Positions 1 to 64,000 of a stretch of DNA of 64,000 nucleotides are shown here, in pieces. Source of the stretch: Lachnospiraceae bacterium (lineage in GTDB: Bacteria; Bacillota; Clostridia; Lachnospirales; Lachnospiraceae); the NCBI GenBank assembly GCA_015057615.1, contig SVEA01000031.1, positions 11,432-75,431 of the forward strand, read 5' to 3'. The notes beneath the pieces were generated by a model. It saw only the letters and a list, made by a program, of their open reading frames with translations. It was not told the DNA's origin and searched no databases. Positions within the stretch are counted from its first letter, which is position 1. Each line of letters starts with the position of its first letter. The translations under genes were made by a program, and so were the position numbers.

Positions 1-342
1 ACGACAGAGCATCCAGAGGAAGCGGCTCTGTTGATAAACTTCCTATTAAATGAGGATACCGGTGCCGAGATTATGGCTTCCGAAAGAGGTATTCCGTTAA
101 GCAAGAACGGCTTAAAGGTATGTATGGATAAGGGACTCCTGAATGCTACCGTTGCGGAAGCAAACAGCAGAGTATTATCCTGGGTACAATTTCCGCTGGA
201 TCCGAAATTCGAGTCGGCTGAGCTGAAGAGCTCGGACGGTATCTATTATGATGCGATGGCAGGCTTAAGCTATGGTGATTATACGATTGAAGAGGCAACT
301 GATGTATTGATAGATGGAATAAATGGGGTTTTAGCAAAGTAA
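1..342 (+). CDS. C-terminal part of a carbohydrate ABC transporter substrate-binding protein (5' end outside window)
   Basis: Frame ends TAA at 342; SBP-like C-terminus (ASERGIP...TIEEATDVLIDGINGVL); followed by GH105 and two sugar permeases. Confidence 0.75.
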   Translation, partial: TTEHPEEAALLINFLLNEDTGAEIMASERGIPLSKNGLKVCMDKGLLNATVAEANSRVLSWVQFPLDPKFESAELKSSDGIYYDAMAGLSYGDYTIEEATDVLIDGINGVLAK

Positions 343-361
343 AGCAATTCTATTTTCCTTT

Positions 362-400
362 ATGACTGGCTCAAAGGGGACTTCCTTTTGGGCTAGTCAT
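362..400 (+). terminator. Intergenic hairpin after SBP gene (partial terminator or mRNA stabiliser)
   Basis: ATGACTGGCTCAAAGGG / CCTTTTGGGCTAGTCAT inverted repeat with G-T wobbles. Confidence 0.6.
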
Positions 401-468
401 GAGATAAGGAATTTAAAATACGGAGATATTTATGACAATCATTCACAGAACAGTCTAGGAGAAACATT

Positions 469-1581
469 ATGAAGATGGAAAACGTTCCTTTGTTTATTAA
501 GAATTATCTGGATCAGTACCACAACTTTAAAGATTACTGGAATTATGAGGATGGATGCGTTCTCATAGGATGCGTTCAGTTATATAAGGTGTCAAAAGAT
601 ACTTATTTTAAAAGTTTTATCCTTCGTTATATGGAGGATTTTATCCGTCCGGATGGCGGAATTAACGGTTATAACCGGGAAGAGTATAATATCGATAGCA
701 TCAATGCGGGTAAGGTTCTTTTTTTTCTGTATGAAGAGACAGGAGAAGAAAAATATCGTCTTGCAATCGATACCTTAATGCAGCAGCTGGCAGCCCATCC
801 ACGAACCAAGTGTGGGAACTTCTGGCATAAAAACAGATATCCGAATCAGATTTGGCTGGATGGTCTTTATATGGCACAACCATTTTATATGGCTAATGAA
901 ACGCAGTTTAATCAAAAGCAGGGTTATTATGATATTCTAAAACAGTTTGAAAATGTCCGAAAATATTTATTTAATGAAGAAAAGAAGCTTTACTATCATG
1001 CTTATGATGAAGCTAAGATACAGTATTGGGCAAACAAAGAAACTGGATTATCCCCGAATTTCTGGTTAAGGTCAATGGGGTGGTATCTCATGGCTCTGAT
1101 TGATACCATGGAGGAAATGTCAAAGGAAATTTTTGAGCTTTATAAACGATTGGAAGAATTATTTAAAGAAGCAGTGAAGGGTATTCTACAATACCAGGAA
1201 AAAGAAAGTAAATTATTTTATCAAGTAATTGATAAAGCTGAGATAGATGGGAACTATTTAGAAACCTCCGGTTCTGCTATGATCGCATATGCACTCCTAA
1301 AAGCATGCAGAAATGGGGTACTTCTTAAAGAAAAATATCAGCCGGTCGGCGAAGAGATCCTCACACAGCTTGCAAAGCTTAAGCTTGTAGAGAAGGATGG
1401 CAAAATCCAGTTAAGCGGAATCTGCTCGGTTGCCGGATTGGGGCCTGGAAAAGACCGGGACGGAAGTGCCTTTTACTATTTGTCCGAGAAGGTAGTGTGC
1501 AATGATCCGAAGGGCGTGGGGCCTTTTATGATGGCGTATGCCCAGTGGCTGATGTTACGGGCAAGAAATGTATCATGTTAA
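469..1581 (+). CDS. GH105 unsaturated rhamnogalacturonyl/glucuronyl hydrolase (YteR/YesR-like)
   Basis: WNYEDG, YNIDSINAGK, IWLDGLYMAQPF, FWLRSMGW, ETSGSAM motifs; no signal peptide; RBS AGGAG. Confidence 0.92.
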   Translation: MKMENVPLFIKNYLDQYHNFKDYWNYEDGCVLIGCVQLYKVSKDTYFKSFILRYMEDFIRPDGGINGYNREEYNIDSINAGKVLFFLYEETGEEKYRLAIDTLMQQLAAHPRTKCGNFWHKNRYPNQIWLDGLYMAQPFYMANETQFNQKQGYYDILKQFENVRKYLFNEEKKLYYHAYDEAKIQYWANKETGLSPNFWLRSMGWYLMALIDTMEEMSKEIFELYKRLEELFKEAVKGILQYQEKESKLFYQVIDKAEIDGNYLETSGSAMIAYALLKACRNGVLLKEKYQPVGEEILTQLAKLKLVEKDGKIQLSGICSVAGLGPGKDRDGSAFYYLSEKVVCNDPKGVGPFMMAYAQWLMLRARNVSC

Positions 1582-1643
1582 GAAAAGAGGTTAGTGCGAA
1601 GAAAAAAACATCTTCGCACGGGAAGAAAGGAGTGGATATTAAT

Positions 1644-2582
1644 ATGGCAAAGAAGACAGGTTCTGCAACCGTCCAAGCTCGTCCTGACGGATATGGACTT
1701 AAAAAAACATTAAAAAGAAATATCGGATTTTTCTTCATCTTACCATGGCTTGTAGGATTTTTGATTTTCCGGTTATACCCTTTCATTTCCTCCTTGATTT
1801 ATAGCTTTACGGATTTCCAGCTGTTTGATGGGGTAACCAAGGTCGGGTTTATGAACTATGAGGAAATCTTTACTTCCAAGAAAATCATGAAGGCATTCGG
1901 TGTGACCTTCAAATATGCTTTTATCACCGTACCTTTAAAATTAATTATTTCTTTATTTATCGCCTACATATTAAACTTTAAAATAAAAGGGGTCAATCTG
2001 TTCCGAACCGCTTACTATATCCCGTCCATACTGGGAGGCTCGGTGGCAATTGCGGTACTTTGGAAGGCGGTCTTTCGGGATGATGGTTTACTCAATACCG
2101 TTCTCGCATTTGTCGGGGTAAAGGGGCCGCAATGGCTCAGTGATCCCTCCTATGCCTTATTTATCATATGCTTATTGCGGGTCTGGCAATTTGGTTCCGC
2201 TATGGTGATTTTTCTGGCAGCCCTTAAAGGCGTTCCGCTAGACCTGTATGAAGCGGCTGCGATCGATGGTGCCGGCAAGGTAAGACGGTTTTTCAGTATT
2301 ACGCTGCCTTTAATTACACCGGTAGTATTCTACAACATGGTTACTCAGCTTTGCCAGGCATTCCAGGAATTTAATGGGCCGTATATCATTACCCAGGGAG
2401 GACCGAGAAATTCCACGACCCTGATTTCACTGTTGATCTATAACAGTGCATTTCGGACCTATGAGATGGGAATGGCAAGCGCGATGGCATGGCTGATGTT
2501 TATTGTTCTTACGGTATTTACAGCGATCGCATTCATTAGTCAGAAGTACTGGGTATATTACTCAGATGACGAGGGGAGGTAG
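1644..2582 (+). CDS. Carbohydrate ABC transporter permease
   Basis: EAA motif (LYEAAAIDGAGKVRRFFSITLP), multiple TM segments; start moved to ATG 1644 after AAAGGAG. Confidence 0.92.
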   Translation: MAKKTGSATVQARPDGYGLKKTLKRNIGFFFILPWLVGFLIFRLYPFISSLIYSFTDFQLFDGVTKVGFMNYEEIFTSKKIMKAFGVTFKYAFITVPLKLIISLFIAYILNFKIKGVNLFRTAYYIPSILGGSVAIAVLWKAVFRDDGLLNTVLAFVGVKGPQWLSDPSYALFIICLLRVWQFGSAMVIFLAALKGVPLDLYEAAAIDGAGKVRRFFSITLPLITPVVFYNMVTQLCQAFQEFNGPYIITQGGPRNSTTLISLLIYNSAFRTYEMGMASAMAWLMFIVLTVFTAIAFISQKYWVYYSDDEGR

Positions 2583-2588
2583 ACGGCG

Positions 2589-3446
2589 ATGTTATATGGA
2601 AAAAAGCGTGTTGCCAATACAATCATCCGGTATGTGATTCTGATCGTTGTAGGGATTATTATGATCTATCCTCTGCTGTGGATGGTCAGCGCAACCTTTA
2701 AATCGAATAACGAAATCTTCAGCGGAATTGGACTGATACCCAAAAAGGTTACCTTTGACGGATATAAAAATGCAATGAAGAGCTATGGCGGAGACATCAA
2801 TATATTTAAAGCAATGCGAAATACCTATTCCTACGTTATCCCCAAGGTGGTCTTTACCGTAATTTCCTCCGTAGTGACGGCATATGGCTTCAGCAGGTTT
2901 GAGTTTAAGGGGAGAAATTTTCTGTTCGCAGTATTGATTTCAACCTTATTTTTACCGCAGGTTGTATTAAACGTACCACAATATGTACTATATAATCAGT
3001 TTGGCTGGATCGATTCAAAATATTACCTTCCGCTGATTGTGCCTACCCTGTTTGCCTCCGAGACCTATTTTGTATTCATGCTAATTCAGTTCATGCGGAA
3101 TATCTCCAGGGAAATGGAGGAGGCGGCGCAAATTGACGGATGCAATACCCTGCAGATCTTAATCCGGATTATCTGCCCGATGCTAAAACCGGCAATGGTG
3201 TCCTGTGCGCTGTTCCAATTCATGTGGTCATCCAATGACTTTATGGGACCGTTATTGTATGTAAAGACACCGGCAAGGTATCCAGCTGCCATCTTTGTTA
3301 AATTGTCCATGGATGCAGACACCGGATTTGATTGGAACCGCGTTCTGGCAGTATCCTTAATTTCAATCCTTCCATCCCTTGTAGTATTCTTCCTCTCCCA
3401 GAACAGCTTTGTGGAAGGAATTACGGCGGGAAGCGTGAAGGGATGA
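2589..3446 (+). CDS. Carbohydrate ABC transporter permease
   Basis: EAA motif (MEEAAQIDGC), C-terminal FVEGITAGSVKG. Confidence 0.92.
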   Translation: MLYGKKRVANTIIRYVILIVVGIIMIYPLLWMVSATFKSNNEIFSGIGLIPKKVTFDGYKNAMKSYGGDINIFKAMRNTYSYVIPKVVFTVISSVVTAYGFSRFEFKGRNFLFAVLISTLFLPQVVLNVPQYVLYNQFGWIDSKYYLPLIVPTLFASETYFVFMLIQFMRNISREMEEAAQIDGCNTLQILIRIICPMLKPAMVSCALFQFMWSSNDFMGPLLYVKTPARYPAAIFVKLSMDADTGFDWNRVLAVSLISILPSLVVFFLSQNSFVEGITAGSVKG

Positions 3447-3529
3447 GGGACGGAGTTTGGCATTGAAATCTTAGTTGAAAGTTATGCGGAACCAAAAAGA
3501 TTGGTATAGAACGGAAAGGGCAGGTACCT

Positions 3530-5116
3530 ATGGAGATCCGGCTGTTGTTTAAATCGGCAAGAAGTGCAGTAATTGAAATCGATGAGGGGGGAATCTATCA
3601 TACAAGGGAATCTTATATGATTATGGTCAATGGGGAGACTTATGTACATACATGCAGGGTGATTACTTCGCTTTGGGGATTAAAGCCGGATAGTATCTAT
3701 CATATTCAGGTGCAAGGCAACTCAGGTGATAGGAAGGAATTGAAGTTTCGGACAGAGAGGGAGTTTGTTACTCTGGATGTCCGGGAGTTTGGCGCAAAGG
3801 GAGACGGAAAGCGGGATGACACACTGCCGATCCAAGCGGCTATCATGGCATGCCCGAAGGATGGAAGAGTTCTGATACCAAAGGGAACCTATCGGGTCAC
3901 AAGCATTTTCTTAAAGAGCGATCTACGTCTGGAGCTTGCGAAGAATGCCGTTCTGCTTGCCGAGACTATCCGCAGCAGGTATCCGGTATTCCCTGGATTA
4001 ATCGAAAGCTATGATGAGACAGGGGAATATAATCTTGGTACCTGGGAGGGAAATCCGCTTCCCATGTTTACTGGAATCATAACCGGAATCAATGTGGAGA
4101 ATGTGCTGCTTTATGGGGAAGGAACGGTTGACGGAAGGGCAGGAGAAGGGGATTGGTGGGAGAATCCGAAGATCATGCGGGGGGCCTTCCGACCAAGACT
4201 TCTTTTCCTAAACAAATGTAGTAATATCACAGTGCAGGGGATTCATTGGAAGAATAGTCCGGCATGGACAATCCACCCGTATTTTAGCACCAATTTAACA
4301 TTTCTGGATCTGGATATCAATAATCCGGCGGATTCACCGAATACGGACGGTTTAAATCCGGAGTCCTGTAAGAGTGTTAAAATTACAGGCACTAAGTTTT
4401 CACTGGGGGATGACTGTATTGCAATTAAATCAGGCAAGATCTATATGGGTAGAAAATACAAAGTACCATGTGAAAATATTGAAATCCGCCAGTGCTACAT
4501 GGAGAGAGGGCATGGAGCGGTAACCATAGGAAGTGAGATGGCAGCAGGGGTCTATCAAGTTCTGGTAAAGGACTGCATCTTTCAATCAACCGACCGGGGT
4601 TTACGGATCAAGACTCGCAGGGGCAGGGGCAAAGATGCCATCATTGATGGCATTGTCTTTGATCATATCCACATGAAGGAGGTCAAGACACCATTTGTAG
4701 TCAATTGCTTCTACTTCTGTGATCCGGATGGGAAGACAAGATATGTTCAGTCAAAGGAAACGTACCCGGTGGATGACCGGACACCAAGCATAAAAAAGCT
4801 GACCTTTACCAATATAATCTGCGAGGACTGCCATGTGGCAGCTGCATATTTCTACGGGCTGCCGGAACAGAAAATCGAAGAGGTGATTCTGGATCATGTT
4901 ACGGTCACCTATGAAATACAGCCGGAGCCGGATGTACCCGCGATGACATGCGGTATCAAGCCCCGCATTAAGCAGGGAATATTTGCAGCGAATATAAAGA
5001 AGCTTTTCTTACGGGAGGTAAACATCCGCGGACAGATCGGAGAGGCATTGATATTACAACAGATCGACCAGGTGGACCGAGCGGGTTTTTGCCATAAGCG
5101 TGAAACAAAACTTTGA
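3530..5116 (+). CDS. GH28 (exo-)polygalacturonase with N-terminal FN3-like module
   Basis: SPNTDG, GDDCIAIKSGK, GHG, RIK catalytic motifs; GAKGDG start of beta-helix; N-terminal GLKPDSIY FN3-like segment; no signal peptide. Confidence 0.92.
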   Translation: MEIRLLFKSARSAVIEIDEGGIYHTRESYMIMVNGETYVHTCRVITSLWGLKPDSIYHIQVQGNSGDRKELKFRTEREFVTLDVREFGAKGDGKRDDTLPIQAAIMACPKDGRVLIPKGTYRVTSIFLKSDLRLELAKNAVLLAETIRSRYPVFPGLIESYDETGEYNLGTWEGNPLPMFTGIITGINVENVLLYGEGTVDGRAGEGDWWENPKIMRGAFRPRLLFLNKCSNITVQGIHWKNSPAWTIHPYFSTNLTFLDLDINNPADSPNTDGLNPESCKSVKITGTKFSLGDDCIAIKSGKIYMGRKYKVPCENIEIRQCYMERGHGAVTIGSEMAAGVYQVLVKDCIFQSTDRGLRIKTRRGRGKDAIIDGIVFDHIHMKEVKTPFVVNCFYFCDPDGKTRYVQSKETYPVDDRTPSIKKLTFTNIICEDCHVAAAYFYGLPEQKIEEVILDHVTVTYEIQPEPDVPAMTCGIKPRIKQGIFAANIKKLFLREVNIRGQIGEALILQQIDQVDRAGFCHKRETKL

Positions 5117-5222
5117 TCGGTGAAGTAATTTGCAGGTTTAATCATTGAATGATATATTAATAAAACCAGAGTAAAGGAAACAAAACAAGAGGAAACAACA
5201 TTAGAGTGAGATAGAGTAGATG

Positions 5223-5447
5223 GAGCAAGAGAAACCAGAGAAAGAGGGATCAGAGCAAAAGGAAATAGAGAAAGTGGAACCAGAGAAAGAGGAATCAGAG
5301 TAAGTGGAATTAGAGAAACAGGAATCGGAGCAAGAGAAACCAGAACAAGAGGGATCAGAGCAAAAGGAAATAGAGAAAGTGGAACCAGAGAAAGAGGAAT
5401 CCAAGTAAGAAGAATCAGAGCAAGAGGAACCAGAGCAAGCGAAAGGA
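5223..5447. repeat. Intergenic tandem array of 15 x 15-bp purine-rich units with a 105-bp (7-unit) higher-order duplication
   Basis: Units GAGCAAGAGAAACCA, GAGAAAGAGGGATCA, GAGCAAAAGGAAATA, GAGAAAGTGGAACCA...; units 1-5 recur nearly verbatim from 5328. Confidence 0.9.
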
Positions 5448-5457
5448 CGGAGAATTG

Positions 5458-6318
5458 ATGCAGATAGGAATTCGATTACACGATACCAAGCCGGTATCAT
5501 TGGAAAACAGGTTACAGATTGTGAAAGAGCAGGGATTTACCTGTGCGCATGTGGCTTTATCGAAGGTGATTAAAGAATTTCCGGTAGATAGCGGTGCATT
5601 GACACCGGGACTTGCCATGTATTTGAAAAAATTATTTCATGATAAGGGAGTGGACTTAGCTGTACTTGGGTGCTACTTAAACCTGGCGCATCCGGATCCT
5701 GCTCAGCTTGATAAAATTAGGAAGACCTATCTTGCGCATATCCGTTTTGCATCAATTCTAGGCTGCGGGGTGGTCGGAACGGAGACGGGAGCCCCGAATG
5801 CGGAATATAAATTTGAACCTGCCTGCCGAAGCGAGGAAGCATTGAGATTATTTATTGAAAATCTACACCCGGTGGTTGCCTATGCGCAAACCATGGGGGT
5901 TATCCTGGCGATAGAACCGGTGTGTAACCATATCGTTTATGATGCACGAAGAGCGAAGCAGGTACTTGAGGAAATCGCATCCCCCAATCTACAGATTATC
6001 CTGGATCCGGTAAATTTACTTGGATTGCATAATTATAAGGATCGGGCGGAAGTGATAGAAGAAGCCATTGACCTTCTGGGAGATGATGTGGCAGTAATTC
6101 ATATGAAGGATTTTATCATTCGGGATAATTCCCTGGTCTCGGTTGCTGCGGGATCCGGTGAATTGGATTATAAACCGATCATTGATTTTATCCATGAAAG
6201 AAAGCCCTTCATCCATTGTACTCTGGAGGATACCACTCCGGAAAATGCAGTAACGGCAAGAGAATATATCGAAAATATGTATCGAAATGTTACTATGCAC
6301 AGCCATTTTGTGTCATAA
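5458..6318 (+). CDS. Sugar phosphate isomerase/epimerase (AP endonuclease 2 TIM barrel)
   Basis: ILAIEP, ILDPVN, IHMKD, TLE metal-binding motifs. Confidence 0.85.
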   Translation: MQIGIRLHDTKPVSLENRLQIVKEQGFTCAHVALSKVIKEFPVDSGALTPGLAMYLKKLFHDKGVDLAVLGCYLNLAHPDPAQLDKIRKTYLAHIRFASILGCGVVGTETGAPNAEYKFEPACRSEEALRLFIENLHPVVAYAQTMGVILAIEPVCNHIVYDARRAKQVLEEIASPNLQIILDPVNLLGLHNYKDRAEVIEEAIDLLGDDVAVIHMKDFIIRDNSLVSVAAGSGELDYKPIIDFIHERKPFIHCTLEDTTPENAVTAREYIENMYRNVTMHSHFVS

Positions 6319-6667
6319 ACAACGTTCCAGCCCCAAATACTCTTTAACCCTTAACTATATTTATCATATCTTCAAATGCTAAAACTCCTTGAGGTTCCTT
6401 GAAAGATTAGTGTTTTTTAGCATTTTTCTGTTGTGTCTGTAATCGTTATGTGACATACTATACGCATGATATGAGGTGGTTTTTGTGGGAATTATTTATC
6501 AAAAAGACAATAAGTCCGACCAATACTCAAGCTGAAGGGGAATATCAAATGCCAAAAACAATGAAGGAAATGTGTTCCAAGATTCTTCGCCTATGGAGGA
6601 AAATTCTCTTTTCACTTTTATCACACAGCAGTATAAAATATAAGAATTAAATATACAGGAGGTTAAA

Positions 6668-7201
6668 ATGCAACAATATCAATTCGAAAAAATCTACTCT
6701 CTTATGGGACGAGAATTTGGAAAAATAAAATCTGGACAAGAAGAGGCTCATGCACTGATGTTAATGCCTATAGAAAGCAATGCACTTAGAATTCATCGTA
6801 TGTATCCTACCTCTAATAGCAGAAGACTTCGAGAAGCTATTGCCTTAGCTCTTTTCGACATTAAAGAACGATATTCCGGCGATAAGATTAATCTTGATTC
6901 CTTTCGAGATGATGATAACGCTCGGCTCGAAGAGGCAGTGCTTATGGCTTTTGATCCATTTACTAACGAAGAAGTGAAAGAAATAGTTTCGAGTCAAAGC
7001 ACTCTGGATATTACGAATAAAACCATGCTTCATGATTATTATGCAGAACCCATCCGTTGTCTCTTACGGATAAAAGATTCCATTGACACCTGGGAGAAGC
7101 AAATGGGTTCCAACGGATACTTTGATTACATTGAACAATTCATGGGAGCCGAGATTAAAGGTAATGAAATGAAGTTTTCCATCTTAGCATCAGTGCAATA
7201 A
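6668..7201 (+). CDS. Hypothetical protein (177 aa)
   Basis: Clean ORF with RBS AGGAGG, followed by a terminator; no recognisable motif. Confidence 0.7.
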   Translation: MQQYQFEKIYSLMGREFGKIKSGQEEAHALMLMPIESNALRIHRMYPTSNSRRLREAIALALFDIKERYSGDKINLDSFRDDDNARLEEAVLMAFDPFTNEEVKEIVSSQSTLDITNKTMLHDYYAEPIRCLLRIKDSIDTWEKQMGSNGYFDYIEQFMGAEIKGNEMKFSILASVQ

Positions 7202-7207
7202 CGCTAT

Positions 7208-7253
7208 AAAAAGAGCCTACTTAATTTTTATAAAACAGAGTAAGCTCTTTTTT
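7208..7253. terminator. Bidirectional intrinsic terminator
   Basis: AAAAAGAGCCTACT...AGTAAGCTCTTTTTT between convergent genes. Confidence 0.7.
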
Positions 7254-7300
7254 CATGTATTAATTGCTTAGCCGGAAAATGTATCTGGCTGCTCACAGTA

Positions 7301-7885
7301 TTACAATCTGGAGTTTGCGGCTCTTACTTTAACCTTTGCATTTGCGGGAATGGTAATAATTCGCTGCAGAGGCTTCCATATGATTACAGCAATACCAAAG
7401 TCGATCATGCTGTGAATTATGGAACCAAGCCCCACCAGACCAAGCACGGAGAAGAGGTAACCTTTCTCCTCGTAGGCGGTCATGCTGCCTCCCCAATAAT
7501 AGAAGGTAACGACTGCTACCTCCGCGATTGCATGAATTAGGGCAATGATAAAGGAATATATCCCGGTGCTTTTTACGGAAAGAAGAATATTGTTATTCTT
7601 CTTTAATATAAAAGCGCCAAGGGAAGCAAATATGACATGCGTAAGTGCTCTTAATACAATTATTATGGGTGTACCGGATACTAAAAATCCTAGACTGGTT
7701 AAAAGGGCTACCGAAATTGCAACGGATGGTGAAATGAACATGGCAATAAATACGGGTACATGGCTGGCTAGCGTGAAGGAAGCCGGCTCCAAAACAAACT
7801 TTGGAGCAAACATTGGAATAATAATACCGATTGCACAGAGCAATCCGGCAATGGTCATGGTTTTGATTTTAGTTTCCGTTTTCAT
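7301..7885 (-). CDS. niaX: Niacin transporter, NiaX family
   Basis: PASFTLASHVPVFIAMF...IVLRALTHVIF and HSMIDF signature; about 6 TM segments; NiaR-like site upstream. Confidence 0.8.
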   Translation of the reverse strand: MKTETKIKTMTIAGLLCAIGIIIPMFAPKFVLEPASFTLASHVPVFIAMFISPSVAISVALLTSLGFLVSGTPIIIVLRALTHVIFASLGAFILKKNNNILLSVKSTGIYSFIIALIHAIAEVAVVTFYYWGGSMTAYEEKGYLFSVLGLVGLGSIIHSMIDFGIAVIIWKPLQRIITIPANAKVKVRAANSRL

Positions 7886-7934
7886 AGATATCCTACCTTC
7901 CTTTTGGTGTGTTCATATAGAAAACAGCAGTATT

Positions 7935-7957
7935 GATAGCTGTCTTGTCAGCTGTAT
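7935..7957 (-). promoter_or_regulatory. Putative NiaR operator
   Basis: Imperfect palindrome GATAGCTGTCTTGTCAGCTGTAT resembling the NiaR consensus as recalled (TACWRGTGTMTWKACASYTRWAW); abuts the -10 box. Confidence 0.65.
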
Positions 7958-7986
7958 ATTATAAGGTAAAGTTCGCATTTTGTCAA
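7958..7986 (-). promoter_or_regulatory. Sigma-A promoter of niaX
   Basis: On minus strand TTGACA (7986-7981), 17 bp spacer, TATAAT (7963-7958): perfect consensus. Confidence 0.85.
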
Positions 7987-7998
7987 TAGGATTTAATT

Positions 7999-8050
7999 GT
8001 GAAAAGCCAATTTACAAAATTAACTTTGTCAATTGGAACAATTTATGCAA
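7999..8050 (+). repeat. Family B repeat, solo left-end fragment
   Basis: GAAAAGCCAATTTACAAAATTAACTTTGTCAATTGGAACAATTTATGC matches 41667-41720 and 39547-39600. Confidence 0.7.
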
Positions 8051-8225
8051 ATAGAAGAAAGCAAAAAAAGATCAATGATCTTCCAGCATACAGATCGAAA
8101 GACATATCCTTTCTTTTACATGTCATAATCGTTCGAAACGGCTCGATTATTCGTATAAAAAAAGCAGTCTATCGGTGTATTACAGGAAGGTCATTGACCG
8201 GAATAAACATTTGTATTATTAATTT

Positions 8226-8292
8226 GAAGGTCAAAAGCCAATCTATAAAATTAACTTCATTAATTCGCACAATTTATGTATTGCTGAGTAAT
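8226..8292 (+). repeat. Family B repeat, solo left-end fragment
   Basis: GAAGGTCAAAAGCCAATCTATAAAATTAACTTCATTAATTCGCACAATTTATG...AGTAAT matches 41667-41732. Confidence 0.75.
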
Positions 8293-8307
8293 TTAAAACC
8301 TATTTCA

Positions 8308-9744
8308 TTATATATTAACCCGTCCGTCCGAACGGTTGGCATCGATCTTTTCTGTTTCCATATGGAAGCGAATATAATAAGCAGCAAAAAGAGTAACCAA
8401 AAATCCTAAGAAATTAAGTACCTGCTGGGCATAGATCTTGCTTCCGAATAATATCAGGTTTGATTTTTGCAGATGGTCAAGAATGTTTCCTCCGAGGATG
8501 GATACGAAAAATCCCAGCACACCGGATACCGATGAGGTGATGGTCAGCCAGGTCATCCGCTTATCGCTTCGGAAGAAATCCAATTGTATGCCAAAGAGCC
8601 CGATACCTATGAAAGACCATGCGGTTGCGGAAAAGAAGGTACCGATGATCGTCATGAGATAAGCGTTGCCCGGTACGGTCAGTGCCAGGATCAGAAAGTT
8701 AAGACCCAGGCAAAGCAGGGAGTAACGCAGCATTCTCGCCATACCGAACCGGTCAGCCAAACGTCCCAGCTTTGGCGTAATAAAGATTCGATATAAATTT
8801 GCAATAAAAGCAATTACCATAATAAAGGTGTAGGGTAGGGACAAATCTTTGATCTGATAGCTGGAGTTAAACGGTGCGCAGATAAAGAAGGAAAAGGTAT
8901 AGATACACTGGATGGTAAATGCCTTTCGAAATTTCCGATTTCTAAGGGCTTCCTTTATTTCCTGCCAGATACTTAAGCCTTCCGTACTAGCTGCGATTTC
9001 GCTCTGCATGGCTTTTTTTGCCAAGCGGCCGTGCATTTCCTTCCCGTTTTCATTGACATAGGAGACTCTGGGTTCCTTCATGTTCGAAAGACAGATGACA
9101 TTGAGCATAGTTAGTAGAAAGATCATTATACTGATTAGGATAAATCCAGTTACAATATTTTGGTCAGTAAAGAAATCCAGAATGATTCCCGCCAGAAGCA
9201 TCGTGGTTGATACGACAAATACGGCTACGGAATCCTTGATCGAGAAATATTTACCGCGGAGTCGGCTGGGTACCAGGCTTGCGATCCAGTCCTGTGATGC
9301 TGGAAGCCCGATTTGCACAAAAATCTGACCGACAAAATAAAGGAGGACAATGATAATTCCTTTCATAGAGCTGCTGATGGCAAGCAGCGGTATCAGGTAA
9401 ATTACAGAAAAAAGAATTCTCTGCAATGATGTAATACATACTAAAAACTTGTACTTTTTAAGACGTTTGAAAAAGTTAATAAGGAACAGCTGGGAGAGTG
9501 CTGCCAAGCTGACCAAAGAAGAAATGATTCCGATATTTGCATCCGAGATTCCGCAATAGGACATTAACGATGCGAAAAACGTACCGCCGACTAGCTGCGC
9601 TATGGTCTGCGTGGCGGTATCCGCCGTAGTATAGTAAATGCGGCTCCTTTTATAGTCTTCTTTTGTTTCGGGCAGAGCCATATAATAGATCCTTCTTATC
9701 TGACCCATCAGATATCTATGTATATACATTTTATTATTCCGCAT
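8308..9744 (-). CDS. MFS transporter
   Basis: About 12 hydrophobic segments in two halves; GRLADRFG loop motif. Confidence 0.85.
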   Translation of the reverse strand: MRNNKMYIHRYLMGQIRRIYYMALPETKEDYKRSRIYYTTADTATQTIAQLVGGTFFASLMSYCGISDANIGIISSLVSLAALSQLFLINFFKRLKKYKFLVCITSLQRILFSVIYLIPLLAISSSMKGIIIVLLYFVGQIFVQIGLPASQDWIASLVPSRLRGKYFSIKDSVAVFVVSTTMLLAGIILDFFTDQNIVTGFILISIMIFLLTMLNVICLSNMKEPRVSYVNENGKEMHGRLAKKAMQSEIAASTEGLSIWQEIKEALRNRKFRKAFTIQCIYTFSFFICAPFNSSYQIKDLSLPYTFIMVIAFIANLYRIFITPKLGRLADRFGMARMLRYSLLCLGLNFLILALTVPGNAYLMTIIGTFFSATAWSFIGIGLFGIQLDFFRSDKRMTWLTITSSVSGVLGFFVSILGGNILDHLQKSNLILFGSKIYAQQVLNFLGFLVTLFAAYYIRFHMETEKIDANRSDGRVNI

Positions 9745-9918
9745 TACCCTAATACCTCCGTATTAATCAAAGTTCTTCATAGAATTCGAATCTAAGGATT
9801 GCAATTGCCATATCCCTAACATTATAACATGTAGAATACATTCTATGTATAACTTAATACAGGAATATCAATGAAATGTAAAGTTGTTTTTTATGGAAAT
9901 TTTTATCGTATAGGATTT

Positions 9919-10140
9919 GAGTGCCAAAAACTATCCTAGCAAATCGGCTTCGTCAATTTGCATAAACCAATGGAATATTTAAGTAATAGGAAATAATATT
10001 TTAATTTGCAACTGTTTGAAGTCGTTGGTACTTAGACCCACGTATTTTGTGGTCTTATGTACCATTACGTACTTCAATCCAAGTATTGCGTTTTTTGCAA
10101 TGCTTGGCGAAACTGTGTGTTGCGAATGAAATTTGTTTTA
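9919..10140 (-). mobile_element. Family B non-autonomous repeat (right end plus core), MITE-like
   Basis: Begins GAGTGCCAAAAAC; 10010-10140 is the reverse complement of 41735-41870 and partly 39615-39708. Confidence 0.7.
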
Positions 10141-10400
10141 TGTGAATTGGAATCTTCCTGAGAACTGCAATTTGACTGCTTTCTATGTTTTTATATTACC
10201 AGCAAATGGGCTACTGAATTCGTCTTGAATGAATATCTGCGATATATTATAATAATTGAACCGGTATGAGTGCTATAGATCCTATCGATTATGTACCATA
10301 ATAAGATCGTATCTATCAGCTTGGCTAAGATCGGCTGACATGGCAAAATACCGAGGTTTTGCAATTGCCGATACATAAAGAATAGGAAAGAGGATTTCGA

Positions 10401-11234
10401 TTGATAATACATAATGAAAATTTTAATATAGAACAGATTGCCGATTCCGGGCAATGCTTTCGGATGAATAAAATCGGGCAGGATAAATTCAGTGTGATTG
10501 CTTACGGCAGATATTTGGAACTGACGCAGATCGATGAGGAAACGGTAGATTTTGGCTGTGAGGAAGAGGAATTTCATAAGATTTGGGAGAAATATTTTGA
10601 TCTGACCTATGATTACAAGGAAATCGTTGATCATTTACTTGGCGGGGAAGATGATTTTTTAAAAAAGGCAGCGGAATATGGCAGAGGAATTCGAATATTA
10701 AAGCAGGAGCCTTTTGAGGCATTAATCAGCTTTATTATTTCACAAAATAAAAATATTCCGGCAATCAAAACCTGCATTGAGGCGATTTGCAAAAAATATG
10801 GTGAAAAAAAGATGGGCGGTGAATGCGGATCGGTGGAATATTACACCTTTCCAGGACCGGAGATACTTGCTAAAGCGAGTAAGGAGGATTTACGAGAACT
10901 TAAGACCGGTTATCGGGACGATTATATTATCAGCGCGGCAAAAGCGGTATTTTATGGAGAGTTAGATCTAAAGAATCTGACAGAAGGCACCCAGGAAGAA
11001 GCGGTAAAGGCTCTTCTCGAAATCCATGGGGTCGGAAATAAGGTGGCAAATTGCGTGTCCCTCTATGGACTCCATCATATAGAAGCATTTCCGATAGATG
11101 TATGGATCAAAAAGGTATTAAAAGAAATTTACAATGATAATTTTGCTTTAGAACGATACCAAGGGTACGCAGGAATTGTACAGCAATATATGTTTTATTA
11201 TATGCGCCATCTACAAGGAGCCGTCGTAGAATAG
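10401..11234 (+). CDS. ogg: 8-oxoguanine DNA glycosylase (Ogg, HhH-GPD)
   Basis: SGQCFR N-terminus, RILKQEPFE, HhH IHGVGNKVANC and FPIDVW. Confidence 0.88.
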   Translation: MIIHNENFNIEQIADSGQCFRMNKIGQDKFSVIAYGRYLELTQIDEETVDFGCEEEEFHKIWEKYFDLTYDYKEIVDHLLGGEDDFLKKAAEYGRGIRILKQEPFEALISFIISQNKNIPAIKTCIEAICKKYGEKKMGGECGSVEYYTFPGPEILAKASKEDLRELKTGYRDDYIISAAKAVFYGELDLKNLTEGTQEEAVKALLEIHGVGNKVANCVSLYGLHHIEAFPIDVWIKKVLKEIYNDNFALERYQGYAGIVQQYMFYYMRHLQGAVVE

Positions 11235-11330
11235 CAATACTTTTCAGAATAACGAGAGGCGGTTGCGGAAAAACTAAATTACGATAAGGAAATTTTTTAT
11301 CGGAGTGATGGACTGGAAAGGTGGAAGAGC

Positions 11331-11723
11331 ATGTATCGTGGAAATGGTGAAAATAACAAAAATAACGAGCAAATTCAAGGGTTTGAAAATGAACGGAGAA
11401 TGGATCATTTTCGAAATATAGTTGAAAAACAAACCCGTACGGAACGACATCTTGAGGAATACGGTGATATTCCAAGATCCCAGGAGAATCTAGAGCATGT
11501 ACAGAAGCTGCAGCAGAAGCGGGAAAATGAGATTCAAAACCTGAAGGAGCTTATTGTTCATGGGGAACGGGATAGCAAAAATCAATTGGAAAATACCGAG
11601 AAACGTTTCCTCTATACGGAAGGGTATCTAAATCATAATGCGGATTATATGGATCAGGAAACCTTTCAGAACACGAAAGAGAAGCAGGAGCGCCGTAAAG
11701 AGCAAATCGATGATCTAAGCTGA
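11331..11723 (+). CDS. Hypothetical charged helical protein, possibly tandem Tlp-like (small spore protein)
   Basis: 130 aa, E/Q/K/N-rich; C-terminal KEKQERRKEQIDDL resembles Tlp NERR motif; RBS AAAGGTGG. Confidence 0.55.
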   Translation: MYRGNGENNKNNEQIQGFENERRMDHFRNIVEKQTRTERHLEEYGDIPRSQENLEHVQKLQQKRENEIQNLKELIVHGERDSKNQLENTEKRFLYTEGYLNHNADYMDQETFQNTKEKQERRKEQIDDLS

Positions 11724-11765
11724 ATAATGGTGGAGTGCATAAGTCCGGGTTGTTGCATTTGTTTT

Positions 11766-11934
11766 GCAGCAGCCCTATATTTTCGTATAGGAAATTGCAT
11801 CCTATACGAAAATAAACGCTCCGTTAAGGGTGCGCACTCACGCGTAAGGTATTTATTTACCTGCGGAAGAACGCGCTCGGCGCGAGAGTTTACCGAGGCA
11901 AACTCTTTGCTACTTGCATATTTGATCGTTAATC
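11766..11934 (+). repeat. Family C stacked-hairpin repeat
   Basis: TTTCGTATAGGAAATTGCATCCTATACGAAA ... GAACGCGCTCGGCGCGAGAGTTTACCGAGGCAAACTCTTTGCTACTT; reverse-complement homologue at 50482-50695. Confidence 0.8.
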
Positions 11935-11980
11935 TGGAAAAATAAATTTATTAGGGATGATGAAAGAGGAGGTTTCCATT

Positions 11981-12715
11981 ATGACAGATATGAAAGGGAA
12001 GTGGGCTTTCATTACCGGTGCCAGCAGGGGAATCGGTTATCAGATCGCCATCTTTATGGCTAAGCGGGGCTGTAACCTTGTACTTCACAGCCGAAGTCTG
12101 GCACATACGGAGAAGGTGCTGGATGAAGTGAAAAAGTTAGGAGTTCAGGCATATGCGGTTCAGGCGGAGCTTTCTGACCGAAATGCAATCAATCGTATGC
12201 TGGATGAGATAGAAGAGCAGGGAATCCAAATTGATATCCTCTTTAATAATGCAGGCGTACAGGTTGCATATCGTAAGGATTATATTAAGACACCGGTGGA
12301 GGATTTCACACAGAGCTTTATGATCAATACGATAGCACCAGCTATGATCTGCTATCGGCTGCTTCCAAGGATGATTGAGAAAGGCTTTGGCCGTATCATT
12401 AACACGACCAGCGGAATTCAAAAGGAACCAGAGCAGGCAGGATATTCCGCAAGCAAAGCTGCTCTTGATAAATTTACAAAGGATCTCGGTTCCAGACTGG
12501 AGGGGACAGATGTCATGATAAATCTATCGGATCCCGGCTGGTGCAGAACGGATCTGGGCGGACCGCATGCTCCGAATTCCATCGAAAGCTGTATTCCAGG
12601 CAGCGTGGTCGGGGCTTTCGCGGATGATAGGAGAAGCGGCAGGTTATTAAGTGCGCAGGCGTTTGCAGGGATGACGCTGGAGGATGCGGTAAAGAAAGCC
12701 TATACCATGGAGTAA
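11981..12715 (+). CDS. Short-chain dehydrogenase/reductase (SDR)
   Basis: TGASRGIG, NNAG, YSASK motifs; ATG 11981 after GAGGAGG. Confidence 0.9.
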   Translation: MTDMKGKWAFITGASRGIGYQIAIFMAKRGCNLVLHSRSLAHTEKVLDEVKKLGVQAYAVQAELSDRNAINRMLDEIEEQGIQIDILFNNAGVQVAYRKDYIKTPVEDFTQSFMINTIAPAMICYRLLPRMIEKGFGRIINTTSGIQKEPEQAGYSASKAALDKFTKDLGSRLEGTDVMINLSDPGWCRTDLGGPHAPNSIESCIPGSVVGAFADDRRSGRLLSAQAFAGMTLEDAVKKAYTME

Positions 12716-12720
12716 ATATA

Positions 12721-13191
12721 TCAGTACCCCTCTCTACGGCGTTCCTCCCGCAGGGCACGGCGCCTGGCCCCTGCCTCCCATTCTGCTTTTTCGGACTCTG
12801 TTTCAACAATCAATCGAGGTACTTCGGCAGGCTTCCCGTTTTTATCAAGAGCAACCAGTACCAGGTAGGCGCGGTTTACTACCTTACGCATTCCGGCCAA
12901 ATCTTCTACGTAGGTATCCACTCGGACTTCCATGGAGGTTTTTCCTACATAGGTTATTTTTCCGATCAGTACCAATGTATTATTAATAAAAGCACCTGCT
13001 TTAAACTGAAGATTATCGATTGCTGCCGTAGTAACATTGCAGCCAGAATGGCGGCGGGCAACAACCGATGCCACAACGTCGATCCATTCCACCAGCTGTC
13101 CGCCGAAGAGCCGGTCCTGTCCGTTGATATGGATCGGCATAATAACTTGGATCTGTTCGGTAATAGAATCTTTCACGCGCTTTGCTTCCAT
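12721..13191 (-). CDS. Acyl-CoA thioesterase (hotdog fold)
   Basis: HINGQDRLFGGQLVEWIDVVA, VGKTSMEVRV. Confidence 0.9.
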   Translation of the reverse strand: MEAKRVKDSITEQIQVIMPIHINGQDRLFGGQLVEWIDVVASVVARRHSGCNVTTAAIDNLQFKAGAFINNTLVLIGKITYVGKTSMEVRVDTYVEDLAGMRKVVNRAYLVLVALDKNGKPAEVPRLIVETESEKAEWEAGARRRALREERRREGY

Positions 13192-13311
13192 AAAGGCTTC
13201 CTTTCGTAATAGATCATATATAGATCATTGTATAGTATTTCACAAATATAGCTCTATTTTATACGCATCAACGAGAATTGGCAAGGAATTGCAGTAAAGA
13301 AATTCGGTCAG

Positions 13312-13516
13312 GTTACTGTTCCCACCCACCATGTATACCATGTTATGATTTCGTCAAATGTATCCGAATCGGAGACGCTTTCGCTTAAGATTTATTACGT
13401 AGCGGTACATAAGACCCCAAAATACGGAGCCAAAGTACCAACGAATGCAAATACTCCTGATCGGATATCATTTGCCGAAATCATAGGATAGACTTTGCCC
13501 ATGTGTGAACAGTAAC
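13312..13516 (-). mobile_element. Family A MITE, full-length 205 bp
   Basis: TIR GTTACTGTTC(C/A)C at both ends; flanks TCGGTCAG / TCGGTGGG (6/8, degenerate TSD); homologous to 24564-24735 and 47624-47828. Confidence 0.8.
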
Positions 13517-13602
13517 TCGGTGGGAAATTGTATCTGGAATACGATTTGGCTCCAGCTTACAAAATTTGTATAATTTTTTGTACAAATTTATCCGAAAGTA
13601 AA

Positions 13603-13630
13603 TTGACGCATTCCATTTTTATGGTATAAT
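13603..13630 (+). promoter_or_regulatory. Sigma-A promoter of fba
   Basis: TTGACG-16-TATAAT with TG extension. Confidence 0.7.
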
Positions 13631-13686
13631 GAAAAAGAATTGAAATATATTTGTAAAATTTTATATATGGAAAGGATGATCTGAAG

Positions 13687-14628
13687 ATGGCATTAGTGAC
13701 AACGAAAGAAATGTTCCAGAAAGCATATGCTGGTGGTTATGCGATCGGAGCATTTAATGTTAACAATATGGAAATCGTTCAAGGTATTATGGAAGCGGCA
13801 GGAGAGGAGAAGGCTCCTGTAATATTACAGGTATCTGCCGGAGCAAGAAAATATGCAAAGCATGCATATCTTGTTAATTTAGTTAAGGCAGCTTTAGAGT
13901 ATTCAGATATTCCGGTTGCTCTTCACTTGGATCATGGTGCAGACTTCGAAATCTGCAAGGCATGTATTGATGGCGGATTTACCTCCGTTATGATTGACGG
14001 TTCCCATCATAGCTTTGACGAGAACATAGCATTAACAAAGAAAGTTGTAGAATACGCACATGCACATGGCGTTGTTGTGGAAGGCGAACTTGGCAGATTG
14101 GCAGGAATTGAGGATGATGTAAAGGTTTCCTCAGTAGATGCTTCCTACACAAGACCGGATGAAGTAGAGGAATTCGTTAACCGTACCGGTGTTGATTCCT
14201 TAGCAATTGCAATCGGAACAAGCCACGGAGCATACAAATTTAAACCAGGTCAGAAACCGCAGCTTCGTTTCGACATTCTGGAAGAAGTAGAGAAGAGACT
14301 TCCGAACTTCCCGATCGTATTACATGGAGCTTCCTCCGTATCTCAGGAATTTGTTAAGATCATCAACGAAAATGGCGGTAAATTAGACGATGCCATCGGT
14401 ATTCCGGAAGATATGTTAAGACAGGCAGCAAAATTGGCAGTATGTAAGATCAATATTGACTCCGACTTAAGACTTGCATTTACTGCAGGAATTAGAAAAT
14501 ACATGAATGAGAATCCGGGTCATTTTGATCCCAGACAGTATCTGACACCTGCAAGAGATAACATCAAGACTTTGGTAAGACATAAGATTGTAAATGTTCT
14601 TGGATGTGCAGGCGCTGCTGAGAAATAA
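13687..14628 (+). CDS. fba: Fructose-1,6-bisphosphate aldolase class II
   Basis: ALHLDHG, GTSHGAYK, VLHGASS, KINIDSD motifs. Confidence 0.96.
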   Translation: MALVTTKEMFQKAYAGGYAIGAFNVNNMEIVQGIMEAAGEEKAPVILQVSAGARKYAKHAYLVNLVKAALEYSDIPVALHLDHGADFEICKACIDGGFTSVMIDGSHHSFDENIALTKKVVEYAHAHGVVVEGELGRLAGIEDDVKVSSVDASYTRPDEVEEFVNRTGVDSLAIAIGTSHGAYKFKPGQKPQLRFDILEEVEKRLPNFPIVLHGASSVSQEFVKIINENGGKLDDAIGIPEDMLRQAAKLAVCKINIDSDLRLAFTAGIRKYMNENPGHFDPRQYLTPARDNIKTLVRHKIVNVLGCAGAAEK

Positions 14629-14724
14629 AAATACAACGATTTATCGTTAATAAAAGTATCCTTTTGTGGATAAATAGTTTGAAAAAAAGGATTGCTGTGG
14701 AGAAGTATCTCACCGGCAATCTTT

Positions 14725-14758
14725 TTTGTCGTATAGGATTTGTATCCTATACGACAAA
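14725..14758. terminator. Bidirectional hairpin matching the family C terminal hairpin
   Basis: TTTGTCGTATAGGAT-ttgt-ATCCTATACGACAAA between convergent fba and GGDEF/EAL genes. Confidence 0.7.
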
Positions 14759-14767
14759 CTTTCTGTT

Positions 14768-17230
14768 TCATGTGGTTTCCTGTATGATATCAACGAGTGC
14801 TGGGGGATGGAGCGGAGCACTGAAGATAAAGCCTTGAATCATATCACATTTTTGCATCTTAAGAAGCAAAAGCTGGTTTCCGTCCTCGACGCCCTCTGCA
14901 ACTACCTGGATATTTAGATTGTGCGCCAGGTTGATGATGGTTTCTGCAATATGGGAATCCTTATCGTTAAAGCAAATGTTATCAATAAAGGATTTATCGA
15001 TCTTTAGCGTGTTGATTGGTAGCTTTGTTAAATAGTTCAAAGAGGAATACCCGGTGCCGAAATCGTCCAGGGAGATCTTTACTCCCAGGTGTTGAAGTGC
15101 GGTCAATAATTCCATCGCATCGGTAATCGAAGATACCAGAGTGGTTTCGGTTATTTCCAGCTCCAGATACTGCGGCGGAAGTCCAGTCTCTGCGAGGATA
15201 TCGGAGAGTACCGTTACAAAATTCGGCTGGTTTAATTGGACGGAGGATATATTGACCGATAGGGTACAGGGACCGATTCCCTGGTCAAGTAAGCCCTTGT
15301 TAAAGCTGCATGCCTCCCATAGCAGCCAACCGCTTAGCTCGATGATTAATCCCGTTTCTTCGGCAATCGGTATAAATTCGGAGGGAGACAGGCTGCCAAG
15401 ACGCTCGCTTTTAATTCTCATCAAAGCCTCATAGCCGATGACTTCGTTCTTTTGTAGATTTAGTAAGGGCTGATACTGGATATAGATTTCGTTATTATCA
15501 ATTGCATTACGCAGTATATCAATAATTAAGGTATTTCGATTCAGCTCCTCCTCCATTTTCGAATTGAAAAGAGTATATTTGTTCTTCCCGGTGTCCTTGG
15601 ATTTGTACATGGCGATATCGGCATTTTTAATCAAGGTGTTGGAAGTGATACCATTGTCCGGATAGATGGCGATTCCAATGCTCATTGAGACATAGACGAT
15701 TTCACCGTTAAGGGCAAGGGGATTGGAGAAAAAATTAATAATCTGGGAAGCGAAAGCCTCCGCCTTTTCCCTGGACATGACATTTTCGATAAAGATCAGA
15801 AACTCATCTCCACCGGCTCTTGCAAGCATTCCCCGGTCACCTAGGAAAGAGGACAGCTTTTGCGAGGTCATAACAAGCAAAGCATCGCCGTATTCATGTC
15901 CCATGGTATCGTTTACCGTCTTAAAGTTATCCAGGTCAACAAAATAAACAGCATGGTTCTGCCGGCTAAGTGTATCAGAAGTAAGGATGGCATTCACATA
16001 ATCCAAGAAGGCAAGCTTATTCGGTAAGCCAGTCAGGATATCGTGGTAAGCCAGAAATTCGATATGATCATAATTGGAACGAAGCTGTTCCTCATTGGAT
16101 AACAATTCCTCATGCATCGAGGAGAGATCCTCATAATTTGTTCGGATGATATGCAGCATTTTGTTAAAATTCTTCGATAATTCTCCCAGCTCATTCTTGC
16201 TTTTTATATTTGATTGAACCGTCAGGTTACCGTCTGCGGCTATCCGCATGGCATCCCGCAGCTCGATAATCGGTTCCGTTAATCTCTTAGCAAGAAAATT
16301 GGCGATAAAGATAAACAATATCAAAAGTATGGTACAGATAAGAAAAAGCAGACCCAGCATGATTTCGGTAATGGAGCGAATCTCGGGCAGGTCCTGTTTG
16401 ACCAGTAAAACCCAGTTAAGCTGTGGGATAATGCTGTAACCATACGCCTGATCGATACCATCGAGAGTATGCTCAAAGTAACCGTTTGCCTTCATCAGGC
16501 GCTTCCTATAATTATTTACCAGGCCGGATAACATTTCCGAAGAAAGGCTTGTCCCGATTAAGGAAGTGTCCCGGTGATAGAGGATGGTTCCGTTCTCATC
16601 GAGTAATATGCCAAAGCCGGTATTCCCAATGGATATGGTACCAATGAAATCCTCAAAATAGGAGATGTTAAGAGTGCTGACAATGTAACCAATGTTTTTT
16701 TGCTCCGTTAGGCTGTAGATTGGTGTACCGATATCAAAGGTATAGGCGGTTGTATCGTCCTCTGCGGAAGAGGTTACGCCGCCGACACCGATGGCGTCTT
16801 CTCCGGTGGTGATCATATAGAGCAGGGTAAGATTATCGTCTGCCTTATTGCCGATAAGAGAGTAATCGGTACAGGCAATCAATTCTTTACGGGAATTGTA
16901 TACGGAGATCCTTTGACAGGAAGGATAACGTTTCTTTCGATCCTGCAGTAACAGATATACGGGGTTGGGTGAAATGGTATCCTGATTCGTGCTTTGCTTT
17001 GCCAGCTGCAAAATATCATCTTGCAGCGCCAATAAAGAAACCTCGGTTATCTGGGTTTCCAGCATTGCTTCCAAGCCGGCTTTATTCGTTTCAGCAATTT
17101 TTTGCAGGTTCTGTGTTTGTATGGTGATTAACCGCTTGTTCAGCAGACCGTGAACAAGTAAGGAAATGAAGATAAGCGGAATCATCGATGAAAGTATCAA
17201 TAGAATTCTTAAAGATCTCTTTATAGACAT
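14768..17230 (-). CDS. Membrane sensor diguanylate cyclase/phosphodiesterase (Cache-HAMP-GGDEF-EAL)
   Basis: Two TM segments flanking a Cache-like domain, HAMP, GGDEF (ARAGGDEF), YEALMR, DDFGTGYSSL; likely start MSIKRSL. Confidence 0.92.
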   Translation of the reverse strand: MSIKRSLRILLILSSMIPLIFISLLVHGLLNKRLITIQTQNLQKIAETNKAGLEAMLETQITEVSLLALQDDILQLAKQSTNQDTISPNPVYLLLQDRKKRYPSCQRISVYNSRKELIACTDYSLIGNKADDNLTLLYMITTGEDAIGVGGVTSSAEDDTTAYTFDIGTPIYSLTEQKNIGYIVSTLNISYFEDFIGTISIGNTGFGILLDENGTILYHRDTSLIGTSLSSEMLSGLVNNYRKRLMKANGYFEHTLDGIDQAYGYSIIPQLNWVLLVKQDLPEIRSITEIMLGLLFLICTILLILFIFIANFLAKRLTEPIIELRDAMRIAADGNLTVQSNIKSKNELGELSKNFNKMLHIIRTNYEDLSSMHEELLSNEEQLRSNYDHIEFLAYHDILTGLPNKLAFLDYVNAILTSDTLSRQNHAVYFVDLDNFKTVNDTMGHEYGDALLVMTSQKLSSFLGDRGMLARAGGDEFLIFIENVMSREKAEAFASQIINFFSNPLALNGEIVYVSMSIGIAIYPDNGITSNTLIKNADIAMYKSKDTGKNKYTLFNSKMEEELNRNTLIIDILRNAIDNNEIYIQYQPLLNLQKNEVIGYEALMRIKSERLGSLSPSEFIPIAEETGLIIELSGWLLWEACSFNKGLLDQGIGPCTLSVNISSVQLNQPNFVTVLSDILAETGLPPQYLELEITETTLVSSITDAMELLTALQHLGVKISLDDFGTGYSSLNYLTKLPINTLKIDKSFIDNICFNDKDSHIAETIINLAHNLNIQVVAEGVEDGNQLLLLKMQKCDMIQGFIFSAPLHPPALVDIIQETT

Positions 17231-17480
17231 AAGACTACCCCTCCCCCGTTTATAGTCATACATTTACTTTATTCTACCAATTATACCTAAATATTTCAAT
17301 CTATTTTAAAATTTATCCTCATGAAAAACACGATTAAAACGAGGTGGATAAGAAATAGAAGTGCTAATAAGATAAGGCATTTATCACATGAATATCCCAG
17401 ACAAAAGTTTACCTAGCTTATGTTGTGTGGTTATCATAATTGGTTACAAAAGTATGTTATTTATATAATCGGAATGGGGA

Positions 17481-17510
17481 TTGATCGACAAGGATCATTT
17501 GTGCTATAAT
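17481..17510 (+). promoter_or_regulatory. Extended -10 promoter of the three-gene island
   Basis: TTGATC-18-TATAAT with TGc immediately upstream of -10. Confidence 0.65.
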
Positions 17511-17548
17511 AAATTGTATAAGTATGTAATAGAATGGGAGGGAATTTA

Positions 17549-18403
17549 GTGGAAACAAATAATTTGGTTTTAAATAGATTCTTTACCCAAAATGTTTTTC
17601 AAGAGCTTATTAATAACAATGAAAATACTACATATGGGACAATAGTTCGACGATATGCCTCGGATGCTAATGGAAAAAATAATGGTGAAATTATTAGTAA
17701 AATATATAACTTTATGTCAAAGTCTTACCGTAATGAGTATTTTTTTCAAAATACCCTACTTAATAAGCTGCTTTTGGGTAGACATAGTGTTAATACAACA
17801 ACCGCATTAACGCAGATACCAATAGGAAAATCGAAGGCTGATTTTATTCTTATTAATGGAAAAGCGGTTGTATATGAAATTAAATCGGAACTCGACAGCT
17901 TTGAAAGGCTTAATACACAGCTTAGAGATTACTATAAAGCGTTTAGTCATGTATGTGTGGTAACATCTGAAAGTAATTTTGATAAGTTATTTAATATTTT
18001 GTATGGTACGCCTGTGGGTATTTGCGTATTAACTAAACGCGATACAATAAGCAAATCATTAAAAAAGGATATGATTGAAGATAATTCAAGGTTAGATTAT
18101 CTATCTATCTTTAAAGTTTTGCATAAAAGTGAGTATGAAAGCATTATCAAACAATACTTCGGGAAATTACCGATAACATCACAAGTGTTTTATTATGACG
18201 AATGCTTTTCTATGTTTTCGCAAATACCAATTTGGGAAGCCTATGCGATGTTTATAGAGCAATTAAAAAAGAGAAACCATATTGTACGAAGTAAAATTGA
18301 AAAAGTTCCTTATGAGTTAAAATCTCTAATATACTTTTCTAGTCCTTCATCACAAGATCTTATTAACTTAGATAACTTTTTAAAAAACAAATTTAGGGGG
18401 TAG
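17549..18403 (+). CDS. sce7726-family protein, PD-(D/E)XK nuclease-like
   Basis: YRNEYFFQN, IGKSKADFILINGKAVVYEIKSELDSFERL (D...ExK); GTG 17549 after GGGAGG (ATG 17534 alternative). Confidence 0.8.
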   Translation: METNNLVLNRFFTQNVFQELINNNENTTYGTIVRRYASDANGKNNGEIISKIYNFMSKSYRNEYFFQNTLLNKLLLGRHSVNTTTALTQIPIGKSKADFILINGKAVVYEIKSELDSFERLNTQLRDYYKAFSHVCVVTSESNFDKLFNILYGTPVGICVLTKRDTISKSLKKDMIEDNSRLDYLSIFKVLHKSEYESIIKQYFGKLPITSQVFYYDECFSMFSQIPIWEAYAMFIEQLKKRNHIVRSKIEKVPYELKSLIYFSSPSSQDLINLDNFLKNKFRG

Positions 18404-18407
18404 TGAT

Positions 18408-19358
18408 GTGTATCTTTCATGTTTTCGAGGTAGACAATACGAGCTATTAGCTTTACGCGAATTAGCAACAAATGATCTTTTAGGGGATTATGTGCTTCCT
18501 GTTATTGAGCCTGTGAAATTATCCCCAACATTGGTAAAAACTATTTCAGAGTATATTCGAGTTAAGCACCAAGTGGCTGTAATTAGGAATCCAATTGTTG
18601 GATCTTTTATGAAAGATTTGAAAGAAGCAAAGATCGAATCGAGAGAAGAAACGTATAAAAAGGAGTTTCAACAGCTTTATAATAATGATATTGTTGTGAA
18701 GTCTATTATTATGCAAAAGAATGCTCCCTCATTGTTAGCACATTGGGGTAAAAATGGCATTCCAAAACAAGATTTGTTGGTAATCAATACAGAACGTGAT
18801 TTTCTTGACTTATTCGAACAAGAATTTGTGGGCATTAATCCTTGTTACGCTCTTATTCCTGAGGAAAGAACATTTCAACGCAGGATTAAGCACAACTGTG
18901 TTATTTTAGAGGATAGATTTAAAAAGCAAAGCCGAAATGTGGATTATCAGGATATAGAGGATGAGTTTTTTTCTGAGGATCATTTATATTATAAAGATTA
19001 TGGACTTAAAGGCTTTGCAGATTATTCTGTTATTGGAAAAAACTATCAGGAAACTGGTTTTGCACCTTATGCAGTAGTTATTCACATTGTTTACTTTGCA
19101 GCGGACAAAACCCTTAGAATAAAGCATTTTGTATCAGACTCAAACGAGGATATTTATAATCCTGCAAAAAAATTTTATCAAGCAGTATCGAAATTGAATA
19201 AATGGTATCGCGCTAATCCTTTTACACCTACGCTTGGTTTGGCAACCTTATTAGAACATTATGAGAATAAAACATATCCTGGACTTGGAAGTATAAAAAA
19301 ACTTTCAATTATGCACCATTTGGAGCTTATGGGAAAATATCTTAGCGAGGGAAAGTAG
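18408..19358 (+). CDS. sce7725-family (Beta-family-like) protein
   Basis: N-terminal FRGRQYELLALREL, LPVIEP, GFADYS, GFAPYAVVIH, HFVSDSN, YPGLGSIKKLSIMHHLEL; 4 bp after upstream stop. Confidence 0.8.
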   Translation: MYLSCFRGRQYELLALRELATNDLLGDYVLPVIEPVKLSPTLVKTISEYIRVKHQVAVIRNPIVGSFMKDLKEAKIESREETYKKEFQQLYNNDIVVKSIIMQKNAPSLLAHWGKNGIPKQDLLVINTERDFLDLFEQEFVGINPCYALIPEERTFQRRIKHNCVILEDRFKKQSRNVDYQDIEDEFFSEDHLYYKDYGLKGFADYSVIGKNYQETGFAPYAVVIHIVYFAADKTLRIKHFVSDSNEDIYNPAKKFYQAVSKLNKWYRANPFTPTLGLATLLEHYENKTYPGLGSIKKLSIMHHLELMGKYLSEGK

Positions 19359-19359
19359 T

Positions 19360-20445
19360 ATGAACTGTTGTGTAAGATGCTTTAATGATGCCGAAATTAT
19401 TGACATTATTAAAAACAAAAAAACTAAAGGGAATTGCGATTTTTGCGGAAGTAAAAATGTGTATGTATATCATCTTGATAGTGATTCTGTATTATCCGAT
19501 ATGTTTGGCGAATTGTTGGACATATATACTGCTGTATCTGGTCTTCCCAATACTTTTCCAAAAGAAAATATGGATTTACTAAAAAATATTTTTTATAGCA
19601 AATGGTCGATTTTCAACTTAGAACCAGATTGCATTTATCGTTTGATTACTTCCATTTGCCACGAAAAATATTCTGATCAACCTGAATTATTTGATAATCC
19701 TGTAGGAATATTAGAAAGTCAAAACAAAGATTATCTAGATGAGTTTTCTGTTATTAGAGGTTACCAATGGGAGGACTTTACTGAGGCTATAAAGTGTGTA
19801 AACAGATTTCACACGGATTATATCAATAAGAATGTGTTGGATTTGTTTATCCGCTGTGTTCAAAAGCCTTATAAAGCAGGTAAAACCTTTTATAGGGCGC
19901 GTATATGCACAGATGAAAGAGGTTTCCCTAAAACTGAAATGGGGGCGCCACCCATGCAACTTGCATCAGCGGGGCGTGTAAATCCTATTGGGATAAGTGT
20001 ATTGTATTTAGCTGATTCAATCCCAACAACGCTGCATGAAATACGCGCTGGTGTTTTCGATTATATTACTGTTGGCAGCTTTAAGCTGAAAAAGAATATT
20101 GAAATAATTGATTTTACCAATTTAAACAGAATAAGTCCATTCATCGCAAATAATGTTATGGGCATCCCCTATGTCCAACATGCAATTAATATTGAACATT
20201 TAAAATTAATTAGCCAAGAGATTGCCAAACCATTAAGACGCCATGATAGCACATTAGATTACTTACCGACACAGTATATTAGTGACTATATAAAAAGCGA
20301 AGATTATGATGGTGTTGAATATATTAGTACAATGTGCAAAGATGGTTATAATCTGGCTGTTTTTGATGAAAGTGTTTTTAAATGTACTAAAACAAAGGTG
20401 TATGATATAAAATCTTTATCTTATACATATGATTTGATAAATTAA
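19360..20445 (+). CDS. RES-domain protein (putative NAD+ phosphorylase/ART-fold toxin) with N-terminal Zn-ribbon
   Basis: CCVRC...CDFC; FYRAR, AGRVNPIGISVLYLAD, HEIR, YLPTQYISDY, YDGVEYIS, GYNLAVF; 1 bp after upstream stop. Confidence 0.85.
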   Translation: MNCCVRCFNDAEIIDIIKNKKTKGNCDFCGSKNVYVYHLDSDSVLSDMFGELLDIYTAVSGLPNTFPKENMDLLKNIFYSKWSIFNLEPDCIYRLITSICHEKYSDQPELFDNPVGILESQNKDYLDEFSVIRGYQWEDFTEAIKCVNRFHTDYINKNVLDLFIRCVQKPYKAGKTFYRARICTDERGFPKTEMGAPPMQLASAGRVNPIGISVLYLADSIPTTLHEIRAGVFDYITVGSFKLKKNIEIIDFTNLNRISPFIANNVMGIPYVQHAINIEHLKLISQEIAKPLRRHDSTLDYLPTQYISDYIKSEDYDGVEYISTMCKDGYNLAVFDESVFKCTKTKVYDIKSLSYTYDLIN

Positions 20446-20460
20446 GATACATTATCGCGT

Positions 20461-20484
20461 GGCAGGAGAAATCCTGCCGTTTTT
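20461..20484 (+). terminator. Intrinsic terminator of island operon
   Basis: GGCAGGA-GAAA-TCCTGCC followed by GTTTTT. Confidence 0.8.
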
Positions 20485-20890
20485 AGTAGGGACTTTTTAA
20501 AAAAGTTATATCGGTGAATTACAATTGCTTCTAGTACTTACATAGAAAAATATTTTAATATATAAAACATTCCAATTATAAGCAAATAGCAAAAAAATTC
20601 CGAAGGCCAGACTTTCCTAAGCATTAATCCATTTCATGGATTTAATTCTTTAACTTCCAGCTATTGATTTGACATAAAAACTCTTTCTGTTTCGGATGGT
20701 AAAATTTGTTTTATAGAAATAGTAATATTTATTTTCCAATTTACAATGAATAGCTAAGAAAATATATTTTAGTTGAAAAAGTAGGATATTAAGGGTATAC
20801 TTGTAATGGTATATATTTGTGTATGTAGACATTTATATACAGAGACTTTTGTATATAGAAGACATTTGTAATGGTAGATTCTTGGCATGA

Positions 20891-22045
<1,155 letters not shown>

Positions 22046-22093
22046 ATGCGAATAACATTGAATTATAGAAAACATTTTTAGGAGGAATTATAA

Positions 22094-22435
22094 ATGAGTA
22101 ATTTTATTCTTTTAGCAGATGCTGCGGCAGCAGAACAGGGTTCAACTACCGGAGGCGTGATAATGATTATAGTGCAGGTAGCAATTCTTGGACTTTTGCT
22201 TTATTTTATGATGATCCGTCCGCAGAAGAAGCAGCAGAAACAGCTGGAAGCACTGCTTTCGACTCTGGCAGCAGGGGATAGCGTATTAACGACGAGCGGT
22301 TTCTATGGTGTGGTTATCGATGTAATGGAGGATGTCGTGATCGTTGAGTTTGGTAACAACAAGAATTGTAGAATTCCCATGAAGAAGTCTGCTATTGTTG
22401 AGCTTGAGAAGCCCAATGCAGAGAAAAACGCATAA
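22094..22435 (+). CDS. yajC: Preprotein translocase subunit YajC
   Basis: Single TM then IRPQKKQQK...GDSVLTTSGFYG; follows tgt. Confidence 0.93.
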   Translation: MSNFILLADAAAAEQGSTTGGVIMIIVQVAILGLLLYFMMIRPQKKQQKQLEALLSTLAAGDSVLTTSGFYGVVIDVMEDVVIVEFGNNKNCRIPMKKSAIVELEKPNAEKNA

Positions 22436-22502
22436 ATAATACAATATTATAGAAATGATGCTAAGAGTGCATAAGCCATCTTAAATTTTTTATTGCTTTG
22501 TA

Positions 22503-22544
22503 CAAATTGAAGAAGCTGATTTGCTAGGAAGGCTTTTGACTCTC
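22503..22544 (-). repeat. Family B repeat, solo right-end fragment
   Basis: CAAATTGAAGAAGCTGATTTGCTAGGAAGGCTTTTGACTCTC is a degenerate reverse complement of 9919-9962. Confidence 0.6.
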
Positions 22545-22564
22545 GAATTATTCATATCGTATAT

Positions 22565-22621
22565 AAATATCCGTAAGAAATTGATATTAGAAACCAGAAT
22601 ATCAGTTGCTTACGGATATTT
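22565..22621. terminator. Long hairpin, probable bidirectional terminator
   Basis: 24-bp arms AAATATCCGTAAGAAATTGATATT / AATATCAGTTGCTTACGGATATTT, 9-nt loop, between convergent yajC and spoVFB. Confidence 0.65.
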
Positions 22622-22999
22622 TTTAATCCTATTTACGCTCCTTGTCTATATAACTTATGTGACTACTCATAGCATCCTATTTTAGAGGAAAGCAAAAACT
22701 TGGATAGGGAAGGGAAAGGTTAATTAAAGTCAGAACGAGGAAGAAATCCGTCCGCAATGATTACGATAAATAGATATCGAAAATGAGATACAGAAAAAAG
22801 TCATATATAAAATACGTATATAATAGGAAAGAACTCTGACGAAAGGTGGTAAATATGGATGAATTATGCAGTAAATATATGCGGTTAAAGGTTATGTGAT
22901 GAACTTAACGCTTACGGATATGTACTCAAACGATACAGGCGGCTCCGGATCAATCCGAAACTTCTGTAAGTTTGAGGGGGAGATATTACCTGCCGGGGC

Positions 23000-23587
23000 T
23001 TACCTGGGGGCTTTCATTATTGGCTGTAACTGCCTTCCTTCCAGTGCTTCCTTGGCAGTCGGAAGAATTAAATCAAAATGAGCAACCATGGAGTGCGGTT
23101 TCTTTTGGTAATTATCCTGCCCGAACGGTACAAAATAGAAGTCCTTTGCATTTAGTAAAAGTCCGATGTTTTTTAGATTGGCACCGAGGGCATCGTTGGT
23201 TGCGATTGCTAAGACGACCGGCTTGACATTTCGCAGGTGGCCTTTCACTGTCATAAGCACGGGGGAGTCGGTAATACCGTTCGCCAGCTTTGCAAGCGTA
23301 TTCCCCGTGCAGGGAGCTACAATGACAATATCCAGAAATCCTTTGGGACCAAACGGTTCGGCATCGGCGATTGTCGTTACCGGATCGATTCCCGTCAGCT
23401 CTTTTGCTTTTTTCAGAAAGTCCTTTGCTTTCCCGAAGCGGCTGTCGGTCTTCTTTGCCCGGTCAGAAAAAATCGGGTATACCTTGGCTCCTTCTTTTAT
23501 TAGCTTCTCCATTTCTTTAAATACATCTTCATAAGTGCAAAATGATCCGGTGAGGGCGAAGCCCACATTTTTACCTTCTAGGGTCAT
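23000..23587 (-). CDS. spoVFB: Dipicolinate synthase subunit B
   Basis: GFALTGSFCT, APCTGNTLAKLANGITD, ATNDALG, VPFGQD. Confidence 0.95.
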   Translation of the reverse strand: MTLEGKNVGFALTGSFCTYEDVFKEMEKLIKEGAKVYPIFSDRAKKTDSRFGKAKDFLKKAKELTGIDPVTTIADAEPFGPKGFLDIVIVAPCTGNTLAKLANGITDSPVLMTVKGHLRNVKPVVLAIATNDALGANLKNIGLLLNAKDFYFVPFGQDNYQKKPHSMVAHFDLILPTAKEALEGRQLQPIMKAPR

Positions 23588-23591
23588 TTAA

Positions 23592-24464
23592 TCACTTCTC
23601 TCTTTTAAGATATGCAAGAATTTCAGTAACAAGAATGTTGGCGGATGCTCTGGCTGCTATTTTTCCCGGAAGGCCGAGGCACAGCTTGGCATTAATATCA
23701 TGGCTTTTTGCATAATTAAAGTCAACTCCGCCGGGAGCGGAAGCAATATCGATTATGGTAACGGACGGATCTACAAGCTCCAGGCAGTCCCGGTCAAGGA
23801 TCGGGGCGGGAATGGTATTAAAGATAAAAACGAAGGAAGGCAGGATGCATTTTAAATTCTCTATAAGAACGGTTCCGTGGCCGGCTGCTTCGGCGTCAGC
23901 CAAAGCTTTTTTAGAACGGGCAGCGACTGTGACACGTGCATCCAAGCCTTTCAGCTTCTGGGCAAGAACTTTTGCACATCGGCCGTATCCGAGTACCAGG
24001 CAATTGCTGTCATGGAGATTGCGGTCACTGGAGGCAATGGCTTCCATAATGGTACCTTCCGCAGTTGCGATGGCATTTTTTATGGTAATTACTTCATCCA
24101 GCATCAGATCATAAAATGGAATCTGCTTGGAATTACAAAGCTCCAGTAAAGGCGCGGGAATATTCCCTCCGATGAGAATATGATGGCTTTTTAAAAGATA
24201 AGCCACATGAGCAATCGTAAGATCAGAGGCTTCATTATTTGCCGTGATGGTAATCTGATCCCTGGTCATTGGTATCGGGCCGATCAATACGCTGCTCCTT
24301 TCAAATAAATCATGTAAGGTTAGGACTGTGCTGCAATTTTCGTGGGTTACCGTTTTAGCAAGACCATAGACAGCCACCTTGCAGCCCTTCTGCAGGAAGG
24401 CTTCTGTCATGTAGACCTGGCGGAGATCACCGCCAAAAATACCATAATCAAATTGACTCGACAT
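23592..24464 (-). CDS. spoVFA: Dipicolinate synthase subunit A
   Basis: GGDLRQ, NAIATAEG, GYGRC, IDIASAPGGVDF, LGLPGK; start MSSQFD after AAAGGAGTG (ORF-track extension to 24635 runs into a MITE). Confidence 0.93.
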   Translation of the reverse strand: MSSQFDYGIFGGDLRQVYMTEAFLQKGCKVAVYGLAKTVTHENCSTVLTLHDLFERSSVLIGPIPMTRDQITITANNEASDLTIAHVAYLLKSHHILIGGNIPAPLLELCNSKQIPFYDLMLDEVITIKNAIATAEGTIMEAIASSDRNLHDSNCLVLGYGRCAKVLAQKLKGLDARVTVAARSKKALADAEAAGHGTVLIENLKCILPSFVFIFNTIPAPILDRDCLELVDPSVTIIDIASAPGGVDFNYAKSHDINAKLCLGLPGKIAARASANILVTEILAYLKREK

Positions 24465-24485
24465 ACGCTTCACTCCTTTACCCCA

Positions 24486-24514
24486 TATTATATGTTTCAT
24501 ACAGCATATCTGTG
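24486..24514 (-). promoter_or_regulatory. Sigma-K-type promoter of spoVFAB
   Basis: Minus strand CACA-16-CATATAATA, matching AC-N16/17-CATAnnnTA; spoVF is sigma-K dependent in B. subtilis. Confidence 0.7.
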
Positions 24515-24563
24515 CCTGCATCATCCATCGCAACAGGTTGTATCTTATCGGCTTCCATCTTAT

Positions 24564-24735
24564 GTTACGGTTCACACATGGGCAAAGTCTATAATATGAT
24601 TTCGCCAAATGATATCCGACAAGGAGTATTTGCATTCGTTGGTACTTTGGCTCCGTATTTTGGAGCCCTATGTACCATTACGTAATGCAATTAAGCGAAA
24701 GCGTCTCCGATTCGGATACATTTGATGAAATTATA
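24564..24735 (+). mobile_element. Family A MITE, right end missing
   Basis: Starts GTTACGGTTCAC; colinear with 47624-47795, then diverges. Confidence 0.8.
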
Positions 24736-24828
24736 TTAAGTAATATATGGTAAAACTATATCAGTTTAAAGCTTTAAAGGGAAATGAATTTATCACTGCA
24801 ATACAATAAAATTTTTTGCTTTAATGTA

Positions 24829-24857
24829 TTGACTTATCATTTTTTTTGTTATATTAT
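24829..24857 (+). promoter_or_regulatory. Putative sigma-A promoter of oppA
   Basis: TTGACT-17-TATTAT. Confidence 0.5.
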
Positions 24858-24969
24858 ATTACTCATAATTAAGATATACTAAGGAAGTATACATAACGTA
24901 CTTCCTTTTTATATATCAGAAAGCAGGTCGAATCGAGTTTGCTTGTATAGAAAAAAGGAGGAGAATTTT

Positions 24970-26661
24970 ATGAAAGCTAAGAAACTGATTGCCGTTCTTT
25001 TGGTTTTAGCAATGTCAGTAATGATGTTTACTGCATGCGGTTCCAAAGATGACGGTAACAAAGGCAATGCTGAGAATGGTACTTCTGGTAATGCCGACAA
25101 TGAAAAAGAAACAGAAAATAAAGAGTCCTTATATCCGGGAACTTCTGGGGAGAATGAGATCACGGTTAATATTTCAACCGAACCGCCGGAAATGTTTACC
25201 GTAACAACGACGGACTCGACATCATTTTCTATAATCCGTCACGTGATGGAGAACCTGGTTATGCTGGATCCTGACAATCAGCCGATACCTGGTGTTGCAA
25301 AAGACTGGAAGGTAAGTGATGACCAGTTAACCTATAATTTCTATCTTCGTGAGGATATGAAATGGACCAATGGCGAACCGGTTACCGCTCATGACTTTGT
25401 ATTTGCTTGGAAGTGCCTGTTAAATCAGGAATTTGCTTCCGATTATGCATACTTTGGTTATATATTTAAGAATGGTGAGAAATACTACAATGGTGAAGTT
25501 GGCGAAGACGAGCTGGGCTTTAAAGCAGTTTCCGATTATGAATTAGAGATCACTCTAGAGAATCCTACCACATACTTCGTTTCTACATTAGCATTTGGTG
25601 TATTCGCACCGCTGAATGAGAAGGCTTACAATGAAATCGGTACCGCTTATGGTACGGACGCAGATAAGATGGTATACAATGGTGCATATAAGATGACTTC
25701 CTGGGAACATGAGAACAAGGTCGTTCTTGAGAAGAATCCGGATTATTGGAACGCGGATCAGATATCCCTTGAGAAGATCAATATGGTTATGATCAAAGAT
25801 GCCAATGCTGCACTGAACGCTTACAAAGCTGGTGAAGTGGATATGGTTGGTTTAAATGGTGAGCAGGTTGAGCTGATGAAGTCAGAGGGAGAACCAATCT
25901 ATACCTATGATGATGGTGCTGTTTCCTACTTAGAGTTCAACTTAAATGATCCGTTCTTACAGAATAAGAATCTTCGTAAGGCATTGGCTTATGCGGTAGA
26001 TAAGCAGGCTTTCGTTACTGCAATCTTAAAGAATAATTCACAGCCGGCTACTTCCTTTACCGCACCTGCAGTCGATGGTTTAAATGACAAATTTGCGAAG
26101 GAAGTCGGCGAATTGGTTCCAGCCTTTGATCCGGAAAAGGCAAAGGAATACTATGCGACAGCTCTGGATGAGCTTGGTGTTGATACAGTTGACCTTACCT
26201 TAATTGCAGACGATACGGATGCCGCAGTCGAAAATGCAGCATTTGTTCAGGAGCAGTTAAGAGTGAACCTTGGTATTGATATTAAGGTGGAGAATATGCC
26301 GTTCAAATCCAGACTTAAGAGAATGTCCACCAAAGACTTCTCTATGGTATTCGCTCTTTGGGGTCCGGATTACAACGATCCTATGACCTACCTTGATATG
26401 TTTGAGACTGGTAATGGGAATAACCATACAAGCTTTACCAGTGAAGATTACGATGAACTGCTGGGTAAGATTCGTGCAGAACTGGATCCGACTACCCGTA
26501 TGGGATATTTAGTAGAGCTTGAAAAGCTGTTAATGGATGAGCTGCCGATCGCTCCAATCTACTGGAGATCCAGAGATTATGTAACCAGCGGCAAGATCGA
26601 TTCTGGTGTAGTAAGAAATGCATTCCAGGATATGAACTTCAAAGATGTGAAATTAAAGTAA
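24970..26661 (+). CDS. oppA: Oligopeptide ABC transporter substrate-binding lipoprotein
   Basis: Lipobox FTA-C; WTNGEPVTAHDF, NGAYKM, WGPDYNDP, PIAPIY. Confidence 0.93.
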   Translation: MKAKKLIAVLLVLAMSVMMFTACGSKDDGNKGNAENGTSGNADNEKETENKESLYPGTSGENEITVNISTEPPEMFTVTTTDSTSFSIIRHVMENLVMLDPDNQPIPGVAKDWKVSDDQLTYNFYLREDMKWTNGEPVTAHDFVFAWKCLLNQEFASDYAYFGYIFKNGEKYYNGEVGEDELGFKAVSDYELEITLENPTTYFVSTLAFGVFAPLNEKAYNEIGTAYGTDADKMVYNGAYKMTSWEHENKVVLEKNPDYWNADQISLEKINMVMIKDANAALNAYKAGEVDMVGLNGEQVELMKSEGEPIYTYDDGAVSYLEFNLNDPFLQNKNLRKALAYAVDKQAFVTAILKNNSQPATSFTAPAVDGLNDKFAKEVGELVPAFDPEKAKEYYATALDELGVDTVDLTLIADDTDAAVENAAFVQEQLRVNLGIDIKVENMPFKSRLKRMSTKDFSMVFALWGPDYNDPMTYLDMFETGNGNNHTSFTSEDYDELLGKIRAELDPTTRMGYLVELEKLLMDELPIAPIYWRSRDYVTSGKIDSGVVRNAFQDMNFKDVKLK

Positions 26662-26676
26662 TAATTTAAAATTAAG

Positions 26677-26754
26677 TTCAACTGAAAACACGCAAGGCGT
26701 GTTTTTAGTTGAATTAATGCAGGATTAGTGCGGGCTGTGACTGCAACCCGCACT
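26677..26754 (+). terminator. Two tandem hairpins after oppA
   Basis: TTCAACTGAAAACACGC/GCGTGTTTTTAGTTGAA and AGTGCGGG/CCCGCACT followed by TCCCTTTT. Confidence 0.7.
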
Positions 26755-27070
26755 TCCCTTTTGTTTGGAGATAAAAAAATACAATATATTACATAAATTT
26801 CAAGAAAAAAACGCGGGACATTTGCAGTATTTTGTTGTATAATAGAAAAGCAATTGTATATTTGGGGCGGACATGATACCGAATTAGAATTGTCATCCTA
26901 TATTACTTTGTTTGGGAATCGCTGTAATTGCTGTAATAAATGAATGAATTGCATTTGCATGATGGTATCTTTTAAAAAGTAATATAGGATATCAATTCTG
27001 ACGCAGGTATCGCATAGAGCACCCGATGCGAAAGAATATTATTTATGTAAAAAAGAAAGGAGGAGTGCAT

Positions 27071-28015
27071 GTGATTAAGTATGTTGGGAAGCGATTATTC
27101 TATGCGATATTAACGATACTTACTCTGACAGTATTAACATTCTTCATGATGCGTATGTTACCGGGTGATCCTTTTATCGGAAATAAAGCAATACCGGAAG
27201 TAACCATGGAGGCACTCAATAGAAAATATGGTTTGGATAAACCGGTTTTAGAGCAATTGATTATATATATATCGAATGCGTTTAGGGGAGATTTAGGTGT
27301 TTCGATCAAGTATAATCGTCCTGTAACAGATATCATTTCACAAGCATTTCCGTATTCGTTTGAGTTAGGAATTCGAGCACTTATATTTGCTACTATTATG
27401 GGTGTGCTGCTCGGTATTGTTGCTGCTGTAAAGCGGGGTACCAAGTGGGACAGCCTTGCAATGTTTTTTGCAATTGTTGGTGTATCCGTACCAAACTTTA
27501 TTATCGGATCACTTTTGCAGTACCTGTTAGGTTTAAAATTATATCAGTGGACCGGAGTTAAGTTCTTCCCGATCACGGGATGGGGCTCGGTTGCAAGTAA
27601 ATTGATCCCTTCCTTTGCGTTAAGTTTCAGTTCGTTAGCTACTATTTCAAGATTAATGAGAACAAGTATGCTTGATGTTTTGGGTCAAGATTATATAAAG
27701 ACAGCAAAATCCAAGGGACTTTCTCAGAAAAAGATTATCTGGAAACATGCAGTACGTAATGCAATTATGCCGGTTATTACCGTTTTGGGACCGATCGCAG
27801 CATCCGTTCTTACCGGTGCATTTGTTGTTGAGAATATATTCTCCATACCTGGTATGGGTAGGTTCTTTGTTATGAGTATTCAGGATCAGGACTATACAAT
27901 GATTTCAGGAATTACCTTGTTCTATGGCATATTCCTTGTTGCTGCGAATCTGATGGTCGACCTCGCCTATGGGTTCATTGATCCCCGTGTTAAATTAACG
28001 GAAGGAAGGGAGTGA
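27071..28015 (+). CDS. oppB: Oligopeptide ABC permease
   Basis: LPGDP, DYIKTAKSKGLS, KHAVRNA; GTG after AGGAG. Confidence 0.93.
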   Translation: MIKYVGKRLFYAILTILTLTVLTFFMMRMLPGDPFIGNKAIPEVTMEALNRKYGLDKPVLEQLIIYISNAFRGDLGVSIKYNRPVTDIISQAFPYSFELGIRALIFATIMGVLLGIVAAVKRGTKWDSLAMFFAIVGVSVPNFIIGSLLQYLLGLKLYQWTGVKFFPITGWGSVASKLIPSFALSFSSLATISRLMRTSMLDVLGQDYIKTAKSKGLSQKKIIWKHAVRNAIMPVITVLGPIAASVLTGAFVVENIFSIPGMGRFFVMSIQDQDYTMISGITLFYGIFLVAANLMVDLAYGFIDPRVKLTEGRE

Positions 28016-28019
28016 CACA

Positions 28020-28973
28020 ATGGACAAGACGATAAAAGAAAAGATTGATAAAAGCCGTTTTGAATGGGTCGGTGCAAACGTTAATGAAAGTGAAAGTATA
28101 ACAAGACCTACCACAAGCTATTGGAAGGATGCGATGCACCGATTATCCAAGAATAAAGCTGCTATGATTAGCTTGTGTATTATTATCCTTATTTTGTTAT
28201 TAGCAATTGTAGTTCCGGCGGTATCCCCTTATACCATCAGTGAACAGCATTATGCACATACCAGTGAGGGAATTGGATTTAAGGATCCAGATGACGGGCA
28301 TCTGCATATCTTTGGTACGGATAAATTAGGCCGTGATATATTTACCAGAGTATGGTCCGGAGCAAGAATTTCTCTGGTCATTTCCTTTACCGCAGTATTT
28401 GTAAATGTGATTATCGGTATCATCTACGGAGGTATTTCCGGATATCTTGGGGGAGCTGTAGATAACATTATGATGCGGTTAATTGAGATTATTAATGGTA
28501 TTCCCTATTTGATTATCGTTATTTTGTTAATGATGGTATTGGAGCCCGGTGTTAAGACCATGATTATTGCTTATGCAGCCGTCGGCTGGACCAGTATGGC
28601 AAGATTGGTACGTGGTCAGGTTATGAGTTTAAAGCAGCAGGATTATGTTGTCGCAGCAAAAGTAATGGGTGCGAAGCCAGGCAGAATCATTTTTAAACAT
28701 TTAATTCCGAATACCTTAAGTGTTGTTATTGTAAATATTACACTGGCAATTCCAAGTGCTATCTTTACAGAATCTTTCTTAAGCTATATTGGACTTGGTG
28801 TACAAATCCCGATCGCCAGCTGGGGAACATTAGCGAACGATGGTAGTAAAGTGTTCCAGATGTATCCGTCACAATTAGTTATTCCGGCAATCTGTATCAG
28901 TTTAACGATGCTGTCCTTTAACTTGCTGGGTGATGGCCTACGTGACTCTCTGGATCCTAAGTTAAGGAGGTAA
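28020..28973 (+). CDS. oppC: Oligopeptide ABC permease
   Basis: FGTDKLGRD, GARISL, ESFLSYIGLG, GDGLRDSLDP. Confidence 0.93.
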   Translation: MDKTIKEKIDKSRFEWVGANVNESESITRPTTSYWKDAMHRLSKNKAAMISLCIIILILLLAIVVPAVSPYTISEQHYAHTSEGIGFKDPDDGHLHIFGTDKLGRDIFTRVWSGARISLVISFTAVFVNVIIGIIYGGISGYLGGAVDNIMMRLIEIINGIPYLIIVILLMMVLEPGVKTMIIAYAAVGWTSMARLVRGQVMSLKQQDYVVAAKVMGAKPGRIIFKHLIPNTLSVVIVNITLAIPSAIFTESFLSYIGLGVQIPIASWGTLANDGSKVFQMYPSQLVIPAICISLTMLSFNLLGDGLRDSLDPKLRR

Positions 28974-28977
28974 TGGG

Positions 28978-29982
28978 ATGAGTAAAGTACTAGAAGTAAA
29001 AGACTTACGTGTATCCTTCGATACTTATGCCGGTGAGGTTCAGGCTGTCCGCGGTGTCAGCTTTGAGTTAGAGGAAGGCGAAGTTCTGGCGATTGTTGGC
29101 GAGAGTGGCTGCGGTAAGAGTGTAACCGCTCAGACAATCATGAAGCTTAACCCGATGCCTCCGGCAAGAATTAAAAGTGGAGAGATCATATTAAATAATA
29201 GAGATATTGTGCATGCAACGGAGAAACAGATGCGGCAGATCCGCGGAAAAGATGTAAGTATGATTTTCCAAGATCCGATGACCTGCCTTAACCCTACGAT
29301 GCAGATCGGAAAACAATTGGTTGAGGCAATCAAGAATCACCAGAAGCTTTCCAAAGAGGAAGCAATGAAGGAAGCAATTCGTTTGCTAAATCTGGTTAAA
29401 ATACCGAATCCGGAGCAGAGAATTAAACAGTACCCGCATGAGTTTTCCGGCGGTATGCGGCAAAGAGTTATGATAGCGATGGCACTTTCCTGTGCCCCGA
29501 AGCTATTGATCGCAGATGAGCCGACGACTGCGCTGGACGTTACGATTCAGGCGCAGATCATGGAACTTCTTCAGGAGATTAAGGAGAAGACCAATACAGC
29601 AATCATTCTGATTACGCATGACCTTGGTGTCGTAGCTAGTATGGCAGACCGTGTAGCAGTTATGTATGCTGGTAAGGTTGTAGAGACAGGAACGGCGAAG
29701 GACATCTTCTATAATCCTTCCCATCCTTATACGAAGGCATTACTTAAGAGTCTTCCGACAACGGATATGGATCGAAGCGTCCGCCTGGTATCGATTGCCG
29801 GGACGCCTCCGGATCTGTTAAATCCTCCGGTTGGGTGCGGTTTTGCAAGTAGATGCGAAAATTGCATGAAAATATGTCATGAGGAACAGCCGGAACAATT
29901 TGAGGTTGCCAAGAATCATGCTGCCTCCTGTTGGTTATTACATGAGGACTGTCTAGGTGCACAGGTCGGAGGTGATAAATAG
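28978..29982 (+). CDS. oppD: Oligopeptide ABC ATPase
   Basis: GESGCGKS, HEFSGGMRQR, DEPT, C-terminal Cys cluster. Confidence 0.95.
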   Translation: MSKVLEVKDLRVSFDTYAGEVQAVRGVSFELEEGEVLAIVGESGCGKSVTAQTIMKLNPMPPARIKSGEIILNNRDIVHATEKQMRQIRGKDVSMIFQDPMTCLNPTMQIGKQLVEAIKNHQKLSKEEAMKEAIRLLNLVKIPNPEQRIKQYPHEFSGGMRQRVMIAMALSCAPKLLIADEPTTALDVTIQAQIMELLQEIKEKTNTAIILITHDLGVVASMADRVAVMYAGKVVETGTAKDIFYNPSHPYTKALLKSLPTTDMDRSVRLVSIAGTPPDLLNPPVGCGFASRCENCMKICHEEQPEQFEVAKNHAASCWLLHEDCLGAQVGGDK

Positions 29983-30947
29983 TGGCAGATAAAACGAAAT
30001 TAGTAGAGATAAAAAACGTATCCAAGTACTTTAAGGTATCCGAAGGAACCTTAAAGGCAGTTAATGATGTTAATATTGATATTTATAAAGGGGAAACCTT
30101 AGGTCTGGTAGGGGAATCCGGCTGCGGTAAATCTACGTTTGGTAAAACTCTGATCGGTATTTACAATCCGACCAAGGGATCTATTATCTATCATACCGCT
30201 GATGGTAAGCCGATGAAGATTAATAAGAAAACGCTCTTTGCCTATTCGAAAATGGCGCAGATTATCTTCCAGGATCCTTACTCCTCTCTTGACCCCAGAA
30301 TGACGGTTGCCGATATTATTGAAGAGGGTATGATCATTCATAATATGTACGACCGGAAGAAACGCAGGGAAAGAGTGTATGAGCTTCTTGAGTTAGTTGG
30401 TTTGAACAAAGAGCATGCGAATCGTTTCGCTCATGAGTTCTCCGGCGGTCAGCGTCAGCGTATCGGAATCGCAAGAGCATTGGCAATCGAGCCGGAATTT
30501 ATCGTATGTGACGAGCCGATCTCTGCACTTGACGTATCCATTCAGTCGCAGATTATCAACTTGCTGCATGATCTTCAGAAGAAGCTTAATCTGACCTACC
30601 TGTTCATTGCACATGACTTAAATATAGTGAAATATATCAGTGATCGTATTGCCGTTATGTACCTTGGTAATATTGTAGAGCTGGCAACCAGTAAGGATCT
30701 CTATGAGAATACATTACATCCGTATTCTCAGGCACTGTTATCCGCTGTTCCCATTCCGGATCCGGATAAGGAAGCACAGAAGCAGAGACAGATCTTATCC
30801 GGTGATGTTCCCAGTCCGATCAATACACCGAAGGGATGCCCGTTTGCAGGACGTTGTCCATATGTTATGGATATCTGCAGACAGGAGAAGCCTGCATTGG
30901 AAATGAAGCAGGGACATCTGGTAGCGTGCCATAAGGTTACGAAATAA
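29982..30947 (+). CDS. oppF: Oligopeptide ABC ATPase
   Basis: GESGCGKS, FSGGQRQR, DEPI, GCPF...CP...C...CH. Confidence 0.95.
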   Translation: MADKTKLVEIKNVSKYFKVSEGTLKAVNDVNIDIYKGETLGLVGESGCGKSTFGKTLIGIYNPTKGSIIYHTADGKPMKINKKTLFAYSKMAQIIFQDPYSSLDPRMTVADIIEEGMIIHNMYDRKKRRERVYELLELVGLNKEHANRFAHEFSGGQRQRIGIARALAIEPEFIVCDEPISALDVSIQSQIINLLHDLQKKLNLTYLFIAHDLNIVKYISDRIAVMYLGNIVELATSKDLYENTLHPYSQALLSAVPIPDPDKEAQKQRQILSGDVPSPINTPKGCPFAGRCPYVMDICRQEKPALEMKQGHLVACHKVTK

Positions 30948-30962
30948 TAAAATACTTTTTAT

Positions 30963-31003
30963 AATCACAAACACCCGCAGACTTTTTGCGGGTGTTTGTG
31001 ATT
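30963..31003 (+). terminator. Intrinsic terminator of opp operon
   Basis: Perfect 17-bp stem AATCACAAACACCCGCA / TGCGGGTGTTTGTGATT. Confidence 0.8.
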
Positions 31004-31238
31004 CTGGAGAAATAAATTTGTATCAATTTCTTGCAGAGAATTCATTTGTAGGTTTTCAAATTTATCCTGTAAGCAATTTCTGGCATGGTGTGCGATAAGT
31101 AAGTTGGTTTCTGTATTTAGCAGGGGTTATTTTGTAAAAAAGGAGATAAAAATAGATTGCATATTAACGCTGTTAAGTATAATATGAAAGATAATTAATA
31201 GTTGACCTATGAGAATTTTATTTACTTAGGAGGATGAT

Positions 31239-31793
31239 TTGGTGAAGGACTTTGTTATTCGAAAAGCTACTCTGGCGGATGCGGCTGAGATTTTGGCGAT
31301 CTATACACCGTATATTCTTGAAACTGCAATTACATTTGAAAGTGAACCAATTTCCCTCGAAGATCTTAAGAAACGAATGGAAAAGATTCAAGCAAAGTAT
31401 CCCTGGGTGGTATGTGAGACGGAGGGTCATATTGTTGGGTATGCATATTGCTCCAGGTTTCGGGAGCGGGCATCCTATGATTGGGACTGTGAATGCTCGA
31501 TTTATGTGAAGGACGGATTTCATGGAGCTGGTATTGCATCCATGCTTTATACGAAGCTTTTTGATCTTGCCTACCGGTTGGGATATTATAATATTTATGC
31601 AGTTATCGGCTATCCCAATGAACGAAGTGAAGCATTGCATAAGAAATTTGGATTCCGAAAGGTCGGTATCTTGGAGAATGCTGGTTACAAATTAGGAAAA
31701 TGGCGTGATGTCATGATTATGGAGAAAAAGATCAATTCCTCTGAAGAGGCACCTGCAAAGCCAAAGCGGATCAGTGAAATATCTGATTTTTAG
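31239..31793 (+). CDS. GNAT N-acetyltransferase (phosphinothricin acetyltransferase-like)
   Basis: TAITFE, GYAY, SIYV...GAGIAS, SEALHKKFGF, GYKLGKWRDV. Confidence 0.88.
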   Translation: MVKDFVIRKATLADAAEILAIYTPYILETAITFESEPISLEDLKKRMEKIQAKYPWVVCETEGHIVGYAYCSRFRERASYDWDCECSIYVKDGFHGAGIASMLYTKLFDLAYRLGYYNIYAVIGYPNERSEALHKKFGFRKVGILENAGYKLGKWRDVMIMEKKINSSEEAPAKPKRISEISDF

Positions 31794-31794
31794 T

Positions 31795-31877
31795 AAAATA
31801 TTGCTTCCTGTTACTTTAGTATTCCATTGATTTGTGCAAATTAATGAAGGCGATTTGCTAGGATAGCTTTTGACACT
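31795..31877 (+). repeat. Family B repeat, linker plus right-end fragment
   Basis: TTGCTTCCTGTTACTT matches 41880-41894; ATTCCATTG...GATAGCTTTTGACACT is the reverse complement of 9919-9977. Confidence 0.75.
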
Positions 31878-32001
31878 AAAATCTATATTCTGAAAATATG
31901 GAATTTCATGTATGGTAGTTAGGACCGAAAATATTTGCAACATTTGATAGAATATCATCGGATGATTTCGAAGAAAAAAGAATAAGGAAATGCATTGCAT
32001 G

Positions 32002-32038
32002 AAAAGGGGATAATCTGTAAATTAGATTATCCCCTTTT
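32002..32038. terminator. Intrinsic terminator
   Basis: Perfect 15-bp stem AAAAGGGGATAATCT / AGATTATCCCCTTTT. Confidence 0.75.
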
Positions 32039-32051
32039 TCTCATTTCAAGG

Positions 32052-32080
32052 TTGAAATAAGTAAATCGGTAATATATAAT
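32052..32080 (+). promoter_or_regulatory. Putative sigma-A promoter of EPS locus
   Basis: TTGAAA-17-TATAAT. Confidence 0.6.
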
Positions 32081-32180
32081 ACAACTATTGGAAATAAATG
32101 GTATATACGAAATAGAGCAATATTCCTTTAATAATTATACATAGGAGCGAATATAATTACGAGTAACGGAGGAGCTATTT

Positions 32181-32906
32181 ATGCTTGGGTTTGTCGATAT
32201 CCACAGCCACATTCTTCCGGGTGTCGATGATGGAGCCGGAGATATAGAGGAAGCGATTTGTATGCTTGCTATCGCATATGAGCAGGGAATTCGGATTATG
32301 ATAGCAACACCTCACTATTCTGCCGGCAGGGACAATATAGCAGCTGACGAGTTGAAAAAAATAACAAAAGAGGTAGGCTTAGCCGTACATAATGCAGGAT
32401 TAGATATTCAGCTTGTTCTTGGTAATGAACTCCTTTACAGCATGGATCTTGTGGATGCATTAGATAAAGGCGAAGCCCTTACCATGGATGGGACGCGGTA
32501 TATTCTGGTGGAATTTCTCCCGAGCACGTCATTTCAGGAAATCAAAAGCGGACTTAATCATTGTATTTATTCAGGCTATATCCCAATACTTGCCCATGCG
32601 GAACGATATCGTTCTTTAAGGGCGCAGCCGGAGAGGGTAGAAGAGCTGATTCGGCTGGGCGTCTATATTCAATTGAATTTATCCAGCCTTGTTGGTGGAA
32701 TAGCAAAGCAATCGGTACATTTTGCCCATAAACTGATAAAACGAGGATGGGTTCATTTCTTAGGAACGGATGCACATGGAGTAGAGAGAAGGCCGCCGGT
32801 CATAGAGAATGCCTTGGGATATCTATATCGAAGATATGGGGAAGATATAATCCAGCAGCTGCTATGGGATAATCCACTCCGCATGCTGGAGGATAAACCT
32901 TTATGA
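32181..32906 (+). CDS. CpsB/CapC PHP-family tyrosine phosphatase
   Basis: DIHSHILPGVDDGA, ATPH, LAHAERY, TDAH. Confidence 0.93.
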   Translation: MLGFVDIHSHILPGVDDGAGDIEEAICMLAIAYEQGIRIMIATPHYSAGRDNIAADELKKITKEVGLAVHNAGLDIQLVLGNELLYSMDLVDALDKGEALTMDGTRYILVEFLPSTSFQEIKSGLNHCIYSGYIPILAHAERYRSLRAQPERVEELIRLGVYIQLNLSSLVGGIAKQSVHFAHKLIKRGWVHFLGTDAHGVERRPPVIENALGYLYRRYGEDIIQQLLWDNPLRMLEDKPL

Positions 32907-33023
32907 AGATACCTTTCATTCTTAAAAATTATAACATAGGACGAAGTAGCATTTATTAAGAGTGAAAAATTAAATGCTTTCACATACAGAACAAAACTTA
33001 AGATGATATAAGGAGTAAAGAAG

Positions 33024-33782
33024 ATGAAGCAGGATAACGTGGATGTTATAGAAATCAACTTTAAGGAAATATTCTATTTAATAATCCATCGGCTATGGAT
33101 TATCTTACTGAGTGGTTTTATTGGAGCCGCAGGAGCAGGAGCCTGTAGTAGCTTCTTGATGGAACCGGTCTATACCTCTACCACAATGGTATATGTGATC
33201 AGCCGGCAGGACGGGGAGAAGACAACCTATTCGGATTTGCAGATGGGGGCGCAATTAACCAAGGATTATTCGATTCTGGTTAAGAGCCGTCCGGTGACAG
33301 AGCATGTAATTGAGAAGTTTGACCTACCGATCACCCATGAAGAACTGGCTGACATGATTTCGGTCGAGAATCCGGAAGGAACAAGAATACTGGAAATTGC
33401 AGTAGAGTATTCGGATCCCAAGATGGCGAAACAGCTTGCGGATGCAATAGCAAAGGAAGCCTCCGGGAGAATGGTGAGTATCATGGAAATGGAGAAGGTC
33501 AATGTCCTTGAGCCCGGTAACCTTCCGATTCATCCGACGAGTCCGAAGGTGCCAAGAAACATACTTCTCGGCGGAGTAATCGGTGTTATTGTGTCGGCAT
33601 TTGTAATCATAGTCCTTCATTTGATAAATGATACCATACGGACGTCAGAGGATGTCGAACGATATCTTGATATGACGACTCTTGGAACGATACCAAAGAT
33701 AGAAAATAAAATGGGGAAGAAGAAAAACAAAGAGCTCATAGAAAATAAGATAGTACTGGAGAGCTATGGGAGAATAGGATGA
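33024..33782 (+). CDS. Wzz/CpsC (CapA) chain-length determinant
   Basis: Two TM segments, PVYTS, PTSPKVPRN. Confidence 0.9.
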   Translation: MKQDNVDVIEINFKEIFYLIIHRLWIILLSGFIGAAGAGACSSFLMEPVYTSTTMVYVISRQDGEKTTYSDLQMGAQLTKDYSILVKSRPVTEHVIEKFDLPITHEELADMISVENPEGTRILEIAVEYSDPKMAKQLADAIAKEASGRMVSIMEMEKVNVLEPGNLPIHPTSPKVPRNILLGGVIGVIVSAFVIIVLHLINDTIRTSEDVERYLDMTTLGTIPKIENKMGKKKNKELIENKIVLESYGRIG

Positions 33783-34477
33783 AGCAGATAATTTTAGAAA
33801 AATTAAATGATTTGGATTTTCAAAGTAATGAATCCTATAAGGCGTTACGGACGAATATACAGTTCTGCGGAAGTGATGTAAAGCTTCTCTGCTTTACCAG
33901 CTGCCTTCCGGATGAAGGTAAATCCAATGTATCCTTCCGTCTGGCAGCTTCGTTTGCGGAAAGCGGTAAGCGGGTAATTTATGTGGATGCAGATCTTCGG
34001 CGGTCGGTAACCATTGGAAGATATAAGCCGGATCAGGCAGTGCACGGCTTAACGCATTTCCTGAGCGGAATGATTCCTTTAGAGGAGATCTTGTATGAGA
34101 CCAATGTCATGAATCTGGATATGATTTTTACCGGACCGGTACCGCCGAATCCTTCGGAGCTGTTGGGCAGTGAACTATTCATCAAATTAATCGAAATGCT
34201 CCGGGAGGGGTATGATTATGTGATCATTGATACACCGCCCCTTGGAAACGTTATTGATAGTGCAATTGTAGCGGAGCATTGTGATGGAGTTATTCTGGTG
34301 ATAGAAGCGAATGCGATCAGCTACAAACTGGCTCAGAAGGTGAAGAAGCAATTGGAGAAGGGAGGCAGCAGGCTTCTCGGTGCCGTGCTGAATAAGGTAC
34401 CGGTCAAGGAAGGCAGCTACCGGTACTACGGGAAGAAATATAACAAGTATTCCAAAGAGTACTATCGTATCTACTAA
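33779..34477 (+). CDS. CpsD/CapB BY-kinase
   Basis: DEGKS Walker A, DADLRR, IIDTPP, C-terminal Tyr cluster; ATGA overlap. Confidence 0.94.
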   Translation: MKQIILEKLNDLDFQSNESYKALRTNIQFCGSDVKLLCFTSCLPDEGKSNVSFRLAASFAESGKRVIYVDADLRRSVTIGRYKPDQAVHGLTHFLSGMIPLEEILYETNVMNLDMIFTGPVPPNPSELLGSELFIKLIEMLREGYDYVIIDTPPLGNVIDSAIVAEHCDGVILVIEANAISYKLAQKVKKQLEKGGSRLLGAVLNKVPVKEGSYRYYGKKYNKYSKEYYRIY

Positions 34478-34556
34478 AAGCCTGAGGAATTAATTTAACG
34501 AAGAAGGCAGGAGAAACACGATATATAAGGGAAATCGATATGGAAATGAGGAAAAT

Positions 34557-35180
34557 ATGATAAAGCGATTTATAGTACCAATCATAACGAGTTGTATTAT
34601 TATTTTTATAATCTGTGCAGCTGCACAGGAAAGAAAGAGCTTACAGGCATATGAATTTGATAATATTCCGGCAATGGCGGAGGAAATCAGAGTGATACAG
34701 GCAGCCACGCTATCCGCAAATGATGAAGAGAAGATACCTTCCGGAACGATTACCTATCTGCAGGATTATTTAAAGTCTTCTCTGGTGGATCTGGGTGACA
34801 AGAATGCGGATGAATTAAAAGAGCTGATCAGGGAGCTTAGATTTATTTTTACAATAGAAAAGGAAAACGAATTAGATAAAATGACAATTGACGGAAGAGA
34901 GATCGCAGTAAATTTGTTAAAGCGAATTTATGCAGTCTGCGGGGCAACGTTAGAGTATAACCTAAGCGGAGAAATTGAACGGGTGGAGGATCCGGGGGGC
35001 AATATTCTTTATCAAAATAAGAATCAAGTACCGCAGGGGAACTTCGAGATGGGAGCACTTTTACTTGTACTCACAGTTATTCTGGCATTACTTACCCTAG
35101 GTATTATCCTCACACAAAAGAGCCAAATATTTGCAGGGGATGTGATATTCGATGGATTTGATGAACAGGAATATGCCTAA
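34557..35180 (+). CDS. Hypothetical membrane protein (N- and C-terminal hydrophobic segments)
   Basis: 207 aa in EPS operon, overlapping next gene. Confidence 0.65.
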   Translation: MIKRFIVPIITSCIIIFIICAAAQERKSLQAYEFDNIPAMAEEIRVIQAATLSANDEEKIPSGTITYLQDYLKSSLVDLGDKNADELKELIRELRFIFTIEKENELDKMTIDGREIAVNLLKRIYAVCGATLEYNLSGEIERVEDPGGNILYQNKNQVPQGNFEMGALLLVLTVILALLTLGIILTQKSQIFAGDVIFDGFDEQEYA

Positions 35181-36573
35181 CAAGTACCTTCTGCTTGTTG
35201 ACCTGTGCAGTATCGTTGTGTCTTTCCTGCTTGCAGCGTGGATTCGGTTCGGCAGCATAGTAAATAAATGGATGAAGGGAAGAACGCTTGGTACCGCGTT
35301 TACGATCGTTATCCTGCTGTACATTGTGATTTTCTATTTCTATGATACCTATAGCAGGCTTTTTAAACGGGGCTATGTTGAGGAATTAATCACTGTGGCA
35401 AAGATTAATGGGATACTGGCAGTAACCTTAATGGCTGTTATGTATCTGCTGCAGGAAGGTGCAACATTTTCTAGATTATTTTTTCTGTGTTTTATATTTT
35501 TGAATTTACTGATCGATTATACGCTGCGGCAGTATTTTAAGCTGCTGCTGTTGGGAGTCTATAAAAGGAGTAATTCCAGCAATAAGATTATGGTTATCAC
35601 AACCTACAATCAGGTACATAAGGTGTTATCCCAGATCCGTAAGGAAAATGCCTGGGAATATCAAATTACAAGTCTGACCATCCTGGATAAAAATCTGGTG
35701 GGACAAAAAATCAATGGGATAGAGGTCGTTGCGGACTATCTTAGTATGTTCGAGGTGGCAAAAAAAGATGTATTGGATGGTGTGTTTATCCACTTGCCGG
35801 AGGATGGCTGGGTAGACCTTGATCTGGATGAACTTGTTCTTGAATTTCAAAACATGGGAATTACGGTAGACATCAGTATCAATACGTTTGGATTGAAGAT
35901 ACATGAGAAGGTGGTCCGGGAGATGAGCGGATACCATGTACTTACGTTCAGTACAAGAATCTTCGATGAAAGTCAACTGGTACGAAAGCGCTTTATGGAT
36001 ATTCTCGGTGGATTAATCGGCTGTATCCTAACCGCTATTCTAATGATTTTCATTGCTCCGGCAATCTATATGGAGTCTCCGGGTCCCATCTTCTTCTCTC
36101 AGTTGAGGGTAGGAAAGAATGGCAGAAGATTCCGTATCTATAAATTCCGTTCCATGTATCCGGATGCAGAAAAACGAAAAGCAGAGCTTATGGATCAGAA
36201 TGAAATGAACGGATTGATGTTTAAGATGAAGGATGATCCGAGAGTGACGAAGGTGGGTAGATTTCTTCGAAGAACCAGCCTGGATGAATTTCCGCAATTC
36301 TTAAATGTACTAAAGGGGGATATGAGCCTCGTCGGAACAAGACCACCTACGGAGAAGGAGTTTCTGCAATACGAATGCCGGCATAAGAGAAGACTGGCTT
36401 TAAAAGCAGGAATTACCGGGCTATGGCAGGTGAGCGGGAGAAGTGACATTACGGATTTTGAGGATGTAGTGAAGTTGGATCTGGAGTACATTGATCATTG
36501 GTCGTTAAGGATGGATCTGAAAATATTGATGAAAACGGTTGGCGTGGTTTTGTTTGGGAAAGGGTCAAGGTAA
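35152..36573 (+). CDS. Priming glycosyl-1-phosphate transferase (CpsE/WcaJ-like)
   Basis: N-terminal TMs, KRFMDI, KFRSM, DDPRVT, TSLDEFPQ, GTRP, GITGLWQVSGRS. Confidence 0.93.
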   Translation: MDLMNRNMPNKYLLLVDLCSIVVSFLLAAWIRFGSIVNKWMKGRTLGTAFTIVILLYIVIFYFYDTYSRLFKRGYVEELITVAKINGILAVTLMAVMYLLQEGATFSRLFFLCFIFLNLLIDYTLRQYFKLLLLGVYKRSNSSNKIMVITTYNQVHKVLSQIRKENAWEYQITSLTILDKNLVGQKINGIEVVADYLSMFEVAKKDVLDGVFIHLPEDGWVDLDLDELVLEFQNMGITVDISINTFGLKIHEKVVREMSGYHVLTFSTRIFDESQLVRKRFMDILGGLIGCILTAILMIFIAPAIYMESPGPIFFSQLRVGKNGRRFRIYKFRSMYPDAEKRKAELMDQNEMNGLMFKMKDDPRVTKVGRFLRRTSLDEFPQFLNVLKGDMSLVGTRPPTEKEFLQYECRHKRRLALKAGITGLWQVSGRSDITDFEDVVKLDLEYIDHWSLRMDLKILMKTVGVVLFGKGSR

Positions 36574-36576
36574 GGT

Positions 36577-37314
36577 ATGGAAAGAGAAAATAGAAGAATT
36601 ACGATCCTGGATACCATGATCGATGCGTTAACTATTCGAGAAACCATAGATCTGGTTGAGGAATACGTTCAGAGGAAGGAGCCGCTTCATTTAATGGGAG
36701 TGAATGCAGATAAGATCAATATGCTGGGTAAGAATCCCCGATTAAAAAAAATTGTGAACGGCTGTGGAATTATCAATGCGGATGGAGCATCTGTGGTTCT
36801 GGCAAGTAAGTTTTTGGGAAAGCAATTACCGGAGCGTGTTGCCGGTATTGATCTAATGCAAGATCTGGTTGCCTTAAGTGCGGATAGGGGATACCGCGTT
36901 TACTTCTTAGGAGCAAAGCAGGAAATCGTAGAAAAAACCGCAGCGGTATTAAAAGAAAGGTATCCCGACTTAAATACGGTTGGCATACATAATGGATATT
37001 TTGAAAAAAAAGATTGGCATGCGATCTACATGGAAGTAAAGAACGCAGATCCTGATTTTGTGTTTGTTGGCATAACCTCTCCGTTAAAAGAATATCTGGT
37101 AGACTACATGCAAAGGCAAGGGCTGAAATGTGTGTTTATGGGTGTGGGAGGAAGCTTTGATGTGATATCCGGTTCCATTCCCAGAGCCCCCGTATGGATG
37201 CAGAAAATGAATTTAGAATGGTTCTTTCGGGGTTTGCAAGAACCAAGGCGGTTATGCAAGAGATATTTTGTCGGTAATTTTAAATTTATTAAGGATGTGT
37301 TTAAGGAACGATAG
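36577..37314 (+). CDS. WecG/TagA/CpsF glycosyltransferase (GT26)
   Basis: NADK, DGASV, ERVAGID, GVGGSFDV, RAP, LEW. Confidence 0.92.
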   Translation: MERENRRITILDTMIDALTIRETIDLVEEYVQRKEPLHLMGVNADKINMLGKNPRLKKIVNGCGIINADGASVVLASKFLGKQLPERVAGIDLMQDLVALSADRGYRVYFLGAKQEIVEKTAAVLKERYPDLNTVGIHNGYFEKKDWHAIYMEVKNADPDFVFVGITSPLKEYLVDYMQRQGLKCVFMGVGGSFDVISGSIPRAPVWMQKMNLEWFFRGLQEPRRLCKRYFVGNFKFIKDVFKER

Positions 37315-37338
37315 AATGGTTTGACAAAGGGGTTTCGT

Positions 37339-38433
37339 ATGAAAAAAGTAATGGTTGTTTTTGGCACAAGACCGGAAGCAATTAAGATGTGTCCGCTCAT
37401 CAATGAACTGAAAACCAGAAAAAATATAAAAACAATGGTATGCGTTACCGGTCAGCACAGACAAATGCTGGACCAGGTATTAAAGGCGTTTCATATTGTG
37501 CCGGATTACAATCTTTCTATTATGAAGTACAGGCAGACCTTATTCGATGTTACTACGAATATATTAAATCGAATCGAAGCGGTTCTTAAGGCGGTAAAGC
37601 CGGATATTGTTCTGGTACATGGAGATACTTCCACAACATTTGCTGCGGCATTAGCCTGCTTCTACCATCAGATTCCGGTGGGGCATGTTGAGGCTGGCTT
37701 AAGAACATATAACATCTATTCGCCATTTCCGGAGGAATTCAACCGGCAAGCGGTCGGGATTATATCAAGATATAATTTTGCACCAACGGAATTGTCAAAA
37801 CAGAATTTAATAAAGGAAGGAAAGGACAGAGCTTCCATCTATGTTACCGGTAATACCGCCATTGATGCATTAAGGACGACGGTGAAGAAGGATTATGAGC
37901 ATCCAGAGCTAGAGTGGGCAAAAGGCAGCAGATTAATTATGATCACGGCACATCGAAGAGAAAATCTCGGGGAGCCTATGAGGCATATGTTTCGGGCAAT
38001 CCGGCGTGTAATGGATGAGCATCCGGATACCAAGGCGATATATCCGATTCACATGAATCCGGCAGTTCGTACGATTGCGGGGGAGATCTTAGGGAAGGAT
38101 GATCGGATTCACCTTATTGAGCCATTGGATGTATTGGACTTCCACAATTTTTTATCCCGCAGCTATCTCATCCTGACAGACAGCGGCGGAATTCAGGAAG
38201 AAGCGCCCTCTTTAGGGAAGCCGGTATTGGTTATGCGTAATACGACGGAACGGCCGGAGGGAATTCAGACCGGCACTTTAAAGCTGGCGGGCGTAGAAGA
38301 AAAATCGATTTATTCTTCATTTAAGACATTATTAGAAAACAAAGAGGAATATAGCAAAATGGCGAATGCTGTCAATCCCTATGGGGATGGGCATGCAAGT
38401 GAAAGAATCGCTGATATTTTAGAGGAAGGATAG
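37339..38433 (+). CDS. wecB: UDP-N-acetylglucosamine 2-epimerase
   Basis: FGTRPEAIK, HGDT, HVEAGLR, TAHRREN, TDSGGIQEE, PYGDG. Confidence 0.96.
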   Translation: MKKVMVVFGTRPEAIKMCPLINELKTRKNIKTMVCVTGQHRQMLDQVLKAFHIVPDYNLSIMKYRQTLFDVTTNILNRIEAVLKAVKPDIVLVHGDTSTTFAAALACFYHQIPVGHVEAGLRTYNIYSPFPEEFNRQAVGIISRYNFAPTELSKQNLIKEGKDRASIYVTGNTAIDALRTTVKKDYEHPELEWAKGSRLIMITAHRRENLGEPMRHMFRAIRRVMDEHPDTKAIYPIHMNPAVRTIAGEILGKDDRIHLIEPLDVLDFHNFLSRSYLILTDSGGIQEEAPSLGKPVLVMRNTTERPEGIQTGTLKLAGVEEKSIYSSFKTLLENKEEYSKMANAVNPYGDGHASERIADILEEG

Positions 38434-38463
38434 AAAACGAACTTCGAGGGAGAGGGAAAGTTA

Positions 38464-39513
38464 ATGACCGTATTGATGGTGGGAGTAGATGAAATAACAA
38501 AGGGCGGGATGTGGACCGTTGTAAGGAATTACCTTGAATCAAAGGAATTTGTAAAAAAAACCAATTTAATCTATGTTCCGACCTCCACCGTGGGGACGGT
38601 TTCTCATCGGTTGTGGTTCACTTTTCGGAATCTTATCAGAATTATCGGCATATTTTTGTATAAGAAAATTGATATTCTCCATGTACATATATCGGAAAAG
38701 GGAAGCGTGTTCAGAAAAAACATAGTGATTTGTATTGGTAAATTTTTTGGCGCAAAAATAGTTATTCATATGCATGGAGCTGCATTCGAAAGCTGGTATA
38801 GAGGATGTGTGGGTAAAAAGCAATCTAAAATACGTTCTATTTTGAATAAAGCGGATAAAATATTAATTTTAGGAAGGTATTGGAATGAATTTATTTCTAT
38901 GCTTGTAGAACGAGGTAAAATCGAAATCCTATATAATGCGGTTCGTGTAAGAGAGGTCAATGAATATAACGAGAGGAGCAATCGGATCCTGTATCTGGGT
39001 GTCATGACGCAAAGAAAAGGTCTGAATGATATCCTTACCGCAGTGAAGGAGGAAAATTGCTTACCGGATGGATATCAAGTGGTTCTATACGGACCGGATT
39101 TCGATTATGGAATCAAAGAGAAACTTCAGAGATTTCATTTGGAAGATAAAATAGAATATAAAGGATATCTAAATACCGGTGAGAAAGATGAGGTATTTGG
39201 GAATACAGCAATCAATATACTGCCCTCCTACCGGGAAGGATTACCTATGACAATATTAGAAACGATGGCATATGGAATTCCAAATATCACTACGGATGTA
39301 GCTGCGATTCCGGAAGCAGTAACTGATGAAAATGGAATCTTAATTAAGTCCGGAGATATAAAAGGCCTGGCAAAAGCGATTTATGAGTTATGCTCTAACC
39401 ATCAAATGCGATTAGAAAAAAGTAAAAAAGCTTATGAGACTATACAGGAGAAATTTAATTTGGAAAAGCATATGGGGCAATTGCTTCGTATATATTCTGA
39501 TTTATTATCATAA
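38464..39513 (+). CDS. GT4 glycosyltransferase
   Basis: HMHG, ILPSYREGLPMTILETM (EX7E). Confidence 0.9.
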   Translation: MTVLMVGVDEITKGGMWTVVRNYLESKEFVKKTNLIYVPTSTVGTVSHRLWFTFRNLIRIIGIFLYKKIDILHVHISEKGSVFRKNIVICIGKFFGAKIVIHMHGAAFESWYRGCVGKKQSKIRSILNKADKILILGRYWNEFISMLVERGKIEILYNAVRVREVNEYNERSNRILYLGVMTQRKGLNDILTAVKEENCLPDGYQVVLYGPDFDYGIKEKLQRFHLEDKIEYKGYLNTGEKDEVFGNTAINILPSYREGLPMTILETMAYGIPNITTDVAAIPEAVTDENGILIKSGDIKGLAKAIYELCSNHQMRLEKSKKAYETIQEKFNLEKHMGQLLRIYSDLLS

Positions 39514-39546
39514 TACGGAAGTAGTTTTACAAGTCGAAATTGATTT

Positions 39547-39708
39547 GAGTGTCAAAAGCAGATTTGTAAACCAACTTCGTCAATTTGTACAATTTATGTG
39601 CTGACAAGTAATAGAGCATATTTCATTTGCAATACATTGTTCATCAAGCATTGCAAAAATGCATACTTGGATTGTAGTACATAATGGTACATAAGATCAC
39701 AATACATG
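39547..39708 (+). mobile_element. Family B repeat (left end plus partial core)
   Basis: GAGTGTCAAAAGC start; colinear with 41667-41835. Confidence 0.75.
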
Positions 39709-39745
39709 GTATATCAAATTTTTATAGAGAGGTAAGGTCTATAAA

Positions 39746-40477
39746 ATGAGTAAGATTCCACATAGGATACATTATTGCTGGTTCGGAGAGGGCGAAAAGC
39801 CGGAAATTGTTAAGGAATGTATCGCATCATGGCAAAAGTATATGCCGGATTGGGAAATTATTGAATGGAACGAAAAAAATTACGATCTTCGTAAAAATAA
39901 TTTTATGAAGAAGGCGTATGCCTGCAAAAAATGGGCATTTGTATCGGATTATGCAAGATTTGATATTCTGAATCAATATGGTGGAATATATTTTGATACG
40001 GATGTTGAAATGCTAAAGGAACTTCCCAAGGAAATATTAGAATATGCAGCTTTTAGCGGAGTCGAATGGGCAGGAAAGGTAAGTCCGGGTTTGGTATTTG
40101 GATGTGAAAAGAATTTTCCGCTTTTGAATGAAATATTGGCAATATATAATAAAGCAGTTTTTGATGCCAAGAAGTTAAAAACAGTCAATGAATTAGTAAC
40201 CGATATACTTTTAAAAAAAGGGTTTGTCAAAGATAACTCCTTTCAGGTGATTGAAGGACTGGCTGTTTTTCCAAAAGAAATTTTCTGCGGATATAATACG
40301 GATATACGAGAGCCGGCGATTGTGCCGGAAACCATAGCTTATCATCATTATCTTGGCTCTTGGGTGAAACCTGCATTAAAAGTGAAATTACAGGACCGAT
40401 TAAAAAAACGGATCGGTGTTCAAAGGTATAGCCAATTATTATTTTTAAAAAGACGTATTACAAAATGCTTTAGGTAA
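39746..40477 (+). CDS. GT32/OCH1-like DXD glycosyltransferase
   Basis: IPHRIHYCWFG, AFVSDYAR, GGIYFDTD. Confidence 0.9.
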   Translation: MSKIPHRIHYCWFGEGEKPEIVKECIASWQKYMPDWEIIEWNEKNYDLRKNNFMKKAYACKKWAFVSDYARFDILNQYGGIYFDTDVEMLKELPKEILEYAAFSGVEWAGKVSPGLVFGCEKNFPLLNEILAIYNKAVFDAKKLKTVNELVTDILLKKGFVKDNSFQVIEGLAVFPKEIFCGYNTDIREPAIVPETIAYHHYLGSWVKPALKVKLQDRLKKRIGVQRYSQLLFLKRRITKCFR

Positions 40478-40499
40478 TGGAGGAAAGCGGGGAGAATTT

Positions 40500-41663
40500 A
40501 TGAAAATAGGGATAATCACATTTCACTTTGCAGAAAATTACGGTGCTGTATTACAATGCTATGCATTACAGCAATACTTTGCAAATCTGGAATGTCCGGT
40601 GGAAATCATTAATTATAGACCCGATTATCATACCGTAGAGTATGCGGCGTTTCTAAGCCCGTACAAACGCTTCAAAAAGGATTTATATAAGAATAGAGAA
40701 TATAAAGGATCCGATAAAATGAAAAGGATCGTGAAAGGACAGCTATTGAACCTTAGAGATCTTTTTTATAGAGACAAAATAAGAAAAAAGCGACAGGCAT
40801 TCTTAGATTTTGAAGCGCAATATTTGAAGGAGACAAGAGAATATAAAACTTTAGAAGAAATACAGCGAAATCCGCCGGAATGTGACGCTTATATATCCGG
40901 AAGCGATCAGCTTTGGAATCCCAAGCTTACGAATGACCAGCTGGATAGGGCTTATTTTCTGGATTTCGGAGATCTTGCAGTAAAAAGGCTCACCTATGCG
41001 GTTTCTGCCTGTCAACTAGACGTAAATAAATACCGGAAGCAATTAAAAAAGCTATTGTCCAATCTGGATGGAATTTCCCTTAGAGAAGATAGAAAACGAG
41101 CGGATTTGAGTAAAATATATGATGGAGATATTGTATGCAATATAGATCCGACCCTGCTACATAAAAAAGAGTTATATGATGAAATTCGTACAAAAGAGAA
41201 GCAGGAAACAGATTATCTACTGTTGCTTTTATTTAGTAAAGAATCGCAAAGAAAGCTTAATAAGGTTCTTGCAGGTATTACCGCCGAGCTGCAGGTAAAG
41301 CCGCTTATTTTTCATCCGACCGTTTCCAGAATGAAATGGGATGTGCCGGTAATCACACCGGTGGGTGTCGGTCCCAGCGAGTATATAAGCTATATTGCCA
41401 ATGCAAAATATATTATAACCGATTCGTTCCATTGCACCGCATTTTCAATTATTTACAAAAAAGAATTTATTACATTACCCTTAAAAGGCAGGGGAGAACG
41501 TATGATAGAGCTGCTATCCGGGTTGCAGCTGGAGGACCGAATAGCCAATACGGAGGAAGATCTTTTAAAATTGATCCATAGAAAGCTGGATTATTCCAGG
41601 ACGGATGAGCTTTTAGAAGCAGCGAAGGAAAAAACGGATCATTATTTTAAAAAATATTTATGA
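40500..41663 (+). CDS. Polysaccharide pyruvyl transferase family protein
   Basis: NYGAVLQ, GSDQLWN, ISLRE, DPTLL, ITDSFH. Confidence 0.9.
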   Translation: MKIGIITFHFAENYGAVLQCYALQQYFANLECPVEIINYRPDYHTVEYAAFLSPYKRFKKDLYKNREYKGSDKMKRIVKGQLLNLRDLFYRDKIRKKRQAFLDFEAQYLKETREYKTLEEIQRNPPECDAYISGSDQLWNPKLTNDQLDRAYFLDFGDLAVKRLTYAVSACQLDVNKYRKQLKKLLSNLDGISLREDRKRADLSKIYDGDIVCNIDPTLLHKKELYDEIRTKEKQETDYLLLLLFSKESQRKLNKVLAGITAELQVKPLIFHPTVSRMKWDVPVITPVGVGPSEYISYIANAKYIITDSFHCTAFSIIYKKEFITLPLKGRGERMIELLSGLQLEDRIANTEEDLLKLIHRKLDYSRTDELLEAAKEKTDHYFKKYL

Positions 41664-41666
41664 TAT

Positions 41667-41894
41667 AAGTATCAAAAGCTGATTTATAAAATTAACTTTA
41701 TCAATTTGCACAATTTATGCATTGATAAGTAATATGAAACAAATTTCATTCACAACACATTGTCTCACCAAGAACTGCATAAAATGCAGTTCTTGGATTG
41801 AAGTACGTAAATGGTATATAAGATCACAAAACACATGATCTAAGTACCAACGACTTTAAACAGTTGCGCATTAAGATTTTGCTTCCGATTACTT
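41667..41894 (+). mobile_element. Family B repeat (left end, core and linker)
   Basis: AAGTATCAAAAGC start; core is the reverse complement of 9985-10140. Confidence 0.75.
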
Positions 41895-41934
41895 ATCTTC
41901 ATATCATCTTTATAAGATAGGTAGGGGTATCTTT

Positions 41935-43215
41935 ATGAAATATTGTATTAAAATTAGTAAGAAGGAATTGCTTTCGAATATGATTGCATGGTGTCTGGCG
42001 TTAAATTTCGGATTCTATCCAATCTTAAGTAAGGTGTTTTCACCTCCGCTTGATAGCGGCTTCCTATTGATCGCATTCCTGCTTGCGATACTGAGCTTAC
42101 TGGTAAGCGGCTTCCCCTATATGAAATGTATGCTTCCCTGGATTCTTGTCTGGGCGCTGATTACCATAAACTGCATACATTTTGAAAGTACCTTTGCCTC
42201 TTCACGAGATCTTTTAATCTATCTAGTATGTATGTATTCCCTGGCTAAGAAGGAAGCGTGGATGGAGCAGATCATTAAAGTCCTATGTACGGTTTGCATG
42301 CTGCATGTTGCGGCTACCATTGTGTTTTTTATTTTCCCTTTCTTTTATAGGGCAACCATGCCAAAGTTTTGGGGATTCTATCCAATCGGAACCGAAAATG
42401 GATGGAAGGGGTACCGGGCGGCGTTAAGCCCGCATTATTCAACGAATGGTATTTACTGTGCAATCGCCTTTCTAATTTCAGGAGGGAGGTACCTAATCGG
42501 AAGAAATACAAATATCGTGAAAAAGAGATTATTTAAAATCATGCTGCTGTCTTTTGCTACGGTGCTGTTGACTACGAAAAGAGCGCACCTGCTCTTTTCC
42601 GTTCTATCCTTGATGGCGGGCTATTACCTATGTAAGCAGGAAAAAAGTTCAAAGAAATTATTAAAGCTGCTGCGGGGAGGAATCTTGCTTACCATTCTAT
42701 TAACAATATCCGTACATGCTTTTCCGGTTCTGGAAGAGACGGTTAACCGGTTTTTTAAAAGCGGAGACATTAGTACCGGAAGATTTGCCATGTGGGCATT
42801 GGCGTGGCAGCTGTTTTTACAAAATCCAATCATCGGTATTGGCTGGGGCAAATATGCTACGGTGATGTATCGACCGCTGGGAATACGCTCCGATTATGCT
42901 ACCAGTGTACATAATGTCTATCTGCAGGTTTTGTGCGAAACGGGAATCATCGGATTTTCGTTTTTTGTAATTGTTTTTTTCGTAACATATTATGCAACTA
43001 TAAAGACGATACGTACCTGTGAACTGGATCATAAATATTATAATATGCTATTGATTTCTGCTTTGATTCAGACCTTTGTACTGCTCTACAATTTTACAGG
43101 AAACTGTATTTATGACTTTACCTTATGTGTATATATGATTTCCGTTATGATTTCGATAACCATAAGAAAAAGAGCATTAAAAGCCGATTTAAAATTTGAT
43201 AATGAGGTGGAATGA
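41935..43215 (+). CDS. Wzy polymerase / O-antigen ligase family
   Basis: About 11 TMs, STGRFAMW, PIIGIGWG, HNVYLQVLCETGIIG. Confidence 0.85.
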   Translation: MKYCIKISKKELLSNMIAWCLALNFGFYPILSKVFSPPLDSGFLLIAFLLAILSLLVSGFPYMKCMLPWILVWALITINCIHFESTFASSRDLLIYLVCMYSLAKKEAWMEQIIKVLCTVCMLHVAATIVFFIFPFFYRATMPKFWGFYPIGTENGWKGYRAALSPHYSTNGIYCAIAFLISGGRYLIGRNTNIVKKRLFKIMLLSFATVLLTTKRAHLLFSVLSLMAGYYLCKQEKSSKKLLKLLRGGILLTILLTISVHAFPVLEETVNRFFKSGDISTGRFAMWALAWQLFLQNPIIGIGWGKYATVMYRPLGIRSDYATSVHNVYLQVLCETGIIGFSFFVIVFFVTYYATIKTIRTCELDHKYYNMLLISALIQTFVLLYNFTGNCIYDFTLCVYMISVMISITIRKRALKADLKFDNEVE

Positions 43216-43219
43216 TGGG

Positions 43220-44350
43220 ATGAAGCTATGTGAGGAACACAAATGCTATGGATGTGATGCATGTATCAATATATGCCCTGTAAATGCAATACAAATGACG
43301 AAGGAACAAAACGGCTTTTTATATCCGGAGCTGGATGAAAAGCAATGTATAGATTGCGGCTTGTGCGGCGCTGCTTGTCCGGGAAATGAAACTAATTTCA
43401 GCGATATCATTCGGAAGGATAATGTTGTGGAATATGCGTGTATCCACAAGGACAAACGAATCGTTCACACGAGTCAATCGGGTGGAGCATTTTATGGTCT
43501 GGCAGAGACAATACTAGAGCAGGGGGGAATTGTCTATGGAGCCGCATTTGATGAAGGGAATTATGTAGTACATTTAAAGGTTGATCAGCACGAGGACCTG
43601 TGGAGGCTGCAAGGGTCAAAGTATGTACAAAGCCGAATCGGCGATACCTTTAAGGAGATTGGAAAGCTTTTGCAAGATGGACGGACGGTTCTGTTCTCGG
43701 GAACTTCATGTCAGGCAGCCGGATTAATTTTGTATCTAAAGAATAAAAAAATAAAGGCAGCGAATCTATATACCTGTGATCTGCTATGTCATGGTATCCC
43801 CAGTCATATCGTTTTTAAAGATTATATCAGATTCCTGGAAGAAAAATATGGGGCGAAAATCAAGAAACCAAATTTAAGAGATAAGAATATAATAAACTGG
43901 AAAACGCATGTCGAGAGTTATTGTGACAGCCATGGAAATATACATACGGAATCCTTATGGACGGAATTGTTTTATTCGGATTTGCTTCTAAGAAGATCCT
44001 GCGGAGACTGCATATTTGGGAAAGAAAACTGGATTTCGGATATCACGGTTGGAGATCTATGGAAAGGCGAGGAGTATATCAATAATTTTAACGAATATCA
44101 GGACGGCATATCGGTGGCACTAGTTCATACGGAGAAAGGAAATGATTTAATAAAGTCCGGAAAATTTTCTCTACAGACAATAGAACATTATAGTCAAAGG
44201 TATTCTGCAAAATTATCCTATCAAGCCCCCAGGTTCTGGAAGGTGTATTACAGCAAAGGATTTGAGACTGCATTAAAGAAATTTACCAGCTATGGCGGGT
44301 TGGTTACTAAGTCGAAAAGAAAAATTTTAAGAAGGTTGAAGATGTGGTAA
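43220..44350 (+). CDS. 4Fe-4S dicluster + F420 hydrogenase/dehydrogenase beta-subunit (FrhB)-like protein
   Basis: CYGCDACINICP, CIDCGLCGAACP, SQSGG, GSKYVQS, GTSCQ, DLLCHG, CGDC, DITVGD. Confidence 0.85.
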   Translation: MKLCEEHKCYGCDACINICPVNAIQMTKEQNGFLYPELDEKQCIDCGLCGAACPGNETNFSDIIRKDNVVEYACIHKDKRIVHTSQSGGAFYGLAETILEQGGIVYGAAFDEGNYVVHLKVDQHEDLWRLQGSKYVQSRIGDTFKEIGKLLQDGRTVLFSGTSCQAAGLILYLKNKKIKAANLYTCDLLCHGIPSHIVFKDYIRFLEEKYGAKIKKPNLRDKNIINWKTHVESYCDSHGNIHTESLWTELFYSDLLLRRSCGDCIFGKENWISDITVGDLWKGEEYINNFNEYQDGISVALVHTEKGNDLIKSGKFSLQTIEHYSQRYSAKLSYQAPRFWKVYYSKGFETALKKFTSYGGLVTKSKRKILRRLKMW

Positions 44351-44352
44351 GT

Positions 44353-46998
44353 ATGAGGGAGTCAAGTCGAACACAGAAATTTTTCTATAATTCATTATCC
44401 ACAGCCTTTTATCAGTGTATTGTTATGCTGGCAGGCTTTGTAATACCGAAAGTAATGCTGCTTTATTATGGTTCGGAGATGAATGGTTTGGTATCGTCAA
44501 TCAATCAGTTTATCTCTTATTTTAACTTAGTGGAAGCTGGGTTAGCCGGAGCAGCCGTGTATGCACTCTATAAGCCACTGGCAGAGAATAATTATGAAGA
44601 GATCAATCATGTGGTATCAGCTACCAAAAAGTTCTACATCCAAGCAGGCAATGCTTTTGTTGTATTATTAATTTCCTTAGCTGCGCTCTATCCGATTATC
44701 ATAAAAAAGGGAAACTTATCCGGTGTAATCATCGGAGTTTTCGTTTTAATATTGGGAGCAAAGGGCGTATTAGAATTTTATACCTTGGCAAAATATCGGG
44801 TTTTATTAACAGCGGACCAAAAGACCTATGTGATATCAATTGCATCAAGCGTTTATACCATTTTAAATATGATCATTATATACTGCTTGGGCAGAGCAAG
44901 AGTTAGCATCCTGTTGTTATATGCGGTTTCATTACTCGCGGTTTTTGCCCGCACATTGATTCTGATGATCTATGTCAAAGTAAAATATCCTGCGATCGAT
45001 TATAATGCAGAGCCAGATAAAAAAGCATTAAATAAAAGATGGGATGCTCTTACGCTTCAAATATTAGGTGTTGTACAAAACGGGGCTCCTGCCATTCTGG
45101 CTACCTTTTTTCTGAATTTAACGACGGTAAGTATTTATGCGGTTTATACCATGGTGATTACGGGAATCAATGGGGTTTTAAGTATTTTCAACAGCGGATT
45201 ATCTTCTTCTTTTGGAGATGTGATTGCAAAAAAGGAAGATGATATATTAAAAAAAGCTTATGGAGAATTTGAATTTGCATATTATATGATAATTACCATT
45301 ATATATAGCATTGCATTTGTAATGATTACGCCATTTATTAAGGTATATACATCGGGGATCAAAGATGCAGATTATATACAGCCGATGATAGGCTTCTTCG
45401 TTGTATTAAACGGCTATCTGAGCAGTATTAAAACACCGCAGGGGATGCTTGTTATTTCTGCCGGTCATTATAAAGAAACGAAATATCAAACATTAGCACA
45501 GGCATTGATTCTGATTATTGCCGGATTAATTTTAGTAAAGCCGCTGGGGCTGATTGGCATTTTAATCGGCGCCTGTCTGTCGAATCTCTATCGGGATGCC
45601 GATTTAATGCTCTATGTACCTAAAAAAATAGTAAATATAACATGGATACGTTCCTTTAAGAGAATCGTATGGTCGGTTTTCTCTGTAATGGTAATCTATA
45701 TTATTTTTCAGGGACGGCTTACGCAATATGTTCATTCCTATGTGTCATGGATCGTTGTTAGCTTTCTCATTGGAATAGCTGCCACTGTGATCGTCTTGGC
45801 GTCTGCCATGATGATTGATCGAAAGCAGATGGGAGGAATTGCAAAAAGAATAATTCACATCCGATACAGGAAACCAATGGCTAAGGTAATAAAGATCGCA
45901 GTACTTGGTATTGCTGCAATTATTGCCGCGGCAGGTATCACTGCTTATGCTGTCCTCCATAGCTATCTGAATAAGATCAATCTTGTTACCGTCGATCAGC
46001 AGCCAAGTCCTCCTATAGCGGAGGAAGCAGTACCGGAATATGAAGACTTGGAAGTAGAGGCAGCTCCTTGTCCTGCCGCAGCCGATAGCATTGATTCTTC
46101 AGGAGAAGAAATTACGGCTATGGAAGACAAAATTCGCAAAAACATGGAGGCAAATCAGATTCCCATCCTACAAGATGAGGATGTTTTTAATGTTCTTTTG
46201 ATCGGCAGCGATACAAGAACATCCGGCGGTAATGGCCGATCCGATGCAATGATCGTTGTGTCGATTAATAAGAGGACAAAGACGATTACGGCAACATCCA
46301 TCCTAAGAGATATCTATTTACAAATTCCGGGAAAAAAGAATAATCGGATTAATGCTGCCTATGCTTTGGGCGGTGCAGATCTTCTTATGGACACGATAGA
46401 GCAGAACTTTAAGATGCCGATAGATCGCTATGCCTCCGTAGATTTCTTTGCCTTTGTTGATATCGTAGATGCTGTCGGAGGAGTTACAATAGAGGTTACG
46501 GAGAAAGAAATTCCGGTAATTAATCGTTATGTGGCGGAGATGAATCAGTTAACCGGGGTGGAGGAAAGCCTGGATCAGTTAACCACACCGGGGATTCAGA
46601 CGCTGAATGGGAAGCAGGCATTGGGATATGCCCGGAACCGTTATGTGGGGAATAATGATTTCGAACGTACGGCAAGACAGAGAAGGGTACTGGAGCAGAT
46701 ATTTACAGGGGCGAAAGATCTAAATATAATTGAGCTTAACAATCTGATGAAAAAAATCCTTCCTCAGGTAACAACGAATCTTAAGAAGGGGGAGATTTTC
46801 TCCCTGATTCTATCAATGCCTTCCTACATAGGGTACGATCTACAGCAGTGGAGTATCCCCGTGCAGGGTTCCTATTCCAACATGCGAATTCATGGAGCCG
46901 CCGTGCTTGGAATTGATTTTGATAAAAATATAGATGAAATTATTAAGAGGATATATAAAACGGAGCCAGAGACCGCATCCCAGGTGCAGACAAAGTAG
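44353..46998 (+). CDS. Wzx flippase fused in frame to an LCP (LytR-CpsA-Psr) domain
   Basis: About 500 aa multi-TM Wzx, then TM + LIGSD, GRSDAM, RDIY, RINAAY, ARNR, DFERTARQR; no stop between them. Confidence 0.85.
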   Translation: MRESSRTQKFFYNSLSTAFYQCIVMLAGFVIPKVMLLYYGSEMNGLVSSINQFISYFNLVEAGLAGAAVYALYKPLAENNYEEINHVVSATKKFYIQAGNAFVVLLISLAALYPIIIKKGNLSGVIIGVFVLILGAKGVLEFYTLAKYRVLLTADQKTYVISIASSVYTILNMIIIYCLGRARVSILLLYAVSLLAVFARTLILMIYVKVKYPAIDYNAEPDKKALNKRWDALTLQILGVVQNGAPAILATFFLNLTTVSIYAVYTMVITGINGVLSIFNSGLSSSFGDVIAKKEDDILKKAYGEFEFAYYMIITIIYSIAFVMITPFIKVYTSGIKDADYIQPMIGFFVVLNGYLSSIKTPQGMLVISAGHYKETKYQTLAQALILIIAGLILVKPLGLIGILIGACLSNLYRDADLMLYVPKKIVNITWIRSFKRIVWSVFSVMVIYIIFQGRLTQYVHSYVSWIVVSFLIGIAATVIVLASAMMIDRKQMGGIAKRIIHIRYRKPMAKVIKIAVLGIAAIIAAAGITAYAVLHSYLNKINLVTVDQQPSPPIAEEAVPEYEDLEVEAAPCPAAADSIDSSGEEITAMEDKIRKNMEANQIPILQDEDVFNVLLIGSDTRTSGGNGRSDAMIVVSINKRTKTITATSILRDIYLQIPGKKNNRINAAYALGGADLLMDTIEQNFKMPIDRYASVDFFAFVDIVDAVGGVTIEVTEKEIPVINRYVAEMNQLTGVEESLDQLTTPGIQTLNGKQALGYARNRYVGNNDFERTARQRRVLEQIFTGAKDLNIIELNNLMKKILPQVTTNLKKGEIFSLILSMPSYIGYDLQQWSIPVQGSYSNMRIHGAAVLGIDFDKNIDEIIKRIYKTEPETASQVQTK

Positions 46999-47150
46999 CG
47001 GATGCAGCAAAGAAATATTGCATTTATAAAGTAATCCTATATAATAATAAAAAACAGAGTAAAATACAAGGCTTGCTTACAATTTCTGATCGGAGCAGCA
47101 AGACCAGGAATACGATTAGGAACGAAAAAAGCAAACGAAGGAGGAATTGT

Positions 47151-47525
47151 ATGTTTAAAGTGATTAATACAAGCAAAGCACCGGCGGCTATCGGACCCTA
47201 TTCCCAGGCATTGATTCACGGCAGCTTATTATTTGCATCGGGGCAGATTCCGATCCATCCGGAGAACGGACAAGTGGTGGAAGGAGATGTCAAAGCGCAG
47301 GCACATCAGGTTATGAAGAATATTGGGGAAATCCTTGCGGAAGCGGGTACTTCCTATGAAAATGTTATTAAAACGACCTGTTTCTTAAAAAGCATGGATG
47401 ATTTTGCAGCATTTAACGAGGTCTACGCGGAGTATTTTACCGGTAAGCCGGCTCGTTCCTGTGTCGCAGTGCAGAAGCTCCCAAAGGATGTCCTTTGTGA
47501 AGTGGAGGTTGTTGCAATAATCTAA
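47151..47525 (+). CDS. RidA/YjgF enamine-imine deaminase
   Basis: APAAIGPYSQA, SGQIP, KTTCFL, FNEVY, PARSCV, LPKD; ATG after GGAGG. Confidence 0.93.
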   Translation: MFKVINTSKAPAAIGPYSQALIHGSLLFASGQIPIHPENGQVVEGDVKAQAHQVMKNIGEILAEAGTSYENVIKTTCFLKSMDDFAAFNEVYAEYFTGKPARSCVAVQKLPKDVLCEVEVVAII

Positions 47526-47623
47526 GGTCTGTTGCGGAACAAATTCAAACGCCGCAAGAGGGTCTGTAATATAAGGTTGGAAGAACCGATGATTACAGAT
47601 CTTTTTGTTTGCTGATATAAGCT

Positions 47624-47828
47624 GTTACTGTTCACTCCCCTAACAAAGTCTATAATATGATTTCGACAAATGATATCTGATAAGGAGTATTTGCATTCGT
47701 CGGTACTTTGGCTCCGTATTTTGGAGCCTTATGTACCGCTACGTAATGCAACTAAGCGGAAGCGTCTCCGAATCGGATACATTTATTGAAATCATAACAT
47801 GGTATACATGTTGGGTGTGAATAGTAAC
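47624..47828 (+). mobile_element. Family A MITE, full-length 205 bp
   Basis: TIRs GTTACTGTTCAC / GTGAATAGTAAC; flanks TATAAGCT / TATAAACT (7/8 TSD). Confidence 0.85.
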
Positions 47829-47867
47829 TATAAACTGGAGCATTCTACGAAAGATATCATTAATGCA

Positions 47868-47896
47868 TTGACAAACGAATCGGTCTTATTTAGAAT
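47868..47896 (+). promoter_or_regulatory. Sigma-A promoter upstream of manA leader
   Basis: TTGACA-17-TAGAAT. Confidence 0.7.
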
Positions 47897-48050
47897 CATA
47901 AAGGAGTAGTCTTGCAAAAAGCAGCAGAAAATCCACATAGAGTATGTGACAGCGTGGCGTCCCATACCCAATGAATGTGCTAAAAAAGCTGCGCAGGAAA
48001 TTGAGGAAGTGTAAAGATTCGCTAAAAAACCACGCAGGAAAGAGGTAAGA

Positions 48051-48983
48051 ATGAAAGATATTATTTTTTTGGAACCGGTTTTTAAATCAGCTATTTGGGG
48101 CGGAACGAAATTAAATTCCGTATATGGATATGAGATACCAACCGACCACACAGGAGAATGCTGGGCAATCAGTGCTCATAAAAATGGGGATTGTACCATT
48201 TCGAACGGTGTCTATGCAGGGAAGACATTGAGCTGGCTCTGGGACAACCACAGGGAATTATTCGGCAATGCAAAGGGAGAAGTTTTCCCATTACTTATAA
48301 AAATAATTGATGCGAAGGCGGACTTAAGTATTCAGGTGCATCCGGATGATGCATATGCAAAGGTAAATGAAAACGGAGCGCTTGGCAAGACGGAATGCTG
48401 GTATATCCTGGACTGTGACGAAGACGGCAAGATTGTTGTAGGGCACAATGCAAAGGATAAAAACGAGCTGAAGCAAATGATTGCAGAGAAGAGATGGAAG
48501 GATCTTATCAATGTAAGATCGATCAAAAAGGGTGATTTCTTTCAGATCAATCCGGGAACGGTTCATGCAATAAAAGCTGGAACCTTAATCCTTGAGACAC
48601 AGCAGAGTAGTGATGTAACCTACCGCCTATACGATTATGATAGACTGGATCACGGCAAATTAAGAGAGCTTCACATTGATAAAAGTATTGATGTCATCCA
48701 GTGTCCTCATGTGGATGTAGAAGTAGGCGGCAGCTCCCTAGGGAATGAAACCTATAACATAGAGGAACTGATCCGCTGTCCGTTCTATACGGTGAAGAAA
48801 ATCAGCCTTCATGGCGAGTATGCCTTTAACCAGGATCATGCCTTCTTAAATGTAAGTGTAATTGAAGGCTCTGGAGAAATTGATGGAACTCCAATTAAAA
48901 AAGGAGCCCATTTTATTCTTCCTTCCGGCTACGGTACCTGTCATCTGAAAGGAAATATGGACATGATTGTATCCCATATTTGA
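48051..48983 (+). CDS. manA: Mannose-6-phosphate isomerase, class I
   Basis: IWGG, GECWAISAH, FPLLIKIIDA, LSIQVHP, KTECWY, PGTVHAI, ETQQSSD. Confidence 0.94.
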   Translation: MKDIIFLEPVFKSAIWGGTKLNSVYGYEIPTDHTGECWAISAHKNGDCTISNGVYAGKTLSWLWDNHRELFGNAKGEVFPLLIKIIDAKADLSIQVHPDDAYAKVNENGALGKTECWYILDCDEDGKIVVGHNAKDKNELKQMIAEKRWKDLINVRSIKKGDFFQINPGTVHAIKAGTLILETQQSSDVTYRLYDYDRLDHGKLRELHIDKSIDVIQCPHVDVEVGGSSLGNETYNIEELIRCPFYTVKKISLHGEYAFNQDHAFLNVSVIEGSGEIDGTPIKKGAHFILPSGYGTCHLKGNMDMIVSHI

Positions 48984-49000
48984 AAACAGAATAGTGATAT

Positions 49001-49249
49001 GAGTGTCATAAGTCATTTTAAGATTTTGGCATGAATAGGATTATATATATATTCATTTGGCTGCTTTACCTTCCTTAGCATATTCTTCTCCCCGCCTTAA
49101 AGCTAAGTGAAAATATTGCAACAAGCAAGCTCGATTTTTACCTGCGTCTCAAATCGAACATAAACAGCCTGCTTCAGCCAATCTTAGCCAACCGGAATAA
49201 TTATGAGGTTCTATTCATGTTCTTTGTTTTGATATGACCTTTGACACTC
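49001..49249. mobile_element. 249-bp TIR-bounded element (family D), MITE-like
   Basis: About 40-bp imperfect TIRs GAGTGTCATAAGTCAT...CATGAATAG vs (reverse complement) GAGTGTCAAAGGTCAT...CATGAATAG; no ORF. Confidence 0.65.
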
Positions 49250-50005
49250 ATTTCAATATTAATTTGCAAAAAAATAGTATAAGAATGTAGCTACAGTATA
49301 AAATTTAACTATAGTATAAAACGTAACTACATTAAGACCATCCAAGAAAAGTGCAGGGAACATAACATTTTAAATGGATGGCCTATTTTTTTGTAGTTGA
49401 TTTCTTTTTTAGCATCATTCGATCAGGTTATTGCTGCTTAAAAAGGCATGTTGTCCGCAAGACCCGTTTGCTTACAACCGTTCTTTAAGCAGCCAATCTT
49501 TTTCGGTCTTAGTATTTACAGTAATTATACTGCATTGTGACAGAAGGCTACGATTTGATCAATCGGAATATCATATACGGACCGGTAAAGCCACAGCCGA
49601 ACACCACCGAAGGTTGCGAATATCGTTACGGTCTCACTGGCAAATTTGCACAGATATCTCGTAAAAGGGATGGTACAATTGCTATTATTGCATACAAAAA
49701 GTGCCATATAAATGTGATTAAGTGAAGTGAATGGAAGATCGTGGATATATCGTTACCGTTTGAATTTCAACAAAAAACTACTTGAAATTCTACTATATTC
49801 TATGCCGCAGACATCAAATTGCGACATTTGTTTATTGAATATGACAGGATTGTGAAAGGATAGACTATTTTCTGAATCATTCCTCCTTGGAGGCCTCTTT
49901 GGATGTTGTAATTTTTGGAACGATTCGCTATACTTACCTTAGACTTAATACAGAAAATAGACCCGTCAACAAAGCTTATAATACCTAAGAGAAGGAGCGA
50001 TTGCT

Positions 50006-50398
50006 ATGTATGAAATGAAACCAGAGTATTATACCGGAATCGAATTTATCGACCAGGAGCATTCGAGGTTATTTGAAATTGCCGGTGAAGCATACGAACT
50101 GCTTAAAAATGATTTTATCCCGGATAAGTATGATTACATTCTTCATTTAGTTCAGGAATTAAAGGATTATACCAAATACCATTTCTCCCATGAAGAGGAG
50201 TATATGGAAAGCATTGGCTATAAGAGATTGCTGTCGCAGAAGGTGGCACATAATGATTTTATAGAGAAGCTGGATGCATTTGATACTACCCAGATTGATG
50301 AGAACCAGAAGGATACCCTGCTAGATTTGGTGGATTTTCTTGCAGTCTGGCTGGTAGAGCATATCTATAAGAAGGATAAGCTGATCGGTGAGGCTTAA
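50006..50398 (+). CDS. Bacteriohemerythrin
   Basis: IDQEH, HFSHEEEYM, HNDF, WLVEHI...D. Confidence 0.92.
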   Translation: MYEMKPEYYTGIEFIDQEHSRLFEIAGEAYELLKNDFIPDKYDYILHLVQELKDYTKYHFSHEEEYMESIGYKRLLSQKVAHNDFIEKLDAFDTTQIDENQKDTLLDLVDFLAVWLVEHIYKKDKLIGEA

Positions 50399-50481
50399 GA
50401 CGAAAGCAAGGATGAAATAGCTGCGGTGAATGGATCATCTTCGGAATTTAAAAATAGACCCATACGGAATTCATCCTGAGG

Positions 50482-50695
50482 ATTACGATTATAAGAGCAG
50501 AAGTAGCAAAGAGTTTGCCTTGGCAAACTCTCGCGCCGAGCGCGTTCTGCCGCAGGCAGATAAAATACCATACGAATACATGTTTCAAGTATTCGTTACG
50601 TGCTGAGTACGTCATCTCCATGCGAACCATGTTCGCATGGAGGTTTTTTGCCGTATAGGACGCAATTTTCTATACGATAAATAAGGGATTGTTGC
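50482..50695 (-). repeat. Family C stacked-hairpin repeat, longer variant
   Basis: Reverse complement of 11766-11934 with two extra internal hairpins. Confidence 0.8.
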
Positions 50696-51017
50696 ATTTT
50701 CATTTGCAGCAATCCCTTTTTCTATTTGTGTATAGCCCGCACTTTTACCGGCACGTTTTCTAAGCTGCTTCAATAGGGAGTAAAAACAGTTCAATATTAT
50801 ATGCGCTGGGAATAAAAAATATGCGATGAATTTTGTAAGAAAAGGATCAGAATGAGAGATTTCAATGAAGAGGAACCGGCAGGGAAGGAAAAAACAGAGA
50901 AAGATCCAAAGCACGGGATAGTAAGAGAGAAGAAATAAAAAGTGGATTTGTAAATACGCATAAGAATATGCCAATATAATAATTGAAGTTAGTAAATATA
51001 CCAATAGAGAAGGAATA

Positions 51018-51031
51018 TAAAAACGGTTTCA
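51018..51031. promoter_or_regulatory. Possible LacI-family operator / cre-like site
   Basis: TAAAAACGGTTTCA, 1 mismatch to TGWAANCGNTNWCA, upstream of a LacI-associated locus. Confidence 0.35.
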
Positions 51032-51198
51032 TTAATAAATAAAGTTAATTTAAGCTATATATAAAGATTAAGGCAGAAATGAAATAATAAGATTAACATA
51101 AATTGTAATTAATTATTTAAAGTGGCAGAAAAATCAAAAAAATATGTGAAAATTGCATAATAAAATCCGCATAAAACAGAATAAAAATGGTTTTATTA

Positions 51199-51227
51199 TT
51201 GATTTGATCGAAAACTCATATTATAAT
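51199..51227 (+). promoter_or_regulatory. Putative sigma-A promoter of the glucan locus
   Basis: TTGATT-17-TATAAT. Confidence 0.55.
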
Positions 51228-51348
51228 GAAGCTGTAGCAAATTATTACTTATGCTGCCGTGGTTATCGGATTTGTGATATTTACCGCGGTTATTTATTGC
51301 AGCAATTTATTTAAGCTTTACGGAGGTAAGGCAGACGGTATTGGGTCG

Positions 51349-51447
51349 GCAACGCTGGTTTCCATTACCCCTCTTTTAATCCTCTATGGTTTTGTACAGA
51401 AGCGGTTTATCCAGGGGATTAAAAATACGGGAATTACGGGAGAATAA
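51349..51447 (+). pseudogene. C-terminal remnant of a carbohydrate ABC permease
   Basis: ATLVSITPLLILYGFVQKRFIQGIKNTGITGE-stop is a typical MalG-type C-terminus; the rest of the gene is absent. Confidence 0.7.
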
Positions 51448-51690
51448 AATATTACCGATTTTGGAAGAAAAATGTTATAATTAGGGAAATATGACGAATG
51501 ACAAAGAAGGAAATGATTTGTTAGGAAGGCAATTGTACTTTCTAGTTGAGTGAATTGTGGATACACAATAACTACGATACTGAAGTTTCGCAATAAAAGT
51601 TTTAGGTTTGATGGAAAGGAGGAGAGCGGTTCCCTCTTGAGACGAAGCCTGTCTCTAACGCTGAAAATGAAAACAAAACAAGCAAAATGG

Positions 51691-51840
51691 ATGTATCTTC
51701 TTCTTAATTTGGCGGTTGGGGGAAACTGGGGTGGAACCCAGGGGATGGATGAAAGTATCTATCCGGTACAGATGCTGGTGGATTACGTCAGAGTCTACCA
51801 GAGCAGAGAAATTGAGAAACTCATTCAAGGCACCTACTAG
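51691..51840 (+). pseudogene. C-terminal remnant of a GH16 beta-glucanase
   Basis: MYLLLNLAVGGNWGG...MLVDYVRVYQ; catalytic EIDIxE region absent. Confidence 0.8.
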
Positions 51841-51874
51841 GTCCGGAAAATTTATTATGTTAGGAGAGAAACCA

Positions 51875-52873
51875 ATGGTAACAATTAGAGATGTGGCAAA
51901 TGAAGCAGATGTTGCAATTTCAACCGTTTCGAATGTACTTAATGGGGTAGATGTAGTCAGTGAGCAGACGAAGAAAAAGGTATTGGAGGCGGTAGAAAAA
52001 CTAAAATACGTTCCGAATATGAACGCAAAATTTTTAAAATCCAATAAAAAGAATACGGTCGGTCTGTTTTTATCCAGTATTCAGGGAGATTTCTATCGGA
52101 TGTTAACCCAGGCGGTGCATCTTCAATGTAAAATGAAGGGCTACCTTCTTAATATCTATGTCAGCAATGAGAATACCAGTGAAGAAATCTACGGAATGAT
52201 TATATCCTCTGGTGTGGAGGGAGCAATCGTTTTTAATGAGCGGCTCCAGGATGAATATGTTGAACGGATTGCCTTAACGAAGATGCCGATGGTTTTCATC
52301 GACCGGGAATTTTCAGGAGAAAATATGTCCAGTGTTATCATCAATAACCTGGAGGGCGGGACGACGGCAATGGAGTACCTGATCCGCCAGGGGCACCGCC
52401 GAATCGGTTATATCCACGGCATCAAGAACATTGATGATGAGCTGAGGTATCAGGCATATCAAAATGTATTAAAGAAATACTCCTTACCGATAGATAATTC
52501 CATTATCCTTCGAGGATATTTTGAAGAAGCGCTGGCATACAGTGAAATGCGGGTACTGCTATTGAAGGGAATTCAGCTGCCGGATGCCTTCTTCTGCGCT
52601 AATGATGAGATGGCATGGGGGTGCATCCACGCTTTGACTGAAGCCGGTATCAAGGTTCCGGATCAGGTAAGCGTAATTGGTTTCGATGATATCTCCTTAT
52701 CCGCTTATTATACACCGGCGCTGACGACAATTCACAGCCCGGTTACGGAACTGGGCAGCGCCAGTGCAACCGAGCTGCTGCGCCTGATTGAATCAGACAA
52801 TGAGTCACCGGGTACGGTAACCCATCTGTCCCCTTCGCTGATTGTCCGGGATACCTGTAAGGTGCGGATATAA
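51875..52873 (+). CDS. LacI-family transcriptional regulator
   Basis: MVTIRDVANEADVAISTVSNVLN HTH, AFFCANDEMA, VSVIGFDD, PALTT; ATG after AGGAG. Confidence 0.94.
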   Translation: MVTIRDVANEADVAISTVSNVLNGVDVVSEQTKKKVLEAVEKLKYVPNMNAKFLKSNKKNTVGLFLSSIQGDFYRMLTQAVHLQCKMKGYLLNIYVSNENTSEEIYGMIISSGVEGAIVFNERLQDEYVERIALTKMPMVFIDREFSGENMSSVIINNLEGGTTAMEYLIRQGHRRIGYIHGIKNIDDELRYQAYQNVLKKYSLPIDNSIILRGYFEEALAYSEMRVLLLKGIQLPDAFFCANDEMAWGCIHALTEAGIKVPDQVSVIGFDDISLSAYYTPALTTIHSPVTELGSASATELLRLIESDNESPGTVTHLSPSLIVRDTCKVRI

Positions 52874-52966
52874 AGGAGCAAGAGATTAAAAACTTGAGCT
52901 TGAAAAAATCAGCTGGCTTGGTTAAGCACATGGATATTTACAATAAATTATATACTGGAGGGTATT

Positions 52967-55900
52967 ATGGGATGTTACCGATTAGAGGGTGATACATATA
53001 TCATTGAGGAATTTGATAAGCTTCCGGCGTTCTCCAGTTTCCTGCCGGGGCTTGCCGGAATTAAGGGAATTCCGCTATGGGTGTACTATACAAACCGGGG
53101 ACAGGGGATCAATAGCTTCGGTATCCATCATAAGAATAATGCAATTATGGAATTCAATCCGGCGAATACAGCTTATGAGAATACGGTGATCAAAGGCTTC
53201 CGAACCTTTTTAAAATGCGGGGATCAATATTTTGAACCGTTTTTTACCTTGGAGGAAGGGACGAAGCGTATCTTACATATCCGCAAGAACAGCTTTGAGA
53301 TGGAAGAGGTGAATGTCCGTCATGGCATCCGAATTCGGGTGAAGTACACGGTTCTTCCGGAGGAAAGTATCGGAGCCTTGGTCCGCCATGTAAGTATAGA
53401 AAATATCGGTAAGGAATCAAAGGAGATCGAATTGATCGACGGCCTTCCGAAGATTATTCCCTATGGCATTGCAAACAGTGCCTATAAGGAAATGTCGAAC
53501 CTGTTAAAGAGCTGGTCGGATATTAAGAATGCTGACCAAAGGGTGCCCTACTATACCATGCGTTCCTCCAGTGACGATTCTTCCGAGGTTTCGGAGATTG
53601 AAGGAGGGTATTTCTATCTAACCGTACATCATCAGGAGCTTCTTCCGGTGATCTACGATGCGGAGGTGATCTTTTCTTATGATACCTCGCTGGTGCATCC
53701 GATTTCATTTCTAAGGCATCCGGTCAAAGAGCTGATGGAGAGGAAGCAGTGCTTCTATAATAAGGTGCCCTGCGGCTTTACACCGATGCAGATTACGCTG
53801 CCGCCTTCCGGTATGGATGAGTTTTATACTTTGGTTGGTTTTGCGGGCTCGCCGGAGCAGATCAATGAGAAGTGTAAGGTATTTTGTGTAAAGGATTACC
53901 TTTTAGGAAAAGAGCGATGTGCGGACCGTCTTGTAGAGGAGCTGACGAATGACATTAAGACCCATACCGGCAGTCCGGTATTTGACCAATATATCGAGCA
54001 ATGCTATCTCGATAATTTTCTGCGGGGCGGGTATCCCTATGTATTTAATAAGGCTTCCAATAAGTCGGTGGTTCATTTGTTCAGCCGTAAGCACGGGGAT
54101 CCGGAGCGGGATTATAATTTCTTTACCATCGCCGGGGAATATTACTCCCAGGGCAATGGAAATTACCGTGATGTGAACCAGAACCGAAGGAATGATGTGT
54201 TCTTTCAAAAGGATATCGGGGATTTTGATATTAAGACCTTCTTTCAGCTCATTCAGATCGATGGATACAATCCGTTGGAGGTCCGTCCCTCCACCTTCCG
54301 AATCAAGCCGGAGAAAATGGAGAAAGTGCAGGAATTACTGAGAGAGAACCTTATAGGGGATGCCAAGCCGCTTCAAGATATCATGAAGGATTCCTTTACA
54401 CCTGGGCAGATCGCCAATCGTATGGCGCATCATTCGATCATCGCTGCCTGCGGGCAGGATAGTTTTCTTACGAAGCTTCTGGAGTGCTGTGAGCAGAATA
54501 TCGAGGCGGGCTTTGGTGAAGGGTATTGGAGCGATCATTGGGACTACAACATGGATCTGGTCGAAAGCTACCTGAAGATCTATCCGGAGAACGAGAAAGC
54601 ACTGCTGTTTGAGGATGGAAGCTACCGCTTTTATGACAGTCCCGTAAGACTTCTGCGAAGAAGTGAGAAATACGTCGTGGGTACTAAAAACGAAGTCAGG
54701 CAGTATGGTGCCTTTGTGCAGGACGAAGAGAAAGTAAGCCGGAACAGTTTTCAAAAGGACGGCACGAATTGGTTGAAAACGGAGGACGGCTCCTATGCCA
54801 CAACAACGCTTATGGGGAAAATGATATCCCTGGCATTGAATAAATTTGCCACTCTGGATGCTTACGGAATGGGTGTTGAGATGGAGGGAGGAAAGCCGGG
54901 CTGGAATGATGCGATGAACGGCCTTCCCGGACTTTTCGGCAGCGGTATGTCGGAGACGTTTGAGCTGAAACGTCTGGTCGGTTTTATCTGTAATTCGGTG
55001 ACCGGGCAGGATGCGATCTCCCTGCCGGCTGAAATATATGATTTCCTAATTCAGGTATCGGAGGCGTTACGAAACTGCCTTAGGGAGGGATGGAGCAATT
55101 TTACCTATTGGGATACCGTCTCCTCCCTGCGGGAGCAGTTTCGGGAAAGGGTTCGATTTACCCTGACGGGAGAGGTGGTTTTGGCGGATACCACGGAGAT
55201 CCAAACCATTTTTAAGGAGTTTGAAGGCAGGCTTGAGGAAGGAATTAAAAAGGCGTGCCGGCTGGGGGATGGTATTGTGCCGACCTATTTTACCTTCCGT
55301 GCAACAGAATATGAAATAGTGAAAGATGGAAAGGGAGAGACCGCACGCAGCCATTATGGACTTCCTAAGGCGAAGGTAAAGGCATTTGAAGTCAATCCGC
55401 TTCCTTCCTTTCTGGAGGGTCCGGCGAAAATGCTCGGCATCATAAAGAACCGGAAGGTGGCAGAAGAGCTTTATCAAAGGGTGAGAGAAAGTGACCTTTT
55501 TGATAGAGAATTGCAAATGTATAAGACCAGTGTTCCGATTGAGCATATTTCCATGGAAAACGGGAGAATCCGCGCATTTACGCCGGGCTGGCTGGAGAGG
55601 GAAAGCATATTTTTGCATATGGAATATAAGTATTTGCTGTCCATGCTTAAGGCTGGGCTATATGAGAAATTCTATGAGGATCTCCCCACCGCCCTCGTGG
55701 CGTTTCGAGATCCGGCGCAGTATGGCAGAAGTGTCCTGGAAAATTCTTCCTTTTTAGCCTCCAGTGCAAATCCCGACAAGACACTCCATGGCCGTGGTTA
55801 TGTAGCACGCCTTAGTGGTTCTGCAACGGAGGCGATCTCGCTATGGATCAGTATGTTTATCGGAGACCGGATCTTTACCTACAAGGACGGTCAGCTGGTA

Positions 55901-56155
55901 CTGCATCTTGAGCCGAAGCTGCCCGATTGGATGTTTGATGAGAAGGGGGAAGTCTCCTTTTCCCTTCTGTCGCATTGCAGGGTAACCTACCGCAATCCTG
56001 CCGGGAAAGCGACCTATGGAGAAAATGCGGCAAGGATCCGAACAATCGAACTGGTGGGCACTGGTATTTGCGTGGAGGGCAACTGCCTCTGCGGTTCCCT
56101 GGCAGAACGCATCCGAAACGGTTTAATAAAGGAACTGATCGCCGATCTGGAGTAA
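52967..56155 (+). CDS. Large cytoplasmic glycoside phosphorylase, GH161-like (beta-1,3-glucan phosphorylase)
   Basis: 1062 aa; RKHGDPERDYNFF, QGNGNYRDVNQNRR, YWSDHW, GKPGWNDAMNGLPG, PGWLERESIFLHMEYKY; beta-glucan gene context. Confidence 0.75.
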   Translation: MGCYRLEGDTYIIEEFDKLPAFSSFLPGLAGIKGIPLWVYYTNRGQGINSFGIHHKNNAIMEFNPANTAYENTVIKGFRTFLKCGDQYFEPFFTLEEGTKRILHIRKNSFEMEEVNVRHGIRIRVKYTVLPEESIGALVRHVSIENIGKESKEIELIDGLPKIIPYGIANSAYKEMSNLLKSWSDIKNADQRVPYYTMRSSSDDSSEVSEIEGGYFYLTVHHQELLPVIYDAEVIFSYDTSLVHPISFLRHPVKELMERKQCFYNKVPCGFTPMQITLPPSGMDEFYTLVGFAGSPEQINEKCKVFCVKDYLLGKERCADRLVEELTNDIKTHTGSPVFDQYIEQCYLDNFLRGGYPYVFNKASNKSVVHLFSRKHGDPERDYNFFTIAGEYYSQGNGNYRDVNQNRRNDVFFQKDIGDFDIKTFFQLIQIDGYNPLEVRPSTFRIKPEKMEKVQELLRENLIGDAKPLQDIMKDSFTPGQIANRMAHHSIIAACGQDSFLTKLLECCEQNIEAGFGEGYWSDHWDYNMDLVESYLKIYPENEKALLFEDGSYRFYDSPVRLLRRSEKYVVGTKNEVRQYGAFVQDEEKVSRNSFQKDGTNWLKTEDGSYATTTLMGKMISLALNKFATLDAYGMGVEMEGGKPGWNDAMNGLPGLFGSGMSETFELKRLVGFICNSVTGQDAISLPAEIYDFLIQVSEALRNCLREGWSNFTYWDTVSSLREQFRERVRFTLTGEVVLADTTEIQTIFKEFEGRLEEGIKKACRLGDGIVPTYFTFRATEYEIVKDGKGETARSHYGLPKAKVKAFEVNPLPSFLEGPAKMLGIIKNRKVAEELYQRVRESDLFDRELQMYKTSVPIEHISMENGRIRAFTPGWLERESIFLHMEYKYLLSMLKAGLYEKFYEDLPTALVAFRDPAQYGRSVLENSSFLASSANPDKTLHGRGYVARLSGSATEAISLWISMFIGDRIFTYKDGQLVLHLEPKLPDWMFDEKGEVSFSLLSHCRVTYRNPAGKATYGENAARIRTIELVGTGICVEGNCLCGSLAERIRNGLIKELIADLE

Positions 56156-56208
56156 AAATTAACGATAATCGTTTTCTTATAAGAATGAAGAATTATTTGG
56201 AGTATATA

Positions 56209-57891
56209 ATGAACTATAAGAATTGTTTTGGGGTGTTAAAAATCGCTATCTTAATGGTTGTCTTTTTCTGTATCCTAAAATACAGCTTAACACATTTCAA
56301 TACAAAGATAGCTAGCATGGAGACGGTTATAAAAGCCGCCGCCTTAGAAGATGGAACAAAGGAAGAGATGAGGGTAGAGGAAGTTTACATAAATAGAGAA
56401 GAAGAATTCAAAGAGCTGGACACGCGCTTTTTAAAAACAGATGGAGAAGTATTAAGAAATCATGCAGGGACCGGGGAAATCGTAACCCTGCGGGGTACCA
56501 GCGCCGGCGGCTGGCAGCTGATGGAGGCGTGGATGTGCCCGACCAATGCCCCGGATCAAAAGACAGCCATCGATACCTTAACGGGGCGCTTCGGTAAGGA
56601 AAAGGCGGAAGAATTATTTAAGGTTTATGAGAGTGCATGGTGGCAGGAAGCGGATTTTGATAATATCGCCGAATTGAATTTCAATGTTCTGCGGCTCCCG
56701 ATTTCCTATCTTAATCTGCTGGATGAGGAAGGAAGGCTCCGGGAGGATACGCTGGCAGTCTATGACTGGTTTGTACAGGAATGTTCAAAGAGGGAGATCT
56801 ATGTAATCCTGGATCTACATGCGGCTCCGGGTTCGCAAAATGGCAGGGACCACTCCGGCAGTAGCGAAAGTATCCTATTTACCAATAGCAAGGCACAGGA
56901 GCTTACCATTTCTCTATGGGTACAGCTTGCTGGGCATTTTCAAGGTAATCCGACGATTGCGGGATACGATCTGCTCAATGAGCCGGAGGGTAATGAGGAG
57001 GAACGGGCGCCTTGGGGCGATGTTCAGCTTCCGTTCTTCGACCATTTGTACCGAGCGGTTCGTAGTGTTGACCCGGACCATATCATTTTGTTCAATGCAA
57101 TATGGGAGCCGACGGATATGCCGGATCCTGCCGAATACGAATGGGATAATGTGATGTATGAATACCATTTCTATGGATGGAACCGCATAGAGGATGTAAC
57201 CGTGCAACGAAGGTTTATCGATTCGAAGGTAGAGAATAATAACCGGGCAGGTCATAAGATCCCGGTACTGGTGGGAGAGTTTACCATGTCTGATAAGCTT
57301 CCCAGCTGGGAATATGCGCTCCATGTGTTTAATGAAAATGGATGGAGCTGGACGACCTGGACTTATAAAACGGACGATATGGGAAGCTGGGGCATCTATA
57401 ACAGTAAGGCAGCTGCGACGCCAAAGGTAAATATCGATACCGATTCGGCAGAAATCATAAAAGAAAAATGGAGTAAAGCGGATACAAAGACCGGCTTTAC
57501 AAGGAATCAATATCTGTATGATTTATTAAAGGTCATGGCAGATGAACATACCGGTGCGGATAATCTAAGAAAATGGTTTCATAATTTTGAATTCGATGAA
57601 GTTACGATAAGAACCGATACCGACGCAAAGGCAGAGGTGGTTTCATCGAAGGAGACCTATTCCAGCTGGGAGGACATCGGTACGGCAGGTACCATCACGG
57701 ATTGGGCGGAAGATCCCCCAAGCCCGAAAAGTATGCCTGAAAAATCCGGGAAGGCAGACAGGAAGACCTTACGGATTGCCGTAATCGTAGCAGGAACGCT
57801 TATGGCCTGCTTCATTGGCTATGTGATCGCCGTTCCTTTCGGAAAACACATTGGAAAACGCAGAAAGGAAAAACAAAGGAACGAGCATTAA
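56209..57891 (+). CDS. GH5 glycoside hydrolase (exo-beta-1,3-glucanase-like) with N- and C-terminal hydrophobic anchors
   Basis: NVLRLP, LDLHAAPGSQNG, YDLLNEP (acid/base), YEYHFY, VLVGEF (nucleophile), WTYK; start ATG 56209 after GGAG. Confidence 0.85.
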   Translation: MNYKNCFGVLKIAILMVVFFCILKYSLTHFNTKIASMETVIKAAALEDGTKEEMRVEEVYINREEEFKELDTRFLKTDGEVLRNHAGTGEIVTLRGTSAGGWQLMEAWMCPTNAPDQKTAIDTLTGRFGKEKAEELFKVYESAWWQEADFDNIAELNFNVLRLPISYLNLLDEEGRLREDTLAVYDWFVQECSKREIYVILDLHAAPGSQNGRDHSGSSESILFTNSKAQELTISLWVQLAGHFQGNPTIAGYDLLNEPEGNEEERAPWGDVQLPFFDHLYRAVRSVDPDHIILFNAIWEPTDMPDPAEYEWDNVMYEYHFYGWNRIEDVTVQRRFIDSKVENNNRAGHKIPVLVGEFTMSDKLPSWEYALHVFNENGWSWTTWTYKTDDMGSWGIYNSKAAATPKVNIDTDSAEIIKEKWSKADTKTGFTRNQYLYDLLKVMADEHTGADNLRKWFHNFEFDEVTIRTDTDAKAEVVSSKETYSSWEDIGTAGTITDWAEDPPSPKSMPEKSGKADRKTLRIAVIVAGTLMACFIGYVIAVPFGKHIGKRRKEKQRNEH

Positions 57892-57927
57892 GAAAACAAT
57901 ACTATAACAAAATACAAGGGGAAGACC

Positions 57928-59256
57928 ATGAAACTAATTACCACATGTTATGAAGAAAAGAAGAAGGAAACATTAATTAAGGAATACGCAGCAGTACCTG
58001 AGGATGTCAATGTGGAAAATGAGGTAGTGAATCTTTATCCGGATATCGAATACCAGACAATTCTTGGCTTTGGCGGTGCCATAACTGAGGCAGCCGGCTA
58101 TGTATTTTCCAAATTGGGAGAAGAAAATAAGAGGAAGGTATTGGAGCTTTATTTTGGAGAGGAAGGCAGCCGCTATAATATGGTAAGAAGCCATATTGAC
58201 AGCTGCGATTTCTCTCTCGGTATGTATGCGGCAATGGAGGATCCGAAAGATGGCGAAATGCAGTCCTTCACACTTGCCAGGGAGGAACAATATATTCTTC
58301 CGTTTTTAAGAGCAGCAGAAGAAAAACGGGGGGAAACCCTTGATATTATGCTGTCTCCCTGGTCTCCACCTGCCTTTATGAAGACGAATGAAGAGCGTAC
58401 GAATGGCGGCAAATTAAAGCCAGAATACAGGCAGCTCTGGGCGGAATATATCTGCCGCTATATCAAAGAATACGAAAGGAAAGGCTTTCGGGTACGCCGT
58501 CTGACAATTCAGAACGAGCCAGCAGCGGTACAGACTTGGGATTCCTGCATTTATACTGCCGAGGAGGAGAAAGAATTCATAAAGAATGCCTTATACCCGG
58601 CACTCATAAAGCATGGCTTATCCGATGTGAAAATCAATATTTGGGATCACAATAAGGAAAGAGTAGTGGAGCGGGCAAGAACCATGATCGATGAGGATAC
58701 GGATGAAATGATTGACGGCATTGCTTTCCACTGGTATTCCGGGGATCATTTTGAAGCGCTAGCGATTGCCCGGGAGCTTTTCCCGGAGAAAGAGCTGATT
58801 TTTACGGAAGGCTGTGTAGAATACAGCCGCTTTGATGCGGATCAGCTGCACAATGCGCAGATGTATGCTCATGATATTATCGGCAATCTAAATGGCGGTA
58901 TGACGGGGTTCGTAGATTGGAATCTGCTACTGGATGAAAAGGGCGGACCGAACCATGTGAAAAATTACTGCGATGCACCGATTATGGCGGATACCTTGCG
59001 GGATCAGCTGGAAGTGAAGCTGTCATATCATTACATAGGACATTTCAGCAGGTATATCAAAAAAGGTGCAAAGCGGATTGCCTTTACAAAGTATACGAGC
59101 AAGCTGGAAATGACTGCTTTTAAGAATCCGGACGGGAAAATCGTTTTGGTGCTTTTAAATCCCACGGAGAACGGCAGGACAATAAACCTACGCATGAATG
59201 GAAAAGTAATCAAATTTGAGGTTCACAGGAACGCAATTGCGACTGCACTGCTGTAG
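57928..59256 (+). CDS. GH30 glycoside hydrolase (cytoplasmic)
   Basis: YQTILGFGGAIT, DSCDFS, SPWSPP, TIQNEP, AFHWY, FTEGC, DWNLLLD. Confidence 0.9.
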   Translation: MKLITTCYEEKKKETLIKEYAAVPEDVNVENEVVNLYPDIEYQTILGFGGAITEAAGYVFSKLGEENKRKVLELYFGEEGSRYNMVRSHIDSCDFSLGMYAAMEDPKDGEMQSFTLAREEQYILPFLRAAEEKRGETLDIMLSPWSPPAFMKTNEERTNGGKLKPEYRQLWAEYICRYIKEYERKGFRVRRLTIQNEPAAVQTWDSCIYTAEEEKEFIKNALYPALIKHGLSDVKINIWDHNKERVVERARTMIDEDTDEMIDGIAFHWYSGDHFEALAIARELFPEKELIFTEGCVEYSRFDADQLHNAQMYAHDIIGNLNGGMTGFVDWNLLLDEKGGPNHVKNYCDAPIMADTLRDQLEVKLSYHYIGHFSRYIKKGAKRIAFTKYTSKLEMTAFKNPDGKIVLVLLNPTENGRTINLRMNGKVIKFEVHRNAIATALL

Positions 59257-59367
59257 CAGGATAAGCATTTTCCCGTAAATTCCTAATTTCCCATACCATT
59301 TCACGGAGGAGTGGAATATAATAGCAATAATAGGCATTATATGAGATAATTATAGGACGGTGCTGCA

Positions 59368-61386
59368 ATGAAATTCAAAGATGCATTTCGAACGTTACGT
59401 TATAAAGAGAAAAAATCGCAAGGCTATCATCAGCTATATACCAAATGGGGAGAGTATTTGGATCCGGACAATGTCCTAATGGAATATCCCAGGCCGCAGC
59501 TACAAAGGGAGAATTATACCATTCTAAACGGCTACTGGAAATATTGCATTACAAAAAAAGAAGAGTATCCGGATAATTTTGAGGATGAAATCTTGGTTCC
59601 CTTTTCCCCGGAAAGTGTTTTATCCGGTGTCAGTAAGCAGTTATGTCCGGATGAATTCCTATGGTATGAACGGGTGATACCGATTGAAAAAAAGCTTACT
59701 GGACATCGATGCCTCCTGCATTTTGGAGCAGTGGACCAATTCTGCGAAGTATTTATAAATAAAACGAAAGTTGCACAGCATATGGGCGGATACCTACCCT
59801 TCACTGCGGATATCACCGATGAACTCATCTGGGGAGAAAATGTTTTAACCGTTAAGGTGACGGATAAAACGGATACCGGCTACCACACCAGAGGGAAACA
59901 AAAACTGGACAGAGGCGGAATGTTTTATACGGCACAGAGTGGTATTTGGCAAACCGTATGGATGGAATGGGTACCGGACAGGTACATAGAGAAACTTCGG
60001 ATAACGCCAATGGTAGATCAGAATGCGATTTACCTGGAAATCATCATGAAGAATCATGATAAAGAGGCAGCAGGGAAAAAGGCAGCAGATGACATGGCAT
60101 GCTATGATTCCACCGTCAGCGCAACCGAGGTAAAGTGGAAGGTGAGAACCGGAGACGAAGACGGTAAAAAGGGCGATGAGGAAGGTGCGGATGGGGAAGC
60201 TATAAAGTGTCTCAATCCGGTATACAAAGAAGAGAAGGCTGTATACACGGATGAGCATGATGGGCTTTCAGAAGGCAGCTACGAAACCCCAGAGGAGCTG
60301 CCGGAGGATAAGGAATATTGTGTTGCAATCTATACGGAACACAAAGAAGTCCTGTCCTTCTCCTGTAAACTTCCCGTAATGAAAATAGTGATCCCGGAGA
60401 TCCATTACTGGTGTCCGGAGAAGCCTTTCCTTTATGATGTGGTGGTTACTGTCGGGAAGGATCGGGTAGAAAGCTATTTTGCCATGCGGAAAATAGAAAT
60501 TAAGAAAGATTCGGAGGGAGTACAGCGAATCTATCTGAACAATGCGCCTTATTTTCAAAATGGTTTATTGGATCAGGGGTATTGGCCGGATGGACTTTAT
60601 ACAGCTCCCTGCGATGAGGCACTCATATTCGATATTCAGATGGCGAAGAAGCTGGGCTTTAATATGATTCGCAAGCATCTTAAGATTGAGCCGCTTCGCT
60701 GGTATTATCATTGCGATCGTCTGGGCATGCTGGTGTGGCAGGACATGATCAACGGCGGAGAAAATTACAATAAGTTTCTTGTCGGCTATCTTCCTACGTT
60801 TTGCCCGAAGCTTACCCACTGCTATAAGGATAATCATTACCGGATGCTGGGGAGAAAGGAGGAAGACGGAAGAAAGGAATGGCTTACGGAGTGTAAGGAG
60901 ATGGTAGAGCATCTCTATAACTGCGCTTGTATCGTAACCTGGGTACCCTTTAATGAAGGATGGGGGCAATTCGATTCGAAGCATGTGTATGAAATGATCA
61001 AGGGCGTGGATAAAACTAGATTAATTGACCATGCAAGTGGATGGTTTGATCAGAAGGTAGGAGATTTTAAGAGCATCCATAATTATTTTTATAAGTTAAA
61101 GGTAAAGTGCGGGAAACGACCGGTTGCATTGTCGGAGTACGGCGGCTATGCCTGCTATGTTTCGGAGCATTCCTATTCCTGGCAGATCTTCGGCTACCGG
61201 ATTTATTTGAGCAGCGAGGATTTTAATAAAGACTTTCAAAAGCTTATGACGACTGACATAGAAAAGCTGAAAAAGAAAGGTCTGGTTGCAGCGGTATATA
61301 CACAGTTATCCGATATTGAGGATGAAGTAAACGGTCTGCTGACCTATGACCGGAAAATCTGTAAGGTAAAGCCGATTGGTAAATAG
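59368..61386 (+). CDS. GH2 glycoside hydrolase
   Basis: YPRPQL, ILVPFSPES, LHFGAVD, YTAQSGIWQTVW, LDQGYWPDG, FNEGWGQ, LSEYGG. Confidence 0.9.
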   Translation: MKFKDAFRTLRYKEKKSQGYHQLYTKWGEYLDPDNVLMEYPRPQLQRENYTILNGYWKYCITKKEEYPDNFEDEILVPFSPESVLSGVSKQLCPDEFLWYERVIPIEKKLTGHRCLLHFGAVDQFCEVFINKTKVAQHMGGYLPFTADITDELIWGENVLTVKVTDKTDTGYHTRGKQKLDRGGMFYTAQSGIWQTVWMEWVPDRYIEKLRITPMVDQNAIYLEIIMKNHDKEAAGKKAADDMACYDSTVSATEVKWKVRTGDEDGKKGDEEGADGEAIKCLNPVYKEEKAVYTDEHDGLSEGSYETPEELPEDKEYCVAIYTEHKEVLSFSCKLPVMKIVIPEIHYWCPEKPFLYDVVVTVGKDRVESYFAMRKIEIKKDSEGVQRIYLNNAPYFQNGLLDQGYWPDGLYTAPCDEALIFDIQMAKKLGFNMIRKHLKIEPLRWYYHCDRLGMLVWQDMINGGENYNKFLVGYLPTFCPKLTHCYKDNHYRMLGRKEEDGRKEWLTECKEMVEHLYNCACIVTWVPFNEGWGQFDSKHVYEMIKGVDKTRLIDHASGWFDQKVGDFKSIHNYFYKLKVKCGKRPVALSEYGGYACYVSEHSYSWQIFGYRIYLSSEDFNKDFQKLMTTDIEKLKKKGLVAAVYTQLSDIEDEVNGLLTYDRKICKVKPIGK

Positions 61387-61621
61387 TAATCTTAATGTAA
61401 TTCTAAAGCTTTCGTAAGGTTTCATTAATACGGTTGTTGTTAAATAGAAATAGAGTATTTAATACACCAAGAGACCGCATAAAAATGAGTAGGTCAAGGA
61501 ATATCATTCCATGGTCTGATGTCGTCAAAACTTATTCTTTAATGGGATTTGAGACAAAAGCCGATTTGTCTCACAGGCTTTTGATACTTAAAACCTATTA
61601 TTCTTGAAGGAGGAAAGGAAT

Positions 61622-62212
61622 ATGCTGACCTTTTTTCAGGTTTGCTTTTTTGTGGGAATAGGGTTGATTCTAATATCCTTTATTTTTGGAAATCTATTAG
61701 AAATCGTAGGTTTTGACGGATTGGATTTGGATTTTGCTATCTTTGGATTGAATCTTTTCCTTCCGCTTAATCCCACCTTACTGATGTTGTTTTCTGCTGC
61801 ATTCGGCGGAACGGGATGGATTCTTATTCTTATCTTTCCTACGATGGGTATGCTGCTTGTTTTTCTTATTTCCACAGTGGTTGGGATAGGGGCGGCAAGC
61901 TTCGTTAATATTCTTGTCCTCAAGCCATTAAAGAAGGCGCAGAATACCAGCACCCCAGCAAAAAATGAACTGGTCGGGGTTCAGGCAACCGTTTCGGAAA
62001 CCATCCTCGCCGGAGGTTTTGGAGAAATACGGTATGTCGTGAATGGCAATAGCTACACTTCCCCTGCAAAAGCGACGAACGGGGAAGAAATAAAGGCAGG
62101 GAAAGAGGTTGCAATCTGCTGGATCAAGAACCATGTCTTCTATGTAATCGGCTTGGATGAGAGGTTAGAGGAAACAGATTTTACAGATAGAAAGGGCTTT
62201 ACCAGGCTTTAA
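61622..62212 (+). CDS. NfeD-like membrane protein (flotillin partner, YuaF/YqiJ type)
   Basis: N-terminal TMs, then OB-fold LVGVQATV...GFGEI...I; directly upstream of flotillin. Confidence 0.85.
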   Translation: MLTFFQVCFFVGIGLILISFIFGNLLEIVGFDGLDLDFAIFGLNLFLPLNPTLLMLFSAAFGGTGWILILIFPTMGMLLVFLISTVVGIGAASFVNILVLKPLKKAQNTSTPAKNELVGVQATVSETILAGGFGEIRYVVNGNSYTSPAKATNGEEIKAGKEVAICWIKNHVFYVIGLDERLEETDFTDRKGFTRL

Positions 62213-62258
62213 TCCCATCTGTAAAGTTTGCATATAAATATCTTAAGGAGGAAGGATA

Positions 62259-63806
62259 ATGCAGGAAGCTATGATTATTGCGGGAGGTATCATTGGTGCC
62301 TTACTGCTGGTAATTCTAATTTTTATGACGATGTGGAAACGTGTTCCGCAGGATAAGGCATTGGTGGTTACCGGTCTGAAGAAGAGAGTGATTTCCGGTG
62401 GCGGTGGTTTTGTAATTCCATTACTGGAGCGAACCGATAAGATTTCATTGGAGAATATGAAGATCGAAGTTCGTACCGACGGTGCGATTACGGAGCAGGG
62501 GGTTGACATCCGGGCTGACGGGGTTGCTGTTATCAAGGTAAAAAGTGATATGGAGAGCATCCTGGACGCCGTGGAGCAGTTCAATACCGGGAAAGAGCTC
62601 ACGACCATTAATATCATTAAGGATACGGCGAAGGACGTATTAGAAGGCAAGCTTCGAGAAATTATATCCAAGATGACCGTGGAGGAAATCTATAAAGACC
62701 GTGAGAAATTTGCGTCGGAGGTACAGGAGGTAGCTGCGGTTGGATTGGCTACCATGGGTCTGGAACTAAAAGCCTTTACGATCCGTGACATATCGGATAA
62801 AAACGGTTATCTTGAAGCACTTGGTAAGCCAAGGATTGCGGAGGTCAAGAAGAATGCCGCGATTGCCGAGGCGGATGCGACGAAAGAAACCAAGGTAAAG
62901 GTTGCCGAGGCGGAGCAGCGTGGAGAGGAAGCAAAAATTATTGCCGACACGCATGTGGCGGAAGCGAATAAAGAGAAAGAATTAAAGCTGCAATCCTATC
63001 GGGAAGAGCAGGAAACCGCAAAAGCGCGTGCGGATGCTGCCTATGAAATCGAGAAAAATAAAGTGGCAAGAGAAGTTACGGAAACCGCCATGATGGTAGA
63101 GTTAACGAAGAAGGAAAAAGAAGCGGAGCTGCAGGATAAGGAAGCCATCCGTCATGAAAAAGAACTTCTTGCTACGGTGAATAAACGTGCGGATGCCGAT
63201 ATGTATCGGATTAGTAAGGAAGCCGATGCGAAAAAGTATGCGCAGCTTAAGGAGGTAGAAGCAGTCGGTTTGGCGATTAAAGCCAAGGCAGAGGCGGAAG
63301 CGGAATCCATTCGTATGAAGGGAGAAGCAGAGGCAGCCGCGATTCTTGCCAAAGGTGCTGCGGAAGCGAAAACCATGGAGCAAAAGGCTGCTGCATACAA
63401 GAACTATAACAATGCTGCGGTAACGCAGATGATTATAGAGAGACTGCCTGAGATTGCAGCTGCGATTGCGGAACCGCTATCGAAGACGGAGAAAATTGTT
63501 ATCATTGATAATGGCGGAACGAACGACGGGAAAGGTGCGGCTAAGGTTACGGAATACGTAACGGATATCGTAAGCCAGCTGCCCGAAACGATCGAAGCAG
63601 TAACTGGATATAATTTTGTCGGCGCAATTAAGGATAAGCTGGAAGAGAGTAATGTCAGGAAAGAAAGCAAGGCAGAGGAAGAGGAAAGTAAGGAAGCAAA
63701 AAATACGGAAGCAGAAAACACGGAAGAGAAAATCAAGGAAGAAAAACGTAAAGCAGCGGAAAACGGAGAAGAAACCACCAACTATCATGAAGTTGAGACA
63801 GAATAA
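62259..63806 (+). CDS. Flotillin / SPFH-domain protein
   Basis: N-terminal TM, SPFH (LEGKLREII, IYKDREKF), AEA-rich coiled coil, acidic tail. Confidence 0.93.
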   Translation: MQEAMIIAGGIIGALLLVILIFMTMWKRVPQDKALVVTGLKKRVISGGGGFVIPLLERTDKISLENMKIEVRTDGAITEQGVDIRADGVAVIKVKSDMESILDAVEQFNTGKELTTINIIKDTAKDVLEGKLREIISKMTVEEIYKDREKFASEVQEVAAVGLATMGLELKAFTIRDISDKNGYLEALGKPRIAEVKKNAAIAEADATKETKVKVAEAEQRGEEAKIIADTHVAEANKEKELKLQSYREEQETAKARADAAYEIEKNKVAREVTETAMMVELTKKEKEAELQDKEAIRHEKELLATVNKRADADMYRISKEADAKKYAQLKEVEAVGLAIKAKAEAEAESIRMKGEAEAAAILAKGAAEAKTMEQKAAAYKNYNNAAVTQMIIERLPEIAAAIAEPLSKTEKIVIIDNGGTNDGKGAAKVTEYVTDIVSQLPETIEAVTGYNFVGAIKDKLEESNVRKESKAEEEESKEAKNTEAENTEEKIKEEKRKAAENGEETTNYHEVETE

Positions 63807-63824
63807 CATATAAAGAGGCAAAAC

Positions 63825-63860
63825 AAAAGCAGCCTGATGGCAATTGCATCAGGTTGTTTT
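63825..63860 (+). terminator. Intrinsic terminator after flotillin
   Basis: AAAAGCAGCCTGATG / CATCAGGTTGTTTT. Confidence 0.7.
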
Positions 63861-63928
63861 CCGTGGTTAGGGTGATCTGCCCCCTTCCGTGAAAAGAGGG
63901 CAAAGACGCGCAGAAATGAGAGGAATGT

Positions 63929-64000
63929 ATGAGAAGGTATCAGTATATCGATAAAAATGGGACTTTTCGTTTGGAAAATCCGGAGCTAACCAGTTATCTT
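63929..64000 (+). CDS. N-terminus (24 aa) of a probable GH94 laminaribiose-phosphorylase-like enzyme, truncated by window end
   Basis: MRRYQYIDKNGTFRLENPELTSYL resembles the recalled Paenibacillus LBP start (G.FRLEQPE..SYLYFP); RBS GAGG. Confidence 0.55.
   Translation, partial: MRRYQYIDKNGTFRLENPELTSYL

Follow-up and report, generated by a model that had tools for sequence, protein, structure and literature searches.

Correia/NEMIS repeats in Neisseria, ERIC/IRU in enterobacteria, RUP and BOX in Streptococcus pneumoniae and bcr1 in the Bacillus cereus group are MITEs with folded interiors. They are short, non-coding, multicopy and intergenic, they have inverted-repeat ends and target duplications, and they can fold as long hairpins, in some cases with reported compensatory changes. 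Repeats in a stretch of 64,000 nucleotides from a Lachnospiraceae bacterium (assembly GCA_015057615.1, contig SVEA01000031.1, positions 11,432 to 75,431; called the window below) share these traits. They are unlike those MITEs in that an asymmetric, GNRA-capped three-way junction is best conserved and not the ends, in that the same interior lies between at least three end types, and in that the one autonomous partner found lacks this interior. This reverses the usual picture of a MITE: here the interior is the conserved part, set between several types of ends. REP and REPIN sequences, which are mobilised by RAYT, are similar in being dispersed hairpin repeats whose stems stay complementary through divergence and which persist for a long time in a lineage, but the elements described here have no RAYT, possess TIRs and target duplications, carry a larger and branched module, and show no replication-strand bias outside the window's genome. 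The Clostridiales-1 RNA (RF01699) and other Rfam motifs of gut Clostridia are, like the module, structured, of unknown function and common in gut Clostridia, but they differ from it in sequence and in place.

The initial annotation of the window described a hairpin of the form GGTAC-stem-GTATTTT-stem-GTACC in two repeat families, and all five sites in the window do hold it. The stems are also as listed there, namely GGCTCC/GGAGCC, GGCTCC/GGGGTC with two G-T pairs, AGACCCAC/GTGGTCT, and AGATCAT/GTGATCT with the loop GTGTTTT. What was called family A is the 205-bp family here (ends GTTACTGTTCAC), family B is the ~290-bp family, and the type that is commonest in other genera is named the TAGG family. 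The hairpin is the apical arm of a three-way junction of ~100 nt, and its presence in both window families comes from their carrying this one module between different inverted-repeat ends. It is fairly probable that this junction is strand-specific, forms the interior of a superfamily of MITEs that, in the genomes sampled, is limited to Lachnospiraceae, and is selected in single-stranded form on one strand.

The ~290-bp family is found in the window as a whole element on the plus strand (9915..10195), with the left end ATTTGAGTGCCAAAA and a decayed right arm, so that its right boundary is approximate. Its full core module (10000..10135) scores 72.8 bits with covariance model R1 (E 3.6e-20). 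The hairpin itself (10027..10063) consists of P3 GGTAC/GTACC, the internal loop UU/UAU, P4 AGACCCAC/GTGGTCT with a bulged C, and the loop GTATTTT, and in the single-sequence fold of this core the GNRA hairpin is swapped for a longer one, CCAAGTATTGC-GTTTTT-TGCAATGCTTGG. A further copy of the same family on the minus strand (41662..41905, 57.1 bits) has one decayed outer end and approximate boundaries; its core is at 41740-41875, its hairpin at 41813-41848, and its second hairpin is CCAAGAACTGCA-TTTTA-TGCAGTTCTTGG. The 205-bp family is represented by a complete MITE on the minus strand at 13312..13516, with the TIR GTTACTGTTC.../...GAACAGTAAC, the flanks TCGGTCAG/TCGGTGGG, the core at 13358-13466 and the hairpin at 13404-13439 (82.0 bits with the covariance model). 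This copy is a subfamily variant, and its half GGGGTC is similar to GTGGTC of the ~290-bp family, a likeness only. Another complete MITE, at 47624..47828 on the plus strand, has the TIR GTTACTGTTCAC/GTGAATAGTAAC and flanks TATAAGCT/TATAAACT that match at 7 of 8 positions, with the core at 47675-47782 and the hairpin at 47702-47737 (98.9 bits with the covariance model). A copy with a truncated right end (plus strand, core 24614-24721, hairpin 24641-24676, 96.5 bits) occupies 24564..24735, bounds which were taken over from the initial annotation and agree with the family alignment rather than being measured from it.

From the outside in, the architecture consists of variable palindromic outer arms, P1, a long arm, and P5 alongside the long arm. 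The long arm is built of P2, a CGY/RCG step with a bulged YU, P3 GGUAC/GUACC, the internal loop UU/UAU, the 7-bp P4 and the loop GUAUUUU, and P5 is a 2-bp hairpin with a GNRA cap. Alignments of 100 and 96 distinct copies, the RNAalifold consensus and single-sequence folds agree on this arrangement. A structure drawn by hand, with 30 pairs, was used to score covariation in 96 distinct copies that come from many genera. Standard pairs fill 87.9% of the cells, against 69.8 ± 0.5% after shuffling, and 566 cells with compensatory double changes were observed, against 178 ± 10, with none of 500 shuffles reaching 566. The copies are related, and the shuffle counts therefore overstate the effect; control structures in which the 3' partners were slid by 1-3 columns preserve the relatedness, and in these pairing falls to 27-41%. 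The middle stem, P4, for which covariation had originally been noted in the window copies, gives a stronger signal in this wider set: 97.9% of its cells are paired, single positions show as many as four Watson-Crick pair types, and G-U accounts for only ~1.5% of cells. The invariance of P3 in the 96 copies is an artefact of the search pattern, which fixes P3; copies from the covariance-model search do show covariation here (AGTAC/GTACT, GGCAC/GTGCC). P1 has a lineage-wide U-G pair in 35 of the 96 copies. The loop of P5 fits GNRA in 91 of 96 copies (GAGA 33, GAAA 29, GCAA 15, GGAA 7, GGGA 4, GCGA 2, GTAA 1), and its stem covaries from GC/GC to GU/AC and AC/GU. In the ~290-bp family a longer hairpin stands in place of P5, and this hairpin too varies with compensation. 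Across genera, little or no variation is seen in the unpaired or asymmetric features, which are the internal loop UU/UAU, the YU bulge, the 7-nt loop and the GNRA hairpin on one side only. All helices of the module are maintained by compensatory change, while loops, bulges and GNRA cap stay fixed. In two other genera, no two copies of a genome have the same P4 or the same arms, and all are compensated.

The initial annotation also took tolerated G-U pairs as a sign of selection, and this argument did not survive. Single-copy variants of the 205-bp family in the window's genome contain ~7 G-T and ~6 A-C events, and such equal numbers are what neutral decay gives in young copies. It is the comparison between lineages that argues for selection, and not the G-T pairs of single copies. 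Apart from this, an intergenic region of another genome (G018, L007:1130-1260) contains two or three elements in tandem, one of which has a variant apical hairpin, CAGTACATAAGGCTCTTTCTTTAAGAGCCTTATGTACTG, that is a near-perfect palindrome closed by another loop. In the window's genome the orthologous site (C13) is unoccupied.

The two strands of the module are not equivalent. When 93 elements were folded together with their reverse complements, the module strand came out as more stable in 73 (Wilcoxon p = 5e-10), with a mean advantage of 7.3 kcal/mol. No such asymmetry is seen when the outer arms are taken by themselves (274 G-U pairs on the top and 331 on the bottom strand). The core thus appears to behave as a fold that one strand adopts when single, and the arms as ordinary inverted repeats in DNA. 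Inside three scanned copies no sigma-70-like promoter or true terminator was found above chance, the two terminator-like matches being the hairpin itself. In other genomes the orientation relative to neighbouring genes is random (28 sense, 29 antisense), so that transcripts reading through from a neighbour would yield the favoured strand for only some one copy in two; the split by GC skew, 50 to 41, is also without bias. In the window's genome, 59 copies are antisense and 22 sense to genes, and the module strand lies on the negative-skew strand in 108 cases against 50. This skew bias is confined to the ~290-bp family, which is antisense to co-directional flanking genes by 49 to 10, compared with 6 to 10 for the 205-bp family. 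Gene direction and GC-skew direction are confounded in this genome, where 84% of genes are on the leading strand, and the antisense bias of the ~290-bp family is for this reason inseparable from a replication effect. A role as a guide is unlikely, since the 7-bp stem has no guide-like match to the flanking target; P2 gave a weak signal against the target (9 of 300 shuffles).

The window's genome is a 4.07-Mb assembly of 215 contigs with 40% G+C and proteins of clostridial appearance, and the regular expression GGTAY-N7-13-GTRTTTK-N7-13-RTACC finds 177 copies of the hairpin in it, 58 of which are identical in the hairpin. For a looser hairpin pattern 0.02 matches per window are expected by chance, and a control pattern read in reverse had no match in 41 genomes, so that chance is excluded as a source of the 177 copies. 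Covariance model R1 finds at least 150 copies. All but two of the 177 lie outside long ORFs. Many copies are located 17-100 bases from a contig end, and many contigs start or stop inside one, from which it follows that the repeat breaks the assembly. Lachnospiraceae are among the most abundant bacteria of the human gut, and it is at these repeats that their draft assemblies break.

Outside this genome, the covariance model was run on 151 genomes sampled evenly over the order. It matches 6 of 11 other Lachnospiraceae genomes, with 5 to at least 23 copies each, and has no match in the ~139 that represent 33 other families. In a collection with one genome per species, the pattern GGTACTT-N7-GTRTTTT-N7-TATGTACC, which leaves the stem halves free, matched more than 107 contigs, nearly all labelled as Lachnospiraceae or genera of this family (Blautia, Dorea, Roseburia, Acetatifactor, Anaerocolumna, Anaerosporobacter mobilis DSM 15930, Lachnoclostridium). 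The free 7-nt halves are complementary in almost every one of these contigs and comprise dozens of different sequences. With a 205-bp copy as BLAST query, 56 genomes match in a set with one genome for each of 400 Lachnospiraceae genera, and what aligns is the core alone (query positions ~75-142). A plasmid collection gave no match to the module, and in a viral collection only 2 of 2.9 million contigs contain it. Module copies were also seen on MAG contigs labelled Bacteroides, Muribaculum or Alistipes (L035, L036, L048, L073, L078), which could be due to mis-binning, mislabelling or transfer outside Lachnospiraceae. If the picture holds, the module would rank among the most frequent structured elements of the gut microbiome that lack an annotation, given its presence in more than half of the sampled genera, with up to ~177 copies per genome (at least 150 by covariance model), and its upkeep by compensatory change.

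The carriers of the module are MITEs, that is short, non-coding transposons of the DDE type. Their sizes are 205 bp, ~290 bp and 198-208 bp, below the ~600 bp that bounds bacterial MITEs, and none has coding capacity. The 205-bp family has the inverted-repeat ends GTTACTGTTCACAC/GTGTGAACAGTAAC, and 20 of its 43 complete copies are flanked by a perfect 8-bp target duplication, with near-perfect ones at most of the others. The TAGG family (198-208 bp; 32 copies in many genera) has conserved ends of 18 nt, TAGGYAATTGCGAAACTC, and flanking direct repeats of 9-13 bp in most copies. In the ~290-bp family the ends are ATTTGAGTGTCAAAAGCC and the duplications, of ~8 bp, are decayed. Read by eye, this family may consist of an inner element, with ends like TTCRTCAATTTGCACA as in other genera, nested in a palindromic shell of ~58 bp. 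It is worth noting that a shell of ~50-58 bp (GAGTGTCAAAAGCC ... GGCTTTTGACACTC), the same one that is the outer layer of the ~290-bp family and lies at 9915-9950 in the window, also occurs alone and empty (contig C75:15112-16778 of the window's genome, outside the window); its 225 end matches in the genome exceed the number of module-bearing copies.

Between related species the carriers have been both gained and lost. One site is occupied in a congener and empty in the window's genome. Two insertions of the 205-bp type in a close relative are absent here, as judged from one flank, the relative's contigs ending inside the element, and the 205-bp family yielded no clean empty site complete with its two flanks. 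A copy of the ~290-bp type is found at the same site in two species, with flanks that are ~71% identical and with compensated differences in P2 and P4.

For the TAGG family a candidate partner was found among viral-collection contigs. A 17-nt TAGG end is present in 24 of them, often at contig ends, and in six contigs inverted pairs of it lie ~1.76 kb apart. Between the ends there is one ORF of 507 aa, which matches DUF772 with 49.4 bits (cut-off 23.1) and, weakly and below cut-off, DDE_Tnp_1/DDE_Tnp_1_6. The best NCBIfam model is that of the IS1182 family, with 72.3 bits against a curated cut-off of 270, and the element is therefore labelled "IS1182-like". One copy is flanked by a 10-bp direct repeat, ACAAGGATAG; two others have no clear flanking repeat. 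The TAGG family shares its 18-nt ends with this 1.76-kb DUF772 and DDE_Tnp_1_6 element, unlike the two window families, which have other ends. The IS1182-like elements do not contain the module, and a 188-bp MITE with the same TAGG ends has a different interior. It follows that the module is not a remnant of the parent element and that TAGG ends move without it. The 188-bp MITE was seen at L186:4354-4537 and L187:10145-10332, with the ends TAGGCAATTGCGAAACTC and a 9-bp direct repeat, AACCAATAA; its interior is unrelated to the module yet folds well (z = -4.95).

In the window's genome, whose smallest contig is at least 2.6 kb, so that collapsed insertion sequences may be missing from the assembly, tblastn found no match to the IS1182-like transposase, and no transposase with ends matching the 205-bp or ~290-bp family was found in this assembly. 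TIR pairs 0.9-6 kb apart turned out to enclose ordinary host genes between two MITEs, with no transposase. ISL3 and IS256 copies were rejected as partners, as their ends do not match the repeats. The window's genome has two complete genes for IS256-family transposases, ISL3 copies that are broken and lie at contig ends, and a fragment of an IS200-type Y1 transposase cut by a contig end (C31:4401-5504, C46:137-1249, C209:22866-23574, C151:6604-7322, C25:14622-14789), and none of these has ends in common with any of the repeats. A likeness of the ends to IS6-like or IS66-like elements was seen by eye only and not adopted, and a 15-mer of the A-type end was too unspecific for use against viral contigs.

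These results bear directly on the interpretation offered at first, in which selection acts on an RNA or ssDNA structure, for example a recognition hairpin for an HUH or RAYT-type enzyme. Its general part is supported, as single-stranded pairing is probably under selection: covariation far exceeds both shuffled and slid controls, the cap is GNRA in nearly all copies, and the strands are asymmetric in stability. The specific part does not. That the hairpin is the recognition site of an HUH enzyme (IS200/IS605 TnpA or RAYT), with repeats like REPINs or PATEs, is largely refuted and now seems very improbable. The repeats are hairpin-shaped, multicopy and intergenic, the genome has one Y1_Tnp match, and the module strand favours the negative-skew strand there, all as this reading would have it; but the Y1 gene is an IS200-type fragment with different, unrelated hairpins, the skew bias is absent in other genomes and confounded with gene direction in the one family that has it, and no linked gene or recurrent neighbouring protein was found beside the 107 copies in other genomes. 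IS200/IS605-derived PATEs are recognised by the lack of TIRs and target duplications and by replication-strand bias, and here TIRs and duplications are present and the skew is the even 50 to 41 given above. The partner of one carrier type, the one with TAGG ends, is moreover a DDE enzyme. Another explanation dispenses with structural selection: arms may be recopied by template switching in quasi-palindromes, or homogenised by gene conversion, with the module hitch-hiking. The outer arms would suit this well: they are palindromic almost throughout, vary between the copies of a single genome and lack any asymmetry between strands. The equal G-T and A-C counts in decaying young copies would suit it too. 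Recopying would, however, erase asymmetric features, and the internal loop, the bulged YU, the one-sided GNRA hairpin and the 7-nt loop have stayed (nearly) invariant across genera; it is also at odds with the lineage-wide U-G pair in P1, and we regard it as improbable for the module.

A fold that works as DNA is somewhat less improbable, if still rather unlikely. Here the MITE would depend in cis on a top-strand hairpin or cruciform in order to be mobilised or replicated, and this structure might, for instance, draw the two ends towards each other or be bound by a DNA protein of the host. The module was seen solely inside mobile shells, its 7-bp stem is nearly pure Watson-Crick, the three copies scanned have no internal promoter, and orientation to genes is random, all of which fit such a role; GCGAAAGC-type mini-hairpins are very stable in DNA too. 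Against it, the IS1182-like element and the 188-bp MITE with the same ends move without the module, the GNRA pattern and the G-U excess are specific to one strand, and GC-skew bias is missing outside the window's genome. The fold more likely acts as RNA, made by read-through transcription, a reading to which we give slightly better than even chances. It is favoured because a DDE transposase acting on the ends is not known to need an interior fold, because the GNRA pattern is typical of RNA, and because the fold is branched, asymmetric and strand-specific with invariant unpaired residues. The missing internal promoter and terminator, the random gene orientation and the low share of G-U in P4 for an RNA helix count against it. 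In the proposed mechanism, the ~100-nt junction forms the interior of several MITE types with different ends; the carriers insert with target duplications of 8 bp (205-bp family) or 9-13 bp (TAGG family), the latter using the ends of the IS1182-like transposase-bearing element that is itself free of the module; and the fold would be selected in single-stranded form on one strand. As RNA it might bind a protein, affect the processing or stability of transcripts, or benefit the element. It is possible, if doubtful, that the module goes further and represents a new class of functional non-coding RNA that has been captured repeatedly between transposon ends, with MITE shells as vehicles and each copy kept by selection for binding a conserved partner or for a catalytic fold. 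If so, an RNA gene would have spread to tens or hundreds of sites per Lachnospiraceae genome, and the module would not derive from any transposase-bearing element. The question of what a fold carried as transposon cargo does is directly testable: the module is a defined sequence of 100 nt, there is a candidate transposase, and Anaerosporobacter mobilis DSM 15930 (locus L051) is a carrier in culture.

An unnamed structured module common to different repeat elements, as had been suggested, is the best reading of the hairpin. In copies collected across the genome and across genera pairing proved to be kept, and there was no Rfam family to which the module belonged. At gathering score, Rfam 15 had no match on the window and none on the module in 15 loci. 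On a 451-nt stretch at E ≤10 the one match was to FourU, at chance level (14.4 bits, E 4.1; gathering score 60), and is taken as noise; no description of the module was found in Rfam or in the searched literature. Two known RNAs unrelated to the module were met in the loci: a full-length Clostridiales-1 RNA (136 bits) at L030:3778-3943 and a TwoAYGGAY RNA (119.6 bits) at L121:2471-2637.

Follow-up and report, generated by a model that had tools for sequence, protein, structure and literature searches.

A stretch of Lachnospiraceae DNA (64,000 nucleotides, hereafter the window) carries three adjoining genes, g1, g2 and g3, which probably form a self-contained, horizontally acquired anti-phage operon acting by abortive infection, with a RES-domain effector (g3) controlled by a core of an sce7726-family protein (g1) and an sce7725-family protein (g2). 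The best reading of the triad is that it would be a variant of known systems, with a RES effector replacing Gop of P4, and would thus join known modules in a new way. The gop-beta-cII system of P4 has itself been validated as anti-phage (Rousset et al. 2022; PMC9122126; bioRxiv 10.1101/2023.04.06.535777). The preliminary description of this DNA had proposed a three-component defence or abortive-infection module of a new type. The proposed role is plausible and the most likely one, and the triad proved to be conserved; it is, however, not a new kind of system. A literature search found no experimental work on the triad.

Operon anatomy

The ORF list of the window places the three genes in the same direction on the + strand (Table 1), with gaps of 4 bp between g1 and g2 and of 1 bp between g2 and g3, which bears out the tight coupling noted in the preliminary description. 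The longest reading of g1 starts from an ATG (17534–18403). An alternative GTG start at 17549 has GGGAGGG 7 nt upstream and is, therefore, the likelier one. The start codon of g2 is also GTG, with AGGGGG upstream, and the ribosome-binding sites of both g2 and g3 are located within the preceding genes.

The best + strand promoter candidate 5′ of g1 agrees with 10 of 12 consensus positions, and the terminator-like hairpin that follows g3 has a 9-bp stem with five G-C pairs and then TTTTT. When the interior of the operon was scanned, neither a second promoter nor a second terminator stood out. The single promoter-like site, the single terminator, the tight gaps and the internal ribosome-binding sites together predict that g1, g2 and g3 are one transcription unit. 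Within the surrounding islet no Rfam family or tRNA was found, and the ORF list, Pfam and NCBIfam revealed no Xre/HTH or DUF2384 gene in or beside it; the absence of an Xre antitoxin had been remarked on before.

Table 1. Coordinates of the features of the triad and of the islet that carries it (window numbering).
Feature	Coordinates	Strand	Basis
Low-GC inserted islet	17264..20755		Lies between GGDEF/EAL gene and conserved tgt upstream region
Imperfect 17-nt direct repeat, left copy, CCAATTATAcctAAATA	17277..17293	+	Islet border, repeat search
Promoter-like site: TTGATC, 18 nt spacer, TATAAT, extended -10 TG	17481..17510	+	Consensus match only
g1, sce7726-family / P4 cII-like predicted PD-(D/E)xK protein	17549..18403	+	NCBIfam, PADLOC, BLASTP, AF2, Foldseek
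g2, sce7725-family, TIM-barrel-like putative remote homologue of P4 Beta	18408..19358	+	NCBIfam, AF2, hhalign
g3, Zn-ribbon + putative HEPN/RES-NTD1 + RES, aRES-like predicted NAD+ phosphorylase	19360..20445	+	Pfam, conserved residues
Intrinsic terminator-like hairpin + T run	20459..20490	+	14 nt past g3 stop
Imperfect direct repeat, right copy, CCAATTATAagcAAATA	20572..20588	+	Repeat search

The three proteins

Both g1 and g2 scored above the cut-offs of the curated NCBIfam models for their families (sce7726, NF033832, and sce7725, NF033831, respectively). The match of g1 to sce7726_fam had an E-value of 2.3e-55 (187.4 bits, cut-off 70). It also matched the PADLOC model 'cll' (1.3e-13) and, by BLASTP, P4 cII (25% identity over 153 aa, E 4e-9), which is itself annotated as sce7726-family in RefSeq. 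The D...ExK motif that had been read from the g1 sequence is real: D98, E110 and K112 (numbered from the GTG start) are invariant in 25 homologues. In the AF2 model of g1 (pLDDT 90.9), the core is alpha-beta-beta-beta-alpha-beta, with strands at 85–92, 95–102 and 107–111 and helices on either side; the D sits on strand 2 and the ExK on strand 3. Indeed, the top Foldseek matches of the model in the PDB nearly all have the PD-(D/E)xK fold, and include XisH, Cas4-like ACE1, SfsA, McrC and NucS (E 4e-3 to 0.3). As modelled, g1 is a P4 cII-family protein of PD-(D/E)xK fold, in which the predicted nuclease motif is intact.

The sce7725 signature of g2, likewise noted earlier, was confirmed by NCBIfam (sce7725_fam, 3.8e-99, 332.3 bits, cut-off 60). 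Its other proposed label, Beta, stood as remote homology and not as a direct match: Pfam Beta_protein (PF14350) and the PADLOC beta models gave no direct match to g2, and BLASTP against P4 Beta gave none. Alignment of the sce7725 and Beta families with hhalign, however, returned 92% probability in local mode (E 6e-7, 100 columns only) and 83% in global mode (E 1e-6, 304 columns), the global alignment bringing into register the Y/P/E, D and H residues that are invariant in each family. Profile–profile comparison only, then, points to g2 as a putative remote homologue of P4 Beta (PF14350). The AF2 model of g2 (pLDDT 82) has an alternating beta/alpha pattern. Its Foldseek matches in the PDB were weak TIM-barrel matches only (E >= 0.02) and do not single out any one enzyme family. 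In BFVD, the model best matched an uncharacterised protein from a Gordonia phage (E 5e-6), which was not reached by tblastn with P4 Beta. A match of sce7725 to a 'Listeria phage' (H2) was rejected as an instance of phage carriage: the contig is unverified and its gene content is that of an Enterococcus plasmid.

The third protein, g3 (361 aa), matched Pfam RES (PF08808) above the cut-off (4.3e-15), and HEPN_RES_NTD1 (PF18870) under it (hmmscan E 0.0027, 18.5 bits, cut-off 27.4). Across its family, RES was matched in 28/28 proteins and NTD1 in 9/28 at 0.01 or better (best 6e-5). The RES motifs quoted in the preliminary description fall in invariant columns of 28 homologues, namely R179, R181, G205-R206-N208, L215-Y216, E227 and S323, so that the R/E/S signature is intact as claimed. 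Sequence and profile searches of g3 against solved structures, RES toxins included, gave no match. g3 is, however, a full-length homologue (23–29% identity) of stand-alone plasmid proteins of enterobacteria and Bacillus annotated as RES or 'HEPN-associated N-terminal domain'.

Some RES domains are NAD+ phosphorylases and others are ADP-ribosyltransferases (ParT-type), two chemistries that sequence alone cannot tell apart. The predicted g3 architecture, Zn-ribbon followed by HEPN-RES-NTD1 and RES, matches that of aRES, stand-alone anti-phage RES proteins that convert NAD+ to Nam and ADPR-1P (Osterman et al. 2026; bioRxiv 10.64898/2026.01.28.702374). The same work defines aRES as proteins of 300–600 aa that are not operonic and have HEPN/RES-NTD1 by HHsearch at >80% probability. 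That its authors describe their proteins as stand-alone was counted against a three-gene reading.

The PADLOC check that had been suggested for the locus was positive for g1, as given above; g2 and g3 were unrecognised by the PADLOC 2.0 models.

Gene loss, coupling and co-divergence

Classical RES toxins belong to toxin–antitoxin pairs, and the triad could be read as a tripartite toxin–antitoxin or addiction module that stabilizes mobile DNA, in which a labile antitoxin, sce7725 (alone or together with sce7726), blocks the active site of the RES toxin and defence is incidental. We consider this rather unlikely. It would accord with the toxicity of P4 Gop when Beta is absent (Ghisotti 1990, as cited in PMC9122126), with the tight coupling of the genes and presence of the triad on plasmids, and with the best-conserved segment of sce7725 (residues ~171–220), which is modelled at low confidence, as if it became ordered only on a partner. 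However, stand-alone aRES homologues are tolerated without a partner, and the Beta-like PD-lambda-2C, although needed for defence, is dispensable for toxin neutralization (bioRxiv 10.1101/2022.05.12.491691). Furthermore, RES is intact in an isolate genome with a frameshifted sce7726 (L046) and in a MAG with a stop within sce7725 (L034), each of them a single genome that could be an assembly error. The many invariant polar residues of sce7725 (including D205, H226, S243 and H304) are also more to be expected in an enzyme or a ligand-binding protein than in an antitoxin. Given aRES, PD-lambda-2C and these two genomes, the earlier idea that RES is restrained by its partners, as by antitoxins, is doubtful. 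The RES gene itself was broken or missing in L007, L083, L090, L043 and L073, and g1 and g2 in one case each; RES being the gene most often lost fits a costly toxin.

A still less likely alternative is that two independent units travel together, a stand-alone aRES-type protein and a cII/Beta-like pair with g1 as its own nuclease effector. aRES proteins do act alone, some Bacillota Beta and sce7726 pairs have no obvious third gene, the sce7726–sce7725 pair is kept in L043 and L073 though RES is lost there, and the nuclease motif of g1 is intact. Nevertheless, RES was found directly 3′ of sce7725 in 82 of the 88 rows surveyed (Bacillota, Spirochaetota, Proteobacteria and plasmids) by an alignment-based scan for sce7725; a scan of close relatives with g3 alone gave one locus only. 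Across phyla, sce7725 and RES are repeatedly separated by 1 bp or joined by an overlapping stop/start, and translational coupling of the RES gene to both partners was seen in at least 80 loci besides the window. The three proteins also co-diverge, since their identities to the window's proteins co-vary across 73 loci (r = 0.88–0.93), and, as described above, nothing in the operon interior resembles a separate promoter or terminator. These observations argue against two independent units.

In a tree of sce7726, members paired with Beta split from those paired with sce7725 (96/93 support), and the tree shows cross-phylum transfer. As in P4, each of the six Bacillota Beta loci examined has an sce7726 gene in convergent orientation.

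Insertion site and distribution

The triad lies in an islet of 3.3–3.5 kb with a GC content of 0.30–0.34, against 0.40–0.47 in the flanks. Its left neighbour is a GGDEF/EAL gene on the minus strand (14768–17263). Every flank-matched genome of the same genus (39/39) was without triad DNA between the same two genes, and in the empty sites checked (for example, G028 and L110) the gap between the flanking genes is ~190 bp, compared with ~3.5 kb here. Two copies of an imperfect direct repeat lie 3295 nt apart, the left one at the islet border; the empty site of G028 has a single copy, ACCAATTAT. In such AT-rich DNA the repeat may be due to chance.

Elsewhere in the genus the triad occurred in 1 of 36 genomes, at a different site. 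Of 300 other Bacillota sampled, 7 carried it (~2%), and among species-representative genomes it was counted at no fewer than 566 loci. Plasmids are also among its carriers. The islet is horizontally acquired, and the operon is accessory, patchy and mobile. In the source genome the islet stands alone amid housekeeping genes, outside any defence island.

The preliminary description had suggested looking for enrichment in defence islands. In other loci the neighbours of the triad include Kiwa, AbiJ-like, AbiLi, AriA, GajA and McrB-like genes, resolvases, integrases and relaxases, in a survey of the most frequent families that had no matched control; no defence gene adjoins the islet here. A role outside conflict, as a module for NAD/ADP-ribose signalling in housekeeping or stress or as an accessory to DNA repair, would suit the position of the islet, which in the window lies between tgt and a gene for c-di-GMP signalling and has no defence genes adjacent, but is highly improbable given the absence of the triad from this site in the matched congeners and from most of the phylum, its low GC, its transfer across phyla, its carriage on plasmids, its mobile and defence neighbours and the repeated decay of its RES gene.

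Discussion

Under the favoured reading, an abortive-infection operon with a RES effector, g1 and g2 would make up an ancient, portable two-gene core for sensing and regulation, in which g1 is probably a sensor, binding or cutting nucleic acid. A sister core in P4 would control the small membrane toxin Gop; here, we infer, the core most likely activates or licenses RES on a phage cue, acting as sensor and activator rather than as a classical antitoxin. Once activated, g3 would phosphorolyse NAD+ to nicotinamide and ADP-ribose-1″-phosphate, and, with its NAD+ lost, the infected cell would stop growing and the phage would be starved.

A bolder proposal, which we put forward tentatively, is that cII-like and Beta-like proteins are a portable phage sensor that has been wired to unrelated effectors: Gop in P4, RES in the triad and, in rare variants, perhaps a GNAT or a macro-domain protein. 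The Beta-like protein would then be an enzyme or a receptor for small molecules or nucleic acids, and not an antitoxin. If this is true, the triad shows a self-sufficient aRES effector put under an external trigger, and offers a first handle on what P4 beta and cII sense. The triad links the P4 Beta and cII families, described more than 30 years ago, with aRES, so far known in descriptions as a stand-alone protein only. A predicted effector with a simple read-out (NAD+ and ADPR-1P) makes it tractable for the study of Beta/cII-type sensing and effector control. The triad would also lengthen the list of NAD+-depleting defences that make ADPR-1P, which the phage NARP1 pathway cannot recycle.

Comparison with known systems

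With the RES–Xre pairs (MbcT–MbcA, ParT–ParS and NatT–NatR) the triad shares a RES catalytic domain bearing the R/E/S signature, and MbcT and NatT have NAD+ phosphorylase activity (as cited in bioRxiv 10.64898/2026.01.28.702374). In contrast to those pairs, no Xre/MbcA-type antitoxin lies beside g3, which is longer by about a factor of two, its RES domain being preceded by a Zn-ribbon and a putative NTD1.

PD-lambda-2 is a three-gene abortive system with a HigB-like toxin and a HigA-peptidase antitoxin (Vassallo et al. 2022; bioRxiv 10.1101/2022.05.12.491691). Its third protein is of the Beta family (P4 Beta matches the PADLOC model PD-Lambda-2_C at 8e-14), a precedent for a Beta-type sensor or accessory that serves unrelated toxins. 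It differs from the triad in having neither cII/sce7726 nor RES, and g2 had no match to the PD-Lambda-2_C model.

The likeness of g3 to aRES is one of architecture, length and signature: g3 combines a putative HEPN/RES-NTD1 with RES, its length lies within 300–600 aa, its RES signature is intact, and the same chemistry, from NAD+ to Nam and ADPR-1P, is predicted for it. aRES proteins, however, stand alone, whereas the gene for g3 is coupled to those of two partners conserved with it; its match to NTD1 is under the Pfam cut-off, and the stand-alone forms are distant from it in sequence.

The P4 system confers protection from both lambda and P1, and its toxicity is set off by a phage gene, orf184 (PMC9122126; bioRxiv 10.1101/2023.04.06.535777). 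P4 cII being an sce7726-family protein and gop-beta-cII being validated, the sce7725/sce7726 pair is not, as had been supposed, wholly uncharacterised; RES/NTD1 proteins, too, are validated defence effectors. The two systems differ in their effectors, a 133-aa membrane-type Gop in P4 and a 361-aa cytosolic RES enzyme here: g3 has no similarity to Gop and no match to the PADLOC gop model, and no other small ORF of the islet fits. They differ also in gene order, which in P4 is gop-beta with a convergent cII and here runs co-directionally from cII-like through Beta-like to effector; their sce7726 proteins belong to separate lineages of the tree, and g2 is unseen by the Beta models of Pfam and PADLOC. 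Nevertheless, both systems have three genes, with g1 in the cII (sce7726) family and g2 a putative remote homologue of Beta; in both, a Beta-type gene is the fixed genomic companion of sce7726, and both are found on mobile DNA with a toxic third component, which in the triad is predicted.

A conserved three-gene operon

The sce7726-family/P4 cII-like gene (g1), the sce7725-family/Beta-like gene (g2) and the Zn-ribbon/NTD1/RES gene (g3) are co-directional, with gaps of 4 bp (g1-g2) and 1 bp (g2-g3). For g1 we judged the GTG at 17549, which has GGGAGGG upstream and had been taken as the start in the preliminary description, to be the likelier start. The g2 start codon is preceded by AGGGGG within the 3′ end of g1, and that of g3 lies immediately 3′ of GAGGGAAAG. 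Searches for Rfam families and tRNAs returned none.

Features of the operon, its islet and the flanking DNA (window positions)
Feature	Position	Strand	Description
Direct repeat, imperfect	17277-17293 and 20572-20588		17 nt, CCAATTATA core; brackets islet, copies 3295 nt apart
Promoter-like site	17481-17510	+	TTGATC-18-TATAAT, extended -10 TG; top-scoring such site
g1	17534-18403	+	ORF, 289 aa
g2	18408-19358	+	ORF, 316 aa; GTG start
g2 residues ~171-220	18918-19067	+	low-confidence conserved segment
g3	19360-20445	+	ORF, 361 aa; ATG start
Terminator	20459-20490	+	9-bp stem, then T run
Conserved non-coding stretch	20762-20813		~50 nt, upstream of tgt

Scanning species-representative genomes by alignment gave at least 566 sce7725 loci, the best 80 of which we examined together with plasmid and same-order loci. 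In almost all examined loci a gene of sce7726 size lies directly 5′ of sce7725, the exceptions being an Enterococcus faecium plasmid and L046, a frameshifted copy. RES lies directly 3′ in 82 of 88 rows, with stop and start codons mostly overlapping or near-abutting. The gene order is repeated on Moraxella, Rhizobium, Shinella and Ralstonia plasmids and is kept with distant sce7725 members (32-37% identity). The triad is a conserved unit. sce7725 itself is sparse: of 300 other Bacillota sampled, 7 scored above its cut-off.

Decay is uneven among the three genes. RES is broken in three loci (L007, L083, L090), deleted in one (L043) and replaced by a macro-domain gene in another (L073); sce7726 is frameshifted once (L046) and sce7725 carries an in-frame stop once (L034). 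In L073 (5941-7005, a Lachnospiraceae MAG) the gene for the 354-aa replacement protein, O-acetyl-ADP-ribose deacetylase-like (1e-61), has an 11-nt overlap with the sce7725 stop. The substitution is intriguing in view of the study of stand-alone antiphage RES proteins (aRES) discussed below, where macro domains remove the phosphate from ADPR-1P.

Two divergent arrangements were also seen. On the E. faecium plasmid p114-2 (L016, 4306-6513), and likewise in L115, a sce7725 variant has upstream of it an unrelated protein, annotated at 229 aa and not similar to sce7726, and downstream a GNAT acetyltransferase of 170 aa. These neighbours, found in a single lineage, may serve as another set of partner and effector. 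In L104 (1943-3577), the 544-aa protein P0371 has the C-terminal half of sce7725 (profile 134-311) after a long unmatched N-terminal region; its gene adjoins one for a collagen-repeat protein, and neither RES nor sce7726 was called near it.

The operon lies on an inserted islet

GC content falls to 0.30-0.34 over 17-21 kb; the DNA on both sides is at 0.40-0.47. Of 40 other same-genus genomes, 39 match window DNA. In none of these 39 does the triad separate the GGDEF/EAL gene from tgt, and in closely examined congeners (for example G028) these flanks lie on a single contig ~190 bp apart, compared with ~3.5 kb in the window. The triad DNA is an inserted islet. The bracketing repeat, present as a single copy at the empty site of G028 (L110), is suggestive of a site-specific insertion footprint, or could be chance in AT-rich DNA; the islet holds no recombinase gene. 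Among 36 same-genus genomes only G026 has a sce7725 gene, on a contig other than that of its GGDEF/EAL-tgt locus; there (L007, G026:C45, 7180-10114) RES is in two pieces, of 205 aa (NTD1) and 100 aa (RES).

Many same-genus genomes share the conserved stretch preceding tgt at 82-91% identity, amid non-coding DNA that cannot be aligned among them. This stretch overlaps a promoter-like TTGAAA-17-TATACT, has no Rfam match and probably serves as promoter or operator of tgt.

The three proteins

g1 scores 187 bits against NCBIfam sce7726_fam (cut-off 70) and 1.3e-13 against the PADLOC 'cll' model. P4 cII is itself labelled sce7726-family in RefSeq, and BLASTP aligns it with g1 at 25% identity over 153 residues (E 4e-9). 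D98, E110 and K112 are invariant in an alignment of 25 homologues. The AlphaFold model (pLDDT 90.9) contains the alpha-beta-beta-beta-alpha-beta core, and its Foldseek matches, modest at E 4e-3 to 0.3, are nearly all PD-(D/E)xK proteins (XisH, Cas4-like ACE1, SfsA, McrC, NucS).

g2 matches sce7725_fam at 332 bits. Its sce7725/Beta label was borne out in part: g2 has no match to Pfam or PADLOC models, nor does BLASTP align it with P4 Beta, but comparison of a sce7725 profile (50 sequences) with a Beta-family profile (29 sequences) gave a probability of 92% (E 6e-7, first 100 columns) in local mode and 83% (E 1e-6, 304 columns) in global mode. The global alignment pairs invariant residues of the two families (Y2/P4-Y10/P12, E12-E20, D205-D241, H304-H332), pointing to remote homology along the whole length. 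The g2 model (pLDDT 82, pTM 0.83) alternates strands and helices in a TIM-barrel-like manner, and its PDB matches are TIM barrels only, all weak. The abundance of invariant polar residues in the family (D205, H226, S243, H304) suggests an enzyme or ligand binder. Residues ~171-220 (RN.DY..DEFFS.DHL.Y..G..GFSDYS..G..Y..GFAPYA) are the most conserved in the family, yet have the lowest model confidence (pLDDT below 50), and may become ordered solely on a partner or ligand.

g3 matches Pfam RES (4.3e-15) and, under cut-off, HEPN_RES_NTD1 (0.0027); among 28 aligned relatives, all match RES and nine match NTD1. The N-terminal CxxC...CxxC zinc ribbon is degenerate in some relatives. Invariant in all 28 are R179, R181, G205-R206-N208, L215-Y216, E227, D300-Y301, Q305 and S323, which include every RES motif quoted in the preliminary description. 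A sequence search for solved structures of g3 detected none.

Relationship to P4 gop-beta-cII

The anti-phage system of satellite phage P4 consists of gop, whose 133-aa product is membrane-like, beta (PF14350) and cII, the last in convergent orientation. It gives E. coli protection from lambda and P1, and Gop is toxic without Beta (PMC9122126); toxicity is triggered by the phage accessory gene orf184 (bioRxiv 10.1101/2023.04.06.535777). Beta occurs in 7 of 300 sampled Bacillota, and all six Beta loci examined from that sample have a convergent sce7726-family gene. In a maximum-likelihood tree of sce7726, Beta-paired and sce7725-paired members split (support 96/93, with a long-branch caveat). 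From this pairing and this split, the two gene pairs are sister lineages of one two-gene core and did not arise by recent shuffling. The sce7725-paired clade mixes taxa of different phyla and families, with Sphaerochaeta placed among Bacillota, for example; this indicates horizontal transfer.

A probable function in abortive infection

The aRES proteins, 300-600 aa long and stand-alone, have an NTD1+RES make-up. They defend E. coli by turning NAD+ into nicotinamide and ADPR-1''-phosphate, a product not recyclable by the phage NARP1 pathway (bioRxiv 10.64898/2026.01.28.702374). g3 is a full-length homologue of stand-alone plasmid RES proteins from enterobacteria, Bacillus and Comamonas (23-30% identity, 91-99% coverage). 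The triad is best supported as an abortive-infection operon, in which g3 would be the NAD+-depleting effector and the g1-g2 pair would form a sensing or regulating core.

For g1 and g2 a part as activator or sensor seems to us likelier than that of a classical antitoxin, because stand-alone aRES is tolerated without partners, because single genomes keep an intact RES beside a broken partner (weak, n = 1 each), and because PD-Lambda-2_C, a PADLOC model that P4 Beta also matches, is no antitoxin: defence needs it, toxin neutralisation does not (bioRxiv 10.1101/2022.05.12.491691).

A tripartite addiction module is an unlikely alternative, and that two independent systems lie side by side is less probable still. 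The identities of the three proteins to those of the window co-vary (r = 0.88-0.93, 73 loci), which, because related genomes are not independent, we take to show joint inheritance and not as a formal statistic.

A role outside conflict is very improbable. Among the 133 nearest neighbours at ~45 loci are defence matches (AbiLi, AriA, GajA, a McrB-like protein, HEC-01A and PDC candidates) and mobile genes (five resolvases, three integrases, two relaxases). Other triad neighbours are an AbiJ-NTD4 and a T5orf172 protein, and on three metagenome contigs (L106-L108, 1492-5831) a distant triad (sce7725 32% identity) lies directly downstream of Kiwa (KwaB, KwaA). The window islet itself stands alone. 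The neighbours of the other triads back the defence reading, but as support only, since the survey had no matched control.

Among the papers searched, none treats the triad as a unit. The preliminary description had proposed a new, uncharacterised system; what is new here is instead the joining of a gop-beta-cII-type core to an aRES-type effector, both of kinds already known.
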